Source: Octopus sinensis | Lineage: Eukaryota | Assembly (NCBI RefSeq): GCF_006345805.1 | Contig: NC_043005.1 | Coordinates: 85,436,001 to 85,500,000 of the forward strand | DNA length: 64,000 nt | Direction of reading: 5' to 3' | Shown: positions 1 through 64,000 of the stretch, in pieces | Layout: every line of letters starts with the position of its first letter | Position numbering within the stretch: position 1 is the first letter of the stretch | Notes under the pieces: generated by a model | What the model saw: only the letters and a program-made list of their open reading frames with translations | The model's database searches: none | Told to the model about the DNA's origin: nothing | Program-made: the position numbers and the translations under genes

Positions 1-397
1 TATGGAACTGAACGATATTTTGGCAGACTGTTTGGTTTTTTCCTGTTTCTAAATGTAAAATACACAGAAATACACAGAAGCTGAAAAGGAGTTGGGAAGA
101 AGAAAAGAAGAAGAAGAAGAGGAGGAGGAGGAGGAGGAGGAAAGGAGGAAGAGGATGAAGAAGGAGAAGGGAGAGAAGAAAAAGAAGTAAAAAGAAAAGG
201 AAGGAGAAGAGTTAAAAGAAGAAGGAGAAAAAAGAGAAAGAAAGAGAAAGTGAGGAAAAGTGTGATTGTGTGTGTGTGTGTGTGTATGTGTGTACATGTG
301 TGTGTTGGGAAAGGCACGGGCATCAGAACGTTGGCAGAAGTAAGAGAGTTTGCCACTGTAGCAGAAAGCTATGTTTTGGAATAAATTTTATTCCACA

Positions 398-794
398 CTA
401 GCAGTATCGCCCGGCGTTGCAAGGGTTTGTAAGGGAAATAACTATATAAGCATTTTTAGAGATGTAAAGTATAATAGCCATCTCAATATGGCTAACCACA
501 AAGGGGGGGGGGTTACTGTAGCTTTATACGTTCTGAGATTTAATAATAAATTTTTAGAGAGTTACTTCCCTTATATATGCCAAAAATGCATTAAAAATGA
601 GAAAAATTGATGGTAAATTATTTTTAAAATCGTAGACTCATTGTAGACGCGCACTAATACCCAGAAGGGCTCGATATGAATCACGACTATAAGATACCCG
701 GTTTTGGTTAAACTGCACCGCAAAATGTGGGAGTAGTTAGGAATCTAAATCGTAGGAGACAGACAGCACACAACCTCACTTTTATATATAAAGA
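398..794 (-). mobile_element. Non-autonomous Helitron
   Basis: Minus strand begins a|TCtttatatataaaa and ends with hairpin cccttgcaacgccggg followed by CTAG|t. Inserted in an AT dinucleotide with no TSD. Homologous copy at 46599-46995. Confidence 0.8.
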
Positions 795-1002
795 TTAATA
801 GCAGACATAATAATTCTATACAGTTGTTCTTCAGTTTGTCAAACAGAACGGAATGGAATCAGATGAAAACAAACAATCTTTCTGAAAGCGGAAACTGTAG
901 ACATCAACCTTGTCAAATTCTGAGGAAAACAATCACCGCCTTCCTGGATTGCACAGAGACAGGAATAAGGCTGTTTTGGTAATTTTTATTTCTCTGGATT
1001 AT

Positions 1003-1050
1003 AGGTGGCAATATCTTGATTTGCAGCTGCAAATCAAGATATTGCCACCT
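1003..1050. repeat. Perfect 48-bp spacerless palindrome
   Basis: aggtggcaatatcttgatttgcag|ctgcaaatcaagatattgccacct, with imperfect extension to about 987-1066. Confidence 0.95.
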
Positions 1051-1230
1051 GTAATGCAGAAAAATATGTTGCAGCATATTGCATTCTAGATTAGGGGTCT
1101 GTCTCCCTCATATGAGAGGAGAGTTATTCTGTCAGGGTGCTTGTGAGACCCATGGTGAGGACCTACAGGCTTCAGTTGTGACAGAAAGCAAGCTCTGAAT
1201 GTTATAATTAGAGATCTCTTCCAATAATCT

Positions 1231-1636
1231 TTTCTACGTTAGGCACAAGGCCTGAAATTTTGAGGGAAGGGCACCAGTCAATTACATCGACCCCAGTACA
1301 CAACTGGTACTTAATTTATCGATCCTGAAAGGATCAAAGGCAAAGTTGACCTCGGCAGAATTTTAACACTGAACTTAAAGACGGACGAAATACCTATTTC
1401 TTTACTACCTACAAAAGGCTAAACACAGAGAGGACGAACAAGGACATATAAACGGATTAAGTAGATTATGTCGACCCCAGTGCGTAACTGGTACTTATTT
1501 ACTCGACCCCAAAAGGATGAAAGGCAAATTCGACCTCGGTGGAATTTGAACTCAGAACGTAAAAACAGACGAAATACCACTAAGCATTTCGCCTGGGGTG
1601 CTAACGTTTGTGCCAGTTCGCTGCCTTAGCGCCTTC
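1231..1636 (-). mobile_element. SINE family A (tRNA-derived), with internally duplicated body
   Basis: Reverse complement of the family motif ...gagttcaaattcc...gaggtcgactttgcctttcatcctttcggggtcgat...gtaccag. The core occurs twice. Confidence 0.85.
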
Positions 1637-2007
1637 CAAAAATGTCATTCAGAGTGACTTGTTGGGGGAACTGGCCTGCTCTATGGTTGCAGGATAATGT
1701 ATGCAAGCTGAGTTCACCAATTACTGCTCCACAATGACACCTGTGTGACTCACAAACCCAGAGACCAAGACGCTGGGTGCTGGGTCACTCTACTACAAGT
1801 ACACTCATCACCAAGAATGGTACCGGTTGACGAGAAGGGAACCAAATTAAGTCATGTGCTGCTCTTTGGCTGCAAAGCAAAAGGGAGGCATCTTCCGAGA
1901 CAAATGTCGCGTAAAAGGAAGGAGAAATCTACGACTCTTGGATTTGTCTTGGAGACATCATATATTGTGTTATTCTCAACCATAAATCTATTTATTTCTG
2001 CCTTGGC

Positions 2008-2220
2008 ACAGGCATGATTGTACGGTTAAGAAGCTTGTTTTGAAAGCATGCAATCTCAGGTCCAGTCCTTCTAGGAAACACCTCAAGGAAACATTAGACT
2101 AACCAAAGCCTTGTAAGTGGATGTTGTAGACGGAAATTGAGAGAAGCTTGTGTGCGTGTGTTTGTGTGTACCATTGTCTTATTAAATGGTTGTAAGTAAG
2201 CATTGCTGTCTTACAAGTGA
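2008..2220 (+). mobile_element. SINE family B, degenerate 5' part
   Basis: Diverged match to the family B head and to accaaagccttgtaagtggat...gtagacggaaa. Confidence 0.6.
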
Positions 2221-2820
2221 GTGTGTATGTTTATACTGGAGATCTTATCTGAATGTTTATATATCGTACTTTCACTGGTGGAATCTAAGGACTAAAATTT
2301 GATGCTAAATTGGAGGAACAAAGAGGGTGAATTTGAGATCTAAAATGAGGAGTGATGTAACTCTGGTGACAGGCACAACCTTATCACTTTTATATTCATT
2401 TTCCTGTAATTTAAGGATACACCCAGACGAATCTTCACTACCATCCACTTTCTTTCCTAATTCGGGCAGCCATGTATCTCCCTTACAGCCACGACCCTGT
2501 TGCTGTGTCTGTGTCATTCTTTAACCCCTCATGAAGACACCTCGTTTGATATTGTTCCCCACCCTCTGTACTGATGCAATTCAAAAAGCAGCCAGTGCTC
2601 GTCGTAAATTTATGAAGAAAAATTCCATATCAGACATTGGAGCCTGGGGTAGTTGTCTGCTTGAATCTGAGACTAAATGGTTGGGAAGCAGTCTCCTTAA
2701 CTCCACAATCCCATTTGCACCTTCCTGTGCAATTTTCAACCACCTTTAATCAAATCAAATCAAATCAAATCACATACAATAAAAAACAATACAATAAATA
2801 AATGAACAAAATGTAAATAT

Positions 2821-2908
2821 CATCATCATCGTTGCTTAACATCTGCTTTCCCTGTTGGCATGGTTTGGATGGTTTGACTGAGGACTGGCAAGCCAGAAGG
2901 CTGTACCG
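2821..2908 (-). mobile_element. Repeat family C, 3' tail fragment
   Basis: (CAT)n followed by ...ggcatggtttggatggtttgactgagg..., as in the longer copies. Confidence 0.7.
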
Positions 2909-3189
2909 ATCAATAGATTATTATAAATAAACCAATGAATTATTCTTACCAAGAATATTTCTAGATTTTCTTAGAAATAAATCTCTGACTGTGTTTGTTC
3001 TAGAAAGTTCTTTCTCTTTGTGTGTGCGTGTGTGTTTGTTGTTGTAGACAGAATGTATATTTATCAGAGTTTATGAATGAAATCTAGTTTTTATTTTTGG
3101 TAGTCATGAACAGCCATGAAATATTGGTGCAGCAGGAAACGAAACTGTCTTTACTGATTGGAAATGATTTCAGTAATGAAACAGTTCTA

Positions 3190-3610
3190 GTGGCTGTGTG
3201 GTAAGTAGCTTGTTTACCAACCACATGGTTCCAGGTTCAGTCTCACTGCATGGCACCTTGGGCAGGTGTCTTCTACTATAGCCTCAGGGCCGACCAAAGC
3301 CGTGTGAGTGGATTTGGTAGATGGAAACTGAAAGGAGCCCAACGTATATATGTATATATATATATATATATATAAATGTATATGTGTATGTATATATTTG
3401 TATGTTTATGTTTGTCCCCCCAACATCACTTGACAACCGATGCTGGTGTGTTTGCATCCCCATCACTTTGGTTTGGCAAGAGAGACTGATAGAATAAGTA
3501 CTAGGTTTACAACGAATAAGTCCTGGGGTTGATTTGCTCGACTAAAGGCAGTGCTCCAGCATGGCTGCAGTCAAATGACTGAAACAGATAAAAGAAAAAG
3601 AAAAGAAAAA
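3190..3610 (+). mobile_element. SINE family B (tRNA-like head, internal microsatellite, A-rich tail)
   Basis: gtggctgtgtggtaagtagcttg...ggttcagtc...ggcaccttgggca...gcagtcaaatgactgaaac-(aaaag)n. About 10 copies or fragments in the window. Confidence 0.9.
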
Positions 3611-3796
3611 TGAAATCAAGCAAATATAACAAAAATTAAAAATAATAGACAAAATAATACAAAATTAAAATATCTATTTATTAGCAGAGCTGACACCGAA
3701 TTCTTTTCAGATTCTGATAATCTCCCAGATTCTCCCATTGTAGTGTTGTGTTTCTGTCATGGCTGCCATTATCACCATCATCATGAACACAATAGT

Positions 3797-4117
3797 AACA
3801 AGGCAACACCAATGTCCTCTCAACGATTAGCCAGAGATGATTTTTAAAATGAGAATATCTGAAATAAGCTTGACTGCTCTCACAAACAAGAATACTAAAA
3901 ATGAACCCAACCGCACTAAAAAATTAAGTAAAAAAAAACAGGGAAAATAATCCAGAATCCTTGTCCAGTATTAGATCGATCCCAATGGTAGTCATGGAAT
4001 GTGAAGGTAGCTGTAGAAAATTTAGTAACAGTAATAAATAGTTTATCCTTATCTAATACAAACCAAAGTTAACAAATTCACCATTCAAATTACTTTCAAA
4101 GGCAGAGGTAATAATGA
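3797..4117 (-). mobile_element. Helentron/DINE-1-like non-autonomous element, partial
   Basis: Reverse complement of parts of 39068-39432, ending aaggcagaggtaataa. Confidence 0.6.
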
Positions 4118-4515
4118 GTTCTACCCAGGAATTTTTAAATGAATAGTATGAGACCTTTTGGTTTTCTCTTCTCTTAAATTCTAGCCTTCCTTTAGTATTC
4201 CTGTTGTTTTAGATCGATATATAGATGTATGTATATATGTAAGTATACTGCAAAGTGTTAATATGTATGTATAATATATAATATATATATTATAAAAATA
4301 TGTTAGTGTTATTTAATTTCTGAACGGTTTTGCTGCTGTTTGCTTATGTAGTTTGATTTATTTATCCATCAGTTTCTACTAAGATGGAGATGCGAGTAAA
4401 ATTAAGAATAGAAAAACGGAAATAAGACTTTGGAAACAGCCTAAAAAGGAGATAATTGAGAAAGACTTGAAAGTCAACATAAGATTGTAATCATGTAAAG
4501 TAAAGTAGATATAAC

Positions 4516-4712
4516 AAAATAATCCAGAATTCTTGTTCCATACTGGATCGATCTCAAGACTAATCAGTTCGTGCCAGTTGCAAGGTCAAACATCCCTGAA
4601 GGTTTCATCCAAATACATCCAGCAGTTCTCGAGATATCTTGTCCACGGACAAACAAACAAACAAACACAACTGAAAACAATACCTCTGCTTCTACTAAGG
4701 TGGAAATAATAA
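4516..4712 (-). mobile_element. Helentron/DINE-1-like non-autonomous element, 5' part
   Basis: Reverse complement of 39068-39260, including the (caaa)n microsatellite and terminal hairpin. Confidence 0.65.
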
Positions 4713-4749
4713 TCTTTTCAAATAATGATAATAACAATAATTATTCTGT

Positions 4750-4932
4750 CTAATATTAGCACTAGGCCAGCAAGTTTGAAGGTGGGGTTGGGAGCTAGTT
4801 GATTTTCTGAACTCAAATGGATGAAAGTCAAAGTCAACCTTGGCTGAATTTGTGTTCAGCACATAAAGATGGACGAAATGCCTCTAAGAATTTTTCCTGG
4901 TTTGCTAACGATTCTGTCAGCTGACTGCCTTG
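4750..4932 (-). mobile_element. SINE family A, degenerate
   Basis: ggatgaaagtcaaagtcaacctt...gacgaaatgcctctaag...gctaacgattctgtcagctgactgcctt. Confidence 0.75.
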
Positions 4933-5339
4933 GAATAATAATGGAAGAAATAATGGGAGAAGATGAAACAAAAATGGGAAACGTAATTAAATATGTCGGA
5001 GATTAGAGCTTTACGAACATGTTTGAAAGAGAGTTTGTTAAAGAAAAGCAAACAGGTTGACAACGATGATGACGATGAGGAGGAGGGGGATGACAGAGAC
5101 GAGGACAATAAAGATGAACAGTATGAAGATGATGATGATGAGGAGGATGACAGAGACGAGGACAATAAAGATGAACAGTATGAAGATGATGATGATGAGG
5201 AGGAGGAGGAGGGGGAGGAGGATGGTTCTAATAGCAACGATGATTGTTTATACAAAAATGGGAACTGTTATAATGATGCTGTTGATGTTAGTGCTGCCAA
5301 TAACAGCACCAACACAGTGAGACCGCATGCTGATTCACT

Positions 5340-6120
<781 letters not shown>

Positions 6121-6354
6121 TGATCAAGTAATATAGGAATATTGAAATGAATAACGAGAAAAATATGGTTTCAAAAATGGAATTTTGTAAAATTTACAAT
6201 GGAAATATTTTGTGCATTTGAAAACAGTTCTTGTATTCTCGGAGACAGTAAAGATTGGAATGAAGTTTGCCAAATTACAATTTTGGTCTCTAAAAGCGAT
6301 ATTCATGTGAAACATTGTTTAATTAAGATATTGTATATATGCAAACAATAGGGT

Positions 6355-6650
6355 GCATGTATGTATGTATGTATGTATGTATGTATGTATGTATGTATAT
6401 GCATGCATGTATGTATGTATGTATGTATGTATGTATGTATGTATGTATGTATGTATGTATGTATGCATGCATGTATGTATGTATGTATGCATGTATGTAT
6501 GTATGTATGCATGTATGTACGTATATATGCATGTATGTATGTATGCATGTATGTAGTATGTATGTATGTATGTATGTATGCATGCATGCATGTATGTACG
6601 TATGTATGCATGTATGTACGTATATATGTATGTATGTGTATATGTATGTA
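6355..6650. repeat. (ATGT)n microsatellite
   Basis: Directly visible. Confidence 0.97.
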
Positions 6651-6689
6651 TAATAATATGAATAATATATAAATATATGCATATATATA

Positions 6690-7249
6690 CTTACATATAC
6701 GTACATGCCTACATATATATGTATATATGCATGCATATATGGGTACAGGACGTCAAAAAAAACGTGAACAAAATGAGAAACAAGAACATAAAAAACAAAA
6801 ACATGGAAAACGAACGTTTTTGCGAACAACGAAAGAAACAAATAGAGAACCGAGACAGGCAAAAAAAGAAAATTTCCTTCATCAGTTGTCCCCTGTTTTA
6901 TCTACTCCACATTTCAAAGGTAGGGACAAAACGTGGATTTGTTAAAACAGTCCTTCCCATAAAGCAAATTAAATAAAATATGGGATTTTTCGCGGAGGGT
7001 TAAAGTGGTAACAAAAACAGGACAGTGAGAACAAAACAGTAAAAACATGGCGAGGTCTTTTAAGCCATAACGAGGTGATGAGGTGAATGTTAGAAAAATG
7101 AGGTTTGAGAAGAGAAATGTACTAGCACGTCTTGTCTTTAGGAAGAAAGTAGAAGAAAGAAAGATAGATAGCCGTTGGTCATGTATGAGCAACGAGAGAG
7201 TCAAGGAGGAAGAATGAGAGAGAGGGAATAGTGAAGGGGAGAGGAGAAG

Positions 7250-7250
<1 letters not shown>
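6690..7250 (-). mobile_element. Short Penelope-like non-coding element (family P) carrying a permuted hammerhead motif
   Basis: Homologous to 12270-12612, 56645-57340 and 57747-58128. Flanked by TA-rich microsatellites. Confidence 0.6.
6876..6937 (-). ncRNA. Candidate non-circularly-permuted hammerhead ribozyme
   Basis: Minus strand: tccacgt-T-ttgtccct-a-ccttt-GAAAtgtgga-(11 nt)-aggggacaa-CTGATGA-agg. Confidence 0.5.
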
Positions 7251-7327
<77 letters not shown>

Positions 7328-7509
7328 CATATATATACTTAAAATAATATAGGGTAGCAAAACTATAGAAATTTTTCTACCAGTGGCCTAGCATGTATAA
7401 GAAGTTGAGGCTTTTGACTGTTCCTTCTAGCATGTAATGCGATCTGTTATGGGTCACCTCTTTTTGTGTTCAAATATACACTAATTAATTGAATTATATG
7501 TAGTAAGTA

Positions 7510-8033
7510 ACTAAACTCTGCTTGCGAAGACCTGTTGAGGCAAGTGAAATCGAAATCGAATTCAAATTCGATGACGAGCATCCGTGATAGTGGAGCGCTA
7601 AGAGTACCATACGAGTGAGATCATTGCCAGAGCAACAAGCTGCTCTCTGTGCCGATGGCTTGTAAAAAACACCATTCGAGCGTGATCGTTACCTGCATTG
7701 CCTTATGGCACTTGTGCTGGTGGCACATGAAAAAACATTCGAGCAAGGTCGTTGCCAGTGCTGCTGGACTGGCTCCTGTGCAGGTGGTGCATAAAAAGCA
7801 CCATTTGAGTGTGGCCATTGCCAGTACCACCTGACTGGCCCTCGTGCCGATGGCACGTAAAAGCACCCGCTACGCTCTCGGAGTGATTGGCGTTAGGAAA
7901 GGCATCCAGCTGTAGAAACTTTGCCAGATCAGATTGGAGTCTGGTGCAGCCATCTGGTTCGCCAGACCTCAGTGAAATCGTCTAACCCATGCTAGCATGG
8001 AAAGCAGACGTTAATCGATGATGATGATGATGA
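7510..8033 (+). mobile_element. Repeat family C (SINE-like, tandem 5' modules, (GAT)n tail)
   Basis: Repeated ...ggcacgtaaaagcacc modules, then ttggcgttaggaaaggcatccagctgtagaaac...gcatggaaagcagacgtt-(gat)n. Confidence 0.85.
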
Positions 8034-8689
8034 TATATACATACAGACACGCACACACACACACACACATACACACACACACCACACACACGTATACACA
8101 CACATTCACACACTCTATGGAGGCGTATAATTTACAAAGGATAAAAAATATTTTTATAGAAGAAAAGCTATCACAGAATCTCATTTGGAACTAGTTTGGT
8201 CTTATGAAGGATACCACAAAGCATGAAAATATACAAAACATCCTTAGTCCAATCAATATACGAACATACGTTCTGTGCTCAAATTGAACTCTCACTGACA
8301 TTTAAACTTAATCTTCTATGTTTCATTGTTGCGTAGTCAGAGTTCAGCTTTATTTAAATGACACATAGGATCAATAAGTTGTAGATTTCATGACCTGATA
8401 CGATTGGTAGATCGTCTGTTCTTTTACTGAGTTGAATAATATTCTCCAATCTTTACTCTTCACTATTTTATTTCATTTTTGCAGTTTTTTGCAAGATTCT
8501 TAGTGTAAACTCGCGTATTAAAGCAGATTTTGCTGTTAATTGTTGATAGGGTCACCATATTTTGTTTTACAACCATTATACATCACCAAATATATTATGC
8601 CAAGTATATTAAGTCAGTAGTGTGCTTGTATAAGAAATGGTGCAACTTTCTGTGCTGGCACTAAATTCTATAGAGAATCTATAGAGATA

Positions 8690-8983
8690 AAAAAAGCATT
8701 CGAGCGAGGTTGTTCCCAGTGCCGCTGGACTGGCTCCTATGCAGGTGGCACATAAAAAGCACCATTTGAGCGTGGATGTTGCCAGTACTGCCTGACTGGC
8801 CCCCGTGCCGGTGGCACGTAAAAGTACCCACTACACTCTCAGAGTGGTTGGTGTTAGGAAGGGCATCCAGCTGTAGAAACTCTGCCAGATCAGATTGGAG
8901 TCTGGTGCAGCCATCTGGTTCGCCAGACCTCAGTCAAATCGTCCAACCCATGCTAGCATGGAAAGCGGACGTTAAACGATGAT
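8690..8983 (+). mobile_element. Repeat family C
   Basis: Close match to 7735-8025. Confidence 0.85.
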
Positions 8984-9574
8984 ACACTTTAAAAAGATTG
9001 AATGGACCATGGTACCACAAAACTTGACTTAAAAAGGATTTAGCAAATCCTATCAGGTAGTGTTATTAAGCTAGATATGGCCCAGGCCAATCTTTGGTCA
9101 GAAACATTTATTTTGGGAGGGTGATTATGCTAACAATAAACACACTCACTGGTTCTACTTCACTTTTTTATTTTTATTTACTGTTGGTTAACTATTTAGT
9201 GGATTAACTCATTGGTTATTTGATTAATCATTTGATCAACTTATCAATCAGATCAGTTCATTGCATTCTTTAATCATCTTTCACTTCCTCAGTAATGAGG
9301 TAGTGAAATGTGCCTCTATATACACCCATGCATACATATATACACACACGCACATACATACATATACTCATGCACACACACACATATATATATATACATG
9401 CACACAGTGGTAGACTGGCCAGGTTGCCAGTTAGCCTGATAGCAAGTGGGCCCCTGTGCCATTAGAATGCATATATGGGGACCCATGTTAGTATCTAAGA
9501 GGCCCATCCCCTGAAGTTTGAGAATACTCCTGGAAGAATGCTTTAATTAGTTCAGCCAGGATGCACATACACAT

Positions 9575-9737
9575 ATGACAGGCTTCTTCGAGTTTCTGTC
9601 TACCAAATTCATACAGAAGGTTATCGTTGGTCCAGGTCTATAGTAGAAAACACATACTCAAGATGCCATGTAGTGGGACTGAACCTGGAACCATGTGGTT
9701 GGGAAGTAAAATCTTTACCACACAGCCATGCCTGTGC
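9575..9737 (-). mobile_element. SINE family B, 5' half
   Basis: gtgggactgaacctggaaccatgtggttgg...ttaccacacagcca is the reverse complement of the family B head. Confidence 0.8.
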
Positions 9738-9738
9738 T

Positions 9739-9770
<32 letters not shown>

Positions 9771-9791
9771 ATATTATTATGTGTGTATATA

Positions 9792-9822
<31 letters not shown>

Positions 9823-9823
<1 letters not shown>

Positions 9824-10155
9824 CATTATCCTCATCATCGTTGTTGAACGTCCGTTTTTCCATGCTGGCATGGGCTGGATGGTTTGACTGAGGTCTGGAG
9901 AGCCAGCGGCTGCACTAGTCTCCAATCTGATCTGGCAATATTTCTACAGCTGGATGCCCTTCATAATGCCAACCACTCCGATAGTGTAGTGAGTGCTTTT
10001 TATGTGCCACTGGCATGGGAACCAGTTAGAAGGCACTAGCATTGGCCATGTTCAGATGGTGCTTTTTACGTTTCACCAGCGTGGGAGCCAGTTAGGTGGC
10101 ACTGTCATCAGCCACGTTTGGATGATGCTTTTTATGTGCCACTGGCACAGGAGCC
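9823..10155 (-). mobile_element. Repeat family C
   Basis: (CAT)n...ccatgctggcatggg...ctacagctggatgccct...gtgcttttt modules. Confidence 0.85.
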
Positions 10156-10171
10156 ATATATATATATATAT

Positions 10172-10470
10172 ATCTGTAAAAGTAATATGTGACAATTATT
10201 CGGTAGCCAAGATAAAACTCCGAGTTTCGGATGCCGAGATAGAAATCCATGCCACCATCTCTTCAGTTATCCGGCCATCATACCGTTTTTCTGATGGCCG
10301 GATAACTGAAGAGATGGCAGCGTGGATTTCCACCTCGGCATCCGAAACTCGGAGTTTGATCATGGCTACCGAATAATTGTCACATACTACACTTACAGAT
10401 AATTTCCTCTATTTATATAATATCGAGGTCTCTTTCTTTCTTTTGTTATCTTTCCATTTTTATCAATATA
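10172..10470. mobile_element. Fold-back Penelope-like element with two type I hammerhead motifs
   Basis: Arms 10172-10280 and 10292-10400 are inverted. Each has gataa-CTGAAGA-gatg...catc-c-GAAACtcggaGTT-t(t/g)atc. A single-arm copy lies at 18075-18250. Confidence 0.75.
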
Positions 10471-10591
10471 TATATATAGATATATATGTTTATAGATGTA
10501 TGTATGTATGTATGCATGTATATTTAGTTCATGTATATATATATTACCTTATTCACACAAATATGTACATAATACATGTTTGTGTGTGCAT

Positions 10592-10635
<44 letters not shown>

Positions 10636-11349
10636 TACATATATATATGTAGAAATGCACACACATGTATATATAATACATACATGCACATACACATGAA
10701 ATATGCATACATTCTACATAATGCAATATAGGGTCTATTATAATAATATAGAATACTCTCGGATATTAAAATATGAAGGTTATTGTACAAATCAGATTGA
10801 ATAAACTGGCAAGATTGTGCTTACTGTTTGTATGTTTGTCTGGAGAATGCTTTTGCATGTGGCCTGACATTGTATATATTTTAGAAAACTATGCACATAC
10901 ATAAATGTACACATACCCTCCTACATATATATGTGTATGTATAAAGACATAAGCAAATAAACATTCTCATATATGTATATTTATATATGCGATAATGTAT
11001 GCGTGGTGCACATCCATGTGTGTATGTATAAGTATGCATCTAACCACATAATTTCACAAAGTATATGCACATCAATACAAATAAATTAACTTTGTGTATT
11101 TTATAAACGAACATCCAATAATATTAGTAAATTAAAATCTTTGTTGTGTGCAGTCCATATAAATGGCGTCTCAAATAAAACACACCCACATATAACGTAC
11201 ACAATATTCATACATACATAGACAAGCATCAATAAGCATAGACATACATACAGACACAGACAGACACATATTATTAATATATATATATATATAAATATAT
11301 ATATGTATATGTATATGTATATGTGTATATCTATCTATATATATATATG

Positions 11350-11399
<50 letters not shown>

Positions 11400-11807
11400 A
11401 TATATATATATATATATAAAGTAACAAACTGGGAAAGAGATCCTTGAAAGGGGTGTGTTAAGCATCCGATTCAATGGTACTTCAGTCGGATACCCATATC
11501 AATATGGATATGCAATTATAAAGATAATAAATATAGAGGGTACTATTGCATCCAATAATTTATTATATTTCATTACATGATATACTAGGAATATAATATA
11601 TATTATATAACATAATCAATTATTAAAAATAAACATAAAAAAAGCCAAAGATTGTTTCGACTTATATACATTTTTGATATACATACACAATAATAGTTAT
11701 CTTTTATATATATATAAATATATATACTATATATATATATATATATATGTATCGCGGGTGAGGTGTTAACCACAGTAAATAAGGTACTCAATACATAGCA
11801 GAGTAAA

Positions 11808-11925
11808 ATTATTATTATATAGGGAGCTTCTACAGGACTAGAACTGTTTCATTCAAGAGAAATCTTCTCCTGAAGATCTTGAATGAACAGTTCTAGTCCT
11901 GTAGAAGCTCCTTCTATATAATAAA
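11808..11925. repeat. Fold-back repeat with partial hammerhead-like motif
   Basis: ggagcttctacaggactagaactgtt...aacagttctagtcctgtagaagctcc. CTGAAGA and GAAAC...GTC are distributed over the two arms. Confidence 0.7.
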
Positions 11926-12201
11926 TAAAATAATATAATATATATATATATATATATAATAATAATATATAAATATATATATATATAATATAATATAGAT
12001 ATATAATATATTTATATATATAGTATAGTCACTTCAGGGTCATGTTAAAGATTGATGATGAAATTCTATGTGAAAGTACAGCTGGACTGCAAAAATTAAT
12101 TCAAATGTCTGTATTATGAACATGAGCGTTAACTATTCAATGATACATGTGTGTGTGTGTGTTGTATTTATACTATGTATATTAGATCTATATATAATAT
12201 A

Positions 12202-12253
<52 letters not shown>

Positions 12254-12269
12254 TATATAATGATAATTA

Positions 12270-12612
12270 ATAAATAAATAAACATAGGCATATATACATA
12301 CATATATGTACGTACCTACCTTTACATGTATATATACATGCATATATGGGTACAGGACACCAAACACGTCGAACAAAATGAGAAACGAAAACATAAACAC
12401 AAAACCAAGGAAATGGACATTTTTTTAAAACAACGAAAAAATAGAGTACAGGACATACAAAACAAGGAAAATTCCCCTTTTTCAGTCGCCTTAATTTCAT
12501 CTACTCCACGTTTCGAAGGTCAAGGCGATACATGACTTCAATGAAAATTTCCTTCCGCGAAAATCAAAAAATAAAATTGAGATTTTTTTGCGGAGGGGTA
12601 AAAATGGTTACA
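12270..12612 (-). mobile_element. Family P element; permuted hammerhead motif at 12474-12534 with mutated core
   Basis: Minus strand: catgt-A-tcgcctt-ga-ccttc-GAAAcgtg...aaggcga-CTGAAAA-agggg. Confidence 0.6.
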
Positions 12613-13339
12613 ATATAATATATTATATAATATATATATATAATATAATATATACATGCACAAACCACACACACACACACACACCACACACACACACATA
12701 TATATATACGCGCATGCATGCACCTCGCTCTTGGACCCGACGAGATCTCCGGCTCGATTCTGGGGCCGTCGCCTGTCGTGGGTTTCCCCCGCCCGTCTCC
12801 GCGGGACCACTCTTCCATCTTCCCTCAGCTGGAGTCCTTTTTCCTTATAACCCTCCCTTTTTGTTACACACACACGCGCACACATACATACACCCACTCA
12901 CACACACACATTTGCTTAAATATATACATTACTCTTACACACACTTCAAATCTACTACTCGCCATACATACAACTACGACACTGGACACACACACACTAC
13001 CACTCAACACACACGCTGGCACGTTACATACGCCCCACCCCTTCCCCTCCCTCCCTTCCTCCTTCCTTCATTTTTTTACTACTGACCACTGTCTGCTATG
13101 CCTACTACTGTTCGCCCTACCTCACACGCCTACACACAGACGCACACACTAACGATACATATATTTTTTTGTTTTTTTATCTCGCCTCACACACACATAC
13201 ACACACGCACGCACACCACACAGACACACATCTGTTGCGTTACCAACCCTTCTCCACTCTTTTGGCTTTAAAAACCTACTTTTCTCTTGTTATCGTAAAA
13301 TTCCGCCCCGCCTTTCACCATGTGTACTTCGTAAACACC

Positions 13340-13533
13340 ATCGTTTTTTTTTTTCTCCCTCTTGTGCCCACCTTGGGATCTTTCTTTCCTCTCTCTTCCT
13401 TCTTTATGTTTCCGACGAAGAGCTCCGCTTGAAACGTCATAACCTTTCCTGCTTCCATCTTTCCTGAGCGCCTAGTAATATATACTGTAATTGTTCCACG
13501 TGTTGTTTTTTTTTCTGTTTTCCCGTTGGATTT

Positions 13534-13537
<4 letters not shown>
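13340..13537 (+). mobile_element. Short Penelope-like element (family F) with degenerate minimal hammerhead
   Basis: ttt-CCGACGA-agagctccgctt-GAAACGTC. Related copies at 16900-17095, 19137-19335, 32695-32890, 58520-58645, 59630-59800 and 63370-63470. Confidence 0.55.
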
Positions 13538-13578
<41 letters not shown>

Positions 13579-13654
13579 TATATATATACACACTCACACA
13601 CAGATCTACTTCTACATACAACATATGGCATATATAGTTACAATTGTGGATTCA

Positions 13655-13865
13655 TACATTTCAGAGCATTTGGAATGCTTTTTATGCTTTGATACTGATG
13701 ATATGTTTCCATCTTCAGTCTCTAACTCCTTACAATCTTTGCAGACGAAAGATCTGACAACTTTTAAAAATCGAGATATTTCTAAATCGTTATGCTCAGT
13801 AACTGCATGCCTCTTCATTTTCTGAGTAAGCTGAGGGTCTGGTATTATTATTTTCTGAAACAAAG
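13655..13865 (-). pseudogene. Tc1/mariner-type transposase N-terminal (HTH) remnant
   Basis: QLTQKMKRHAV..EHNDLEISRFLKVVRSFVCK..KELETEDGN. A second copy lies at 15220-15460. Confidence 0.55.
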
Positions 13866-14326
13866 ATTATGTATACATGCAAGGCATATGTATATGTCAA
13901 CAGACTCCCAACCACACTTGAGAATAAAAATCTATGTAATTTTTACTTTTAAGTGTGTATGTATAATTGTCTATTTGTTCATATGCATCCATACGCATAC
14001 ATAATACTTGTACAAAAGCGTAACTCCTTTGGCAAGTTAATATATATTTCTATGTGTAAACACACATACAAGAAAATTGCAACATATAGATACACATTCA
14101 CAAACAATTAAATATATATATATGTATACACAATTTTAAAAAAGCGATAAAATCTTTATAAGAATTTATCAAGTAGTTAGCATTAAAATCATCATAAGAG
14201 AAAAATCCACCAATTTTTCTCTTAAATATATTTACTTATATTATTTATTTATTTATTTAATGCCCTCTATATGATATATATATATATATTTAAAAAGATT
14301 TGTAGAGGTAACACACGAGTAAGTAG

Positions 14327-14770
14327 ATATTTATGAAATACAAGAACGAAAATGCTACGAAACTGGGTTCATTTTGATTTACCTTTTACATGTTTCGGTT
14401 TTTGAAAAACTTATCAAAAATATGTACTAAAATGGAATATGCAAAGAGAAAAGAGCTATTAATAAAATTAAATAACTATAAAAATTAAGATTAACATTCA
14501 GAGTAGTAATTTGCGGTCACAGTCAGTTGAACTTGTCATGCTACCACAATCAAAGGATATTATCACGTGTTCTTGCAGGAAAAGGAAAGTAAACTATGAA
14601 TGTTAATCTTAATTTTAATTTAATTTTTTAATGGTTCTTTTCTCTTTACATATTGCATTTTAGTCCATATTTTTGATAAGGTTTTTCAAAAACCGAAACA
14701 TGCAAAAGGAAAATTAAAATGTACCCAATTTTAAGAAAGTAGCATTTTCGTTCTTGCTTTTCATAAATAT
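14327..14770. repeat. Inverted repeat, ~170-bp arms and ~96-bp spacer, with degenerate hammerhead-like motif
   Basis: Arms 14327-14500 and 14597-14770. Motif TTGATAA-ggtttttcaaaaacc-GAAACatg. Confidence 0.8.
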
Positions 14771-15152
14771 AAATACTTTATTAAAAAGCAGCTAAAATAT
14801 CACAAAAACTGTTACTCAGAGTTTCACTTTCCCATTCGTTGGATAGTTTTGTTTAGAATTACTCTACCTCTGGTATTTGAGTACTATTTTTCCCACCTTG
14901 TGCTTACTCTGGTATATATATATATATATATATATATATAGCAATTAAGGACAACTACTTAATAAGGAAAACTTAACAAGAAATTGTCAGGTAGATAGCG
15001 TGAAAACCTCATAAGAGAAAAAATTTCGAAAATAATTATTTCTTATTGAACATATTAATTTATATATAGAGGGCATATACATACATGCCAGAAGGCATTA
15101 TACATAAATGCCACACGCTTATATAGATATATATATATATATAAATGCCACA

Positions 15153-15215
<63 letters not shown>

Positions 15216-15219
15216 GCTT

Positions 15220-15460
15220 AAGGTATTTGGGGACATACCTGTTTCGGGTCATTGCTGCATATTTTGCTAACTCTGTATACTCCTTGTTTCAGAAAATAAT
15301 AATGGCAGACTCTCAGCTTACTCAAGAAATGAAGAGGCATGCTGTTATTGTGGTTATAAATGCTGAGCATAGCGATTTAGAAATACCTAGATTTTGAAAA
15401 ATTGCCAGATCTTTCGTCTACAAAGTTTGCAAGAAGCTAGAGGCTGAGGATGGAAACTTA
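15220..15460 (+). pseudogene. Tc1/mariner-type transposase 5' remnant
   Basis: From ATG at 15302: MADSQLTQEMKRHAVIVVINAEHSDLEIPRF*KIARSFVYKVCKKLEAEDGN. Confidence 0.55.
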
Positions 15461-15474
15461 TCACACACATACAC

Positions 15475-15935
15475 TCATCATCATTGTCGTTGTTGTTATT
15501 TAACATCCACTTTCCATGCTGGCATGGGTTGGATGGTTTGACTGGGGTTTGGGAAGCCAGGGGGCTGCACTAGGCCCCAATCTGATCGGGCAATGTTTCT
15601 ACAGCTGGATGCCCTTCCTAACGTCAAACACTCTGAGAGTGTAGTGGGTGCTTTTTACGTGCCGCTGGCATGGGAATGAGTCAGGCGGCGCTGGTAATGA
15701 CTACGTTTGGATGATGCTTTTAATATTCCACCAGCACAGGAGCCATTTGTGTGTGTGTGTGTGGGGGGAGGGAATGGCATCGACCACATTCGGATGGTGC
15801 TTTTTACATGCCACCGGCACAGGGAGCCAGTCAGGCAGCACAGACATTGACCCATGCTTGAATGGTGCTTATTACATGCCACCAGATTGGGTACCAGTCA
15901 GGCGGCACCGGAATCGGCCACAACAACAATTTCCA
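15475..15935 (-). mobile_element. Repeat family C
   Basis: Same tail and tandem modules as the other copies. Confidence 0.85.
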
Positions 15936-16406
15936 TTTTGATTTCAATCTCAATTTGCTTTTGATTTGGATTTTTGATATTTGATTTTTGAATTTTTGAT
16001 TTTACTTGATTGAATGGGTGTTATCAAGCACAGTTTACACAAAGTCTATTACATGGAAGTAAGTTGAAACAAAACTGGCCAGGGAGTGTTGTGTAGGATC
16101 ACAAGGGGAAGATATGCCCTTGTGTCGAAATCAGATGCCCCTGGACACTTGGTGGTGAGAAAAATATAAAAGAAAGGAGACAGCTAGGGATTACTGATAA
16201 GGAGTTTGCAGTCCCCAAGACGTACTTTCAGTTTCATGCTTATTATCACTGGAGCAACAGAACCGTATATCACTCTGGCTGGGGCAAAATATGGCTGAAC
16301 TTGTGTTTTTGGAGACATAATGCAACTCCTTGACCAATTGGCTATCAAGGATTAAGATGTCTGACATAATAAAAGTTTGCAAGACTTTAAGATTTAAAGG
16401 AAGATT

Positions 16407-16600
16407 AAGGCAGCATGCTGGGCAAAATGCTTAGCCGTATTTCATCTGTCTTTACGTTCTGAGTTCAAATTCTGTTGAGGTTGACTTTGCCTTTTATCCT
16501 CTTCGGATCGATAAATTAAGTACAAGTTGCATACTGGGGTCGATCTAATCGACTAGCCCCCTCCCCCAAAATTTCGGGTCTTGTGCTTAGAGTAGAAAAG
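16407..16600 (+). mobile_element. SINE family A
   Basis: aaatgcttagccgtatttc...gagttcaaattc...gaggttgactttgcctttt...agagtagaaaaga. Confidence 0.85.
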
Positions 16601-16852
16601 ATTTAAAGGAAGATGGAACAAGCAAAATGCTTTCCTTCACAACCTTGCTTTGAAAGAGAGGGGCAGTCAAAATAATCTGAAAATAAATGAGAAAAAGAAG
16701 ACATACATGTATACAAGCATTTTTATACAACTTTCATATCTATAGAAAAGTTTAAACTCATTTTTCATATATACACATCGCAAGTTTATAATGTAATCTA
16801 CAGTATGAATATATCTATGTACATATGTTTATACACACCACGTGTGTGTGTG

Positions 16853-16900
<48 letters not shown>

Positions 16901-17114
16901 AAATGGAGATCAAGCACAAAAACATCATAAGGACGTGGTACATGCAAAGTATTTGCAGATGCTCAGGGAAGGAAAGAAATGTGTTTTTTATGTTATGAGC
17001 AAAGCTCTTTTTCAGAAACAAGTGACAGAGGAAAGTTCAAGTAAAAAGGAAGACAGAGGAAAAAATCACCCACGATTCACATGTGGTTAGATTTAAAATA
17101 TATATATATATATA

Positions 17115-17523
17115 GGCGCAGGAGTGGCTGTGTGGTAAGTAGCTTGTTTACCAACCACATGGTTCCGGGTTCAGTCCCACACTGTGTGGCACCTTGGGCA
17201 AGTGTCTTCTACTATAACCTCGGGCTGACCAAAGCCTTGTGAGTGAATTTGGTAGACGGAAACTGAAAGAAGCCCGTCGTATATATATATATATGCGTGT
17301 GTGTATTTGTGTGTCTGTGTTTGTCCCCCTAGCATTGCGTGACAACCGATGCTAGTGTGTTTATGTCTCCGTTACTTAGCGGTTCGGCAAAAGAGACCGA
17401 TAGAATAAGTACTGGGCTTACAAAAGAATAAGTCCCGGGGTCGATTTGCTCGATTAAAGGCGGTGCTCCAGCATGGCCGCAGTCAAATGGCTGAAACAAG
17501 TAAAAGAAAAAAGAAAGAAAGAA
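17115..17523 (+). mobile_element. SINE family B, full length and little diverged
   Basis: ggcgcaggagtggctgtgtggtaag...gaaacaagtaaaag. CpGs are retained. Confidence 0.92.
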
Positions 17524-17537
17524 TACATGAGTGGCAT

Positions 17538-17693
17538 AGGCGAAGGAGTGGGTGTGTGGTAAGTAATTTGCTTACCAACCACATGGTTCTGGGTTCAGTC
17601 CCACTGTGTGGTACTTTGGGCTACTACTACAGATTTGGGCCAACCAAAGCCTTTTGAGTGGATTAGGTCGACAGAAGCTGAAAGAAGCCCATC

Positions 17694-17728
<35 letters not shown>

Positions 17729-17960
17729 ATGTATGTATACATACATATATGTGTGTTTGTGTGCGTTTGTCCCCCCACCATTGATTGACAACCAATGCTG
17801 GTGTGTTTATGTTCCCGTCACCTAGTGGTTTGGCAAAAAGACACCAATAATACAATACTAGGCTTACAAAGAATAAGTCCCGGAGTTTATTTGCTCGACT
17901 AAAGGTGGTGGTCCAGCATGGCTGCAGTCAAATGACTGAAATGAGTAAAAGAATAAAAGA
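17538..17960 (+). mobile_element. SINE family B, tandem neighbour
   Basis: Second full copy immediately downstream. Confidence 0.9.
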
Positions 17961-18041
17961 ATATATACATACATGCACACACATATGTATGTATATGTGT
18001 TTATATATATATATATACATACATACACACACACATATATG

Positions 18042-18072
<31 letters not shown>

Positions 18073-18074
18073 GT

Positions 18075-18250
18075 AGGGCAATTTTTGATTGCCTCGGTAA
18101 CTGATGAGATGCCGGAGCAGTTTTCCACCCCAACATCTGAAACTTGGTGTTTTATTATGGCAACCAAATAATTGTCACATATTATATTACAGATAAATTC
18201 ATCTATTTACATAATTTTGAGGTCTCATTCATTCTTTATTGTCTTACCAT
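18075..18250 (+). mobile_element. Penelope-like short element with type I hammerhead motif (18096-18156)
   Basis: ggtaa-CTGATGA-gatg...catc-t-GAAACttggtGTT-ttatt. Homologous to 10292-10470. Confidence 0.65.
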
Positions 18251-18255
18251 ACTAT

Positions 18256-18329
<74 letters not shown>

Positions 18330-19055
18330 TGTGTGTGTGTGTGTGTGTACACAAACACACAAAATCCATACACGTGTGTATATTTATGTATACATACAAA
18401 CATTCATATATTCATACTTATATAAAATATTCAGTGTAAATATAATAGGACGTAAAAATTTTAAGAGAACATAATTTCAGTATCTGTGAGTTAACGATAA
18501 TGATAACGACCAACATTTAGTGAAAGTTTTTACAAATATAGTTTTCTAACATAGCCTTTGTTGCTGCCTTTGTGACTAATATTGCCCTAGCCTTTGTTGT
18601 TGCAGTTGTTGTTGTTGTTGATGTTGTTGTAGTTGTTGTTACTATATTTGTATATAATTTTAAGCGATATCAGATATATTGACTGTAGTACATTTGATAA
18701 CCTAATTTTATAAACTGTGGGTGGGGCATTACTTGAGGGATTAGGTTCAGCTCTTGTAGGAAATAAACTTCGGGTTGGCAGCAGAGCCAACATCATTTAA
18801 TGAATTTATTATTGATTAAAATACTTTGTATCTGAGCATAAGGCAATTATAATACATATATGTATACATACATATATACATACATATTACCACATATATA
18901 TAACCACATGTATCTAGCCAGCTAGGTAAATGTGTAAATACACACACAGACGCACATATATATGTATGTATGTATATATGTATATATATATACATATGTG
19001 TACGCACATATACAGGGCATATATGTGTATGTATATATGTATGTACGTATGTAAG

Positions 19056-19090
<35 letters not shown>

Positions 19091-19136
19091 TATATATATT
19101 TATATATATATATATATATATATGTGTATATATATA

Positions 19137-19335
19137 TGTAAAGTTAATCCAAACAGAAGACAAAAAAGACAACAAACGCAAGAGGTGGAACAATTAAGTA
19201 TTATTAGGCGCTCAGGAAAAAGGGGAAGGAGGAGTATGACGGTTTCGAGCGGAGCTCTTCGTCGGAAACATAGGAGAAAGAAAGATCCCGAGGTGGAGGA
19301 CAGAGGGAAAAAAATGCAAGTGGTCTCACGAGGTC
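19137..19335 (-). mobile_element. Family F element
   Basis: Minus strand ttt-CCGACGA-agagctccgctc-GAAACcGTC. Lies within TA-rich microsatellite. Confidence 0.6.
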
Positions 19336-19356
19336 GACATATATATGTATATACAC

Positions 19357-19655
19357 ATCCAAGCGTGATCGTAGCCAGGGCTGTGGATTGGTTCCTGTGC
19401 TGGTGGCATGTAAAAAGCACCATTTGAGCATGATCGTTGCCAGTGTTGCCTTAAATAGCACATGTTCTGGTGGCACGTAAAAAGCACCCACTACACTTCC
19501 GGAGTGGTTGGCGTTAGGAAGGGCATCAAGATGTAGAAACTTTGCCAGATCAGATTGGAGCCTTGTGCAGCCTTCTGGCCAAATAGTCCTCAGTCAAACC
19601 GTCCAACCCAAACCAGTATGAAAGTGGCCGTTAAACTATGACGATGACGAAGATG
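19357..19655 (+). mobile_element. Repeat family C
   Basis: gtggttggcgttaggaagggcatc...(gat/gac)n tail. Confidence 0.85.
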
Positions 19656-19659
19656 ATAT

Positions 19660-20725
19660 ATATATATATCTATATATATATACACAAACATATATATGTA
19701 TGCATATATGTTTATATTTATAACTGCATGTTCATATTTACACACATATGCAGATATACCCATATGCATATAAAAAATTTATAATGGACCACACACCCAC
19801 ACACACAGACACACATATCGAGCATACCACACATATACACATATATTTATAAACCTGCCCACCTACTTATATATATAAATATTTATATATATGTATATAT
19901 ACACATACATAGAAACAACACATATACATATATGTATATATATATGTAAATATACGTATATATACATATATATATGTATATATGTATATATATATATATA
20001 TATATACACACACATACACACACATATATAGACACAAAAGCATGCATGCAAATCTATCTATCTAGCTAGCTATATATCTATCAATCTATCAATCTATCCC
20101 TCTATATATATACATATTTATATACATATATATATATACAAATACATATAGTAATATACAAACATTATTGAATAATGCCAACAATAGGAGAAATTATTGT
20201 AAATATGATAACACTAAAAATATTAATAGTAATGATAAAAATAATGATTGGTATAACAACCATACGATTATTGATTTCTCTCCCTTGATAATAATAACAA
20301 CAACAACAAAAAAACAAAAATAATACTAGTAATAATATTAATAATAATAATAATAATAATATAATAATAATAATGACACATGGCGATGATACTAATAATA
20401 AAGGCAACACACAGAGGGATAATAAAGGGGTGCAAATAATAATAGAAATTGTGGAAATGAATAAAAATAATAAATATTGCCAACAAAATCACAATTGATT
20501 TGTATTGTTTTGTTGGGTCTACTTTGATATTTGTGTCTGCTGGTGTATATATATATTTTGTTTCTTTCATATTCTGGGTGTTTTTTTGTATTTGTTTTCT
20601 TACATTACACATACATTCACACACAAGCATACACACCCACTCCTATATGCACACACAGGCACATGCAAGAACACAAGCACACACACATGCATGATATAAA
20701 CACACACATATGTATACACCATGAT

Positions 20726-20760
<35 letters not shown>

Positions 20761-20831
20761 GTGTATATATATATGTGTATACATATATATATGGGATAAT
20801 GTATGAATGTAAGAATTGTATTTGTGTTTGA

Positions 20832-20879
<48 letters not shown>

Positions 20880-21095
20880 CTATATACATGTATGTATATG
20901 TAGGTATATATGTGTATATATATATATATATGTGTATATATATTTGTACAAATCTATATATATTCACACGCATAAACATATGTGAGCATGCATGATCTCT
21001 CAGTGCTGTACATATGCACAATGAATGATCCTGAAATAACTCTCAGTGTGTATATACATACATACATACATACACACCCCCACCCCCCACACCCC

Positions 21096-21141
<46 letters not shown>

Positions 21142-21643
21142 CACACATTCCTACATTCACAGATACATACATACATTTGTACATACAGATGTACATATAT
21201 ATATATGTGTGTGTATAGATATATGTGTGTGTATGTGTGTATGTGTGTGTGAGTATATATGCAGATATTCGGGCTGAGAAGGACACACACGTGTATGTAT
21301 GCATATGTACTTCTATCAAGTGTTTATCTATATCTTATCTAATCAATATATACGTCTGCCTGTGTTCAATAGTATATTTATATGTTTATGTATATACCTC
21401 CATGGGTGATTGAATATATACATACACATACACAAACTCATGCACATACACATACACACACAAACACTTATATACATACATATATACACATATGCATAAG
21501 TATACATAAATACATATACACCCATACGCACACAAACACATATACATACGTACATATATACATAGAAGGCTCAATGTCTATTATTGTCATTATTATTATT
21601 AGTATCAATATTGTTATTATCATCATCAATATCATTATCATTG

Positions 21644-21688
<45 letters not shown>

Positions 21689-21768
21689 TAATAATAATAA
21701 TGATAATAATAATAATAATAGCAATAATAATAGTAATAATAATAACAATGATGATGATGATAATAATG

Positions 21769-21817
<49 letters not shown>

Positions 21818-22087
21818 TTGGAGGTTTATTGCATATTTATTGTTGCAGGTGAAGTGAGGTGAAAGAGGAACGATAAAAATATTGCTTCATCTGTAGGTGT
21901 ATCGAAGAGTATTCTCCACTCCCCCCTGTGGAACAACGCCCGCTCTTCTCTTACACCCCCTGCCTTGCATATATCGTATATTTGGGTAATTTACAATGTC
22001 TAGTTCTCCGTTTACAAAACATATATCGACTCTGGACACGTATACATATTTGTGTGTTCCTACGTCTTAAGATACAAATGTACGTGT

Positions 22088-22126
<39 letters not shown>

Positions 22127-22361
22127 TGTGTGTAAGTGTGTGTCAGCGTTTGTGTGTGTATGTGTACCTATATATATACACATACACACACACACACACA
22201 TATATATATATACACGTACACACACATATGTATCTATACATGCATATATATTCACGTATATATTTACACATAAAAATACCAACATATACATAAGTATATA
22301 TATACATACCCATATGCAAACATGCATTATACATATTATATATCTATACACACACATATAT

Positions 22362-22409
<48 letters not shown>

Positions 22410-22492
22410 TACACACACACACACATACATACAAATATACTTATCATATACATATGTATATATATATGTGTGGTGCTTGCTTGTGTATCTAT

Positions 22493-22526
<34 letters not shown>

Positions 22527-22622
22527 GTATATATAGATATATAGGTCGATACATATGCATACATACATACATACATACATATATATATATATATATTATA
22601 CTCCGGTATATATATATATATC

Positions 22623-22657
<35 letters not shown>

Positions 22658-22675
22658 GTATATATGTATATATAT

Positions 22676-22706
<31 letters not shown>

Positions 22707-22861
22707 TGACAACAAATTACATACATAATGCATATATACACACATATTTGTAGCGGGAGATGTGAGAATCATAATCTTCAGTTTATGAATTATTTATGCA
22801 AAAACAAGAAATACAAAAAGAAAATACAAAAGAAAAAAAAGTAAAAAAAACAACAACAACA

Positions 22862-22892
<31 letters not shown>

Positions 22893-23525
22893 TAGATTCT
22901 AAAATACAAACAAGAGAAAATTATAGAACCATACTAAATAATGCCGCCATAATTCCAACTTTCTCCTCCCCTGAAACAAAACCAAAAAAACCTACATAAA
23001 CAAAGACAGTTCCAGAGAGTTCTTTGATATTAGTCTTTATCATCTTTACCATTTTATATTCTTTTTTTTATATTTCTTATCTTTTCATCTATTATCCGTT
23101 TGCTTTTGTTGAGGGCTTTTATTATTCGTTTTTCTTTGTTTTTATTCTTAGCTGTCTTTTTTTTTCAATTATTTTTTCCCCTTTTTTTCAATGTTTTTCT
23201 GTTCGGTTTTCATTCACTTTTATTTTGAAATGTTTTCGGTTTTGTTTTTGCTGGTATTGTTGTTGTTGCTCGCTGTTTTGTTTTTCGTGTGTGGGCGGCG
23301 GTGGTGTTGGCATCAGCAGTGTTATTATCCAGTTGTTGTTGTTGTTATTATTATTATCTGGTTGGGTGGATGGATGAGTATGTGTATGTGTGTGTGTGTG
23401 TGTGTGTGAGGCAGGAGGGGGCGGGGTAGTGTTTTTGACTTTCAAGAAAAGCATTGCAATGATTTCTTGTGCTTAAACAATGAAAGGAAATAAATGAACG
23501 TAATTGACAACAAACAAACATATGT

Positions 23526-23604
<79 letters not shown>

Positions 23605-23869
23605 CATTCATGCACATACATATTTATACACACATACACACATATATACATAGCATACAAACATACACACACATACATATACATACATATATATAAATAT
23701 ATAGATTCATGCACATACATATCTATACATACACACACATATATATACATAGCATACATACACACACTCATATATATATATATATATGCAAACATACATA
23801 TACATACACACACACACATATATATATATATGCACACATACATATACATATATATACATATATTCATGC

Positions 23870-23902
<33 letters not shown>

Positions 23903-24012
23903 CAAGTATACATATACTCAGATGTATATATAGATATCTATGTGTGAGTACACACACAAGCATACACACATACACACATACACACATACATGCACACATA
24001 TGCTTATATATA

Positions 24013-24043
<31 letters not shown>

Positions 24044-24045
24044 CC
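19660..24045. repeat. 4.4-kb mosaic of TA/CA/AAT microsatellites and low-complexity DNA
   Basis: Directly visible. The ORFs here are poly-YI/HT/CV artefacts. Confidence 0.9.
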
Positions 24046-24454
24046 TCTGCATGTATAATTAAAATAACAATAAATGTATGTATGACAGATTATTCTAATG
24101 TAGAATATGAGGACGGAAAGAGTAACATTGTATTTTTTGTCCAGTTTTACCATATTTTCAATTCTACAAAGCTTCCTGAAATATCATTGTGCAGTGGTGA
24201 TCATTGCACAGGTGGAGTGATTAAGGGCTTTTATTTAGGGTTCAAAATGCTGAGCGAAATCAATAATTACGAAGTGAAACAGTGATATAGAAACGAGTTC
24301 TCTGTTGTAAAATAATTTGGTGGCAACAAATTGCATGGAAAATGCATGTTTCTCTTGAGTGTCTACTGGTTTCAAATGTAGGTACAAGCCAGAAATGTCA
24401 GGGGAAAGGACAAGTCAATTACATCGACCCCAGTACTCAACTGGTAATTAATTC

Positions 24455-25200
24455 ATTGACTCTGGTTTTGCATGTCCACTGACATTACCCATCCAGTCGA
24501 ACTTGCTGGTTTCGTTTCTTTCAAGCCTTCTCAGATCCTCTGTAGTCAAAGCCCATGTTTCACTGCAATGCAGCATAGCTGTACGTACACAGGCATCATA
24601 CAATCTGCCTTTCACTCTGAAGGAGAGGCCCTTTGTTACCAACAAAAGTAAAAGCTCTCTAAACGTTAGCCTAGCATCTACCTTTTCAGAACTTCCTCCT
24701 CCACAGCTAACTTCGTCTCCTAGGTAACAGAAGCTATCTACTACTTCTAAGGATCCCCTGAGCATTTGACAAAGTCTATTCCCTGCGCATTCTTAGTGTT
24801 TATTGTACCTGCACATCTGCTACACACAAAGCCTACTTTCTCTGTTAACCTTCCCATGATACTACTGCACCTCTTATGTGTCCATATCTTGCACTGGGTT
24901 CACCTAATGGAGTTTCCACCAACACCTTTCCAACATATTTAACAGGATCATCTCCCTGAAGGGATTTTGTGATTTGTCTGTTTTCCAACTTACTAGGACT
25001 TAGGTCTTCGCTAAATTAACTGTAATGTCATAAGATTCCAGACCTTTCTTCCATAACCGAAATCTCCTCTCTAGTTCGGGGAGCGATTCAGCAATAGGAA
25101 TAAAGTCACCAGCATTGAGGAGCTCCTAAGGGCAGCCGATCCTAAATTCGTTTGTTATGGCTTGGAAAACTATGATAAACAGCAGGGGTCTGAGAACCAA
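24455..25200 (-). pseudogene. RTE-clade LINE fragment (RT C-terminal region with Cys-rich insert)
   Basis: LEVVDSFCYLGD...FRELL.LL..KGLSFRVKGRLYDACVRTAMLH.SETW...LERNE, with an upstream VGGNSIR*TQCKIWTHKRCS segment. Broken by frameshifts and stops. Confidence 0.85.
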
Positions 25201-25233
25201 TCCTTGGTAAACTCTTACTTGTACATTAAATTA

Positions 25234-25272
<39 letters not shown>

Positions 25273-25821
25273 TCTCTCTCTCTCTCTTTGTATATCGATC
25301 GCGAGAGTGATGGTACACCTGGCAATTGCCTCCTCAGTACTTCATATAGGATTCTGGCTAGCCTAGTAGTACAATAATTGAAGGAAGATCCGTCAGACTC
25401 CGACTAATACAGAAGGGGAATATTATGCAACTCCAAGGTAAGATCCAGTAGGCTTAATATAAGCCCTGCAAAGGGAATAATAATAAAAGGCACTACACAC
25501 ATCCTGCGTGAAACACTTTTAATACGGTAAAAATAAGAGAATCACAGCGAACCACAGCACATACCCAAGGCACACAGATCTGTGCTTGGTAGTGCAGTGA
25601 AAGCACTTCCTCGGGTATCTTGATTCGATAACACAGTTAATCTAATGAGGAAGTTTGAAATGGATGTATTTATGGGTGTATCAACAACATGCAAACAGAC
25701 CTGAATATATAAAACCCTCATTTGATACATCATTTAAGAGTCAAGATAATTAATCATAATAAAAAATATTAAAAAAGTAATAGAAGACATAAAAGATGAA
25801 AAATAAAGTAAATAATAAAGT

Positions 25822-26126
25822 TGATTGTAAGTTATCATATAGATCAAGGTTATCGTATAGATGAAAGTTATATAGATCAAATTTATCAAATAGGTCAAAT
25901 TTATCAAATAGATCAAAGTTATATAGATAAAAGTTATCATGTAGATCAAAGTTATTAAATAGGTCAAAGTTATATAGATGAAAGTTATCATATAGATCAA
26001 AGTTATTGAATAGGTCAAAGTTATGAAATAGGTCAAAGTCATCATATAGATGAAAGTTATCATATAAATCAAAGTTATACAGATCAAAGATATCAAATAG
26101 ATACAAGTTATCATATAGGTCAAAGC
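25822..26126. repeat. Minisatellite with 15-18-bp units, tag(a/g)tcaaagttat(ca)
   Basis: About 17 degenerate tandem units are visible. Confidence 0.9.
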
Positions 26127-26465
26127 ATTTCTTATTGGACGACTTTTAAGCCATTTTTGTGACCTCTGTTGACGATACTAGGCCGTTGGAAGAAATGGCT
26201 GAGCCAAAGAACAGGAAGGATGTATTGAATTTTCCTTTTTCGCAATGAAATAATTTAATTGTCCATGAGAAATATGAACTGTGTATTAAAACGAAATGTT
26301 TTCCAGAGGTGTGTGAATGTGATTTTAGCTAAGACAAGAAATCAAAGAATTCGGACTAAATGCTGGTTTTCTTGCCTGATACTTTCACCTGTACCTATGA
26401 GCTGTGTGTTTCTCTTCAAGGAAAAGTGATAAATATGAGATCTGATGAAAAAGTATCGAGACTAT

Positions 26466-26930
26466 TCTTTTCTACTCTAGGCACAAGGCTCGAAATTATT
26501 TGGGGGTGGGGGCAGTCGATTAGATCGACCTCAGTATGCAACTGGTACTTAATTTATCAACCCCGAAAGGAAGAAAGGCACAGTCGACCTCGGTGGAATT
26601 TGAGTTCAGAACACAAAGACAGACGAAATACCTATTTCTTTACTACCCACAAGGGGATAAACAGAGAGAGAGAGAGGAGAGAGAGAAAGAGAGAGAGGAC
26701 ATATATATATTTCTTCATTGCCCACAAGGGGCTAAACATAGAGGGGACAAACAAGGACAGACAAACGGATTAAGTCGATTATATCGACCCCAGTGCGTAA
26801 CTGGTACTTATTTAATCGACCCCAAAAGGATGAAAGGCAAAGTCGACCTCGGCGGAATTTGAACTCATAGCGTAACGGCAGACGAAATACCGCTAAGTAA
26901 TTCACCTGGTGTGCTACTGTTTCTGCCAGC
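26466..26930 (-). mobile_element. SINE family A, multimeric body
   Basis: Same duplicated-core organisation as 1231-1636, plus an internal (GA)n tract. Confidence 0.88.
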
Positions 26931-27094
26931 ATCAAGACTATTGCTATAGTAACGGATCTAAAGTATGCAGAGTGAAGCTGCTTGGCACAGATTGCACACC
27001 ATTATAGCGTTAACGCTCCCTTCTGTTGCTTATAGTAGGGCTTGGAAGTAAACTGTAGAGTGCGGTCGTCTGAAAAAGCGGTCTGGGTTTCTGA

Positions 27095-27200
27095 TGTGCA
27101 AGGTCTCTTTGATTGTGTCGAGGAAGAAAAAGTGTTTTTTAAAACGGTCACAACAGGTGACAAATCGTGGGTCTATGGCTATGACCCTGAAAGCAAGGAC
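27095..27200 (+). pseudogene. Mariner transposase fragment (first catalytic Asp region)
   Basis: FFKTVTTGDKSWVYGYDPESK matches the mariner ITGDE(T/S)WVY.YDPE.K motif. Confidence 0.75.
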
Positions 27201-27300
27201 GCTTTTGGAAATGGCGTCAAAAATCATTTCATTGATTTCTTTTTACTACTGAACGCCTGAAGATTTTTGTAAAGTGAGTACATAAATTAACCAAATAACT

Positions 27301-27379
<79 letters not shown>

Positions 27380-27463
27380 GGGAGAAAGAGAGAGGGAGAG
27401 AAAGAAAGGGAGAGAGATGTATATGTGTATGCCTCTGAGTGGAGCATATATACTACAGAAATA

Positions 27464-28751
27464 TCAGGTCATCCCATATGCTCTGTCCGAATTTGGAATA
27501 AAGAAAACGAGTGATCAAATGTTATATTTAATTGAAATTTAATCATCAATGTACTTTCCCTGATTATCTATGACTTCCTTCCATCTATTTATAAGTTTCT
27601 TAATCCCATCAATGTAAAACTCTTTTGCTTTCAAAGTGAAGAACTCTGAAATGTCAGTTTCGACCTCCTCCTGGCTTGCGAAAGTTATGTCCCCCAAATG
27701 ATTGTGTAAACTACGAAACAAATGGTAGTCTGAAGGAGCAAGGTCAAGAGAATAAGGTGGATGAGGAATTTTTCCCAACTAAGCTCTTCGATCTTCTGTC
27801 ATGTGGTCCTTGCAGCGTGGGGTCACACATTGTCCTGATGAAACACCACTCCTTTTTTGATTCAGTAAAGCGGGTCTTTTTTTCTTTAAAGCTTGGTGCA
27901 AACGCTCTAATTGCTGACAGTGGACTTAACCATTGCTTGTTGCATTAGGTGGCAACAATTCAAAGTGAATTACTCTTTTGCAATGTCACCAGGTAGAGAG
28001 AAGAACCTCTTTCCCATGAAGTTCCCTTCTCGGTTGTGGTTGAGCTTTTCCCCTTTTACCAAGCCACTGTTTATGATGTTTAACATTTCTATAGAAGATC
28101 CATTTTTCATCACCAGTCACAAGTCTATCCAAAAAGGGTGAAATGAGTTCGTGAAAATGGAGAGAAGAGCAGATGTCAACTCGGGATTTGCGGTTGCTTT
28201 CAGACAATTCATGAGGCATCTATTTTCCAAGTTTAGGAACCTTTCCAAGTTGTTAAAGATGACGATGAACAGTTGTATTGCTTGAACTAAGTTTTATTGC
28301 CAATTCTTCAACTGATAATGCAGGATTTTCTTCAAGTAATGCCTCAAGGAGGTTATCATCAAACTCAACTGGACGTCCTGTTCGATCTTCATCTTCAAAG
28401 CTGAAATCTCCACTTCCGAATTTTGCAAAACATCTTCTGCAAGTTCTTTCATTCAAGCATTCTTTTCCATAAACTGAGTATATGTTTCGAGTCGCTTCGA
28501 CTGCAGAGTTTCCTTTTTTCTATTCATAAAGCATTATGTGCCTTAAATGCTCTTTGGATACTTCCATGTTAGAATGGGTTTTAATCAAAGAAATTTTAAT
28601 TCTATTATTCAGTAAAATAATATTTAATTAGTTTAAATGTACACAAAGGCATAAAAATAATTTTTAATTCCATTAGACATTCTAAAATACTATTAAATTT
28701 CATTCAATTTTAAAAAAGGTAAAATCGGACAGAACTTATGGGACGACCTGA
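27464..28751 (-). mobile_element. Full-length mariner DNA transposon (1288 bp), defective
   Basis: TIRs tcaggtcatcccatatgctctgtccga / tcggacagaacttatgggacgacctga, with TA on both sides. Confidence 0.95.
27539..28567 (-). pseudogene. Mariner DD34D transposase pseudogene
   Basis: MEVSKEHLRHIMLYE*KKG...GRP...LDRLVTGDEKWIFY...PHPPYSLDLAPSDYHLF. Contains an in-frame stop and several frameshifts. Confidence 0.93.
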
Positions 28752-29933
28752 TACATGTGTGTGTCTGTATATGTGCACCATTCTAAGTTACAACTCTGCA
28801 CGGTAATCCCATGACAAATATTAACAAGCGAACAGGACTTAGTCCTGCCTTCCTTCTGCACATCAACAGAAAAGTAGATGGGTAAGTAATCATATCTACA
28901 AATCACACCTCTGTATACTGGATAGTTTGTTCATTGTCAATGCAAGTATCTAAACACAATTTTCCGACAACAATCTGCCGCCTGAAGCAAACTGTTCATT
29001 TACTGGGATTTTGGTCCTTTGGTTAGTATAATTTTCTTGTTTTAATTGTCTCCCTTGCTTGTGTTTACTTTACTGAATCATTGTTTAACAATGCTTACCT
29101 CACCTCAACACAGGTATAATTGCTATTAATTAAAGTTATCACGATCACCAGACATGGTGCTAAAATTTACTTCACTATTTATATTCCATTGTAAGATTCT
29201 AGTTCCACAAAATATCGTTGTAAAGCTCGATATTTCAAGTACCATCTGTAACAGATAAAAATTTTTGTTTTAATTTCAAGACTATGTTTGAACTTTGAAT
29301 CTTCACCATCTCCATCATCTTCATCAGATCTTGCAATTATTCCTTGCAGACATTGTCTCTCTCGAATCTTTCCATTGATTTTATTTGATAGCTTTCAAAT
29401 AGTTCAATGAATTTAAAAGACTTTTCATTCGTTAAAGATTCCATCTTATTCAACACAAGAAAATGTTGAAACTTTTTTTTTTCCCAACAGGATAGTTTTG
29501 TTTTACTTTCGTTCTTTATTAATTCATTCTATAAGCGATATCTCCATTCTTTCTTATTATTTCTGATAGCGTTTCATTATCTATTAAGTTGATAAGTCGT
29601 ATTTTTATCAATACAGCGATATTATATACATTCATTCACTGTGCAACCAACACATCATTGTGTTCAGCAGCAGCAGCCGCAGCAGTAGCCTCCTTGTATC
29701 GATGTTACAACTGTCTTTTCTCTTATATTCATCACATATGTATTACAACTATACATTTGAATATACATCTGTTAAATGAATCACAGACATTTCCATCCTT
29801 CATAGCATAACAGATCTATAAATGTATATAGACGTGTATAGTGAAAGCTTAGTGAAATCTTAGTGGTTTATGTATTTGGCTCATGATTCTAAGGATGTGA
29901 GTTCAATTCCCAGCAGCAGGTTGTGTCCTTGGG

Positions 29934-30196
29934 CAGTGGCTCGGGAAAATTCGCTATGGGGGTGCAAACTCAGGCCCAAAACTTTTACAAATAAGGTCAT
30001 GTCTTTTAATTCATTTAATTATGTTCTTTGTTCAATGAGAAGAAACCTAATCCAAGGTTCCTTTCACAGACCACAGATCACTCACTGTTTTCTAAACCCG
30101 CGAAAAGTAAGTAGGGGTGCAAATTTTGATTTTGCACCCCTCAAAAATGTTAGGGGTTGCAAGTGTATCACCTGTACCCCTGTTCTCGAGCCCATG
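29934..30196. mobile_element. hAT-type MITE (263 bp) inserted in a SINE remnant
   Basis: 8-bp TSD tccttggg at 29926-29933 and 30197-30204. Imperfect TIRs cagtggctcgggaa / ttctcgagcccatg. Confidence 0.85.
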
Positions 30197-30486
30197 TCCT
30201 TGGGCAAGATATTTTATTTCATTTTGCTTGCAAAGACATCTGAATATAGCCAAATCCTTTAAAGATGAGTCTGACTAAAATATTTCGTTTTTGGATTTGG
30301 TTTGCAAGATTCTTTATATGATTTCGAGTGTGAAAAAGAAAATGACTCTCCCCAGACACAACAGAATCTGAATAGAATGTTTCTTTGAATAAGTGCCAAC
30401 CAATGTTGGTGCATTCGCCAAACTATGACTGGCTGAAATACGGTTTGTATGACAGAGCTTGCTGGAGCCTACTGGAACGTGTTTAA

Positions 30487-30717
30487 CCCTTTCAACCTGG
30501 AGTTCTTTCTCAAGAATTTTTCCTCAAGTTGGCAATGGCGGTGGAGTTTGTAGGCGTGTGAGCCTTTTGAGTTGCCGTTATAGCATCATACACTTCAATC
30601 GTATGTCTGGCACTACATACCAGAAAAACCATAGCGGTACTACACTGCATCACATAAATGGGGATTTTAGAGATTTGGGTTATAAAATTTTTAACTGTAC
30701 CAGCCGGTCCGAAAGGG
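30487..30717. mobile_element. piggyBac-type MITE (231 bp)
   Basis: TTAA-ccctttc...gaaaggg-TTAA. Confidence 0.75.
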
Positions 30718-30863
30718 TTAAAGAACAAATTCAAGCATTCCACTACGGTTATCAATTATAAAACATAACTGTCGGTTAATACTGCTACTATAGACGTCTG
30801 AATATTGCAGAAAACATGAAATTACATGTCTTTTAACAGTGGTCTTATCATAATATTTAATAG

Positions 30864-31213
30864 CACAGTTCTATATTTAAGAGATGAGGAATTATGTACA
30901 TTATTTACATTATTTACATTTGATGGATATTTGCCCTCGTTTTGTTTCTTGTTAACACAATGTTTCAGCAGATATACCCTCCAGCCTTCATCAAGTGTTT
31001 TGGGGAAATTTTGAACCTGGGTTCTCATTCCTAAGGTATTTTTCGATGTTACCATCATCATCATCATCATCATCATTATTATCATTATTATCATTATCTT
31101 AATATTATTATTATTAAGGTCACTGATTGGAATCGAACTCGGAATCTTGGTTAAGTGATTAAGAGCGGGGGCTACTAAACCCAAAATTCCGAGTTCGATT
31201 CCAGGCAGTGACG

Positions 31214-31250
<37 letters not shown>

Positions 31251-31309
31251 TAATAATAATAATAATTATAATAATAATGATAATAATAATAATAATAATG
31301 ATGATGATG

Positions 31310-31370
<61 letters not shown>

Positions 31371-31545
31371 TAACAATAACAACAACAACAACATCAAAAA
31401 ATACCTTAGGCGTGAGAACCCAGGTTTTAAATTTCCCTCAAGACACCTGATGAGGGCTGGAGGGTATATCAGCCGAAACGTTGTGTTAACAACAAACAAA
31501 ATGAGGACAAATATCCGTCAAATGTAAATAATATAAATAATTTTT
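30864..31545. mobile_element. Inverted dimer of a tRNA-headed element with (AAT)n body and hammerhead-bearing tail
   Basis: tRNA-like head 31149-31212 with B box gagttcgattcc, then (aat)n, then tail with HHR. The mirror copy is 30864-31150. Another tail copy lies at 63878-64000. Confidence 0.75.
31442..31487 (+). ncRNA. Minimal type I hammerhead ribozyme motif
   Basis: gacac-CTGATGA-g-ggctg(gagggtatat)cagcc-GAAACGTT-gtgtt. Helix III is reduced to palindromic aacgtt, as in Penelope-type minimal HHRs. Confidence 0.7.
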
Positions 31546-31618
31546 AATATTGTAAAATTGTAAAAACGTGAGAAATACAAAAATGAAATGCAAAATCCAG
31601 ACGATGTTGGAATGTCAT

Positions 31619-31658
<40 letters not shown>

Positions 31659-31841
31659 AAACTTAACTAGCTTCACAGATCTCTTCCATGTCTATGAAAC
31701 TGGCTAAGCCCTGCAAAATCTAAAAAATAAAAATCTAAATGAACCCCAGTGCATTTTCAACTTCTCTTTTCTATATTTCTTCCTATGTTGAATAAACTTT
31801 GTGCTATACATATATATATATATATATATAATATATATATA

Positions 31842-32105
31842 TGAATAAAATAGGAGTTAACGCAGGTTTAAACAAGTATTTTTACTTTCGACACATGTTT
31901 CGAAAATTCCACTGATACTATTCAAAAGAATAAATGGTATAAACAATGCAATCTTCTCTTCGGGAAAGTGAAAAAAACGAAACTCGTCAATACGACATTT
32001 TAGCAAAAAATGATGGATTTGTATAGCGATAGAGAGAACGCTATTAATATTGTTTAAAAAACGTTATATGATATAACGTCATAAGTAGCTAACAAGGTAA
32101 ACATA
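31842..32105 (-). mobile_element. Penelope-like 3' terminal fragment with degenerate hammerhead
   Basis: Homologous to 48893-49280. Minus strand actttc-CCGAAGA...GAAACatgtGTC-gaaagt. Confidence 0.65.
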
Positions 32106-32144
32106 CACTCATCTATTTATAATACTTATATATATTATATATAT

Positions 32145-32175
<31 letters not shown>

Positions 32176-32245
32176 CTTTATATATATAAAATTTATGAAT
32201 AAATGAAAGAATGGAGTTGAACGACAAATTAACAAATTTCCTTTA

Positions 32246-32328
32246 TTTTCGACATATGTTTCGAAGACTTCATATTCCTAATTGTGAAGGAATAAGGAGT
32301 ACATTATGCCGCTTTCTCATCAGGAAAA
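32246..32328 (-). ncRNA. Type I hammerhead motif with long helix II, in a Penelope-like fragment
   Basis: ttttc-CTGATGA-gaaag...cttc-GAAACatatGTC-gaaaa. Confidence 0.65.
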
Positions 32329-32694
32329 ACAAGGAATTTATGTCAACATCAAGATTCACAAAAACTTTTAGATGACTGCTCTCACAGAGCGCATAGCGAT
32401 AATGTAAGAACACTAAACCCATGTAATTCTAAAGTAAGCTTTTTTTTCTTTATTTAGTTTTTATTATTTTTTCTTACAGTACTACTGGTGACTATTCTTT
32501 GACAACTCAGATTCTTAAAGTGAATTTATTGTCTTTCTTGTATGAAACGATCATAGAGCGAAATGAATAAGAAATATTTTATTCCATATTAACATCTAAT
32601 CTCAATTTACGAAAAATATGATTGAATTTGTCAAACCTCGTTCTATAACTTAAATCATATAATTAATATATATATATATATATATATATATACT

Positions 32695-32890
32695 TAACCG
32701 TGTGTGTATCGTTGGCGATTTGCTTCCTCCGCCTTCCCTTCCTTTGAACTTTCCTCTATTTCTGAAGAAGAGCAAGGCTAGAAACGTTAAATCCTCTTCC
32801 TTTCCTTTCTTGAGCATCTGATAATACTGTACTTGTACAACACACTCGCGTTATTGTTATTTCTTGTTTGTTCTTCTTTGTTTGGATTCA
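32695..32890 (+). mobile_element. Family F element with minimal hammerhead motif (32758-32792)
   Basis: attt-CTGAAGA-agagcaaggcta-GAAACGTT-aaat. Flanked by (TA)n on both sides. Confidence 0.62.
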
Positions 32891-32902
32891 CTATATATAT
32901 AT

Positions 32903-33308
32903 AGGAGTGGCTGTGTGGTAAGTAGCTTGCTAACCAACCACATGGTTCCTGGTTCAGTCCCACTGCGTGGCATCTTGGGCAAGTGTCTTCTGCTATAGCC
33001 CCGGGCCGACCAATGCCTTGTGAGTGGATTTGGTAGACGGAAACTGAAAGAAGCTTGTCGTATATATGTATATATATATGTATGTGTGTTTGTTTGTGTG
33101 TCTGTGTTTGTCCCGCTAGCATTGCTTGACAACCGATGCTGGTGTGTTTATGTCCCCGTTACTTAGCGGTTCGGCAAAAGAGACCGATAGAATAAGTACT
33201 GGGCTTACAAAAAAGAATAAGTCCCGGGGTCGAGTTGCTCGATTAAAGGCGGTACTCCAGCATGGCCGCAGTCAAATGACTGAAACAAGTAAAAGAGTAA
33301 AAAAGAGT
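32903..33308 (+). mobile_element. SINE family B, near full length
   Basis: Very similar to 17115-17523. Confidence 0.92.
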
Positions 33309-33828
33309 ATACATACAGTACAAAAGCTGCCCGATAGGGTAGCTTTTAGTCTCGTATATAGCTTTTAAGCAACTGACTCTGAATGGGAAGATCTGCAATT
33401 GCTTCCTCCAGAATTATATCCCAATGATGATCATGTTCGTCGCAAAAAAATCATGTAAAAACATCGTTGAAAACAATTGCAGTAATGGAAACATAGGAAT
33501 CCAAAATTTCAAGATTGCAGGACTGGATTCGACTTGGAATGTTTTTAATTTACTCACAGAGTTGGCCTTTAGATTATAAAAATTGTTATCATACAAAGAA
33601 ATTTGTCACAAAATGTCATGTAAAACAATTGCTGAAAATAATCACAGTAATGAAAACTTGGAAATCCCAAATTTCAGGATTGTGGGTCCGGATTCAATCC
33701 AGAATGCTTTGAATTTTCTTGCAGAATCAGCCTGATTCCAAAATGATATTTTGGACTACAGCTTCTAGGAGTAAAGTTGAAAAGTGTGACACGTTGACAC
33801 ACTGAAATTCGCATTTATTATATTATAT

Positions 33829-34044
33829 TAAGGCGGCGAGCTGACAGAATCGTTAGCACACTGGGCGAAATGCTTAGCAGTATTTTGTCTGCTGTTAGGA
33901 TTTGAGTTCGAATTCCGGCGAGGTCGACTTTGCCTTTCATCCTTTTGGGGTCGATAAAATTAGTACCAATTACATACTGGGGACGATGTAATTGACTTAA
34001 TCCCTTCCTCCCAAATATGAGGCCTTATGCTTCCAGTAGGAAGG
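33829..34044 (+). mobile_element. SINE family A
   Basis: aaggcggcgagctgacagaatcgttagc...gagttcgaattcc...gaggtcgactttgcctttcatcc. Confidence 0.88.
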
Positions 34045-34607
34045 ATTTGTTAAAGTTGAAAAAGTGTGACACAATGACATTCACATTTATTATATTAGAT
34101 ATGCTTAATTTTGGGGTAAGTTTATTTCAATTAACGTGTACTTTATGTGTGTGTGTGTGTATGTACATGTATATATGTATATGTATTCAAGAAAGCAAAA
34201 ATTAAGCAAAAAATAGAACAATACCAAAAAAATGAAACAAAAATGATAGTGTTCAGTATGTTGGCCACATGAATTTCTGTCAAAGAGACATGGTTAATCA
34301 AAGTTGTACATCTCCCACTTTCTCTCACATTCCCACTCTTTCTCTCTCTTTTATTATTACTCCCACTACCACCATCAACACTACTATTTTTAATAAAACA
34401 TCAACTCACCCTAAATTTATTTGTCTCTCTTTCTCTCCCTCTCTTTTCTTTCTCTTTCTGTCTGTCTTTACAACTGCCTTCACTGATACTATTACTCTCA
34501 CCTCAGCATGCGGAATAGTAGGAGTGCCCCTGAACAGCGAGAGAAAGGATCTGAATGTGACACACTGACACACAGAAATTAGTTTGCGCATTTATTATAT
34601 ATATAGA

Positions 34608-35193
34608 TGCATGAGTGGCTGTGTGGTAAGAAGCTTGCTTCCCAACCACATAGTTCCAGGTTAAGTCCCTCTTGTGTGGACGCCCCCACTGACGATGAAG
34701 TAGGCTAGCCCAATACGTAGTTATAGAGGGAGAACAGTTGAGTAGCAGTCAGAGAGTAGTAGACTAGAACAGAGTAGCAGAATAGAAGAGTAGAGTAGTT
34801 GAGAGCAGAGAATTGGGTTGAGTAGAAGGCATCCGAACGTGCGACATCACAGTCCCGCTGCATGGTACCTTGGGCAAGTGTCTTCTACTATAGCTTCGGG
34901 CCAACCAAAGCCTTGTGAGTGGATTTGGTAGATGGAAACTGAAAGAAGCTTATATGTATGTATTTGTGTGTCTGTGTTTGTACCCCCACCCCACCACCAT
35001 CGCTTGACAACTGATGTTGGTGTGTTTACGTCCCTGTAACTTAGCGATGGTTCAGCAAAAATGACTGATAGAATAAGTACTAGGCTTACAGAGAATGAGT
35101 CCATAAGTCCTGGGGGGGGGGGGCGATTTGCTCAGCTAAGGGCGGTGCTTTAGCATGGCCACAGTCAAATGACTAAAACAAAAGAATAAAAGA
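34608..35193 (+). mobile_element. SINE family B interrupted by a solo LTR-like insert
   Basis: The head is split at agtccc. Confidence 0.85.
34670..34851. mobile_element. Probable short solo LTR (182 bp)
   Basis: TSD gtccc at 34665-34669 and 34852-34856. Right end ...catcaCA; left end tcttgtg (TG is imperfect). Confidence 0.6.
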
Positions 35194-35257
<64 letters not shown>

Positions 35258-35623
35258 TATATATATAGATAGATAGATAGATAGATAGATGCAACCATAT
35301 ATGTCTCTATATCACCATGAAATTCCATGCTCTATGGTTGCCAAACATATTAAAGAGTATGTGTGTGTGTATATATCTATATATAAGTATACGTCCATTT
35401 GTGATTACATTAGTAGGAGTATTGCTGTCATCTATACCATGCTGTATCTCTCCATTTTATCTAGTTATTGCATAATTTATATATAACTGTTCTTCTTCAT
35501 TTATTATGTGTTCGTCACGTAACTAATGTCTATTTTCAAATAATTCATCTTTTTAATGTATTATTTATTCCACGGACTTTCACATATAACTTCACACACA
35601 TATGTATATTTGTATATATATAC

Positions 35624-35655
<32 letters not shown>

Positions 35656-35718
35656 CTATATATATTATATATATATATATAATATATATACATATATATA
35701 TATGTATATATATATAAC

Positions 35719-35771
<53 letters not shown>

Positions 35772-35861
35772 GTGTGTGTGTATATATATATACATATATA
35801 TATGTATATATATACATATATACATGTGTGTGAAGTTATACACACACACACACACACACAT

Positions 35862-35931
<70 letters not shown>

Positions 35932-36948
35932 TGCATATATAACGACTACATATATATACATGTATACATTGATATTGTTAAATCCATTATCATATCTCTC
36001 ACTACATATTTTCGTTTTTTTTTCTTTTTGTAGTTACTCTCAATCTACAATAATTTCCAATAGTTCTTTGTGGACAGCGTGAAGCTGGATGTGACAACCA
36101 TTAACCATATTCAAAAGCATTACACATTACTTCATCACATGCATTAGAATGAACTTTAGCTAATCTAGATACATTGTGGTAACAGAAAACAAAATACGTC
36201 TCCGCTGCCAAGGAAACGTTAAAAAATACAGGTCAGACAAAGCAGTCTCTGTCTATAGCCAAAGGGAAACTGCAAATATTTCAGGGATAATACAGCTGAT
36301 GAAAGGTGGTATGAACCTCTTGCATTTACAGGAAGACAGCTATACAATACAACTTACTGACCAACAAAGTTCATCAAGTATAAAGGAAGCTTTTTGAAAT
36401 TGGGTGAACAATACTGTTTCTCATTACAGTTTGTGCTTTGCCTTGACTAACAGTTACTTAGTGTTATACGATCACTTCCTGTTGATGGTCTTAATTCTGC
36501 TTTAGGTCTGAAAACATTTTCAAAGTTTGTTAGTGATATGCATCTTTTAAAATTCTGGTTAAACTGCATAGATCTCAAACAATGTGGTATTTCTTCCAAA
36601 GGTTATGGGGCTCTGTACATCTAACGATATTTCAAGATTGAAATGAACAGGTGTAGGAAAGGCTGCGTGGTTAACATCTTTGTTTCCCAGCCACAAGGGT
36701 GTCAGGTTCAGTCCAACCCTGTGACACCTTTGGCATGACGATGTGGTGCTGTAACTTTCACAATTATCCATGCACGCACAAGCAATCATATACACACATG
36801 CACAGATATATACACATGCATACACAAGCACATGCACATACATGCACAAACATACATAGGCATATACATGCACACAAACATCCACATACACACATAGACA
36901 CACATACCCACATACACACATAGATACATGCACATGCACACACACGCG

Positions 36949-37868
36949 TGTTTTATTTGTCAAGTTACAACAAAGGTGACCTAGCATTCAAAGTAGAGGC
37001 CATCGTGTTGCATCATTTTTGAAGCCACCACTGCATAATCGCTGCTTATGCACGTTAGGAGCGCAGTTCCTTTCTATAGCTCACTTGCTGTGTTCACGCC
37101 ACTTCAACCATCAAGAAGAGGTGGAAGCTTAAGTGAAGGGTTTCTTCATGTAGTGGTTAAGTGTGTATCAGCATGTGTTAAGGTGAACAAATGCGATAGG
37201 CATGTGGATGCCTTTGAAGTAAACAAACAAATGACATCGATCCACGGTAAAATAATTTATTTACTGTACTTGCATTTGCCTTTGGTATACAATAGTCTTC
37301 ACTACATGTAGTTGTTGACAACTCTTACGATTTGCTAGTAATAGAAAGAGGGAACATCTGTGTGTGTCGTTTATTTGAGAAAGTAGTCTGCCATCAACCT
37401 TTCTATCTGCCAGTGTGCCATGAACTTTCAGTCTGTCTGCCAAAGCCTTTCTTACCTGCGTCCTAGGCTTTTCTGTCCATCTCTCCGTGGCAGCTAGAAG
37501 GACAGACATACTGCAGCAGTGATCAGACCTAAATAGGTCAGTTCCTGTCCATTTGAACTTTGCCTGACATGGTTGAGGTCGTAAGTCAAAGGGAGATGAT
37601 CAATCACTTTTTGACAGGACAAAGAAAACCTTTTTTTCGCGCCTGTTGATCGTAGTGGTTTGGATGACCAAGAATCCTTAGATTCGGTTTCGAATCTATG
37701 CTTGGAGAAGGAAGTGTTAATTTTTACATTCACTTCAAAGGACAAGAACTACAGTAGTATCGGCATGGGATCAAAGAACGGAAAGGAAGATGGCTTTAGA
37801 TGCTGCAACACGATGGCCTCTACTTTGAATGCTAGGTTTCTTTTGTCATACCTTGATGAATAAAGCAA
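36949..37868. mobile_element. Unclassified ~920-bp element with ~80-bp inverted termini
   Basis: Perfect 34-bp IR acctagcattcaaagtagaggccatcgtgttgca at 36979-37012 and 37804-37837, extending imperfectly in both directions. Confidence 0.7.
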
Positions 37869-38284
37869 ATAGATTATCCAAAATCTTGCAAAACTTTTGA
37901 CTCAGCTCTATATATTAGAACTCAGGCCTAAAAAGTATCAGAACATTATTGAATTCCAGTGTATAACCAGAAATTAATGTAATGAAATGAAGTGGAAATG
38001 CTTTAAGAGAGAATATTATGCTTAAATCGGATGATGAAAGAAGACTTATAGGAGTTGTGTTTAAAGGATGACATCTGATTTTTGTTAAACAAGTTGTTCC
38101 CTTCAGAATATCTTCTGAAACATTGGGGAACAATATAAAAATGGACATAAAAATTTTTAATTGAACAAAGAAAATTTAATCATCTCAACATCATTGAATT
38201 ATTTTCATAAGAATACATTTCAGCCTTAGAAATTGTCTCTAAAATAAAAACACAAAACTTCTACATATATATGTGTGTATATAT

Positions 38285-38315
<31 letters not shown>

Positions 38316-38378
38316 CTTTATATATATATGTGTATGTATATATTATATTATATATATATAATATATATATATTATAAT

Positions 38379-38425
<47 letters not shown>

Positions 38426-38556
38426 CATTATATATAGATAAAATTATATGTATGTGTGTGGTGTGTACATATATATAAAAATATAGTATATATACATATA
38501 TATATGTATATATATACATATACATACATACATACATACACACACACCACACACAT

Positions 38557-38604
<48 letters not shown>

Positions 38605-39067
38605 CCACTCGTACGGTACCTTACAACTTCACTTTGTTATATATATGTATATATACCCTTCTCCTCCAAACGTATATATGTGTCCATACGTGTATGTGTG
38701 TGTGTGTATATAATAGAGCTTATGTGCACTATCTAAAAATTCTATCTTCAGGTATTAGAACAAAGGGCTGCCATCCTTTTGAAATAAGTAATATTTCAAA
38801 GCCATATTTTGAAGAAAGAGATCGATTCATTATACGATGACAAAAATATGAAGAAGAACCGCACTGTAATTATGTTGGAGAAACATGTAAGAAGGTAAGC
38901 ACACTCCTCGGCTTTTAGTGCATGTGAAAGTATATAAAGCAGCTGGACCCCTCCCACCTCCTATAATTAGCATGGAATATTCACCTTTTATATAAAGAAG
39001 TAATAAATGAGACCATTGTTGTAGTGGATAGCATAATTTGCCTATTTGAGTCTTAAATAGCTTATCA

Positions 39068-39432
39068 TTATTACCTCGGCCTTAGCGAAGGCAGAGGTAT
39101 TGTTTACAGTTGTGTTTGTTTGTTTGTCCGTGGACAAGATATCTCAAGAACCGCTGGATGGATTCAGATGAAACTTTCAGAGATGTTTGGCCTCATAACT
39201 GGCACAAACCGATTTTTGGGATCAATCTGATACCAGACAAGGATTCTGGATTATTTTTCCTGATTCGTTTTTACTTAATAATTGAGAGCTGTCAGGTTCA
39301 TTCTTATTATTCACTTTTGTGAGAGCAGTCGAGTTTATTTCAGATATTCTCATTTAAAAATCATCTCTGGTTAATCGTTGAGAAGACGGTGTTGCTTTGG
39401 CAGAGACTTGAGCTCTCTGAGTGTTTTTGTTT
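39068..39432 (+). mobile_element. Helentron/DINE-1-like non-autonomous element
   Basis: ttattacctcggcc...ggcagagg 5' hairpin, (tgtt)n, sub-terminal ttggcagag and 3' stem-loop gagctctctgagtgttt, in T-rich flanks. Confidence 0.7.
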
Positions 39433-39559
39433 AATATAAATTTTTTGCATAGCTCAGTGTTAATCACAAGAACTGAAACAACGGCTGGTTTACTGTTTTC
39501 CTTTCAGCTACCATCAGAATTTGCTGGAAAATTTTCCTATCCAAGATGCACTTTGCACT

Positions 39560-39945
39560 GGCTGGCCAACTGAGATTCACAGTAACAAAATGAAGGAGTT
39601 AATTGACATCGACCCTTTTTATATGACCATTATGATAACATATATTCTCTAAATAACTAAATTGAGTGTTTAAAAGCATCAGCAGGGTCAATGTTCGGGT
39701 CTTCACATCAAATGAATGAGGTCAAATCATTGTAGAAACATGAAGAAAACGATCCATTTTTTGAAAAGAATGGCAACAAGGGACGAAAATGAGTATACCA
39801 TAACAATATAAAGTGCAAACGATCATTGGCGATGTGTGGTGCATCACTAAAAATAACCTCCAAAGGTGGACTTCACCTAAAAATGTTATGTGTTTAATTT
39901 GATGGAATTGTTGTTTTTTTATGAGCATCTTCCTGAAGACAAGAA
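39560..39945 (+). pseudogene. Highly decayed mariner transposase fragment
   Basis: Across frameshifts: ENDPF.KRMATRDE..., NNIKCKRS, KGGLHLK, FYEHLPED. Confidence 0.65.
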
Positions 39946-40534
39946 AACAGGTAGGGCTGTAGCCTTCCATTCAGTATGTACCATCAGCACACACACACAC
40001 ACATATATATACACACACAAACACACTCACACCACAACATACACACACACATATACATACATACATATATACATACGTACATATATATATATATATATAT
40101 AATAAATATATATATATATACATACATACATAAATACATATATATATATACATATACATACATATATATGTGTGCATTGTGTGTGTGTTGTGTGTATGTA
40201 TGTGCGTGTGTGCAAGTGTTTGTGTACACACACTCAAACACAGAAATATAAGTATATAAAACTCAGCATGCAAGGCAAATGACGAATTTGTTTTTCAAAA
40301 ATATTTTCAATTCCAGAGAAGGGAAAATTAACATTCAATGCCAATTATGACCGATTCTAAACGAAAGGGGAAACATGGTCTCAAAAAGCGAAGACTTTTC
40401 CTAAATTGGCATGCCATTGAGGAATGGTAGGCTAACCATCTGAAGACAAGAAAACAGGTAGGGCTGTAGCCTTCCACTCAGTGTGTACCATCAGCACACA
40501 CAGATACAGACACATACACACACATACACACGCG

Positions 40535-40580
<46 letters not shown>

Positions 40581-40643
40581 TGCATTTATGTGTGTGTGTG
40601 TGTATGCATGCATATATATATATGTATGTGTACATATATATTC

Positions 40644-40678
<35 letters not shown>

Positions 40679-40842
40679 CATGCATATTTGTAGATATATA
40701 TATATTTATATATATATGCATCTACCTCTCTATCTATCTATTATATATATTTATACATAGATATGCATATATGCTTGTACAAACATACACACACACATAT
40801 ATATATACACACATATTTATACATATATATACATACATTCAC

Positions 40843-40926
<84 letters not shown>

Positions 40927-40936
40927 TATATAACAC

Positions 40937-40985
<49 letters not shown>

Positions 40986-41128
40986 CTATATATATATTAT
41001 ATATAATATACAATCAAGGAACGGCCATAATAGGCCATTCACCCACTAGAATAACAGCCAAAAGCTTTAACCGCAAAATAACATCAATTCCGTAAACCAG
41101 GAGAAAATTAAAAAACATTTACCCTGTA

Positions 41129-41235
41129 ATTTCTTATACGATGCACCGTTTCGTCTACTGTTTAATGGTAAACTAACCTGATTAAATTAAATCAAGCCAA
41201 TCTACCATAGGCCCTTAGATTCATCAGTAAGAAAT
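41129..41235 (-). ncRNA. Type I hammerhead motif (inverted copy)
   Basis: Reverse complement of 41457-41563. Confidence 0.7.
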
Positions 41236-41456
41236 AGCCAAGTCGGAACAGATATTTTTCACGAGGCATTTTTTTTTTGCCACCCTATATTGATTAATTA
41301 TGAATTTTCTGGTTAATTCCGTAATGGAATCGGCGGCTTATATTTATTTGCTGCCGATAAATTTGGCGCGAGTGCGATGATTTGAAAATTTTAGGTCAGA
41401 TATTGCCGAGGCAGGGACGGGAATGCCTCGTGAAAAATATCTGTTCCGACTTGGCT

Positions 41457-41563
41457 ATTTCTTACTGATGAATCTAAGGGCCTATGGTAGATTGGCTTGA
41501 TTTAATTTAATCAGGTTAGTTTACCATTAAACAGTAGACGAAACGGTGCATCGTATAAGAAAT
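41457..41563 (+). ncRNA. Type I hammerhead motif, unit 1
   Basis: atttctta-CTGATGA-atcta...tagac-GAAAC-ggtgcatc-GTA-taagaaat. Perfect 8-bp helix I, near-palindromic helix III and GUA cleavage triplet. Confidence 0.72.
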
Positions 41564-41944
41564 TACAGGGTAAATGTTTTTTAATTTTCTCCTGGTTTAC
41601 GGAATTGATGTTATTTTGCGGTTAAAGCTTTTGGCTGTTATTTCTTGTGGGTGAATGGCCTATTATGGCCGTTCCTTGATTGTGATGTTGAACTTAAAAA
41701 TGGTCTATGACTATTTAATTTTTTCCCACTAGGCCGCTGGTGGCAAAAAAATTCTACAAAATTTTTTTGCCACCCTATATTGATTAATTATGAATTTTCT
41801 GGTTAATTCCGTAATGGAATCGGCGGCTTATATTTATTTGCTGCCGATAAATTTGGCGCGAGTGCGATGATTTGAAAATTTTAGGTCAGATATTGCCGAC
41901 AGGGACGGGAATGCCTCGTGAAAAATATCTGTTCCGACTTGGCT

Positions 41945-42049
41945 ATTTCTTACTGATGAATCTAAGGGCCTATGGTAGATTGGCTGATTTAATTTAATCA
42001 GGTTATTTACCATTAAACAGTAGACGAAACGGTGCATCGTATAAGAAAT
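41945..42049 (+). ncRNA. Type I hammerhead motif, unit 2
   Basis: Same core and helices as unit 1. Confidence 0.72.
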
Positions 42050-42431
42050 TACAGGGTAAATGTTTTTTATTTTCTCCTGGTTTACGGAATTGATGTTATT
42101 TTTTGCGGTTAAAGCTTTTGGCTGTTATTTTCTGTGGGTGAATGGCCTATTATGGCCGTTCCTTGATTGTGATGTTGAACTTAAAAATGGTCTATGACTA
42201 TTTAATTTTTTCCCACTAGGCCGCTGGTGGCAAAAAAATTCTACAAAATTTTTTTGCCACCCTATATTGATTAATTATGATTTTCTGGTTAATTCCGTAA
42301 TGGAATCGGCGGCTTATATTTATTTGCTGCCGATAAATTTGGCGCGAGTGCGATGATTTGAAAATTTTAGGTCAGATATGCCGAGGCAGGGACGGGAATG
42401 CCTCGTGAAAAATATCTGTTCCGACTTGGCT

Positions 42432-42537
42432 ATTTCTTACTGATGAATCTAGGGCCTATGGTAGATTGGCTTGATTTAATTTAATCAGGTTATTTTACCA
42501 TTAAACAGTAGACGAAACGGTGCATCGTATAAGAAAT
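42432..42537 (+). ncRNA. Type I hammerhead motif, unit 3
   Basis: Same core and helices as unit 1. Confidence 0.72.
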
Positions 42538-43197
42538 TACAGGTAAAATGTTTTTTAATTTTCTCCTGGTTTACGGAATTGATGTTATTTTGCGGTTAAA
42601 GCTTTTGGCTGTTATTTCTAGTGGGTGAATGGCCTATTATGCCGTTCCTTGATTGTGATGTTGAACTTAAAAAGGTCTATGACTATTTAATTTTTTCCCA
42701 CTAGGCCGCTGGTGGCAAAAAAATTCTACAAAATTTTTTTTTGCCACCCTATATTGATTAATTATATATATATATATATATATATACATACACATTTTAT
42801 ATACATACACACACAAATAAATATACCCATGAATGTGTAGTTACACACACACACACACACACACATAAATGAAATACCAGAGCAAATACTGGTGTGAAAG
42901 GTTAAAGAAATAAAATAGCAATTATAAAGATGTCTCTTATAAAATGAATGAAACTTTGGCTTGTTTTTTGTCATTTAAGAGCAACTGATAGAAATATGAA
43001 TGAAACTAAATAGCAAAAAAAAAAAAGAAAAAAGAAAACTAAAATATATTTAAAAATTAGAAGCCGTTCATGGTGCCTCCGACAAACATAACCACCATCA
43101 TGCCAAACCACACACTCCCCTGCTCCATTAAAGATGGCTTTAAAAAAAAACACAGCAACCAGACAGGAAAAATAAACAATACTGAATGAGTCGTTTT

Positions 43198-43277
43198 ATG
43201 TGTTTGTGTAAGTGTGTGTGTGCGTGTGTGTGTGTGTGTGTGTGTGGTGAGTGCGTGTGTGTGTGTGTGTTGTGTGT

Positions 43278-43309
<32 letters not shown>

Positions 43310-43507
43310 TGTGAGTGTGTGTGAGTGTGTGTGTGTGCGTGTGTGTGTGTGTGTGTGTGTTGTGAGTGTGTGTGAGTGTGTGTGTGTGTGTGTGGTGTGT
43401 GTGTGTTGTGAGTGGTGTGTGCGTGGTGTGTGTGTGTGTGTGTTGTGGTGTGAGTGTGTGTGAGTGTGTGTGTGCGTGTGGTGTGTGTGTGGGTGGTGTG
43501 TGTGTGT

Positions 43508-43540
<33 letters not shown>
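43198..43540. repeat. Interrupted (GT)n microsatellite
   Basis: Directly visible. Confidence 0.97.
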
Positions 43541-43544
<4 letters not shown>

Positions 43545-44168
43545 ATATGGCTGGGAAATGAGAGCAATTTGCCAAGCATAAAATTATAAAATTGTGTACG
43601 TTTATCATGAGGTATATGTTACACTGGCAAACATACATACATACATACATACAAACATAGACACATGTGCCTGTGTCACTTTGTCTCCATACACACACAC
43701 ACACACACACACACTCAAACACACATACACACACATATACATACATACATACATATATACATACATATATATATATATATATACACATATATACAGTCAT
43801 GTATAAACATTTATGCAAATAAATTATATATATATATGAATAAACGTATATATATATACATACATGTATATATATATATATGTGTGTATACATATGTAAA
43901 TGTGTGCATATATATGTGTGTGTGTGTATGTATGCACATATAAACATATAAATATACATGTTTAATACTCTTGCTATACATATAGATAGATAGATAGATA
44001 GATAGATAGACAGACAGATAAGCATGCTGTAAGTTTCATCCCAATACATGTGCAAATGGACATGTACATATGTGTATGTGTGTACACGTGCATATATATA
44101 TATATATATATTTGTATATGTATATATGTATATGTATATATGTATGTATGTCTGTGTCAATCTATCTT

Positions 44169-44221
<53 letters not shown>

Positions 44222-44638
44222 AGATTTATCCATTAAGAAAAAAAGTATCAAGAGAAACAGAGGCCAGATAACTCCATTGAACACTTAACAGTTCTGTGGA
44301 TATGACACTATTTCAATGTATCTCCTTGAATGATTTCCGTTTCCCTGTCTGAGGTATTAAGGTGGAAATACAATTCTTCTTTGACACAGAATTGTGGCTA
44401 TCAGCATCTTGTCCTCTTCATCCTGCTGGGAACAAATTGCTCTTAGATTCTCTTCCATAGGTAGACATGTTTGCTTTCATATTTTTCGTCGCTGCCTCGT
44501 GTTAACTTCATGAACACATTACCATATGTTTAAATTCCTACATACATACATGCATACATACATACATACATACCTACCTACATACATACATACATGCACA
44601 CACACATATATATATATAACTGTATATAGATACATACA

Positions 44639-44684
<46 letters not shown>

Positions 44685-45323
44685 CACACTCACTATGCAT
44701 ATATGTGTATATATAAACATATACATATATATGTATGTATATATATGCATATGTATATATGTGTGTGTGTTTGCCTCTCTCTGTGTGTGTATGTGTGTAT
44801 ATATATATGTATATATATTTGTATATCTATGTATAAATACGTGTGTGTGTGTGTATATATATATATATAAGATAGATAGATATCAGACTTACAGAAATTC
44901 ATATACATATGCATGGTTATATATGTAAGTAAGTACCTACAGAAATGTGTATATCTATAGGTGTGTTTGTGTAAATTAATTTATATATGCAATCAAAGAC
45001 ACACATATTTTGTCAGACAAACTCTATCCTCCATGGTGTTATTTTGGTGGACAAAATGCTTAAGAAAAAATCAAACATATTTGATGAGAAGATTGCTTTC
45101 TTTCCTTCTTTCTTGTATTCTGTCTGCCATAGGATAAAGGTCACAGACAGATAAGTGTTGAAGAAACTTGTTGAATGAAGGTGACGGGTGAAGGATGTGT
45201 CTAAATGCGGTGGGGAGTATTGGTGGAAACAGTTGTCTCTAAGATGGTCACAAGTAAGAATTGTCAAGAACAAATGGCGCCAAAATATTCTTTGGAGTGA
45301 TTGTGTCTCTGTGAGTGTGTGCA

Positions 45324-45389
<66 letters not shown>

Positions 45390-45443
45390 TATATATGTAT
45401 ATGTATATATATGTATATGTGCATATGTATATGTATGAGTATA

Positions 45444-45486
<43 letters not shown>

Positions 45487-45769
45487 TCATTATGCATATA
45501 CATAAGTGCACACATATATGAACACACGCACACATTTAAAATGTGCTCGTTTGTAACTTCATATAATTTTATATTTATGTGTGGTTGCAAATGTAAAAAA
45601 TCTTCTAAACACGTAGACACATATTTCTACATAAATATATCTATATTCATATCTATATGTATATATATATATGCGACACATGTATGTGTTGTGTGTGTAT
45701 GTGTATGTGTGTGTATATAGATAGCTAGATAGATAGATATAACTATTCATATATAAACTTCTGTAAGTC

Positions 45770-45828
<59 letters not shown>

Positions 45829-45830
<2 letters not shown>

Positions 45831-46230
45831 CTATATTAAAACTGAATTGCGTTTTTACCGCTTGGATCGCTTTCAATGCCACTACATCCCGTCCGATTCG
45901 CTCCAAAATTTACAGGGACATGTAGAATGAGGTGACGATGCGCGTGGGCTACCTTAGAAATCCCTATCTTAAAAGGTGTGGTTGCTAGGGGCCATCTTCC
46001 TACCTCACCCTATTTCCTCCAGTACTCTGTCACTCCTCTTCATAACTCTCAGAAGTCCACTACGGTTATTTAAAGTATCTGTCACTATCGCTATTTCCTT
46101 TCTTTTTCACTGACTCTGTTTCCTACCTTCCTATCACTTCGGCGGCGTTCTTTTAAGTATATGTCTGTCACCACACAATCAACACACGAGCATGAGAACA
46201 AATATTATGAATCAGATATTCTTGCGTTCA
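45829..46230 (+). mobile_element. Helitron-like 5' fragment
   Basis: a|TCtatattaaaactg...cgtccgattcgctccaaaattt resembles the other Helitron 5' ends. No 3' terminus found. Confidence 0.4.
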
Positions 46231-46598
46231 TTTATATGTGGTGTGTGTGTGTGTGTGTGGGTCTATATATATATATGTAATATAATGTATGTGTGTGTGT
46301 TCTATATATAAATATGTATATAATGTATGTGTGTGTGTGTGTGTGTTCTATATATAATGTATATATAATGTATGTGTGTGTGTGTGTCTATAATAAATAT
46401 GTATATATAATGTATGTGTGTGTGTGTGTTCTATATATAAATATGTATACGATATGTATATATAGAAAGTGTATATATCTGTATTTATGTATATTAAACT
46501 TTTTCATAGTTATATATATTTTTAAACAAATTATAAATATAATTTCATAATTTTTATTTTCAATTTAAATAATTTAAAGTTTTCAATTTTATATTTTA

Positions 46599-47511
46599 CT
46601 AGCAATATCGCCCGGCGTTGCTCCGGTTTGTAAGGGAAATAACTATATAAGCATTTTTAGTGAGTTATAGTAAAAAAAATAGCAAATAATGCATTAAAGA
46701 TGGAATAAAAAATGATAGTAATTTCTGTTTTAAATCGTTGACTCATCGTAGACATTTTTAGAGAGTTACTTCTCTTATATAATAGCGAAAATGCATTAAA
46801 ATGGAATAAAAAAATGATGGTAAATTTTTTTTAAATCGTAGACTCATCGTAGACGCGCGCTAATACCCAGAAGGACTCGATATGAATCACGACTATAAGA
46901 TACCCGGTTTTGGTTACACTGCACCGCAAAATGTGGGAGTAGTTAGGAATCTAAATCGTAGGAGACAGACACAAACCTTACTTTTATATATAAGATTTGT
47001 GCAACAACTAAAACATTCGGTTGTGCAAATTATTTGCACAGGAAACCTGCCATGTGTGCAGGTTTTTGCCGTTTTTGTGGATCTGTTTCAGCTTTTTTAG
47101 CGATCTCTGTTTTGGCGACTTCAAGCCATGAAGTCGTTGTTCTAAAAGAACGCTGGTCTCCTTCACAACGCATTACGATGTTGATTTCCTTACACTCCCT
47201 TCCCCACAGCTTCACGAGGGAGGGAAGAAGGGGGAGAAGCAACACAGGTGCAGGCGTGAGCGTGGACGCCAACTCCGCCGCCATCGACACACGAAAAAAT
47301 ATGCATTAAAATGGAATAAAAAATTATGTTAAATTATTTTTAAAATCGTAGACTCATCGTAGACGCGCGCTAATACCCAGACGGGCTCGATATGAATCAC
47401 GACTATAAGATACCTGAATTTGGTTAAACTGCACCGCAAAATTTCGGAGTAGTTAGGAATCTAAATCGAAGGGGACAGACACTCACACAACTACAGTTTT
47501 ATATATATAGA
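46599..47511 (-). mobile_element. Composite non-autonomous Helitron (two 5' ends, one 3' end)
   Basis: CTAG terminus at 46599 with hairpin. TC starts at 46995 and 47511. The ~210-bp 5' module is duplicated and shared with 398-794. Confidence 0.8.
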
Positions 47512-48512
47512 TATATTTTCTATGTTATATTTTCTTTTTTATGTTTTTGTTTTGGTTTTTCACTCTTTGATTTGCCTATTAGTGGTTTTATCTCTAATTT
47601 AATTTATACAGATATATATCTCATTTGTATACATTTGTATATATAATGCGTGCACACACACACACACACGCACACATATATATATATACACATATATATA
47701 TGTGTGCATTACGTAGTCGGTCGATTCACCTGAAAATATGCACACCTATGTTAAAGGTGCTGACAAGTTTGCATCACAACTATTTTGTTCTTCAAATGAA
47801 AGGCGTCACCTCTACGACAAAATTCCTCATCTTATAAAATGTGGCCCCAGTACACCCGAATGAAATCGGGTTATATTAACCAAAATGTGAAAAGGGGTCT
47901 AAATGTGGCTGGAAGGGGATTAAAATTTCAAAGAGCGGGTGTTTAGGAATTCTCTGTTGCATCAAGCTAAAAAATTTGCGCCAGCCTTTTAATCGTCAAT
48001 GTGTTGCCGTCCATGATAAAGAAGTTTTGAATGCTTGCCATGGTGACTCTACTGTCGTGAGAAAGAATCACTTCAAAACTTGGTGTTTACGAATTTTCTT
48101 TTACATCAAGTTCAAAATTTTACGCCAGCCGTTAAACTGTCACTACGTTGCTGTCCGTCGTTAACAAATGCCAGCCATGGTGACTCTACTATCCTCAGAT
48201 TTTATCCCTTCAAACTTTGGTTTCCAATATTTTATTATTTTTATTCAGCTCGCAAGTTCGTCTGTCCCTTTTCAATGTTAGCGTTTTGCTGTCTGCCTTG
48301 AAGCAGACCTTTCCATTGCCACTGCCTCATATTTCTGATTGATCTTTCTAAATATTTTATTTCTCAACTAACTCAAGATCTTCTGTTGTTTATAAATGGG
48401 AGAGAGATAGATAAAGATAGAGAGTAAGAGAAAGCGAGGGAGAGTCATAGAGAAAAGAAAAGTAAGAGAGTGGGAAAGTGAGAGAGAAAGGAGAGAGAAA
48501 CAAATACGGAGA

Positions 48513-48845
48513 ATCATCATCATCATCATCGTTTAACGTCCGTTTTCCGTGCTAGCACGGGTTGGGCAGTGTGACCGGGGTCTCGGAAGCCAGGAGGCTG
48601 CACCAGGCTCCAGTCTGATCTGGCAGTGTTTCTACAGGTGGATGACCTTCCTAACGCCAACCACACTGTGAGTGTAGTGAGTGCTCTTTTCGTGCCGCCG
48701 GCACTGGTGCCAGGGGGGCTCGCAGTGGCAACGATCGGTTGGTGCTTTTTACGTGCCACCAGCACAGAAGCAAGTCAATCGGCCACGTTCGGATGGTGCT
48801 TTTTACGTGCTGAAAGGAAGCAACAGAAAGTAGCACCCACACTCT
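48513..48845 (-). mobile_element. Repeat family C
   Basis: (CAT)n-cgtttaacgtccgttttcc...ttcctaacgccaaccac. Confidence 0.85.
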
Positions 48846-48892
48846 TACCCGCGCGTAGAGCGGGTCACCTTCAGCTAGTATATATATATATA

Positions 48893-50160
48893 TAAATGGA
48901 GTTAAACGCAGGTGTTATTCAAATATGTGTGTATATATAAACATATACATATATATGTATGTATGTATATATATGCATATGTATATATGTGTGTGTGTTT
49001 GCCTCTCTCTCTGTGTGTATGTGTGTATATATATGTATATATATTTGTATATCTATGTATTCTTTTACTTCCGTCTCATGTTTCAAAGGTATTACTGTTA
49101 TTATTCCAAAGGAAGAAAATAGTGTAAAACAATGTAATCTTCTCTTCGGGGAAGTGAAGAAATGAAACTCGTCAATAAAACATTTTAACAGGAAATGATG
49201 GATATGTATAGTGATTAACTGAATGTTATTAATATTGTTTAAAAAAAACGTTACAGGATATAACGTCAGAGGTAGCCTATAGAAAGAGGAGGGATAAAGT
49301 AAAGAAAAACTAAATAAATGAGAAGTATATGACTATATGTATATTAAATAAAACCTTATAGATTAGGAAAAATATATATCTAGTGAATGTGAAATGTAAA
49401 AAGAAAATTAATGTTTAAATTATATATAATAATACGAATCACTTATATGAACTAAAGGTGTGTTTCTGCCAATGTTTACATTGGTATGCACGCTCTATAA
49501 CCGTGTTTACAAGGGTTATTTTTAGAAAAAATAAAAATAGTTCAGAATTACAGAGAAGATAGAATTCCTTGCCTTTGTCATAAGGTATCGAGATTGAGAG
49601 AATCAACCAATCTAAATTAAATTGTTTATTATGGTCTCTTAGATTCCAAATTAATTTACTAAGCCCTGTACTGTTACGTTTATTCCTATCCCTAAATGTA
49701 GAGTAATGATTAGAAATTATTTTAGATAGCTGTAAAGACGTGCTTCCTATATAAAAATATACTTGATTACGAGTAGTAATTTTACAGTGGTATATAGAAT
49801 TTTTAATTTTAGAGTTACTTGACATAAACTTGATTTTGTTGTAATTGACTTCAGATACAATAACCTTGTTATTAATAATGCTAGACGGATGGATGGTATT
49901 AGCTAAATTAATGTTAGTATTAGTAAATGTATTAATATTTAACAGGTTGATATTATGTGAAGAGATAATTTTAAAGAAATATTTAGTGCTGGAAAAACCA
50001 ATCCTAACCGTATTTGAGTTGATAATGGAGTAATACCTAGAAATCTTTGGAAAATTCCTAATAGTAGCTTCACAAAACTGCAATAGGAGATTAGATTTAA
50101 TTTGGCTCCCATATGGAATAATCAACCAAATGGTTTTGCTACTAGTTATCTTATTTTTAG
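48893..50160 (-). mobile_element. Penelope-like retroelement, 5'-truncated 3' end
   Basis: GIY-YIG remnant followed by a terminal region with degenerate HHR acttcc-CCGAAGA...GAAAC..ggaagt (49067-49155). Confidence 0.75.
49439..50125 (-). pseudogene. Penelope-like GIY-YIG endonuclease domain remnant
   Basis: SIYHCKIT...YIGST...NHYSTF...NSTGLSKLIWNL...W.IL....PY......LCNSE...CKH is the typical PLE endonuclease signature. Confidence 0.8.
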
Positions 50161-50227
50161 TGTAATTACACTAAAAATAATTGTTAACAAGTGAAAAATA
50201 CATCTATCTAATCTATCTATCTATCTA

Positions 50228-50261
<34 letters not shown>

Positions 50262-50266
50262 ATATA

Positions 50267-50315
<49 letters not shown>

Positions 50316-50337
50316 ATATATATATATGTTATACATA

Positions 50338-51260
50338 CAGGGTGTCCCCCAAAATTTATACACGTTTTAAATAATTGTAAAGTAGGTGTTTATTAAAATA
50401 CATTTCATTTTCAAAATTTTATAGAATCTACAGACATTATTTTCTTGTTTGTCAACGCCTGTTTTCAAACTGACGTCCGTTCTGGTCCAGGTACTGTTGA
50501 CAACACGAAGCAATGGAATTGTAAACATCACGAAACAATTCGTTTGGTATTTGTGTGCATTCTCGTTCAATGGCTGCTCTGAAATCAGCGTCTGTTGCAG
50601 GTTTCATAGCTTAGACGTTTTCTTTTAGGTATCCCCATAAAAAAGGTCTAGTGGTGTGAGGTCTGGTGAACACAGAGGGTATTCAACGAAACCCCTTCAT
50701 ACAATCCACCTGTTTGGCAAGATTCCATCAAGGAAGGATCTAAAATCGTGATGGTAGTGTGGGGGTGCCCCATCTTGCTGAAAATAAAACTTCTCAATCT
50801 CTGTTGGAAAGTGTTCAACTTCTACACATCGTTCCACGTACCACTCGCAATACTGCACTCTTCGTTCTGGATCATCGTCATTTATAGCATGGACTAAACT
50901 TGGAACGTAACATTTCCATGAACAGCGATTCAAAATGCGTTCGACAGACGATTGTGAAATACCTACCTCACGACTCACTTGCGGCACGGATTTTCTTGGA
51001 CTTCAGTGATACGTTTCCAGCATTCCTTCTTGCTTTGTTGGGGCTGTTCATGTTCTTGCAACGCTTCTCGTGGACATCTGAACAGTTCCCTCGGCTCCAA
51101 GCTTATCTCTAATTCAAGTAATGGTAAGTCGCTTTGGAGGATCTGTTAGAAACTCCCCAGTAAAATGGCTTTGCACTTGGACTCCGTTTCACACTTCCAG
51201 TAGTCTTTTAGAATGAATTTCCTTTGTTCAAAGCTTTGTCTGACTGCCATCATTAATTCC
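50338..51260 (-). mobile_element. Tc1/mariner-superfamily element (DUF4817-type N-terminus), internally deleted
   Basis: TA-cagggtgtccc end. Peptides [39 protein letters not shown] and LWGYLKENV. Confidence 0.8.
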
Positions 51261-51612
51261 ATTCTGGAATGGAAAAACATCATTAGAGATACCGGCTGCT
51301 AAAGTGTGTATATATAAACGTGATTGACCAAGCAAAATACTGGGCCAAGCTCAAACGTGACTTGACTATAATTTTGTAACCTCGACGGGCATTAGAAAAA
51401 TCGATTTTTTCAATTTCCCTTAACTTTCTTAAACTTGGTTAAAATTGCATATACTTTATATTAATTTATTATAACCTTTTTTGCCTAATTGAGTCACCTT
51501 TGACTCTTCTTTCTAGCAACACTGGTACTATTTTGTACCCTTGTTTATAAATTTGCTTTGAGTTTTTATTTGCTTATAAGCCATTTGTATTATTTTAATA
51601 TTAAAGTATTAT

Positions 51613-51802
51613 TAAGGCGGCGAGCTGGCAGAAAACGTTAGCACGTCTGTCTTTACGTTCTGAGTTCAAATTCCGCCGCGGTCGACTTTCATCCTTTTGG
51701 GGTCGATAAAGCAGGTAGCAGTTGGTACTGGGATCGATCTAGTCGACTGGCCCCTCCCCCGTCCTCCAAAATGTCGGGTCTTGTGCCTAGAATAGAAAAG
51801 AA
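51613..51802 (+). mobile_element. SINE family A
   Basis: aaggcggcgagctggcag...gagttcaaattccgccgcggtcgactttc. Confidence 0.85.
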
Positions 51803-51842
51803 TATTAAACTATTATTATTTATGATATTATTAATTTATTAA

Positions 51843-52215
51843 TCGTCGTGGCACTCCGTCGGTTACGGCGACGAGGGTTCCAGTTGATCCGATCAACGGA
51901 ACAGCCTGCTCGTGAAATTAACGTGTAAGTGGCTGAACACTTCACAGACATGTGTAGCCTTAACGTAGTTCTCGGGGAGATTCAGCGTGACACAAAGTGT
52001 AACAAGGCTGGCCCTTTGAAGTACAAGTACAACAGAAACAGGAAGTAAGAGTGAGAGGAAGTTGTGGTGAAAGAGTACAGTAAGGTTCGCCACCACCCCC
52101 TGCTAGAGTCTCGTGGAGCTTTAGGTGTTTTCGCTCAATAAAAACTCACAACGCCCGGTCTGGGAATTGAAACCGCGAGTCCGCTACCCTAATCACTGGG
52201 CCATTGCACTTCCAC
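51843..52215 (-). mobile_element. SINE family D (tRNA-derived head)
   Basis: Minus strand: gcaatggcccagtgattagggtagcggactcgcggtttcaattcccagacc (A-box and B-box-like), then a GC-richer body. Confidence 0.75.
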
Positions 52216-52235
52216 AATTTATTAATAATACTGTT

Positions 52236-52624
52236 ATCTACATGTATAAAACATAGGATGTCTGTCTGTGTATTTGTCATGTCGTTAAAACTCGAGATCC
52301 ACCCAACCGATTTTACTGAAATTTTTCACATGCTTTACATAGGCTCCATGGAGTGTCAGGGGCCAAAATTCAACTTCTTGCCTAGTGAGGACCCAGGAGC
52401 AGATAAACCGCATTTTAAAGCATTTTTGTAGCGTTAAGGCTCGTAACTTGAAGAGTGCCATCTGGAAAATCCCAGAAAATCTTGTGCCAAACTTTGGCAT
52501 TGTTAATTATATAAAGAACAGTAGAGGGCGCCACTGCATTGTACTAAGAATCTAAAAATTGCCATCAGGATACAGAAATAGTTACTCCAACACCTTGGGT
52601 TTCAGAGGCCAACAGCCCTTTAGT
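52236..52624 (+). mobile_element. Helitron-like non-autonomous element
   Basis: a|TCtacatgtataaaa...tgtctgtctgtg...accgattttactgaaattt. Ends with an imperfect hairpin and ttag|t. Confidence 0.5.
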
Positions 52625-52858
52625 ATCTTCCCACAAAGCAGTTTCAAAACAAAACTGGATCTACTTCTGTCAAGACATCAGGATGAATCTTCCTGAAAGT
52701 AAAAAAACACAGATGAGGGCAGCAACGTCAAACTCCCACATTCACCAAATGTCACACATCAGAGGAGGTTTATTGAAAGTGCACTGAGGTAAACAATGGT
52801 GCCCCAGTATGGCCACAAAATGGTAAAATCAGAACGTTTCATTGTTCATTTATATGAA

Positions 52859-53243
52859 TGGCGCAGGAGTGGCTGTGTGGTAAGTAGTTCAATCCCATGG
52901 TTCCCGGTTCAATCCCACTGCGTGGCACCTTGGGCTAGTGTCTTCTACGATAGTCTTAGGCCGACCAAAGCCTTGTGAATGGATTTGGTCGATAGAAACT
53001 GAAAGAAGTCCCTCGTATATATGTATATATATGTGCGTGCGTTTGTGTATCTGTGTTTGTCCCCCTACATCGCTTGATAACTGATGTTAGTGTTTTTATG
53101 TCCCCGTAACCTAGCGGTTCGGCCAAAGAGACCGCTAGAATAAGTACTAAGCTTACAAAGAATAAGTCCAGGGATCGATTGCTCAACTAAAGGCAGTGCT
53201 CCAACATGTCCACAGTCAAATGACTAAAACAAATAAAAGAACA
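52859..53243 (+). mobile_element. SINE family B
   Basis: Full head, body and tail. Confidence 0.9.
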
Positions 53244-53646
53244 ATATATATATATATATATTGAGAAAAAGGAGGCAGTCAGAATTTTGGATAATTCTTT
53301 ATTAGTGCTTCTTTTGGTTTATCGAACTTCTCAGCACAAAATCAAAATGGTAAAATCGGAACGTTTCGTTGTTCATTTATATGAATAGGATGTTTTTGGC
53401 TTTGTTCAGAAGAGGAGAATAAAAAAATTTTGGGGGAAAGGGGTTGGGGAAAGAAAGGAAAGGAGGGAAGAAAACTAGACAGAGAGAGAGAGAGAGAGGT
53501 TTCAGGAAAATCAAAAAAGAGGAAAAATAATGAAAGATGGGGAAATGATAGATAGATAAATAGATAGGTAGATAGATAGACAGGCAGAAGGCAAACAGAC
53601 TGATAGACAGATAGTCAGATAGATAGATAGATAGATAGATAGATAA

Positions 53647-53689
<43 letters not shown>

Positions 53690-53694
53690 GAGAG

Positions 53695-54385
53695 CTGTTT
53701 CTTTTCAGTTTGATGTGGTCAACCTATTGAAATTTTATTACAAAGCATTTTTCTTTTTTCTATTCTTTCTTTTCTCTTTTCCCCCTTTTTTCCTTTCTCA
53801 TTGTTTACCCATCAACCTATTCATAAATAAATACATTTTCTCACAAGGGTCTTGACCTTTCAAGATGTCAGTTTCAGGAAGTAGGATGGGAAAGACATGA
53901 AAAGAAGGGAGGGTACTGAAAAATAAAGAAAGAGTTCAAAGTGTTATGAAAATATATATTCCTTTATGCTTGTTTAGTCAAATCCCATATTCTGTGTAAT
54001 TTCCATGTTCTGCCCAAACATTTCTGAATGTGAAACCAATGTTAAAAACGTGATACTCATCTCTATAAACGATCAGATATACTCGAGAAAGAATACTAGA
54101 ATCATTTTACCACTGATTAGGAAAAATATATAATGTAGCTAATTGGCAAAGTAATTCGTGAAAAAGATCTCTTTTGAATTCTCTTATCCAAGCAAAGAAG
54201 AAAAAGAAAAAGAAATTCTACAAAAGGATGAAAGATAAAAATATATTTAAGCATGTCCTGCTTTGTTATATAATTTATATCCTACGGAATGGTTTCCAGT
54301 TACGTATACAATATAGAGGTTATTACAAAAATCCCTAATGATGTTTGATTCAATGTACATGGAGAATAGACTGAATTATAAACAG

Positions 54386-54422
<37 letters not shown>

Positions 54423-55362
54423 TTAATGCCTGCTTTACACACTGGCATGGGTTGAACGGTTTGACTGAAAACTAGTAAGCCAGGAAGCTGCACCAGGTTC
54501 CGATCTGATTTGGCAAGGTTTCTACAGCTGGATGCCCTTCCTAATGCCAACCACTCCAAGAATGGAGTGGGTGTCTTTTTTACGTGTCACCAGCGTGGGT
54601 TGCCAGTGACCTGACACCGGTATTGGCCACGACTACGGTCTTGACAGGTCAACACAAGCACGGTATATAGCGAAAGGCCTTGGTCACCTGTCACTGCCTC
54701 CATGAGGCCCAACGCTCAAATGGTGCTTTTTACGTGTCACCAGCACGGGTGCCAGTCAGACAGCACTGGCATCGGCAACGACTACGATTTCACTCAGTTC
54801 AACAAGTACAGCATATCGTCCAATGATTGAAGGGTGCTTTTAACGGGCCAATCACACGACACTGGCTTCGGGCACGATTGTGATCTCACTTGGATTGCGG
54901 CATCGACTCTCACTTGGCTTGACGGGTCTTCTCAAGTATGGCATATCTCCAGGTACCAAACTCATTCTTTTTTTATATTCTGACTGTATTTTCCCAATTT
55001 ATGAATATTGTACTAATATTTAATGTTTGTTGGTGCAAAACATAGAATTACACAGAATATGGGACTTGACGAGAGACAAGTAAAGGAATATACGTTTCTA
55101 TAGAACTTTGAACCCTTTTTATTTGTCAGTGATGACCGCACCCCCACATCTTTTCTTGTCTTTCCCATCCAACTTCCTAATATTGACATCCTGAAAGGTC
55201 GCAAACCTTGTGAGAAAATGTATTTATTTACAAATAGGTTGATATGTGTACAATAGGAAATGCAAAAAGAGAAAAAGAGAAGAAAATTTAAGGATAATAA
55301 AAGAGAAAATTACTTTGCAGTCAAATTTCAATGGGTTAACCACGTCAAATTGAAAAGAAACC
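53695..55362. repeat. Diverged inverted repeat pair (~330-bp arms) around a ~1-kb spacer
   Basis: 53695-54020 versus 55027-55362, e.g. cccatattctgtgtaatt / aattacacagaatatggg and ggatgggaaagaca / tgtctttcccatcc. Confidence 0.8.
54386..54945 (-). mobile_element. Repeat family C
   Basis: (CAT)n tail plus a duplicated module region. Confidence 0.85.
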
Positions 55363-55711
55363 TCTGTCTGTCTGTCTATTTATCTATCTATCCTTTCCCA
55401 ACCCTCTCATTGTTTGCCTATTAAACTCATTTATTTTCATATTTCATGTTGTTTACTGTTGGTGACGTCTTATACACACATATGTATTTATATATATCAT
55501 ATTTATCATTATAGATATAGGGTAAAAATTATTAATTTATAATTAATAAATTTCACCAAGTAGTTTCGGTATGAAAAAGAACCATATTCGGTAAAAACTT
55601 ATACAAGAAGTTTTATATATAATTATAACAATAATTAAGGGTTTATACAACAATTAAGGGTTTAGCAACAAGTTGGTACGTGGTTAAGCAACTTGTTGTT
55701 AAACCCTTAAT

Positions 55712-55751
<40 letters not shown>

Positions 55752-56645
55752 ATATATATGTGAGAAATTCTGTCTGTGGGTGTGTTTGTAGAGTTGTTAG
55801 CTAACTCATACATCGTTTTATGGATTTTGATGAAACTTAATACGTGAACGGAACTCATGTCTGGAAACCTCATGGCATACTCAGATTGTTGCAAAAATCG
55901 ATAAGAGGGCCCTGGAAAAAATCCTTATATATAGAATATATTTCATTTTAACATCCAAGGGAAATAACCCATTCGCCTAGATTTTAATACCCAAAGGATA
56001 TAAACCATTCATTTTCCTAAATTATTTATTAAAAATGAAATGAATATGCTTATTTCTTAGTATTTGAACTGTTAGAGTTATTTTCGCAATTTATCCAGTA
56101 CAAGCCTTAAACAAGTAAATAGTATTTTCCTAAACAATAGATCCATTTATTTCACTTAGGGACTTATTCACGATTATACCAACACTAGCGCTGCTGAGGG
56201 TAAAATTCTCTGGGAATGCACAAAAGTCCTTTTCAGAGATATTTACTTTGAATTGTTATTATTTCATATCTGATTAGCCTGTTATTACGTAACATGCTTC
56301 ACGATTTTAGTATACATATCTTATTAGTATTTCCTCCTATGTTCTATATACTCTGGGAATGCATTAAAGCCCTTTTCGGGCCTACTTTATTTGAATTCTT
56401 ACTATCGGGTAACTAATTTCATGTTATTATATAACTGACTTCATAATTTGGGTATTCATATCTTATTGGGAATTCCTAAAAACAAGATACCGTGTAAGAC
56501 ATTCGGTATTATCTGTAAATGCAGAAAACCCATTTTAAGGGCTACATACTTTGTATTGTTGTTATTGGATTAACGAAACAATTATGAGAACGGAAACAAA
56601 GGATAAGCCCCGCTTTCCCGGGAATTACCGGGTACGACAGCTAAT
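55752..56645 (+). mobile_element. Helitron-like non-autonomous element (~0.9 kb)
   Basis: 5' tctgtctgtg...ggattttgatgaaactt. 3' hairpin cccgggaattaccggg followed by CTAA|t. Confidence 0.6.
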
Positions 56646-56752
56646 AATTTTATTTGTATCGTTTTTTGTCACATGTTTAACTTTCCTTGTTTTTACCCCT
56701 CTGCGAGGTAATTTTATTTAATTCCTTCGCAGGAAGGATTAGTTCCACGAGT

Positions 56753-56812
56753 CGTGTTCTGTCCAACCTTCGAAACACGCTGGAGTTGAACTAGGGACAG
56801 CTGATGAAGGGG
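56753..56812 (+). ncRNA. Candidate non-circularly-permuted hammerhead ribozyme
   Basis: cgtgt-T-ctgtcc-aa-ccttc-GAAAcacg-(15 nt)-ggacag-CTGATGA-agggg. Confidence 0.52.
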
Positions 56813-57854
56813 ATTTTTCCTTGTGTAGTTTGTCTTGTACTCTGTTTTTTTCCGTTTAGGTCCGTTTCCACGTTTGTTTTTACGTTTTCGTTTCTCGTTG
56901 AGTTCTACGTCTATTTGTGGTGTCCTGTACTCACGTATATATATTTATATATGCATGTATATATACATGTAGATGTAGGTACGTACATATATGTATGTAT
57001 GTATGCATATATTTTATTTATTTACCCCTCTGCGAGGTAATTTTATTTAATTCCTTCGCAGGAAGGACTAGTTCCACGAGTCGTGTTCTGTCCAACCTTC
57101 GAAACACGTATATATATTTATATATGCATGTATATATGCATGTATATATATATATGAATGTATATATGCATGTATATATACATGTTTTTACGTTTTCGTT
57201 TCTCGTTGAGTTCTACGTCTATTTGTGGTGTTCTGTACTCACGTATATATATATTTATATATGCATGTATATATACATGTAGATGTAGGTACGTACATAT
57301 ATGTATGTTAGTAAGCATATATTTTATTTATTACACTATTGTATGACTGAGCGCCCTCGCGTCGATTCGATTCGTTTTCGTTTCGTTTCATCTCCTCCAA
57401 GTAAGTTTTGCTATTTATAATTGTGACGCGAAACTCTACAGCTCTTTGCTTGACCTTCTCTTCCTTCCCTATCTCCCTCTCTCTCTCACAGCCGCTTGTC
57501 TTCCTCTATCTCTCTCTCTCACTCCTCCTCATCTCTTTCACAGCCGGGCGAGTTGCTTCCTTTTGCTGCTGGCATTCTAACAGTGAACACTGTTCTTCTA
57601 GCGTTCTTAGAATCTTTCCTCGTGTAGGCCAGCATTAAGGCCCTCATTGTCTGTTTTTTTGTTTGTTTTATTTCTTGTACTGTATTTTTCGTACTTGTAA
57701 ATTTATTCTGTACTTTTATTTTTTTCTTATTTTTGTATTTTATTTTGTAATTTTATTTGTATCGTTTTTTTCACATGTTTAACTTTCCTTGTTTTTACCC
57801 CTCTGCGAGGTAATTTTATTTAATTCCTTCGCAGGAAGGAATAGTTCTACGAGT

Positions 57855-57914
57855 CGTGTTCTGTCCAACCTTCGAAACACGCTGGAGTTGAACTAGGGAC
57901 AGCTGATGAAGGGG
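57855..57914 (+). ncRNA. Candidate non-circularly-permuted hammerhead ribozyme (second repeat)
   Basis: Identical to 56753-56812. Confidence 0.52.
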
Positions 57915-58125
57915 ATTTTTCCTTGTGCAGTTTGTCTTGTACTCTGATTTTTTCCGTTTAGGTCCGTTTCCACGTTTGTTTTTACGTTTTCGTTTCTCGT
58001 TGAGTTCTACGTCTATTCGTGGTGTCCTGTACTCACGTATATATATTTATATATGCATGTATATATACATGTAGATGTAGGTACGTACATATATGTATGT
58101 ATGTATGCATATATTTTATTTATTA

Positions 58126-58181
<56 letters not shown>

Positions 58182-59380
58182 TCATCATCGTCGTCATCAT
58201 CATCATCAGGTTTCCATGCTGGCATGAGTTGTATATTATATAAATATATATGTATGTATACAAGCAAGTCTACATATATTGTATCATTATGTTATACCCT
58301 AGGGCTCCCACTTAATACAAACATTGTTAGCCAATAAGAAAAAGGAAATCATTACAATAGATACCTGTTGAATATGTTTTATTAAAAATGGACAATCGAA
58401 CAATACTTACGTTACTGCACTCACAGTTTCTATAAAACCTGTACGTGCAGATGTACAGAGATACAAATATTCCTAATCAATCTCTCTCACACACACACAC
58501 ACACAGCTGGAATTTGCAAAAAAAAACAAAAACAAAAGATGAAGACGGGTGTATAAACAACAAAGATATGTATTAGTTCAATGTTTGGGGAGTGAGAAAG
58601 TCTTTTACGTTTTGAGCCTACGCTCTTCAACAGAAAGGAAGACACACACACATACACACTCAAATACATGTGTCTAAATATATAAACACACATACACACA
58701 TATACATACACACTCATATACATGTCTATATATATACACACACTTATATACATGTGTATGTATATATTTATTTTCAATGGCAATATATATTCATATATAT
58801 TGATATAGATACGTTTAATACACACACACATGCATAACCATGTGTCTATGTTTGTGTATGCATATATCACTTGGTGATATACATGCATATATGCATATAT
58901 GTACATAGATAAGTTTTCTCCTCACATGCACTTGCAAATATATATATATATATGTGTGTGTGTGTATATATACATATCCATGCTTATGTATCTATGTATA
59001 TTATATGTACATATATATATATAAATATATATATAAATATATATACAGGCACCCACATATATTTATATATATATGTATATGTATATATAAATATATATAT
59101 ATCTATCAATGCATATGTGTATGTATCTATGTATATACCTATCTATATATATGTATATGTGTATATGTGTATGGCTATAAACACAACAAATAAATGTTAC
59201 AGTAAAATTTGAATACGAAGGAGAAGTTAATTATTGATGAAGTATTTTTGTCACTTCTGTTCAAAACACAGATTAAAATCTCTAATATTTAGATCATCTC
59301 TTTAAATATTCATAATCCACAATTTGCTGTAATTCACCATCAAGACTATCGCTGTTCCTATTGACAAAAGTTTTGATGTA

Positions 59381-59545
59381 GGCGCAGGTGTGGCTGTGTG
59401 GTAGGAAGCTTCCCTCCTAACCACATGGTTCTAGGTTCAGTCCTAATGCTTGGCATCTTGGGTAAGTGTTTTTACTATAGCCTTGGACTGACCATAGACT
59501 TGTGAGTGGATTTGGTAGACCAAAACTGAAAGAAGCCCATCATAT
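59381..59545 (+). mobile_element. SINE family B, 5' half
   Basis: ggcgcaggtgtggctgtgtggtagg...ctgaaagaagccc. Confidence 0.85.
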
Positions 59546-59629
59546 GTATATATATGTACACAAACATACACACACACGCACACACACACACACACACATA
59601 TACATACATATACATACACAAACACATAT

Positions 59630-59800
59630 ATAGGGAGAATTCACAAAAAAAAACAAAAGACGAAGACAGGTGGTGTAGACAACAAACAGATGTATTAGTA
59701 TAACGCTCGGAAATTGAAAAAGTCTTTAACGTTTCGAGCCTACGCTCTTCCACAGAAAGGAACACAGAAGAAACAAGGAGAGAAAATAAAAATGTGTAGC
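59630..59800 (-). mobile_element. Family F element
   Basis: Minus strand cttt-CTGTGGA-agagcgtaggctc-GAAACGTT-aaag. A similar copy lies at 58520-58645. Confidence 0.6.
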
Positions 59801-60058
59801 GACTATGTATGTATATATGTACACACGTATGTATGTGTATACATGTATGTATGTATGTATGTATGTATGTATGTATGTATGTATGTATGTATGTATATTT
59901 TATGTATTTATTTATGTGTGTGTGTCTCAAGACTATTGAAAAGTTTGCAAGACGCAACGAAAATTTTAGGAAAATAAAAATAAGAAATAAGTGTAAATTT
60001 TACCGGTGAGTGTGTTACAATATAAGGCATAAAAAGAAAATGACTCTCCCCAGGCACC

Positions 60059-60606
60059 TCATCATCATCACCATCATCGTTTAACGTCCGCTTTCCATGC
60101 TAGCATGGGTTGGACGATTTGACTGAGAACCGGCGAACCAGATGGCTGCACCAGGCTCCAATCTTGATCTAGCAGAGCTTCTACAGCTTGATGCCCTTCC
60201 TAACGCCAACCTCTCCGAGAGTGTAGTGGGTACTTTTACGTGCCATCGGCACGGAGCCAGTCAGGCGGTCCTGGCAACGACCTCGCTCGAATGCTTTTTC
60301 CCGCGCCGCCGGCACAAGTGCCAATAAGGCGACGCTTGTAACGATCACGCTGGATAGTGCCTTTTACGTGCCACCGGCATGGAAGCCAGTTAGCCGCTCT
60401 GGCAATGATCACGCTCGGATGGTGCTCTTAGCACCCCACTAGCACGGGGCAAAAGTGCCAGTAAGGCGACGCTGGTAACAATCACACTCGAATGGTGTCT
60501 TTTACGTACCATTGGCACAGGCCACATGTGCCGCTCTGTCAACGATCACACTCGGATGGTGCTCTTTGCGACCCACTAGCACAGATGCCAGTTATTGAAT
60601 TTGATT
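60059..60606 (-). mobile_element. Repeat family C with many tandem modules
   Basis: (CAT)n-cgtttaacgtccgctttccatgctagc..., then repeated gatcac(g/a)ctcg.atggtg modules. Confidence 0.88.
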
Positions 60607-60617
60607 ACACACACACG

Positions 60618-60671
<54 letters not shown>

Positions 60672-60675
60672 CACA

Positions 60676-61213
60676 CAAGAGTGAGTAAAATAATAATGCC
60701 ATTTTCTTTAGGACAGGTATAATTACCAACACACGAACATGTATCATACATCAAAATGAGGCTGGTCCTCTGTGGATCACATCCCTACTTCTCAACATAG
60801 TCACCGTTTCTCTCAATAGCAATGTTCCACATTCGAATGAGATCACGTATCCCTGCCCCGTAGAATTCTGTTGACTGCTCTTTGAGCCACTTCTTCACTA
60901 CAGTTTTCACTTCCTATCATCTCTTTGGTCCCATGAAAGAGGATTTGAGAGGTAAACATTATTCCAGTGATGGGGAAGTGTAAACTGTAGTGAAGAAGTG
61001 GCTCAAAGAACAGTCAACAGAATTTTACGGGGCAGGGATACATGCTCTCATTTGAAGGTGGAACATTGCTATCGAGATAAACGGTGACTATGTCGAGGGG
61101 TAGGGATGTGATCCAGAGAGGACCAGCTTCATTTTGATGTATGATACATGTTCCTGTGTTGGTAATTATACCTGTCCTAAACAAAATGGCATTACTTTTT
61201 GACCCACCCTCAT
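60676..61213. mobile_element. Fold-back MITE built from two mariner 3' ends
   Basis: Arms 60676-60914 and 60973-61213 are inverted. Plus strand from 60915 reads YHLFGPMKEDLRGKHYSSDGEV*TVVKKWLKEQSTEFYGAGIHALI*RWNIAIEINGDYVE. Confidence 0.88.
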
Positions 61214-61241
61214 ATACATATATATATATATATTAATATAT

Positions 61242-61289
<48 letters not shown>

Positions 61290-61428
61290 TGGTATTGGTA
61301 TCCAGAAGACCCAAGATGGCAGATAAGGCTAAATAAGTGCTATGGGAAGACTGTAGTTAGGTTCTTGTCTTGGCTCAGTAATAATACAAGAGAGGCGTCT
61401 AATCCACACCTTGTGCGACCATGTGTAA

Positions 61429-61568
61429 GTTAAATAAAATGAGACAACAAAACTAAAGCTGTGTGGAATTAATAGGACATTTATAAAGAGAAAGGTTGTC
61501 TACCTTTTTCTTTATTAATGTCTTATAAATTCCACACAGCCTTGGTTTTTTGTCTCATTTTATTTAAC
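61429..61568. repeat. Imperfect 140-bp palindrome
   Basis: ttaaataaaatgagacaa...gctgtgtggaatt...aaaggt / acctttt...aattccacacagc...ttgtctcattttatttaa. Confidence 0.85.
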
Positions 61569-62392
61569 ACACACACACACACACACACGCACGTACACAC
61601 ACACACACATACACGTACACTCAATATATACATACATATGCATACACATGTATAGTTTATGTATATATGTATATATAAATATAGTGTCTGCTCTATATAA
61701 CACAATATATAGCACTTCTGCTATATATAATACAATTTGGATATATATTCGATATCTATTTGTAGATACATTGTAGGCTTGCTGCCTGAAACCTGCCATA
61801 CTGTTTCTGTGTCTTCGGTTGGCGCTTTGCCATAATTGTCACTAAACCAGCTGCCATTTTTGCATTTATTTCTCTTGTAATGTTACAGAACATTTTGATA
61901 TGTATTCGTTTTTCCGAAATAAATTTTCTTTTGAAGTGCATATAACAGTTAGAACAGGCTGTTTAATTTGTCACTGATTGACAACCAATAAAAATATTGT
62001 GAAGAAATATCGATAAACTCTGCCATTACGCTAGAAATCTAACAGCTATTTATCAATTTACACTTTCAGTTAAAAACTAATGGAATAAATTGCATTAGAT
62101 TCCAGAATTGCCAGAGAACGATGCCATCAGAGGTATGAGGAATAGTAACTCCTCAGTTTAAACCATTTTATTCTCCCGTGTGATTGAACAAGAATGTGTT
62201 ATGATGTCATTAAAATCTATCCCTGGGGGAGTTTAATGACGTAAATGTAAATAAATTTTGTATTTATCGTTAGTTAGATGTTTGATTGTGTTAGAGGGGT
62301 GTGGCGAATAACCTCCGAAAATAGGCAAAACTGAAGTGTTAATTAGTTTGTTGCTCACACATTTATAGCGATAACGATGCGGGATATGTCTC

Positions 62393-62770
62393 TTATCTTT
62401 CACTTGTTTCACTCTATAGACTGCGGCCATGCTGGGGCACCACCTTGAAGAATTCGTAATTAAAAAAAAACAACAAAAAACGGTAATTATTCTTATTTCA
62501 AGCCTGGTACTTATTCTATCAGTCTCTTTTGCCAAACTGCTAATATATGAGGATGTAAACACACCAACACAGGTTATCAAATGAGGGTGGGGGAACAAAC
62601 ACAGATACAAAAATGCCCCCCCCCCCGCATACACTTATATCTATGTGTGTGTGTGTGTGTCTGCATCCGTGTTTGTTCCCCACCCCCATTCTACAAACGA
62701 TGTTGGTGTGTTTACATCCCCATAACTTAGCAGTTAGACAAAAGAATCTGATAGAATAAACACCAGGATA
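62393..62770. mobile_element. Two SINE family B 3' halves in inverted orientation
   Basis: 62393-62612 on the minus strand and 62645-62770 on the plus strand. Confidence 0.7.
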
Positions 62771-62779
62771 TGGAAATGG

Positions 62780-63190
62780 TGTCTTCAGTTGAAAGAAATA
62801 TGTCAAATGTCTACAGAGTCATGTCTTGCAAACAACTTGCACATGCAAGTGCTACCAGTCGAGAACTCTGCATGTCAGAAGCCAGCAAGTGTATGGGGTC
62901 ATCAGGAGAGAATGCACGCCGTTTCAGGGCCTATCTCTTCACAGCATCGATGCGCACCAGCCCCACTCATGGATATGAGGCCCTGCTTGATTCATTATCT
63001 CTTTTTAACCAAATCTAGTAGCTGGCCTTCTCCACTGTAGTTTGGATATCAGTCATGGTGGTATTGACTTTACGATGAGTTAGGCCTAGCGATAACAACA
63101 GTCGTCTCACACTCTGTCCATCAAACCCTCCGCATCCAACTTCGATTGGAAAATGCTCCGCTTTCCAGCCTGTGTCATCACATGATGGTA
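62780..63190 (-). pseudogene. 3' end of an RLE-type non-LTR retrotransposon (HERO-like)
   Basis: GWKAEHFPIEVGCGGF.GQS..RLL..LGL......TVEKASY*IW resembles the PIEVGCRGF C-terminus of the restriction-like endonuclease. Confidence 0.7.
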
Positions 63191-63642
63191 GAATATGAGA
63201 GGTATAAAGTTCCAGTGGTAATCTAGGTGGAGTGGTGGTAATTTGGTTCAGGAGAGGTAACAAAGGTCTATGAAAGAGTCAGGAAAGGAGATGTGGGTCC
63301 AAGAGAGGAGGAAGTTTGGTCAGGCAGGATCAAACTTGGATGACTACATGAATGTATATTATATATGGTTCAAAATTGTAAAAGGAAAATAAAAGACAAA
63401 TGACAGAGACAGATGAGGGAACAACAAATAAGGCATATGAGTCTGATGCACATGAAAAATGGAAGTGTCTTTGATATATATATAGATATATATATATATA
63501 ATTATAAATTAGTTATAAGAATTCAATAGAATCTAGGCACATCAGCATGTAGGATGCCAGAAATGGCTAGGTACAATAACATATAATTTACATTGAAGTA
63601 AACAACAATGAAGGTATCAAGAGCTGGTAGGATACCAATATA

Positions 63643-63868
63643 TCATCATCATCATCATCATCACTTAATGTCTGTTTTCCATGCTAGCATGGGTTGGATG
63701 GTTTGATCAGAGCTGGCAAGCCAGAGAGCTGCAACAAGTTCCTGTCTGATTTGGTCAGATGCCCTTCCTAAAACCATCCACTTAACAGTGTGTACTGGAT
63801 GCTTTTAATCTGGCATCTCATGAACGCTTTTACGTGGCATTGGCACAAGTGCTTTTAATGTGGAACCT
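63643..63868 (-). mobile_element. Repeat family C, degenerate
   Basis: (CAT)n...ttccatgctagcatgggttggatggtttga. Confidence 0.8.
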
Positions 63869-63877
63869 GTATATATA

Positions 63878-64000
63878 CAGTTCTATATTTAAGAGATGAG
63901 GAATTATATACATTATTTACATTATATACATTATTTACATTTGATGGATATTTGTCCTCATCTTGTTTGTTGTTAACACAACGTTTCAGCTAATATACCC
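63878..64000 (-). mobile_element. Tail of the tRNA-head/hammerhead element, cut by the window edge
   Basis: Nearly identical to 30865-30980. Confidence 0.8.

What the first reader, a model, noticed from the sequence alone, without database searches (positions are those of the whole stretch)
56753..56812. Hammerhead ribozyme strands in a non-circular (Z-Y-X, pseudoknotted) order, with covarying helices across copies
Established: a hammerhead has three strands, X (Ib-CUGANGA-IIa), Y (IIb-GAAA-IIIa) and Z (IIIb-UH-Ia). Types I, II and III are the circular orders XYZ, YZX and ZXY. Seen: this repeat family has the order Z-Y-X. In the copies at 56753 and 57855, helix III is cgtgt/acacg and helix I is ctgtcc/ggacag. 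At 6876-6937(-), III is tccacgt/atgtgga and I is ttgtccc/gggacaa. At 12474-12534(-), III is catgt/acgtg and I is tcgcctt/aaggcga. In all copies exactly one unpaired nucleotide (the H of GUU or GUA) separates IIIb from Ia, helix I abuts CUGA and helix III abuts GAA. The helix sequences differ but pairing is preserved. Inference: a 1-2-nt crossover from helix I to helix II could replace the usual loop-loop contact, with an 11-15-nt linker spanning III to I. That would give a topology I do not recognise and that descriptor searches for types I-III would miss. Assembly in trans or as a multimer is an alternative. Caveats: helix II (agg(gg)/ccttc) is weak and almost invariant, and the 12.5-kb copy has a mutated core.
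Basis: partly seen in the sequence, partly recalled or inferred. Interest (0 to 1): 0.88.

Follow-up and report, generated by a model that had tools for sequence, protein, structure and literature searches.

The report
Rewired hammerhead ribozyme in animal retrotransposons
A repeat copied more than a thousand times in this animal genome carries every catalytic base of a self-cutting hammerhead RNA, likely folded in a layout I could not find described, and the same layout sits at the tail of several jumping-gene families, including one reported to lack the usual hammerhead; cutting is inferred from where truncated copies begin and has not been tested.

Summary
The Z-Y-X strand order is real, but it is published: it is type SGC (Eckert 2023, PMC10085705), found there only in metatranscriptomes. 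Across 11 repeat (sub)families of this genome, the strand before GAAA pairs with an upstream strand (54 of 55 positions, nine different helix sequences), not with the strand after CUGANGA (27 of 55). That downstream strand pairs with the 5' flank. A hairpin and this extra helix form a four-way junction in the A9-G10.1 link, which Eckert's six permutations treat as unbreakable. The motif is 56696-56812. It lies in a non-coding Penelope-type unit of about 790 nt, in Naiad 3' ends (8 published records; ctenophore to octopus), and in LINE-type 3' UTRs. Six nematode Naiads carry plain type CSG. Copies chosen by their 3' tail alone begin at or just after the predicted cut: 13 of 28 (family A), 7 of 29 (C), but not clearly in N or E. 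Cleavage is untested. The scan earlier noted an A9/G10.1 opening in phage hammerheads and rearranged hammerheads in other Penelope-like elements.

The parts
56696..56812 (+). Whole predicted ribozyme, subfamily A, intact core: P5a-P6-IIa-P4a-IIIb-H-Ia-IIb-GAAA-IIIa-P4b-Ib-CUGAUGA-P5b
56696..56700 (+). P5a CCCCU, pairs with AGGGG 56808-56812 (the strand right after A9)
   Evidence: length covaries: CCCCU/AGGGG in A and C, CCCU/AGGG in B
56701..56732 (+). P6 hairpin, abutting P5a and IIa with no spacer
   Evidence: 3 pairs changed on both sides
56733..56737 (+). IIa GAAGG (G10.1 = 56733), the upstream partner of CCUUC
56739..56745 (+). P4a, pairs with 56788-56794; equivalent to the stem I-II ('I') helix of types SGC and CSG
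56753..56764 (+). Block S: IIIb CGUGU, H17 = U 56758 (predicted cut 3' of it), Ia CUGUCC
56767..56779 (+). Block G: IIb CCUUC (C11.1 = 56771), GAAA, IIIa ACACG
56788..56812 (+). P4b GAACUAG, Ib GGACAG, core CUGAUGA (56801-56807), P5b AGGGG
57798..57914 (+). Second intact copy, in the full unit
57025..57108 (+). Broken copy (P5a to IIIa) that jumps into the tail at a short CACGT microhomology
56645..58131 (+). Partial-tandem insertion: 5'-truncated unit, broken fragment, then a full non-coding unit of about 790 nt (57340-58131) ending in (TA)n; splice-donor-like GTAAGT at 57401-57406 followed by pyrimidine tracts
6875..6999 (-). Subfamily B copy, decayed in P5, P6 and helix II
12474..12598 (-). 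Subfamily C copy; core reads CUGAAAA where the subfamily has CUGAAGA

Best explanation
The stretch holds all conserved hammerhead bases inside a high-copy Penelope-type repeat and likely folds into a self-cleaving hammerhead of the reversed (SGC/CSG/GCS) ring that is opened between A9 and G10.1, where a hairpin (P6) and a closing helix (P5) are predicted to form a four-way junction; it is predicted to cut after 56758. Shown from sequence: the core bases, covariation of six helices, and the position near the 3' end of three kinds of retroelement. Inferred: P5 stacks on P6 while helix II stacks on the A9-G12 pair as in any hammerhead. The short Ia-IIb crossover and P4 would hold helices I and II together. 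Cutting in tandem transcripts would release unit-length RNA. Both products stay held by II, III, P4 and P5, so they could religate or circularise. Reverse transcription of such RNA would give the partial tandems, and copying of the cut 3' piece would give the short copies that begin at the site. The mobilising enzyme of A/B/C is likely a Naiad-type Penelope protein; I did not find the link.
For: Upstream helix II: 54 of 55 positions pair (51 Watson-Crick) in one chosen copy from each of 11 (sub)families, all starting G10.1-C11.1; the canonical downstream strand gives 27 or 25 of 55. Own-family against cross-family pairing of consensuses: II 4.9 vs 2.9 of 5, P5 3.9 vs 1.9 of 4, P4 4.5 vs 2.0 of 5; canonical II 2.5 vs 2.3. 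The full II+P6+P5 junction is present in 24 of 36 A, 21 of 28 B and 24 of 29 C copies, against 4 of 180, 6 of 140 and 12 of 145 shuffles. The free positions H17 (U, C, A) and N7 (U, A) vary between families. GAAAC-gap-CTGATGA patterns give 785 vs 29 and 1556 vs 9 reversed-control hits. The same layout was read by eye in 8 Naiad records of Craig 2021, File S5. 5' ends of tail-selected copies fall at -5..+25 of the site in 13 of 28 A copies (p about 1e-6, window set after seeing the data) and 7 of 29 C copies (p 0.02, one exactly at the site). Type SGC and CSG relatives cleave in vitro (PMC10085705).
Against: There are no cleavage data; the runs laid were contigs only. The upstream partner was chosen as the best of a range of positions, the copies were hand-picked for good preservation, and C11.1 was required by the search patterns for N, E, G, D, F and H, so those counts are inflated. 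Single copies of E (5 of 34), G (3 of 18), D (0 of 6) and H (6 of 19) pass the junction descriptor little or no more than shuffles; the support there comes from consensus and best copies. Helix II and P5 show no double-sided change within A-C. The 5'-end pile-up is weak in N (4 of 29, p 0.15) and absent in E (1 of 30), and a reverse-transcriptase stall at the knotted fold could also produce it. LINE-type copies keep the 3' tail beyond the site with an intact core, so cutting must be slow, regulated or reversed. The knot-free fold of A and C prefers a different rod. Whether P4 and III can be joined on both strands in one molecule was not modelled.
Confidence: 0.72

Rival explanations
1. Plain type-SGC hammerhead: helix II forms with the strand after CUGAUGA (one extra A, then G-C, G-U, G-U, G-C), and the upstream pairings are an off-state.
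For: A and C can form 4 pairs in this register and B 3. The tested SGC constructs have one extra base after A9 (oligos; descriptors). N and E also keep UG after the core.
Against: The register gives 0-2 contiguous pairs in the N, E, G, D and H1-H3 consensuses and shows no family-specific pairing. It fails in the coral, cubozoan and clam-shrimp Naiads read by eye. The duplex is weaker: -2.2 to -2.8 kcal/mol against -4.6 for the upstream helix and -7.4 for P5.
Confidence: 0.08
2. The same pairings form between two molecules or two tandem units (domain-swapped dimer), as for minimal Penelope hammerheads, and not within one strand.
For: The element occurs in partial tandems (12 of 89 loci show an upstream direct copy). 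The closure of P4 onto helix III on both strands is tight (0-nt linker in E), and Eckert et al. note the same geometric problem.
Against: Most copies are single. All pairing partners lie within about 120 nt in a fixed order with 0-2 nt junction gaps. SGC and CSG constructs cleaved co-transcriptionally as single constructs.
Confidence: 0.08
3. A hammerhead-derived fold kept as a protein-binding or reverse-transcriptase landing structure, with little or no cutting in vivo.
For: LINE-type and Naiad copies run through the site with an intact core. There is no excess of core mutations among E copies. Short copies could come from stalling.
Against: All catalytic bases are kept across unrelated elements and four phyla while the helices change freely. 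H17 is never G in the 11 consensuses. The 5' ends cluster at the site, not at the 3' edge of the fold (+26..+56: 1 of 28) or at P6.
Confidence: 0.12

Closest known systems
Type-SGC hammerhead (HRIMA-1 and variants; Eckert, Friedrich, Weinberg, Weinberg 2023, PMC10085705; main text parts 1-6 of 8 and supplement parts 1 and 8 read)
   Same: S-G-C order, short Ia-IIb crossover, and a helix that follows IIa and precedes Ib (their 'I', here P4)
   Different: Here IIa lies 5' of everything and the strand after CUGANGA forms P5. Two helices are inserted where that paper allows 1-2 nt. Theirs came only from metatranscriptomes; these are in animal chromosomes in high copy.
Type-CSG hammerhead (same paper; two metagenomic sequences)
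   Same: Same reversed ring. Moving the Ib-CUGANGA block of CSG to the 3' end, with the break after A9, gives this layout. Six nematode Naiad records read as plain CSG.
   Different: CSG keeps A9 linked to G10.1 and has no P5/P6.
Naiad Penelope-like elements (Craig et al. 2021, PMC8557442; passages, metadata sheet and motif hits in the supplement read)
   Same: (TA)n targets, partial tandems, inverted 5'-truncated copies. Family N matches the 3' end of the Naiad_Obim and Naiad_Ovul records and has a Penelope-type RT upstream.
   Different: That paper reports no canonical hammerhead in Naiads and flags only 'HHR_core' or 'HHR_half_core'. Families A, B and C show no reverse-transcriptase ORF in the unit.
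Animal non-LTR retrozymes (Cervera and de la Pena 2020, PMC7229834, search listing only; Li, Clavereau, Pollet 2026 preprint, parts 1-2 of 5 read)
   Same: Non-coding tandem units with a hammerhead, proposed to be non-autonomous Penelope derivatives; the unit length is within the 51-972 bp range they report
   Different: They are defined by type I hammerheads, and their descriptors would miss this one. Circular RNA is not shown here.

Membership tests
Hammerhead ribozyme | CUGANGA, GAAA and UH (H not G) core | tested here: met
   A-C were found by homology, not by the core
Hammerhead ribozyme | Helices I and III abutting the core, with covariation | tested here: met
   (I 49 of 55, III 48 of 55 positions paired)
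Hammerhead ribozyme | Helix II starting with G10.1-C11.1 before GAAA | tested here: met
   11 of 11 with the upstream strand; partner position was optimised
Hammerhead ribozyme | Site-specific self-cleavage after H17 | not testable with these tools
   only indirect: 5'-end pile-up; contigs uninformative
Types I, II, III (circular orders) | Order CGS, GSC or SCG; Rfam match | tested here: not met
   order is S-G-C; no hammerhead family among 3 Rfam hits at E<=10
Type SGC | Block order S, G, C | tested here: met
Type SGC | Block C unbroken: stem II strand directly after CUGANGA | tested here: not met
   the block-C/stem-II part of the published descriptor (CUGAUGA[U]G + stem II) fits 7 of 247 anchored copies, none of A or C
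Type SGC | Helix joining the far sides of stems I and II | tested here: met
   P4 in most family consensuses; C read by eye; F unresolved
Penelope-like element derivative / non-LTR retrozyme | Partial tandems, inverted 5'-truncated copies, microsatellite flanks | tested here: met
   upstream direct copies at 12 of 89 loci, inverted copies at 8 of 89; microsatellite after the tail in 75 of 90
Penelope-like element derivative / non-LTR retrozyme | Type I hammerhead in each unit | tested here: not met
Penelope-like element derivative / non-LTR retrozyme | Circular RNA intermediate; shared ends with an autonomous partner | tested here: inconclusive
   no partner ORF linked to A/B/C in 90 loci or in 30 RT-selected loci; circles not testable
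R2-superfamily (restriction-like endonuclease) LINE, families E, G, D | RT followed by zinc knuckle and restriction-like nuclease before the 3' UTR | tested here: inconclusive
   RVT_1 at E 3e-8 for E and E 0.02 for G; knuckle and nuclease motifs and the label 'Hero-like' are recalled, not returned by a call (searches gave no name)

The most novel reading that the evidence does not exclude
A seventh natural hammerhead wiring, outside the six block permutations: the reversed ring opened inside the catalytic strand by a four-way junction. It would be the working ribozyme of many Naiad elements and of a LINE clade across at least four animal phyla, with other Naiads using type CSG. Non-circular permutations would then be abundant in animal genomes, and thousands of genomic copies would record the in vivo cut site.
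Probability: 0.65. Interest if true: 0.88.

Novelty: new variant of a known kind. Interest (0 to 1): 0.8.

Why it matters
It breaks the published rule that the CUGANGA block cannot be interrupted. It moves non-circularly permuted ribozymes from rare metatranscriptome contigs into animal chromosomes. It offers a testable answer to why Naiad elements seemed to lack the hammerhead that other Penelope elements carry. It puts the same ribozyme in the 3' UTR of an unrelated LINE type, which raises the question of how a cutter about 110 nt from the template end is tolerated. P6 varies freely in length and sequence, so it may also be a natural insertion point for engineered switches.

Tried and rejected
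Rfam: no hammerhead hit in the region; the window-wide top 150 of 494 hits showed no hammerhead and were mostly microRNA models on microsatellites. A covariance-model search of the whole genome was not available, so patterns were used; family sampling is therefore limited to three-base helix II endings and the first 100 listed places per search. GACGAAAC-gap-CTGATGA was not enriched (88 vs 76), and TCCGAAAC only modestly (131 vs 49). The 45 pattern hits I could not assign to a family pass the descriptor in 3 cases and are mostly chance. One pattern in viral contigs gave 14 hits, none with the layout by eye. No RNA holder was listed, and contigs cannot show ends. Survivor bias for dead ribozymes in family E was rejected: the core is intact and only a G-run is hypervariable. 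A type II parse of the region fails for lack of IIIb-UH-Ia between GAAA and the core. The G8-A9 register (GAAGG/CCUUC using core bases) exists in A-C and partly in N but not in E or G. The AAGGA/UCCUU rod of A and C was not seen in the other families by eye. Protein searches did not name the E nuclease. The Penelope fragment beside L029 looks like a separate insertion. Literature searches that found no description of this layout. Subscription papers and bioRxiv supplements are not covered, and Eckert's alignment files were not read.

Full report
Observation. The window shows, at 56753-56812, IIIb CGUGU, one unpaired U, Ia CUGUCC, CCUUC, GAAA, IIIa, Ib GGACAG and CUGAUGA. The other three copies read as stated, and a descriptor over both strands finds only these four. 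They belong to three subfamilies (A, B, C) of an interspersed repeat. First-look candidates in the 2.72-Gb genome G000 number 1955, 1865 and 2609 for the three queries; these are lower bounds and may overlap. Typical B and C copies have intact cores, so the defects in the 6.9-kb and 12.5-kb copies are decay.

The order as drawn is known. Eckert et al. 2023 (PMC10085705) define blocks S, G and C, describe type SGC, and show cleavage at the predicted site with compensatory mutants. They found it only in metatranscriptomes. They assume block C cannot be interrupted, which gives six permutations. Their SGC descriptor needs CUGAUGAG or CUGAUGAUG followed by stem II. That part of the descriptor fits 7 of my 247 anchored copies and none of A or C.

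The helix II assignment does not survive comparison. Craig et al. 2021 (PMC8557442) say Naiad elements lack canonical hammerheads but flag half cores. I read the motif hits in their File S5 by eye: CTGATGA places 26-60 of 62, CCGAAAC 30 of 30, TCGAAAC 14 of 17 and ACGAAAC 14 of 18; motifs split across lines are missed. Eight of the 54 Naiad records show one layout: three Acropora records, Naiad_EuTe, Naiad_Obim, Naiad_Ovul, and two records named only from file order (a ctenophore, whose helix I has only 2 pairs, and a cubozoan). In them the strand before GAAA pairs with an upstream strand (GGCUCC/GGAGCC, GACGCC/GGCGUC, GGCCCC/GGGGCC, GACACC/GGUGUC). The strand after CUGAUGA pairs with the 5' flank (GUAACUGU/ACAGUUGC, GGGG/CCCC, AGAGG/CCUCU), and a hairpin lies between the two upstream strands. 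Six nematode Naiad records read instead as plain type CSG with the I-II helix.

The same layout in G000. Patterns GAAAC-gap-CTGATGA with three 5' prefixes gave 785 vs 29, 1556 vs 9 and 131 vs 49 control hits; a fourth gave 88 vs 76. The loci sort into families N, E, G, D, F and H1-H3 besides A-C, and 45 stayed unassigned. Of 255 loci, 3 duplicates and 5 without an anchor were dropped. On family consensuses, the upstream strand pairs 4.9 of 5 positions with its own family's IIb and 2.9 with others. The canonical strand gives 2.5 vs 2.3; P5 gives 3.9 vs 1.9 of 4, and P4 4.5 vs 2.0. The script mis-parsed P4 in C, P5 in D and H1, and most of F. In one well-preserved real copy per family, 54 of 55 upstream positions pair against 27 or 25 for the canonical strand. 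Helix II has nine distinct sequences. The upstream position was optimised, so a shuffle control was run: the full junction appears in 24 of 36 A, 21 of 28 B, 24 of 29 C and 13 of 28 N copies, against 4 of 180, 6 of 140, 12 of 145 and 21 of 140 shuffles. E (5 of 34), G (3 of 18), D (0 of 6), F (1 of 4) and H (6 of 19) are near shuffle level because their copies are decayed or vary in a G-run. Among 18 A-C copies, 95% of cells pair (41-53% when slid). Seven pairs change on both sides, in P6, III and I; II and P5 show none.

Resulting anatomy: 5'-P5a-P6-IIa-P4a-IIIb-U-H | Ia-IIb-GAAA-IIIa-P4b-Ib-CUGANGA-P5b-3', at 56696-56812. P4 follows IIa and precedes Ib, exactly like the 'I' helix of SGC and CSG. 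The molecule is therefore the reversed ring opened between A9 and G10.1. P5 and P6 abut each other, A9 and G10.1 with no spacer in A, B, C, N and E, which is the geometry of a four-way junction (inference).

Host elements. A-C are units of 740-840 nt without a reverse-transcriptase ORF. They show upstream direct copies at 12 of 89 loci, inverted copies at 8 of 89, and a microsatellite after the tail at 75 of 90. The full units inspected begin with a splice-donor-like site and pyrimidine tracts. These are the Penelope hallmarks listed by Craig et al.. Family N matches the published octopus Naiad 3' end, so the genome is octopus-like. Six of 30 loci picked by a Naiad-type RT match (including the query locus) carry the motif downstream on the same strand. 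E, G and D carry it in the 3' UTR of a LINE-type element that ends 75-85 nt after the core. RVT_1 was found for E and weakly for G; the nuclease and the clade label are recalled.

Indirect sign of cutting. A copies chosen only by the tail 56815-56932 have 5' ends at -5 to +25 of the predicted site in 13 of 28 cases (the two window copies dropped). One lies in +26..+56, none in -36..-6, and the rest spread to -521. The interval was set on A and then applied to others. C gives 7 of 29 (p 0.02), with one end exactly at the site. N gives 4 of 29 (p 0.15) and E 1 of 30. A template whose 5' end is the cut site explains A and C. A polymerase stall is the alternative, though the ends do not gather at the 3' edge of the fold or at P6. 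Many copies run through the site, so uncut, religated or circular templates are also used.

Verdict. This is probably a working hammerhead (0.72) in a wiring that ten literature searches did not find. It is a new variant of a known ribozyme class, not a new class. After I had formed this reading, the scan's index showed unchecked notes of a phage hammerhead opened at the same link in the canonical ring, and of rearranged hammerheads in other Penelope-like elements; they are leads, not support.

Noticed in passing
Craig 2021 File S5, nematode Naiad records: Six records end in clean type-CSG hammerheads with the I-II helix; type CSG was known from two metagenomic sequences.
   Followed up: partly
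L144, L167, L317 (family E); L173, L198, L319 (G); L092, L094 (D): LINE-type elements with this ribozyme in the 3' UTR, ending 75-85 nt after the core with no poly(A) seen in the copies viewed.
   Followed up: partly
window 31447(+), 18101(+), 10266(-): Candidate ordinary type I hammerheads; the one at 31447 looks like a minimal Penelope type.
   Followed up: no
window 49439-50170(-): Decayed ORF that looks by eye like a Penelope C-terminal GIY-YIG nuclease.
   Followed up: no
window 57401-57545: Splice-donor-like GTAAGT, pyrimidine tracts and CACAG acceptor-like sites at the start of the non-coding unit; the donor-like site and pyrimidine tract are also in B and C.
   Followed up: partly
family E, between P5a and P4a: A G-run covering P6b and IIa is hypervariable among copies while the flanks are about 90% conserved; family G has frequent deletions at the same place.
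   Followed up: partly
L029 1880-2950: 5'-truncated Penelope fragment (RT thumb plus weak GIY-YIG match) inserted in the (TA)n tail of an A copy.
   Followed up: partly
L350, L351: Short A copies starting at +6 and +25 are preceded by an inverted piece of the unit's 5' end.
   Followed up: no
window 41050-41642 and 60657-61231: Long inverted repeats (221 nt at 100%, 258 nt at 90%).
   Followed up: no
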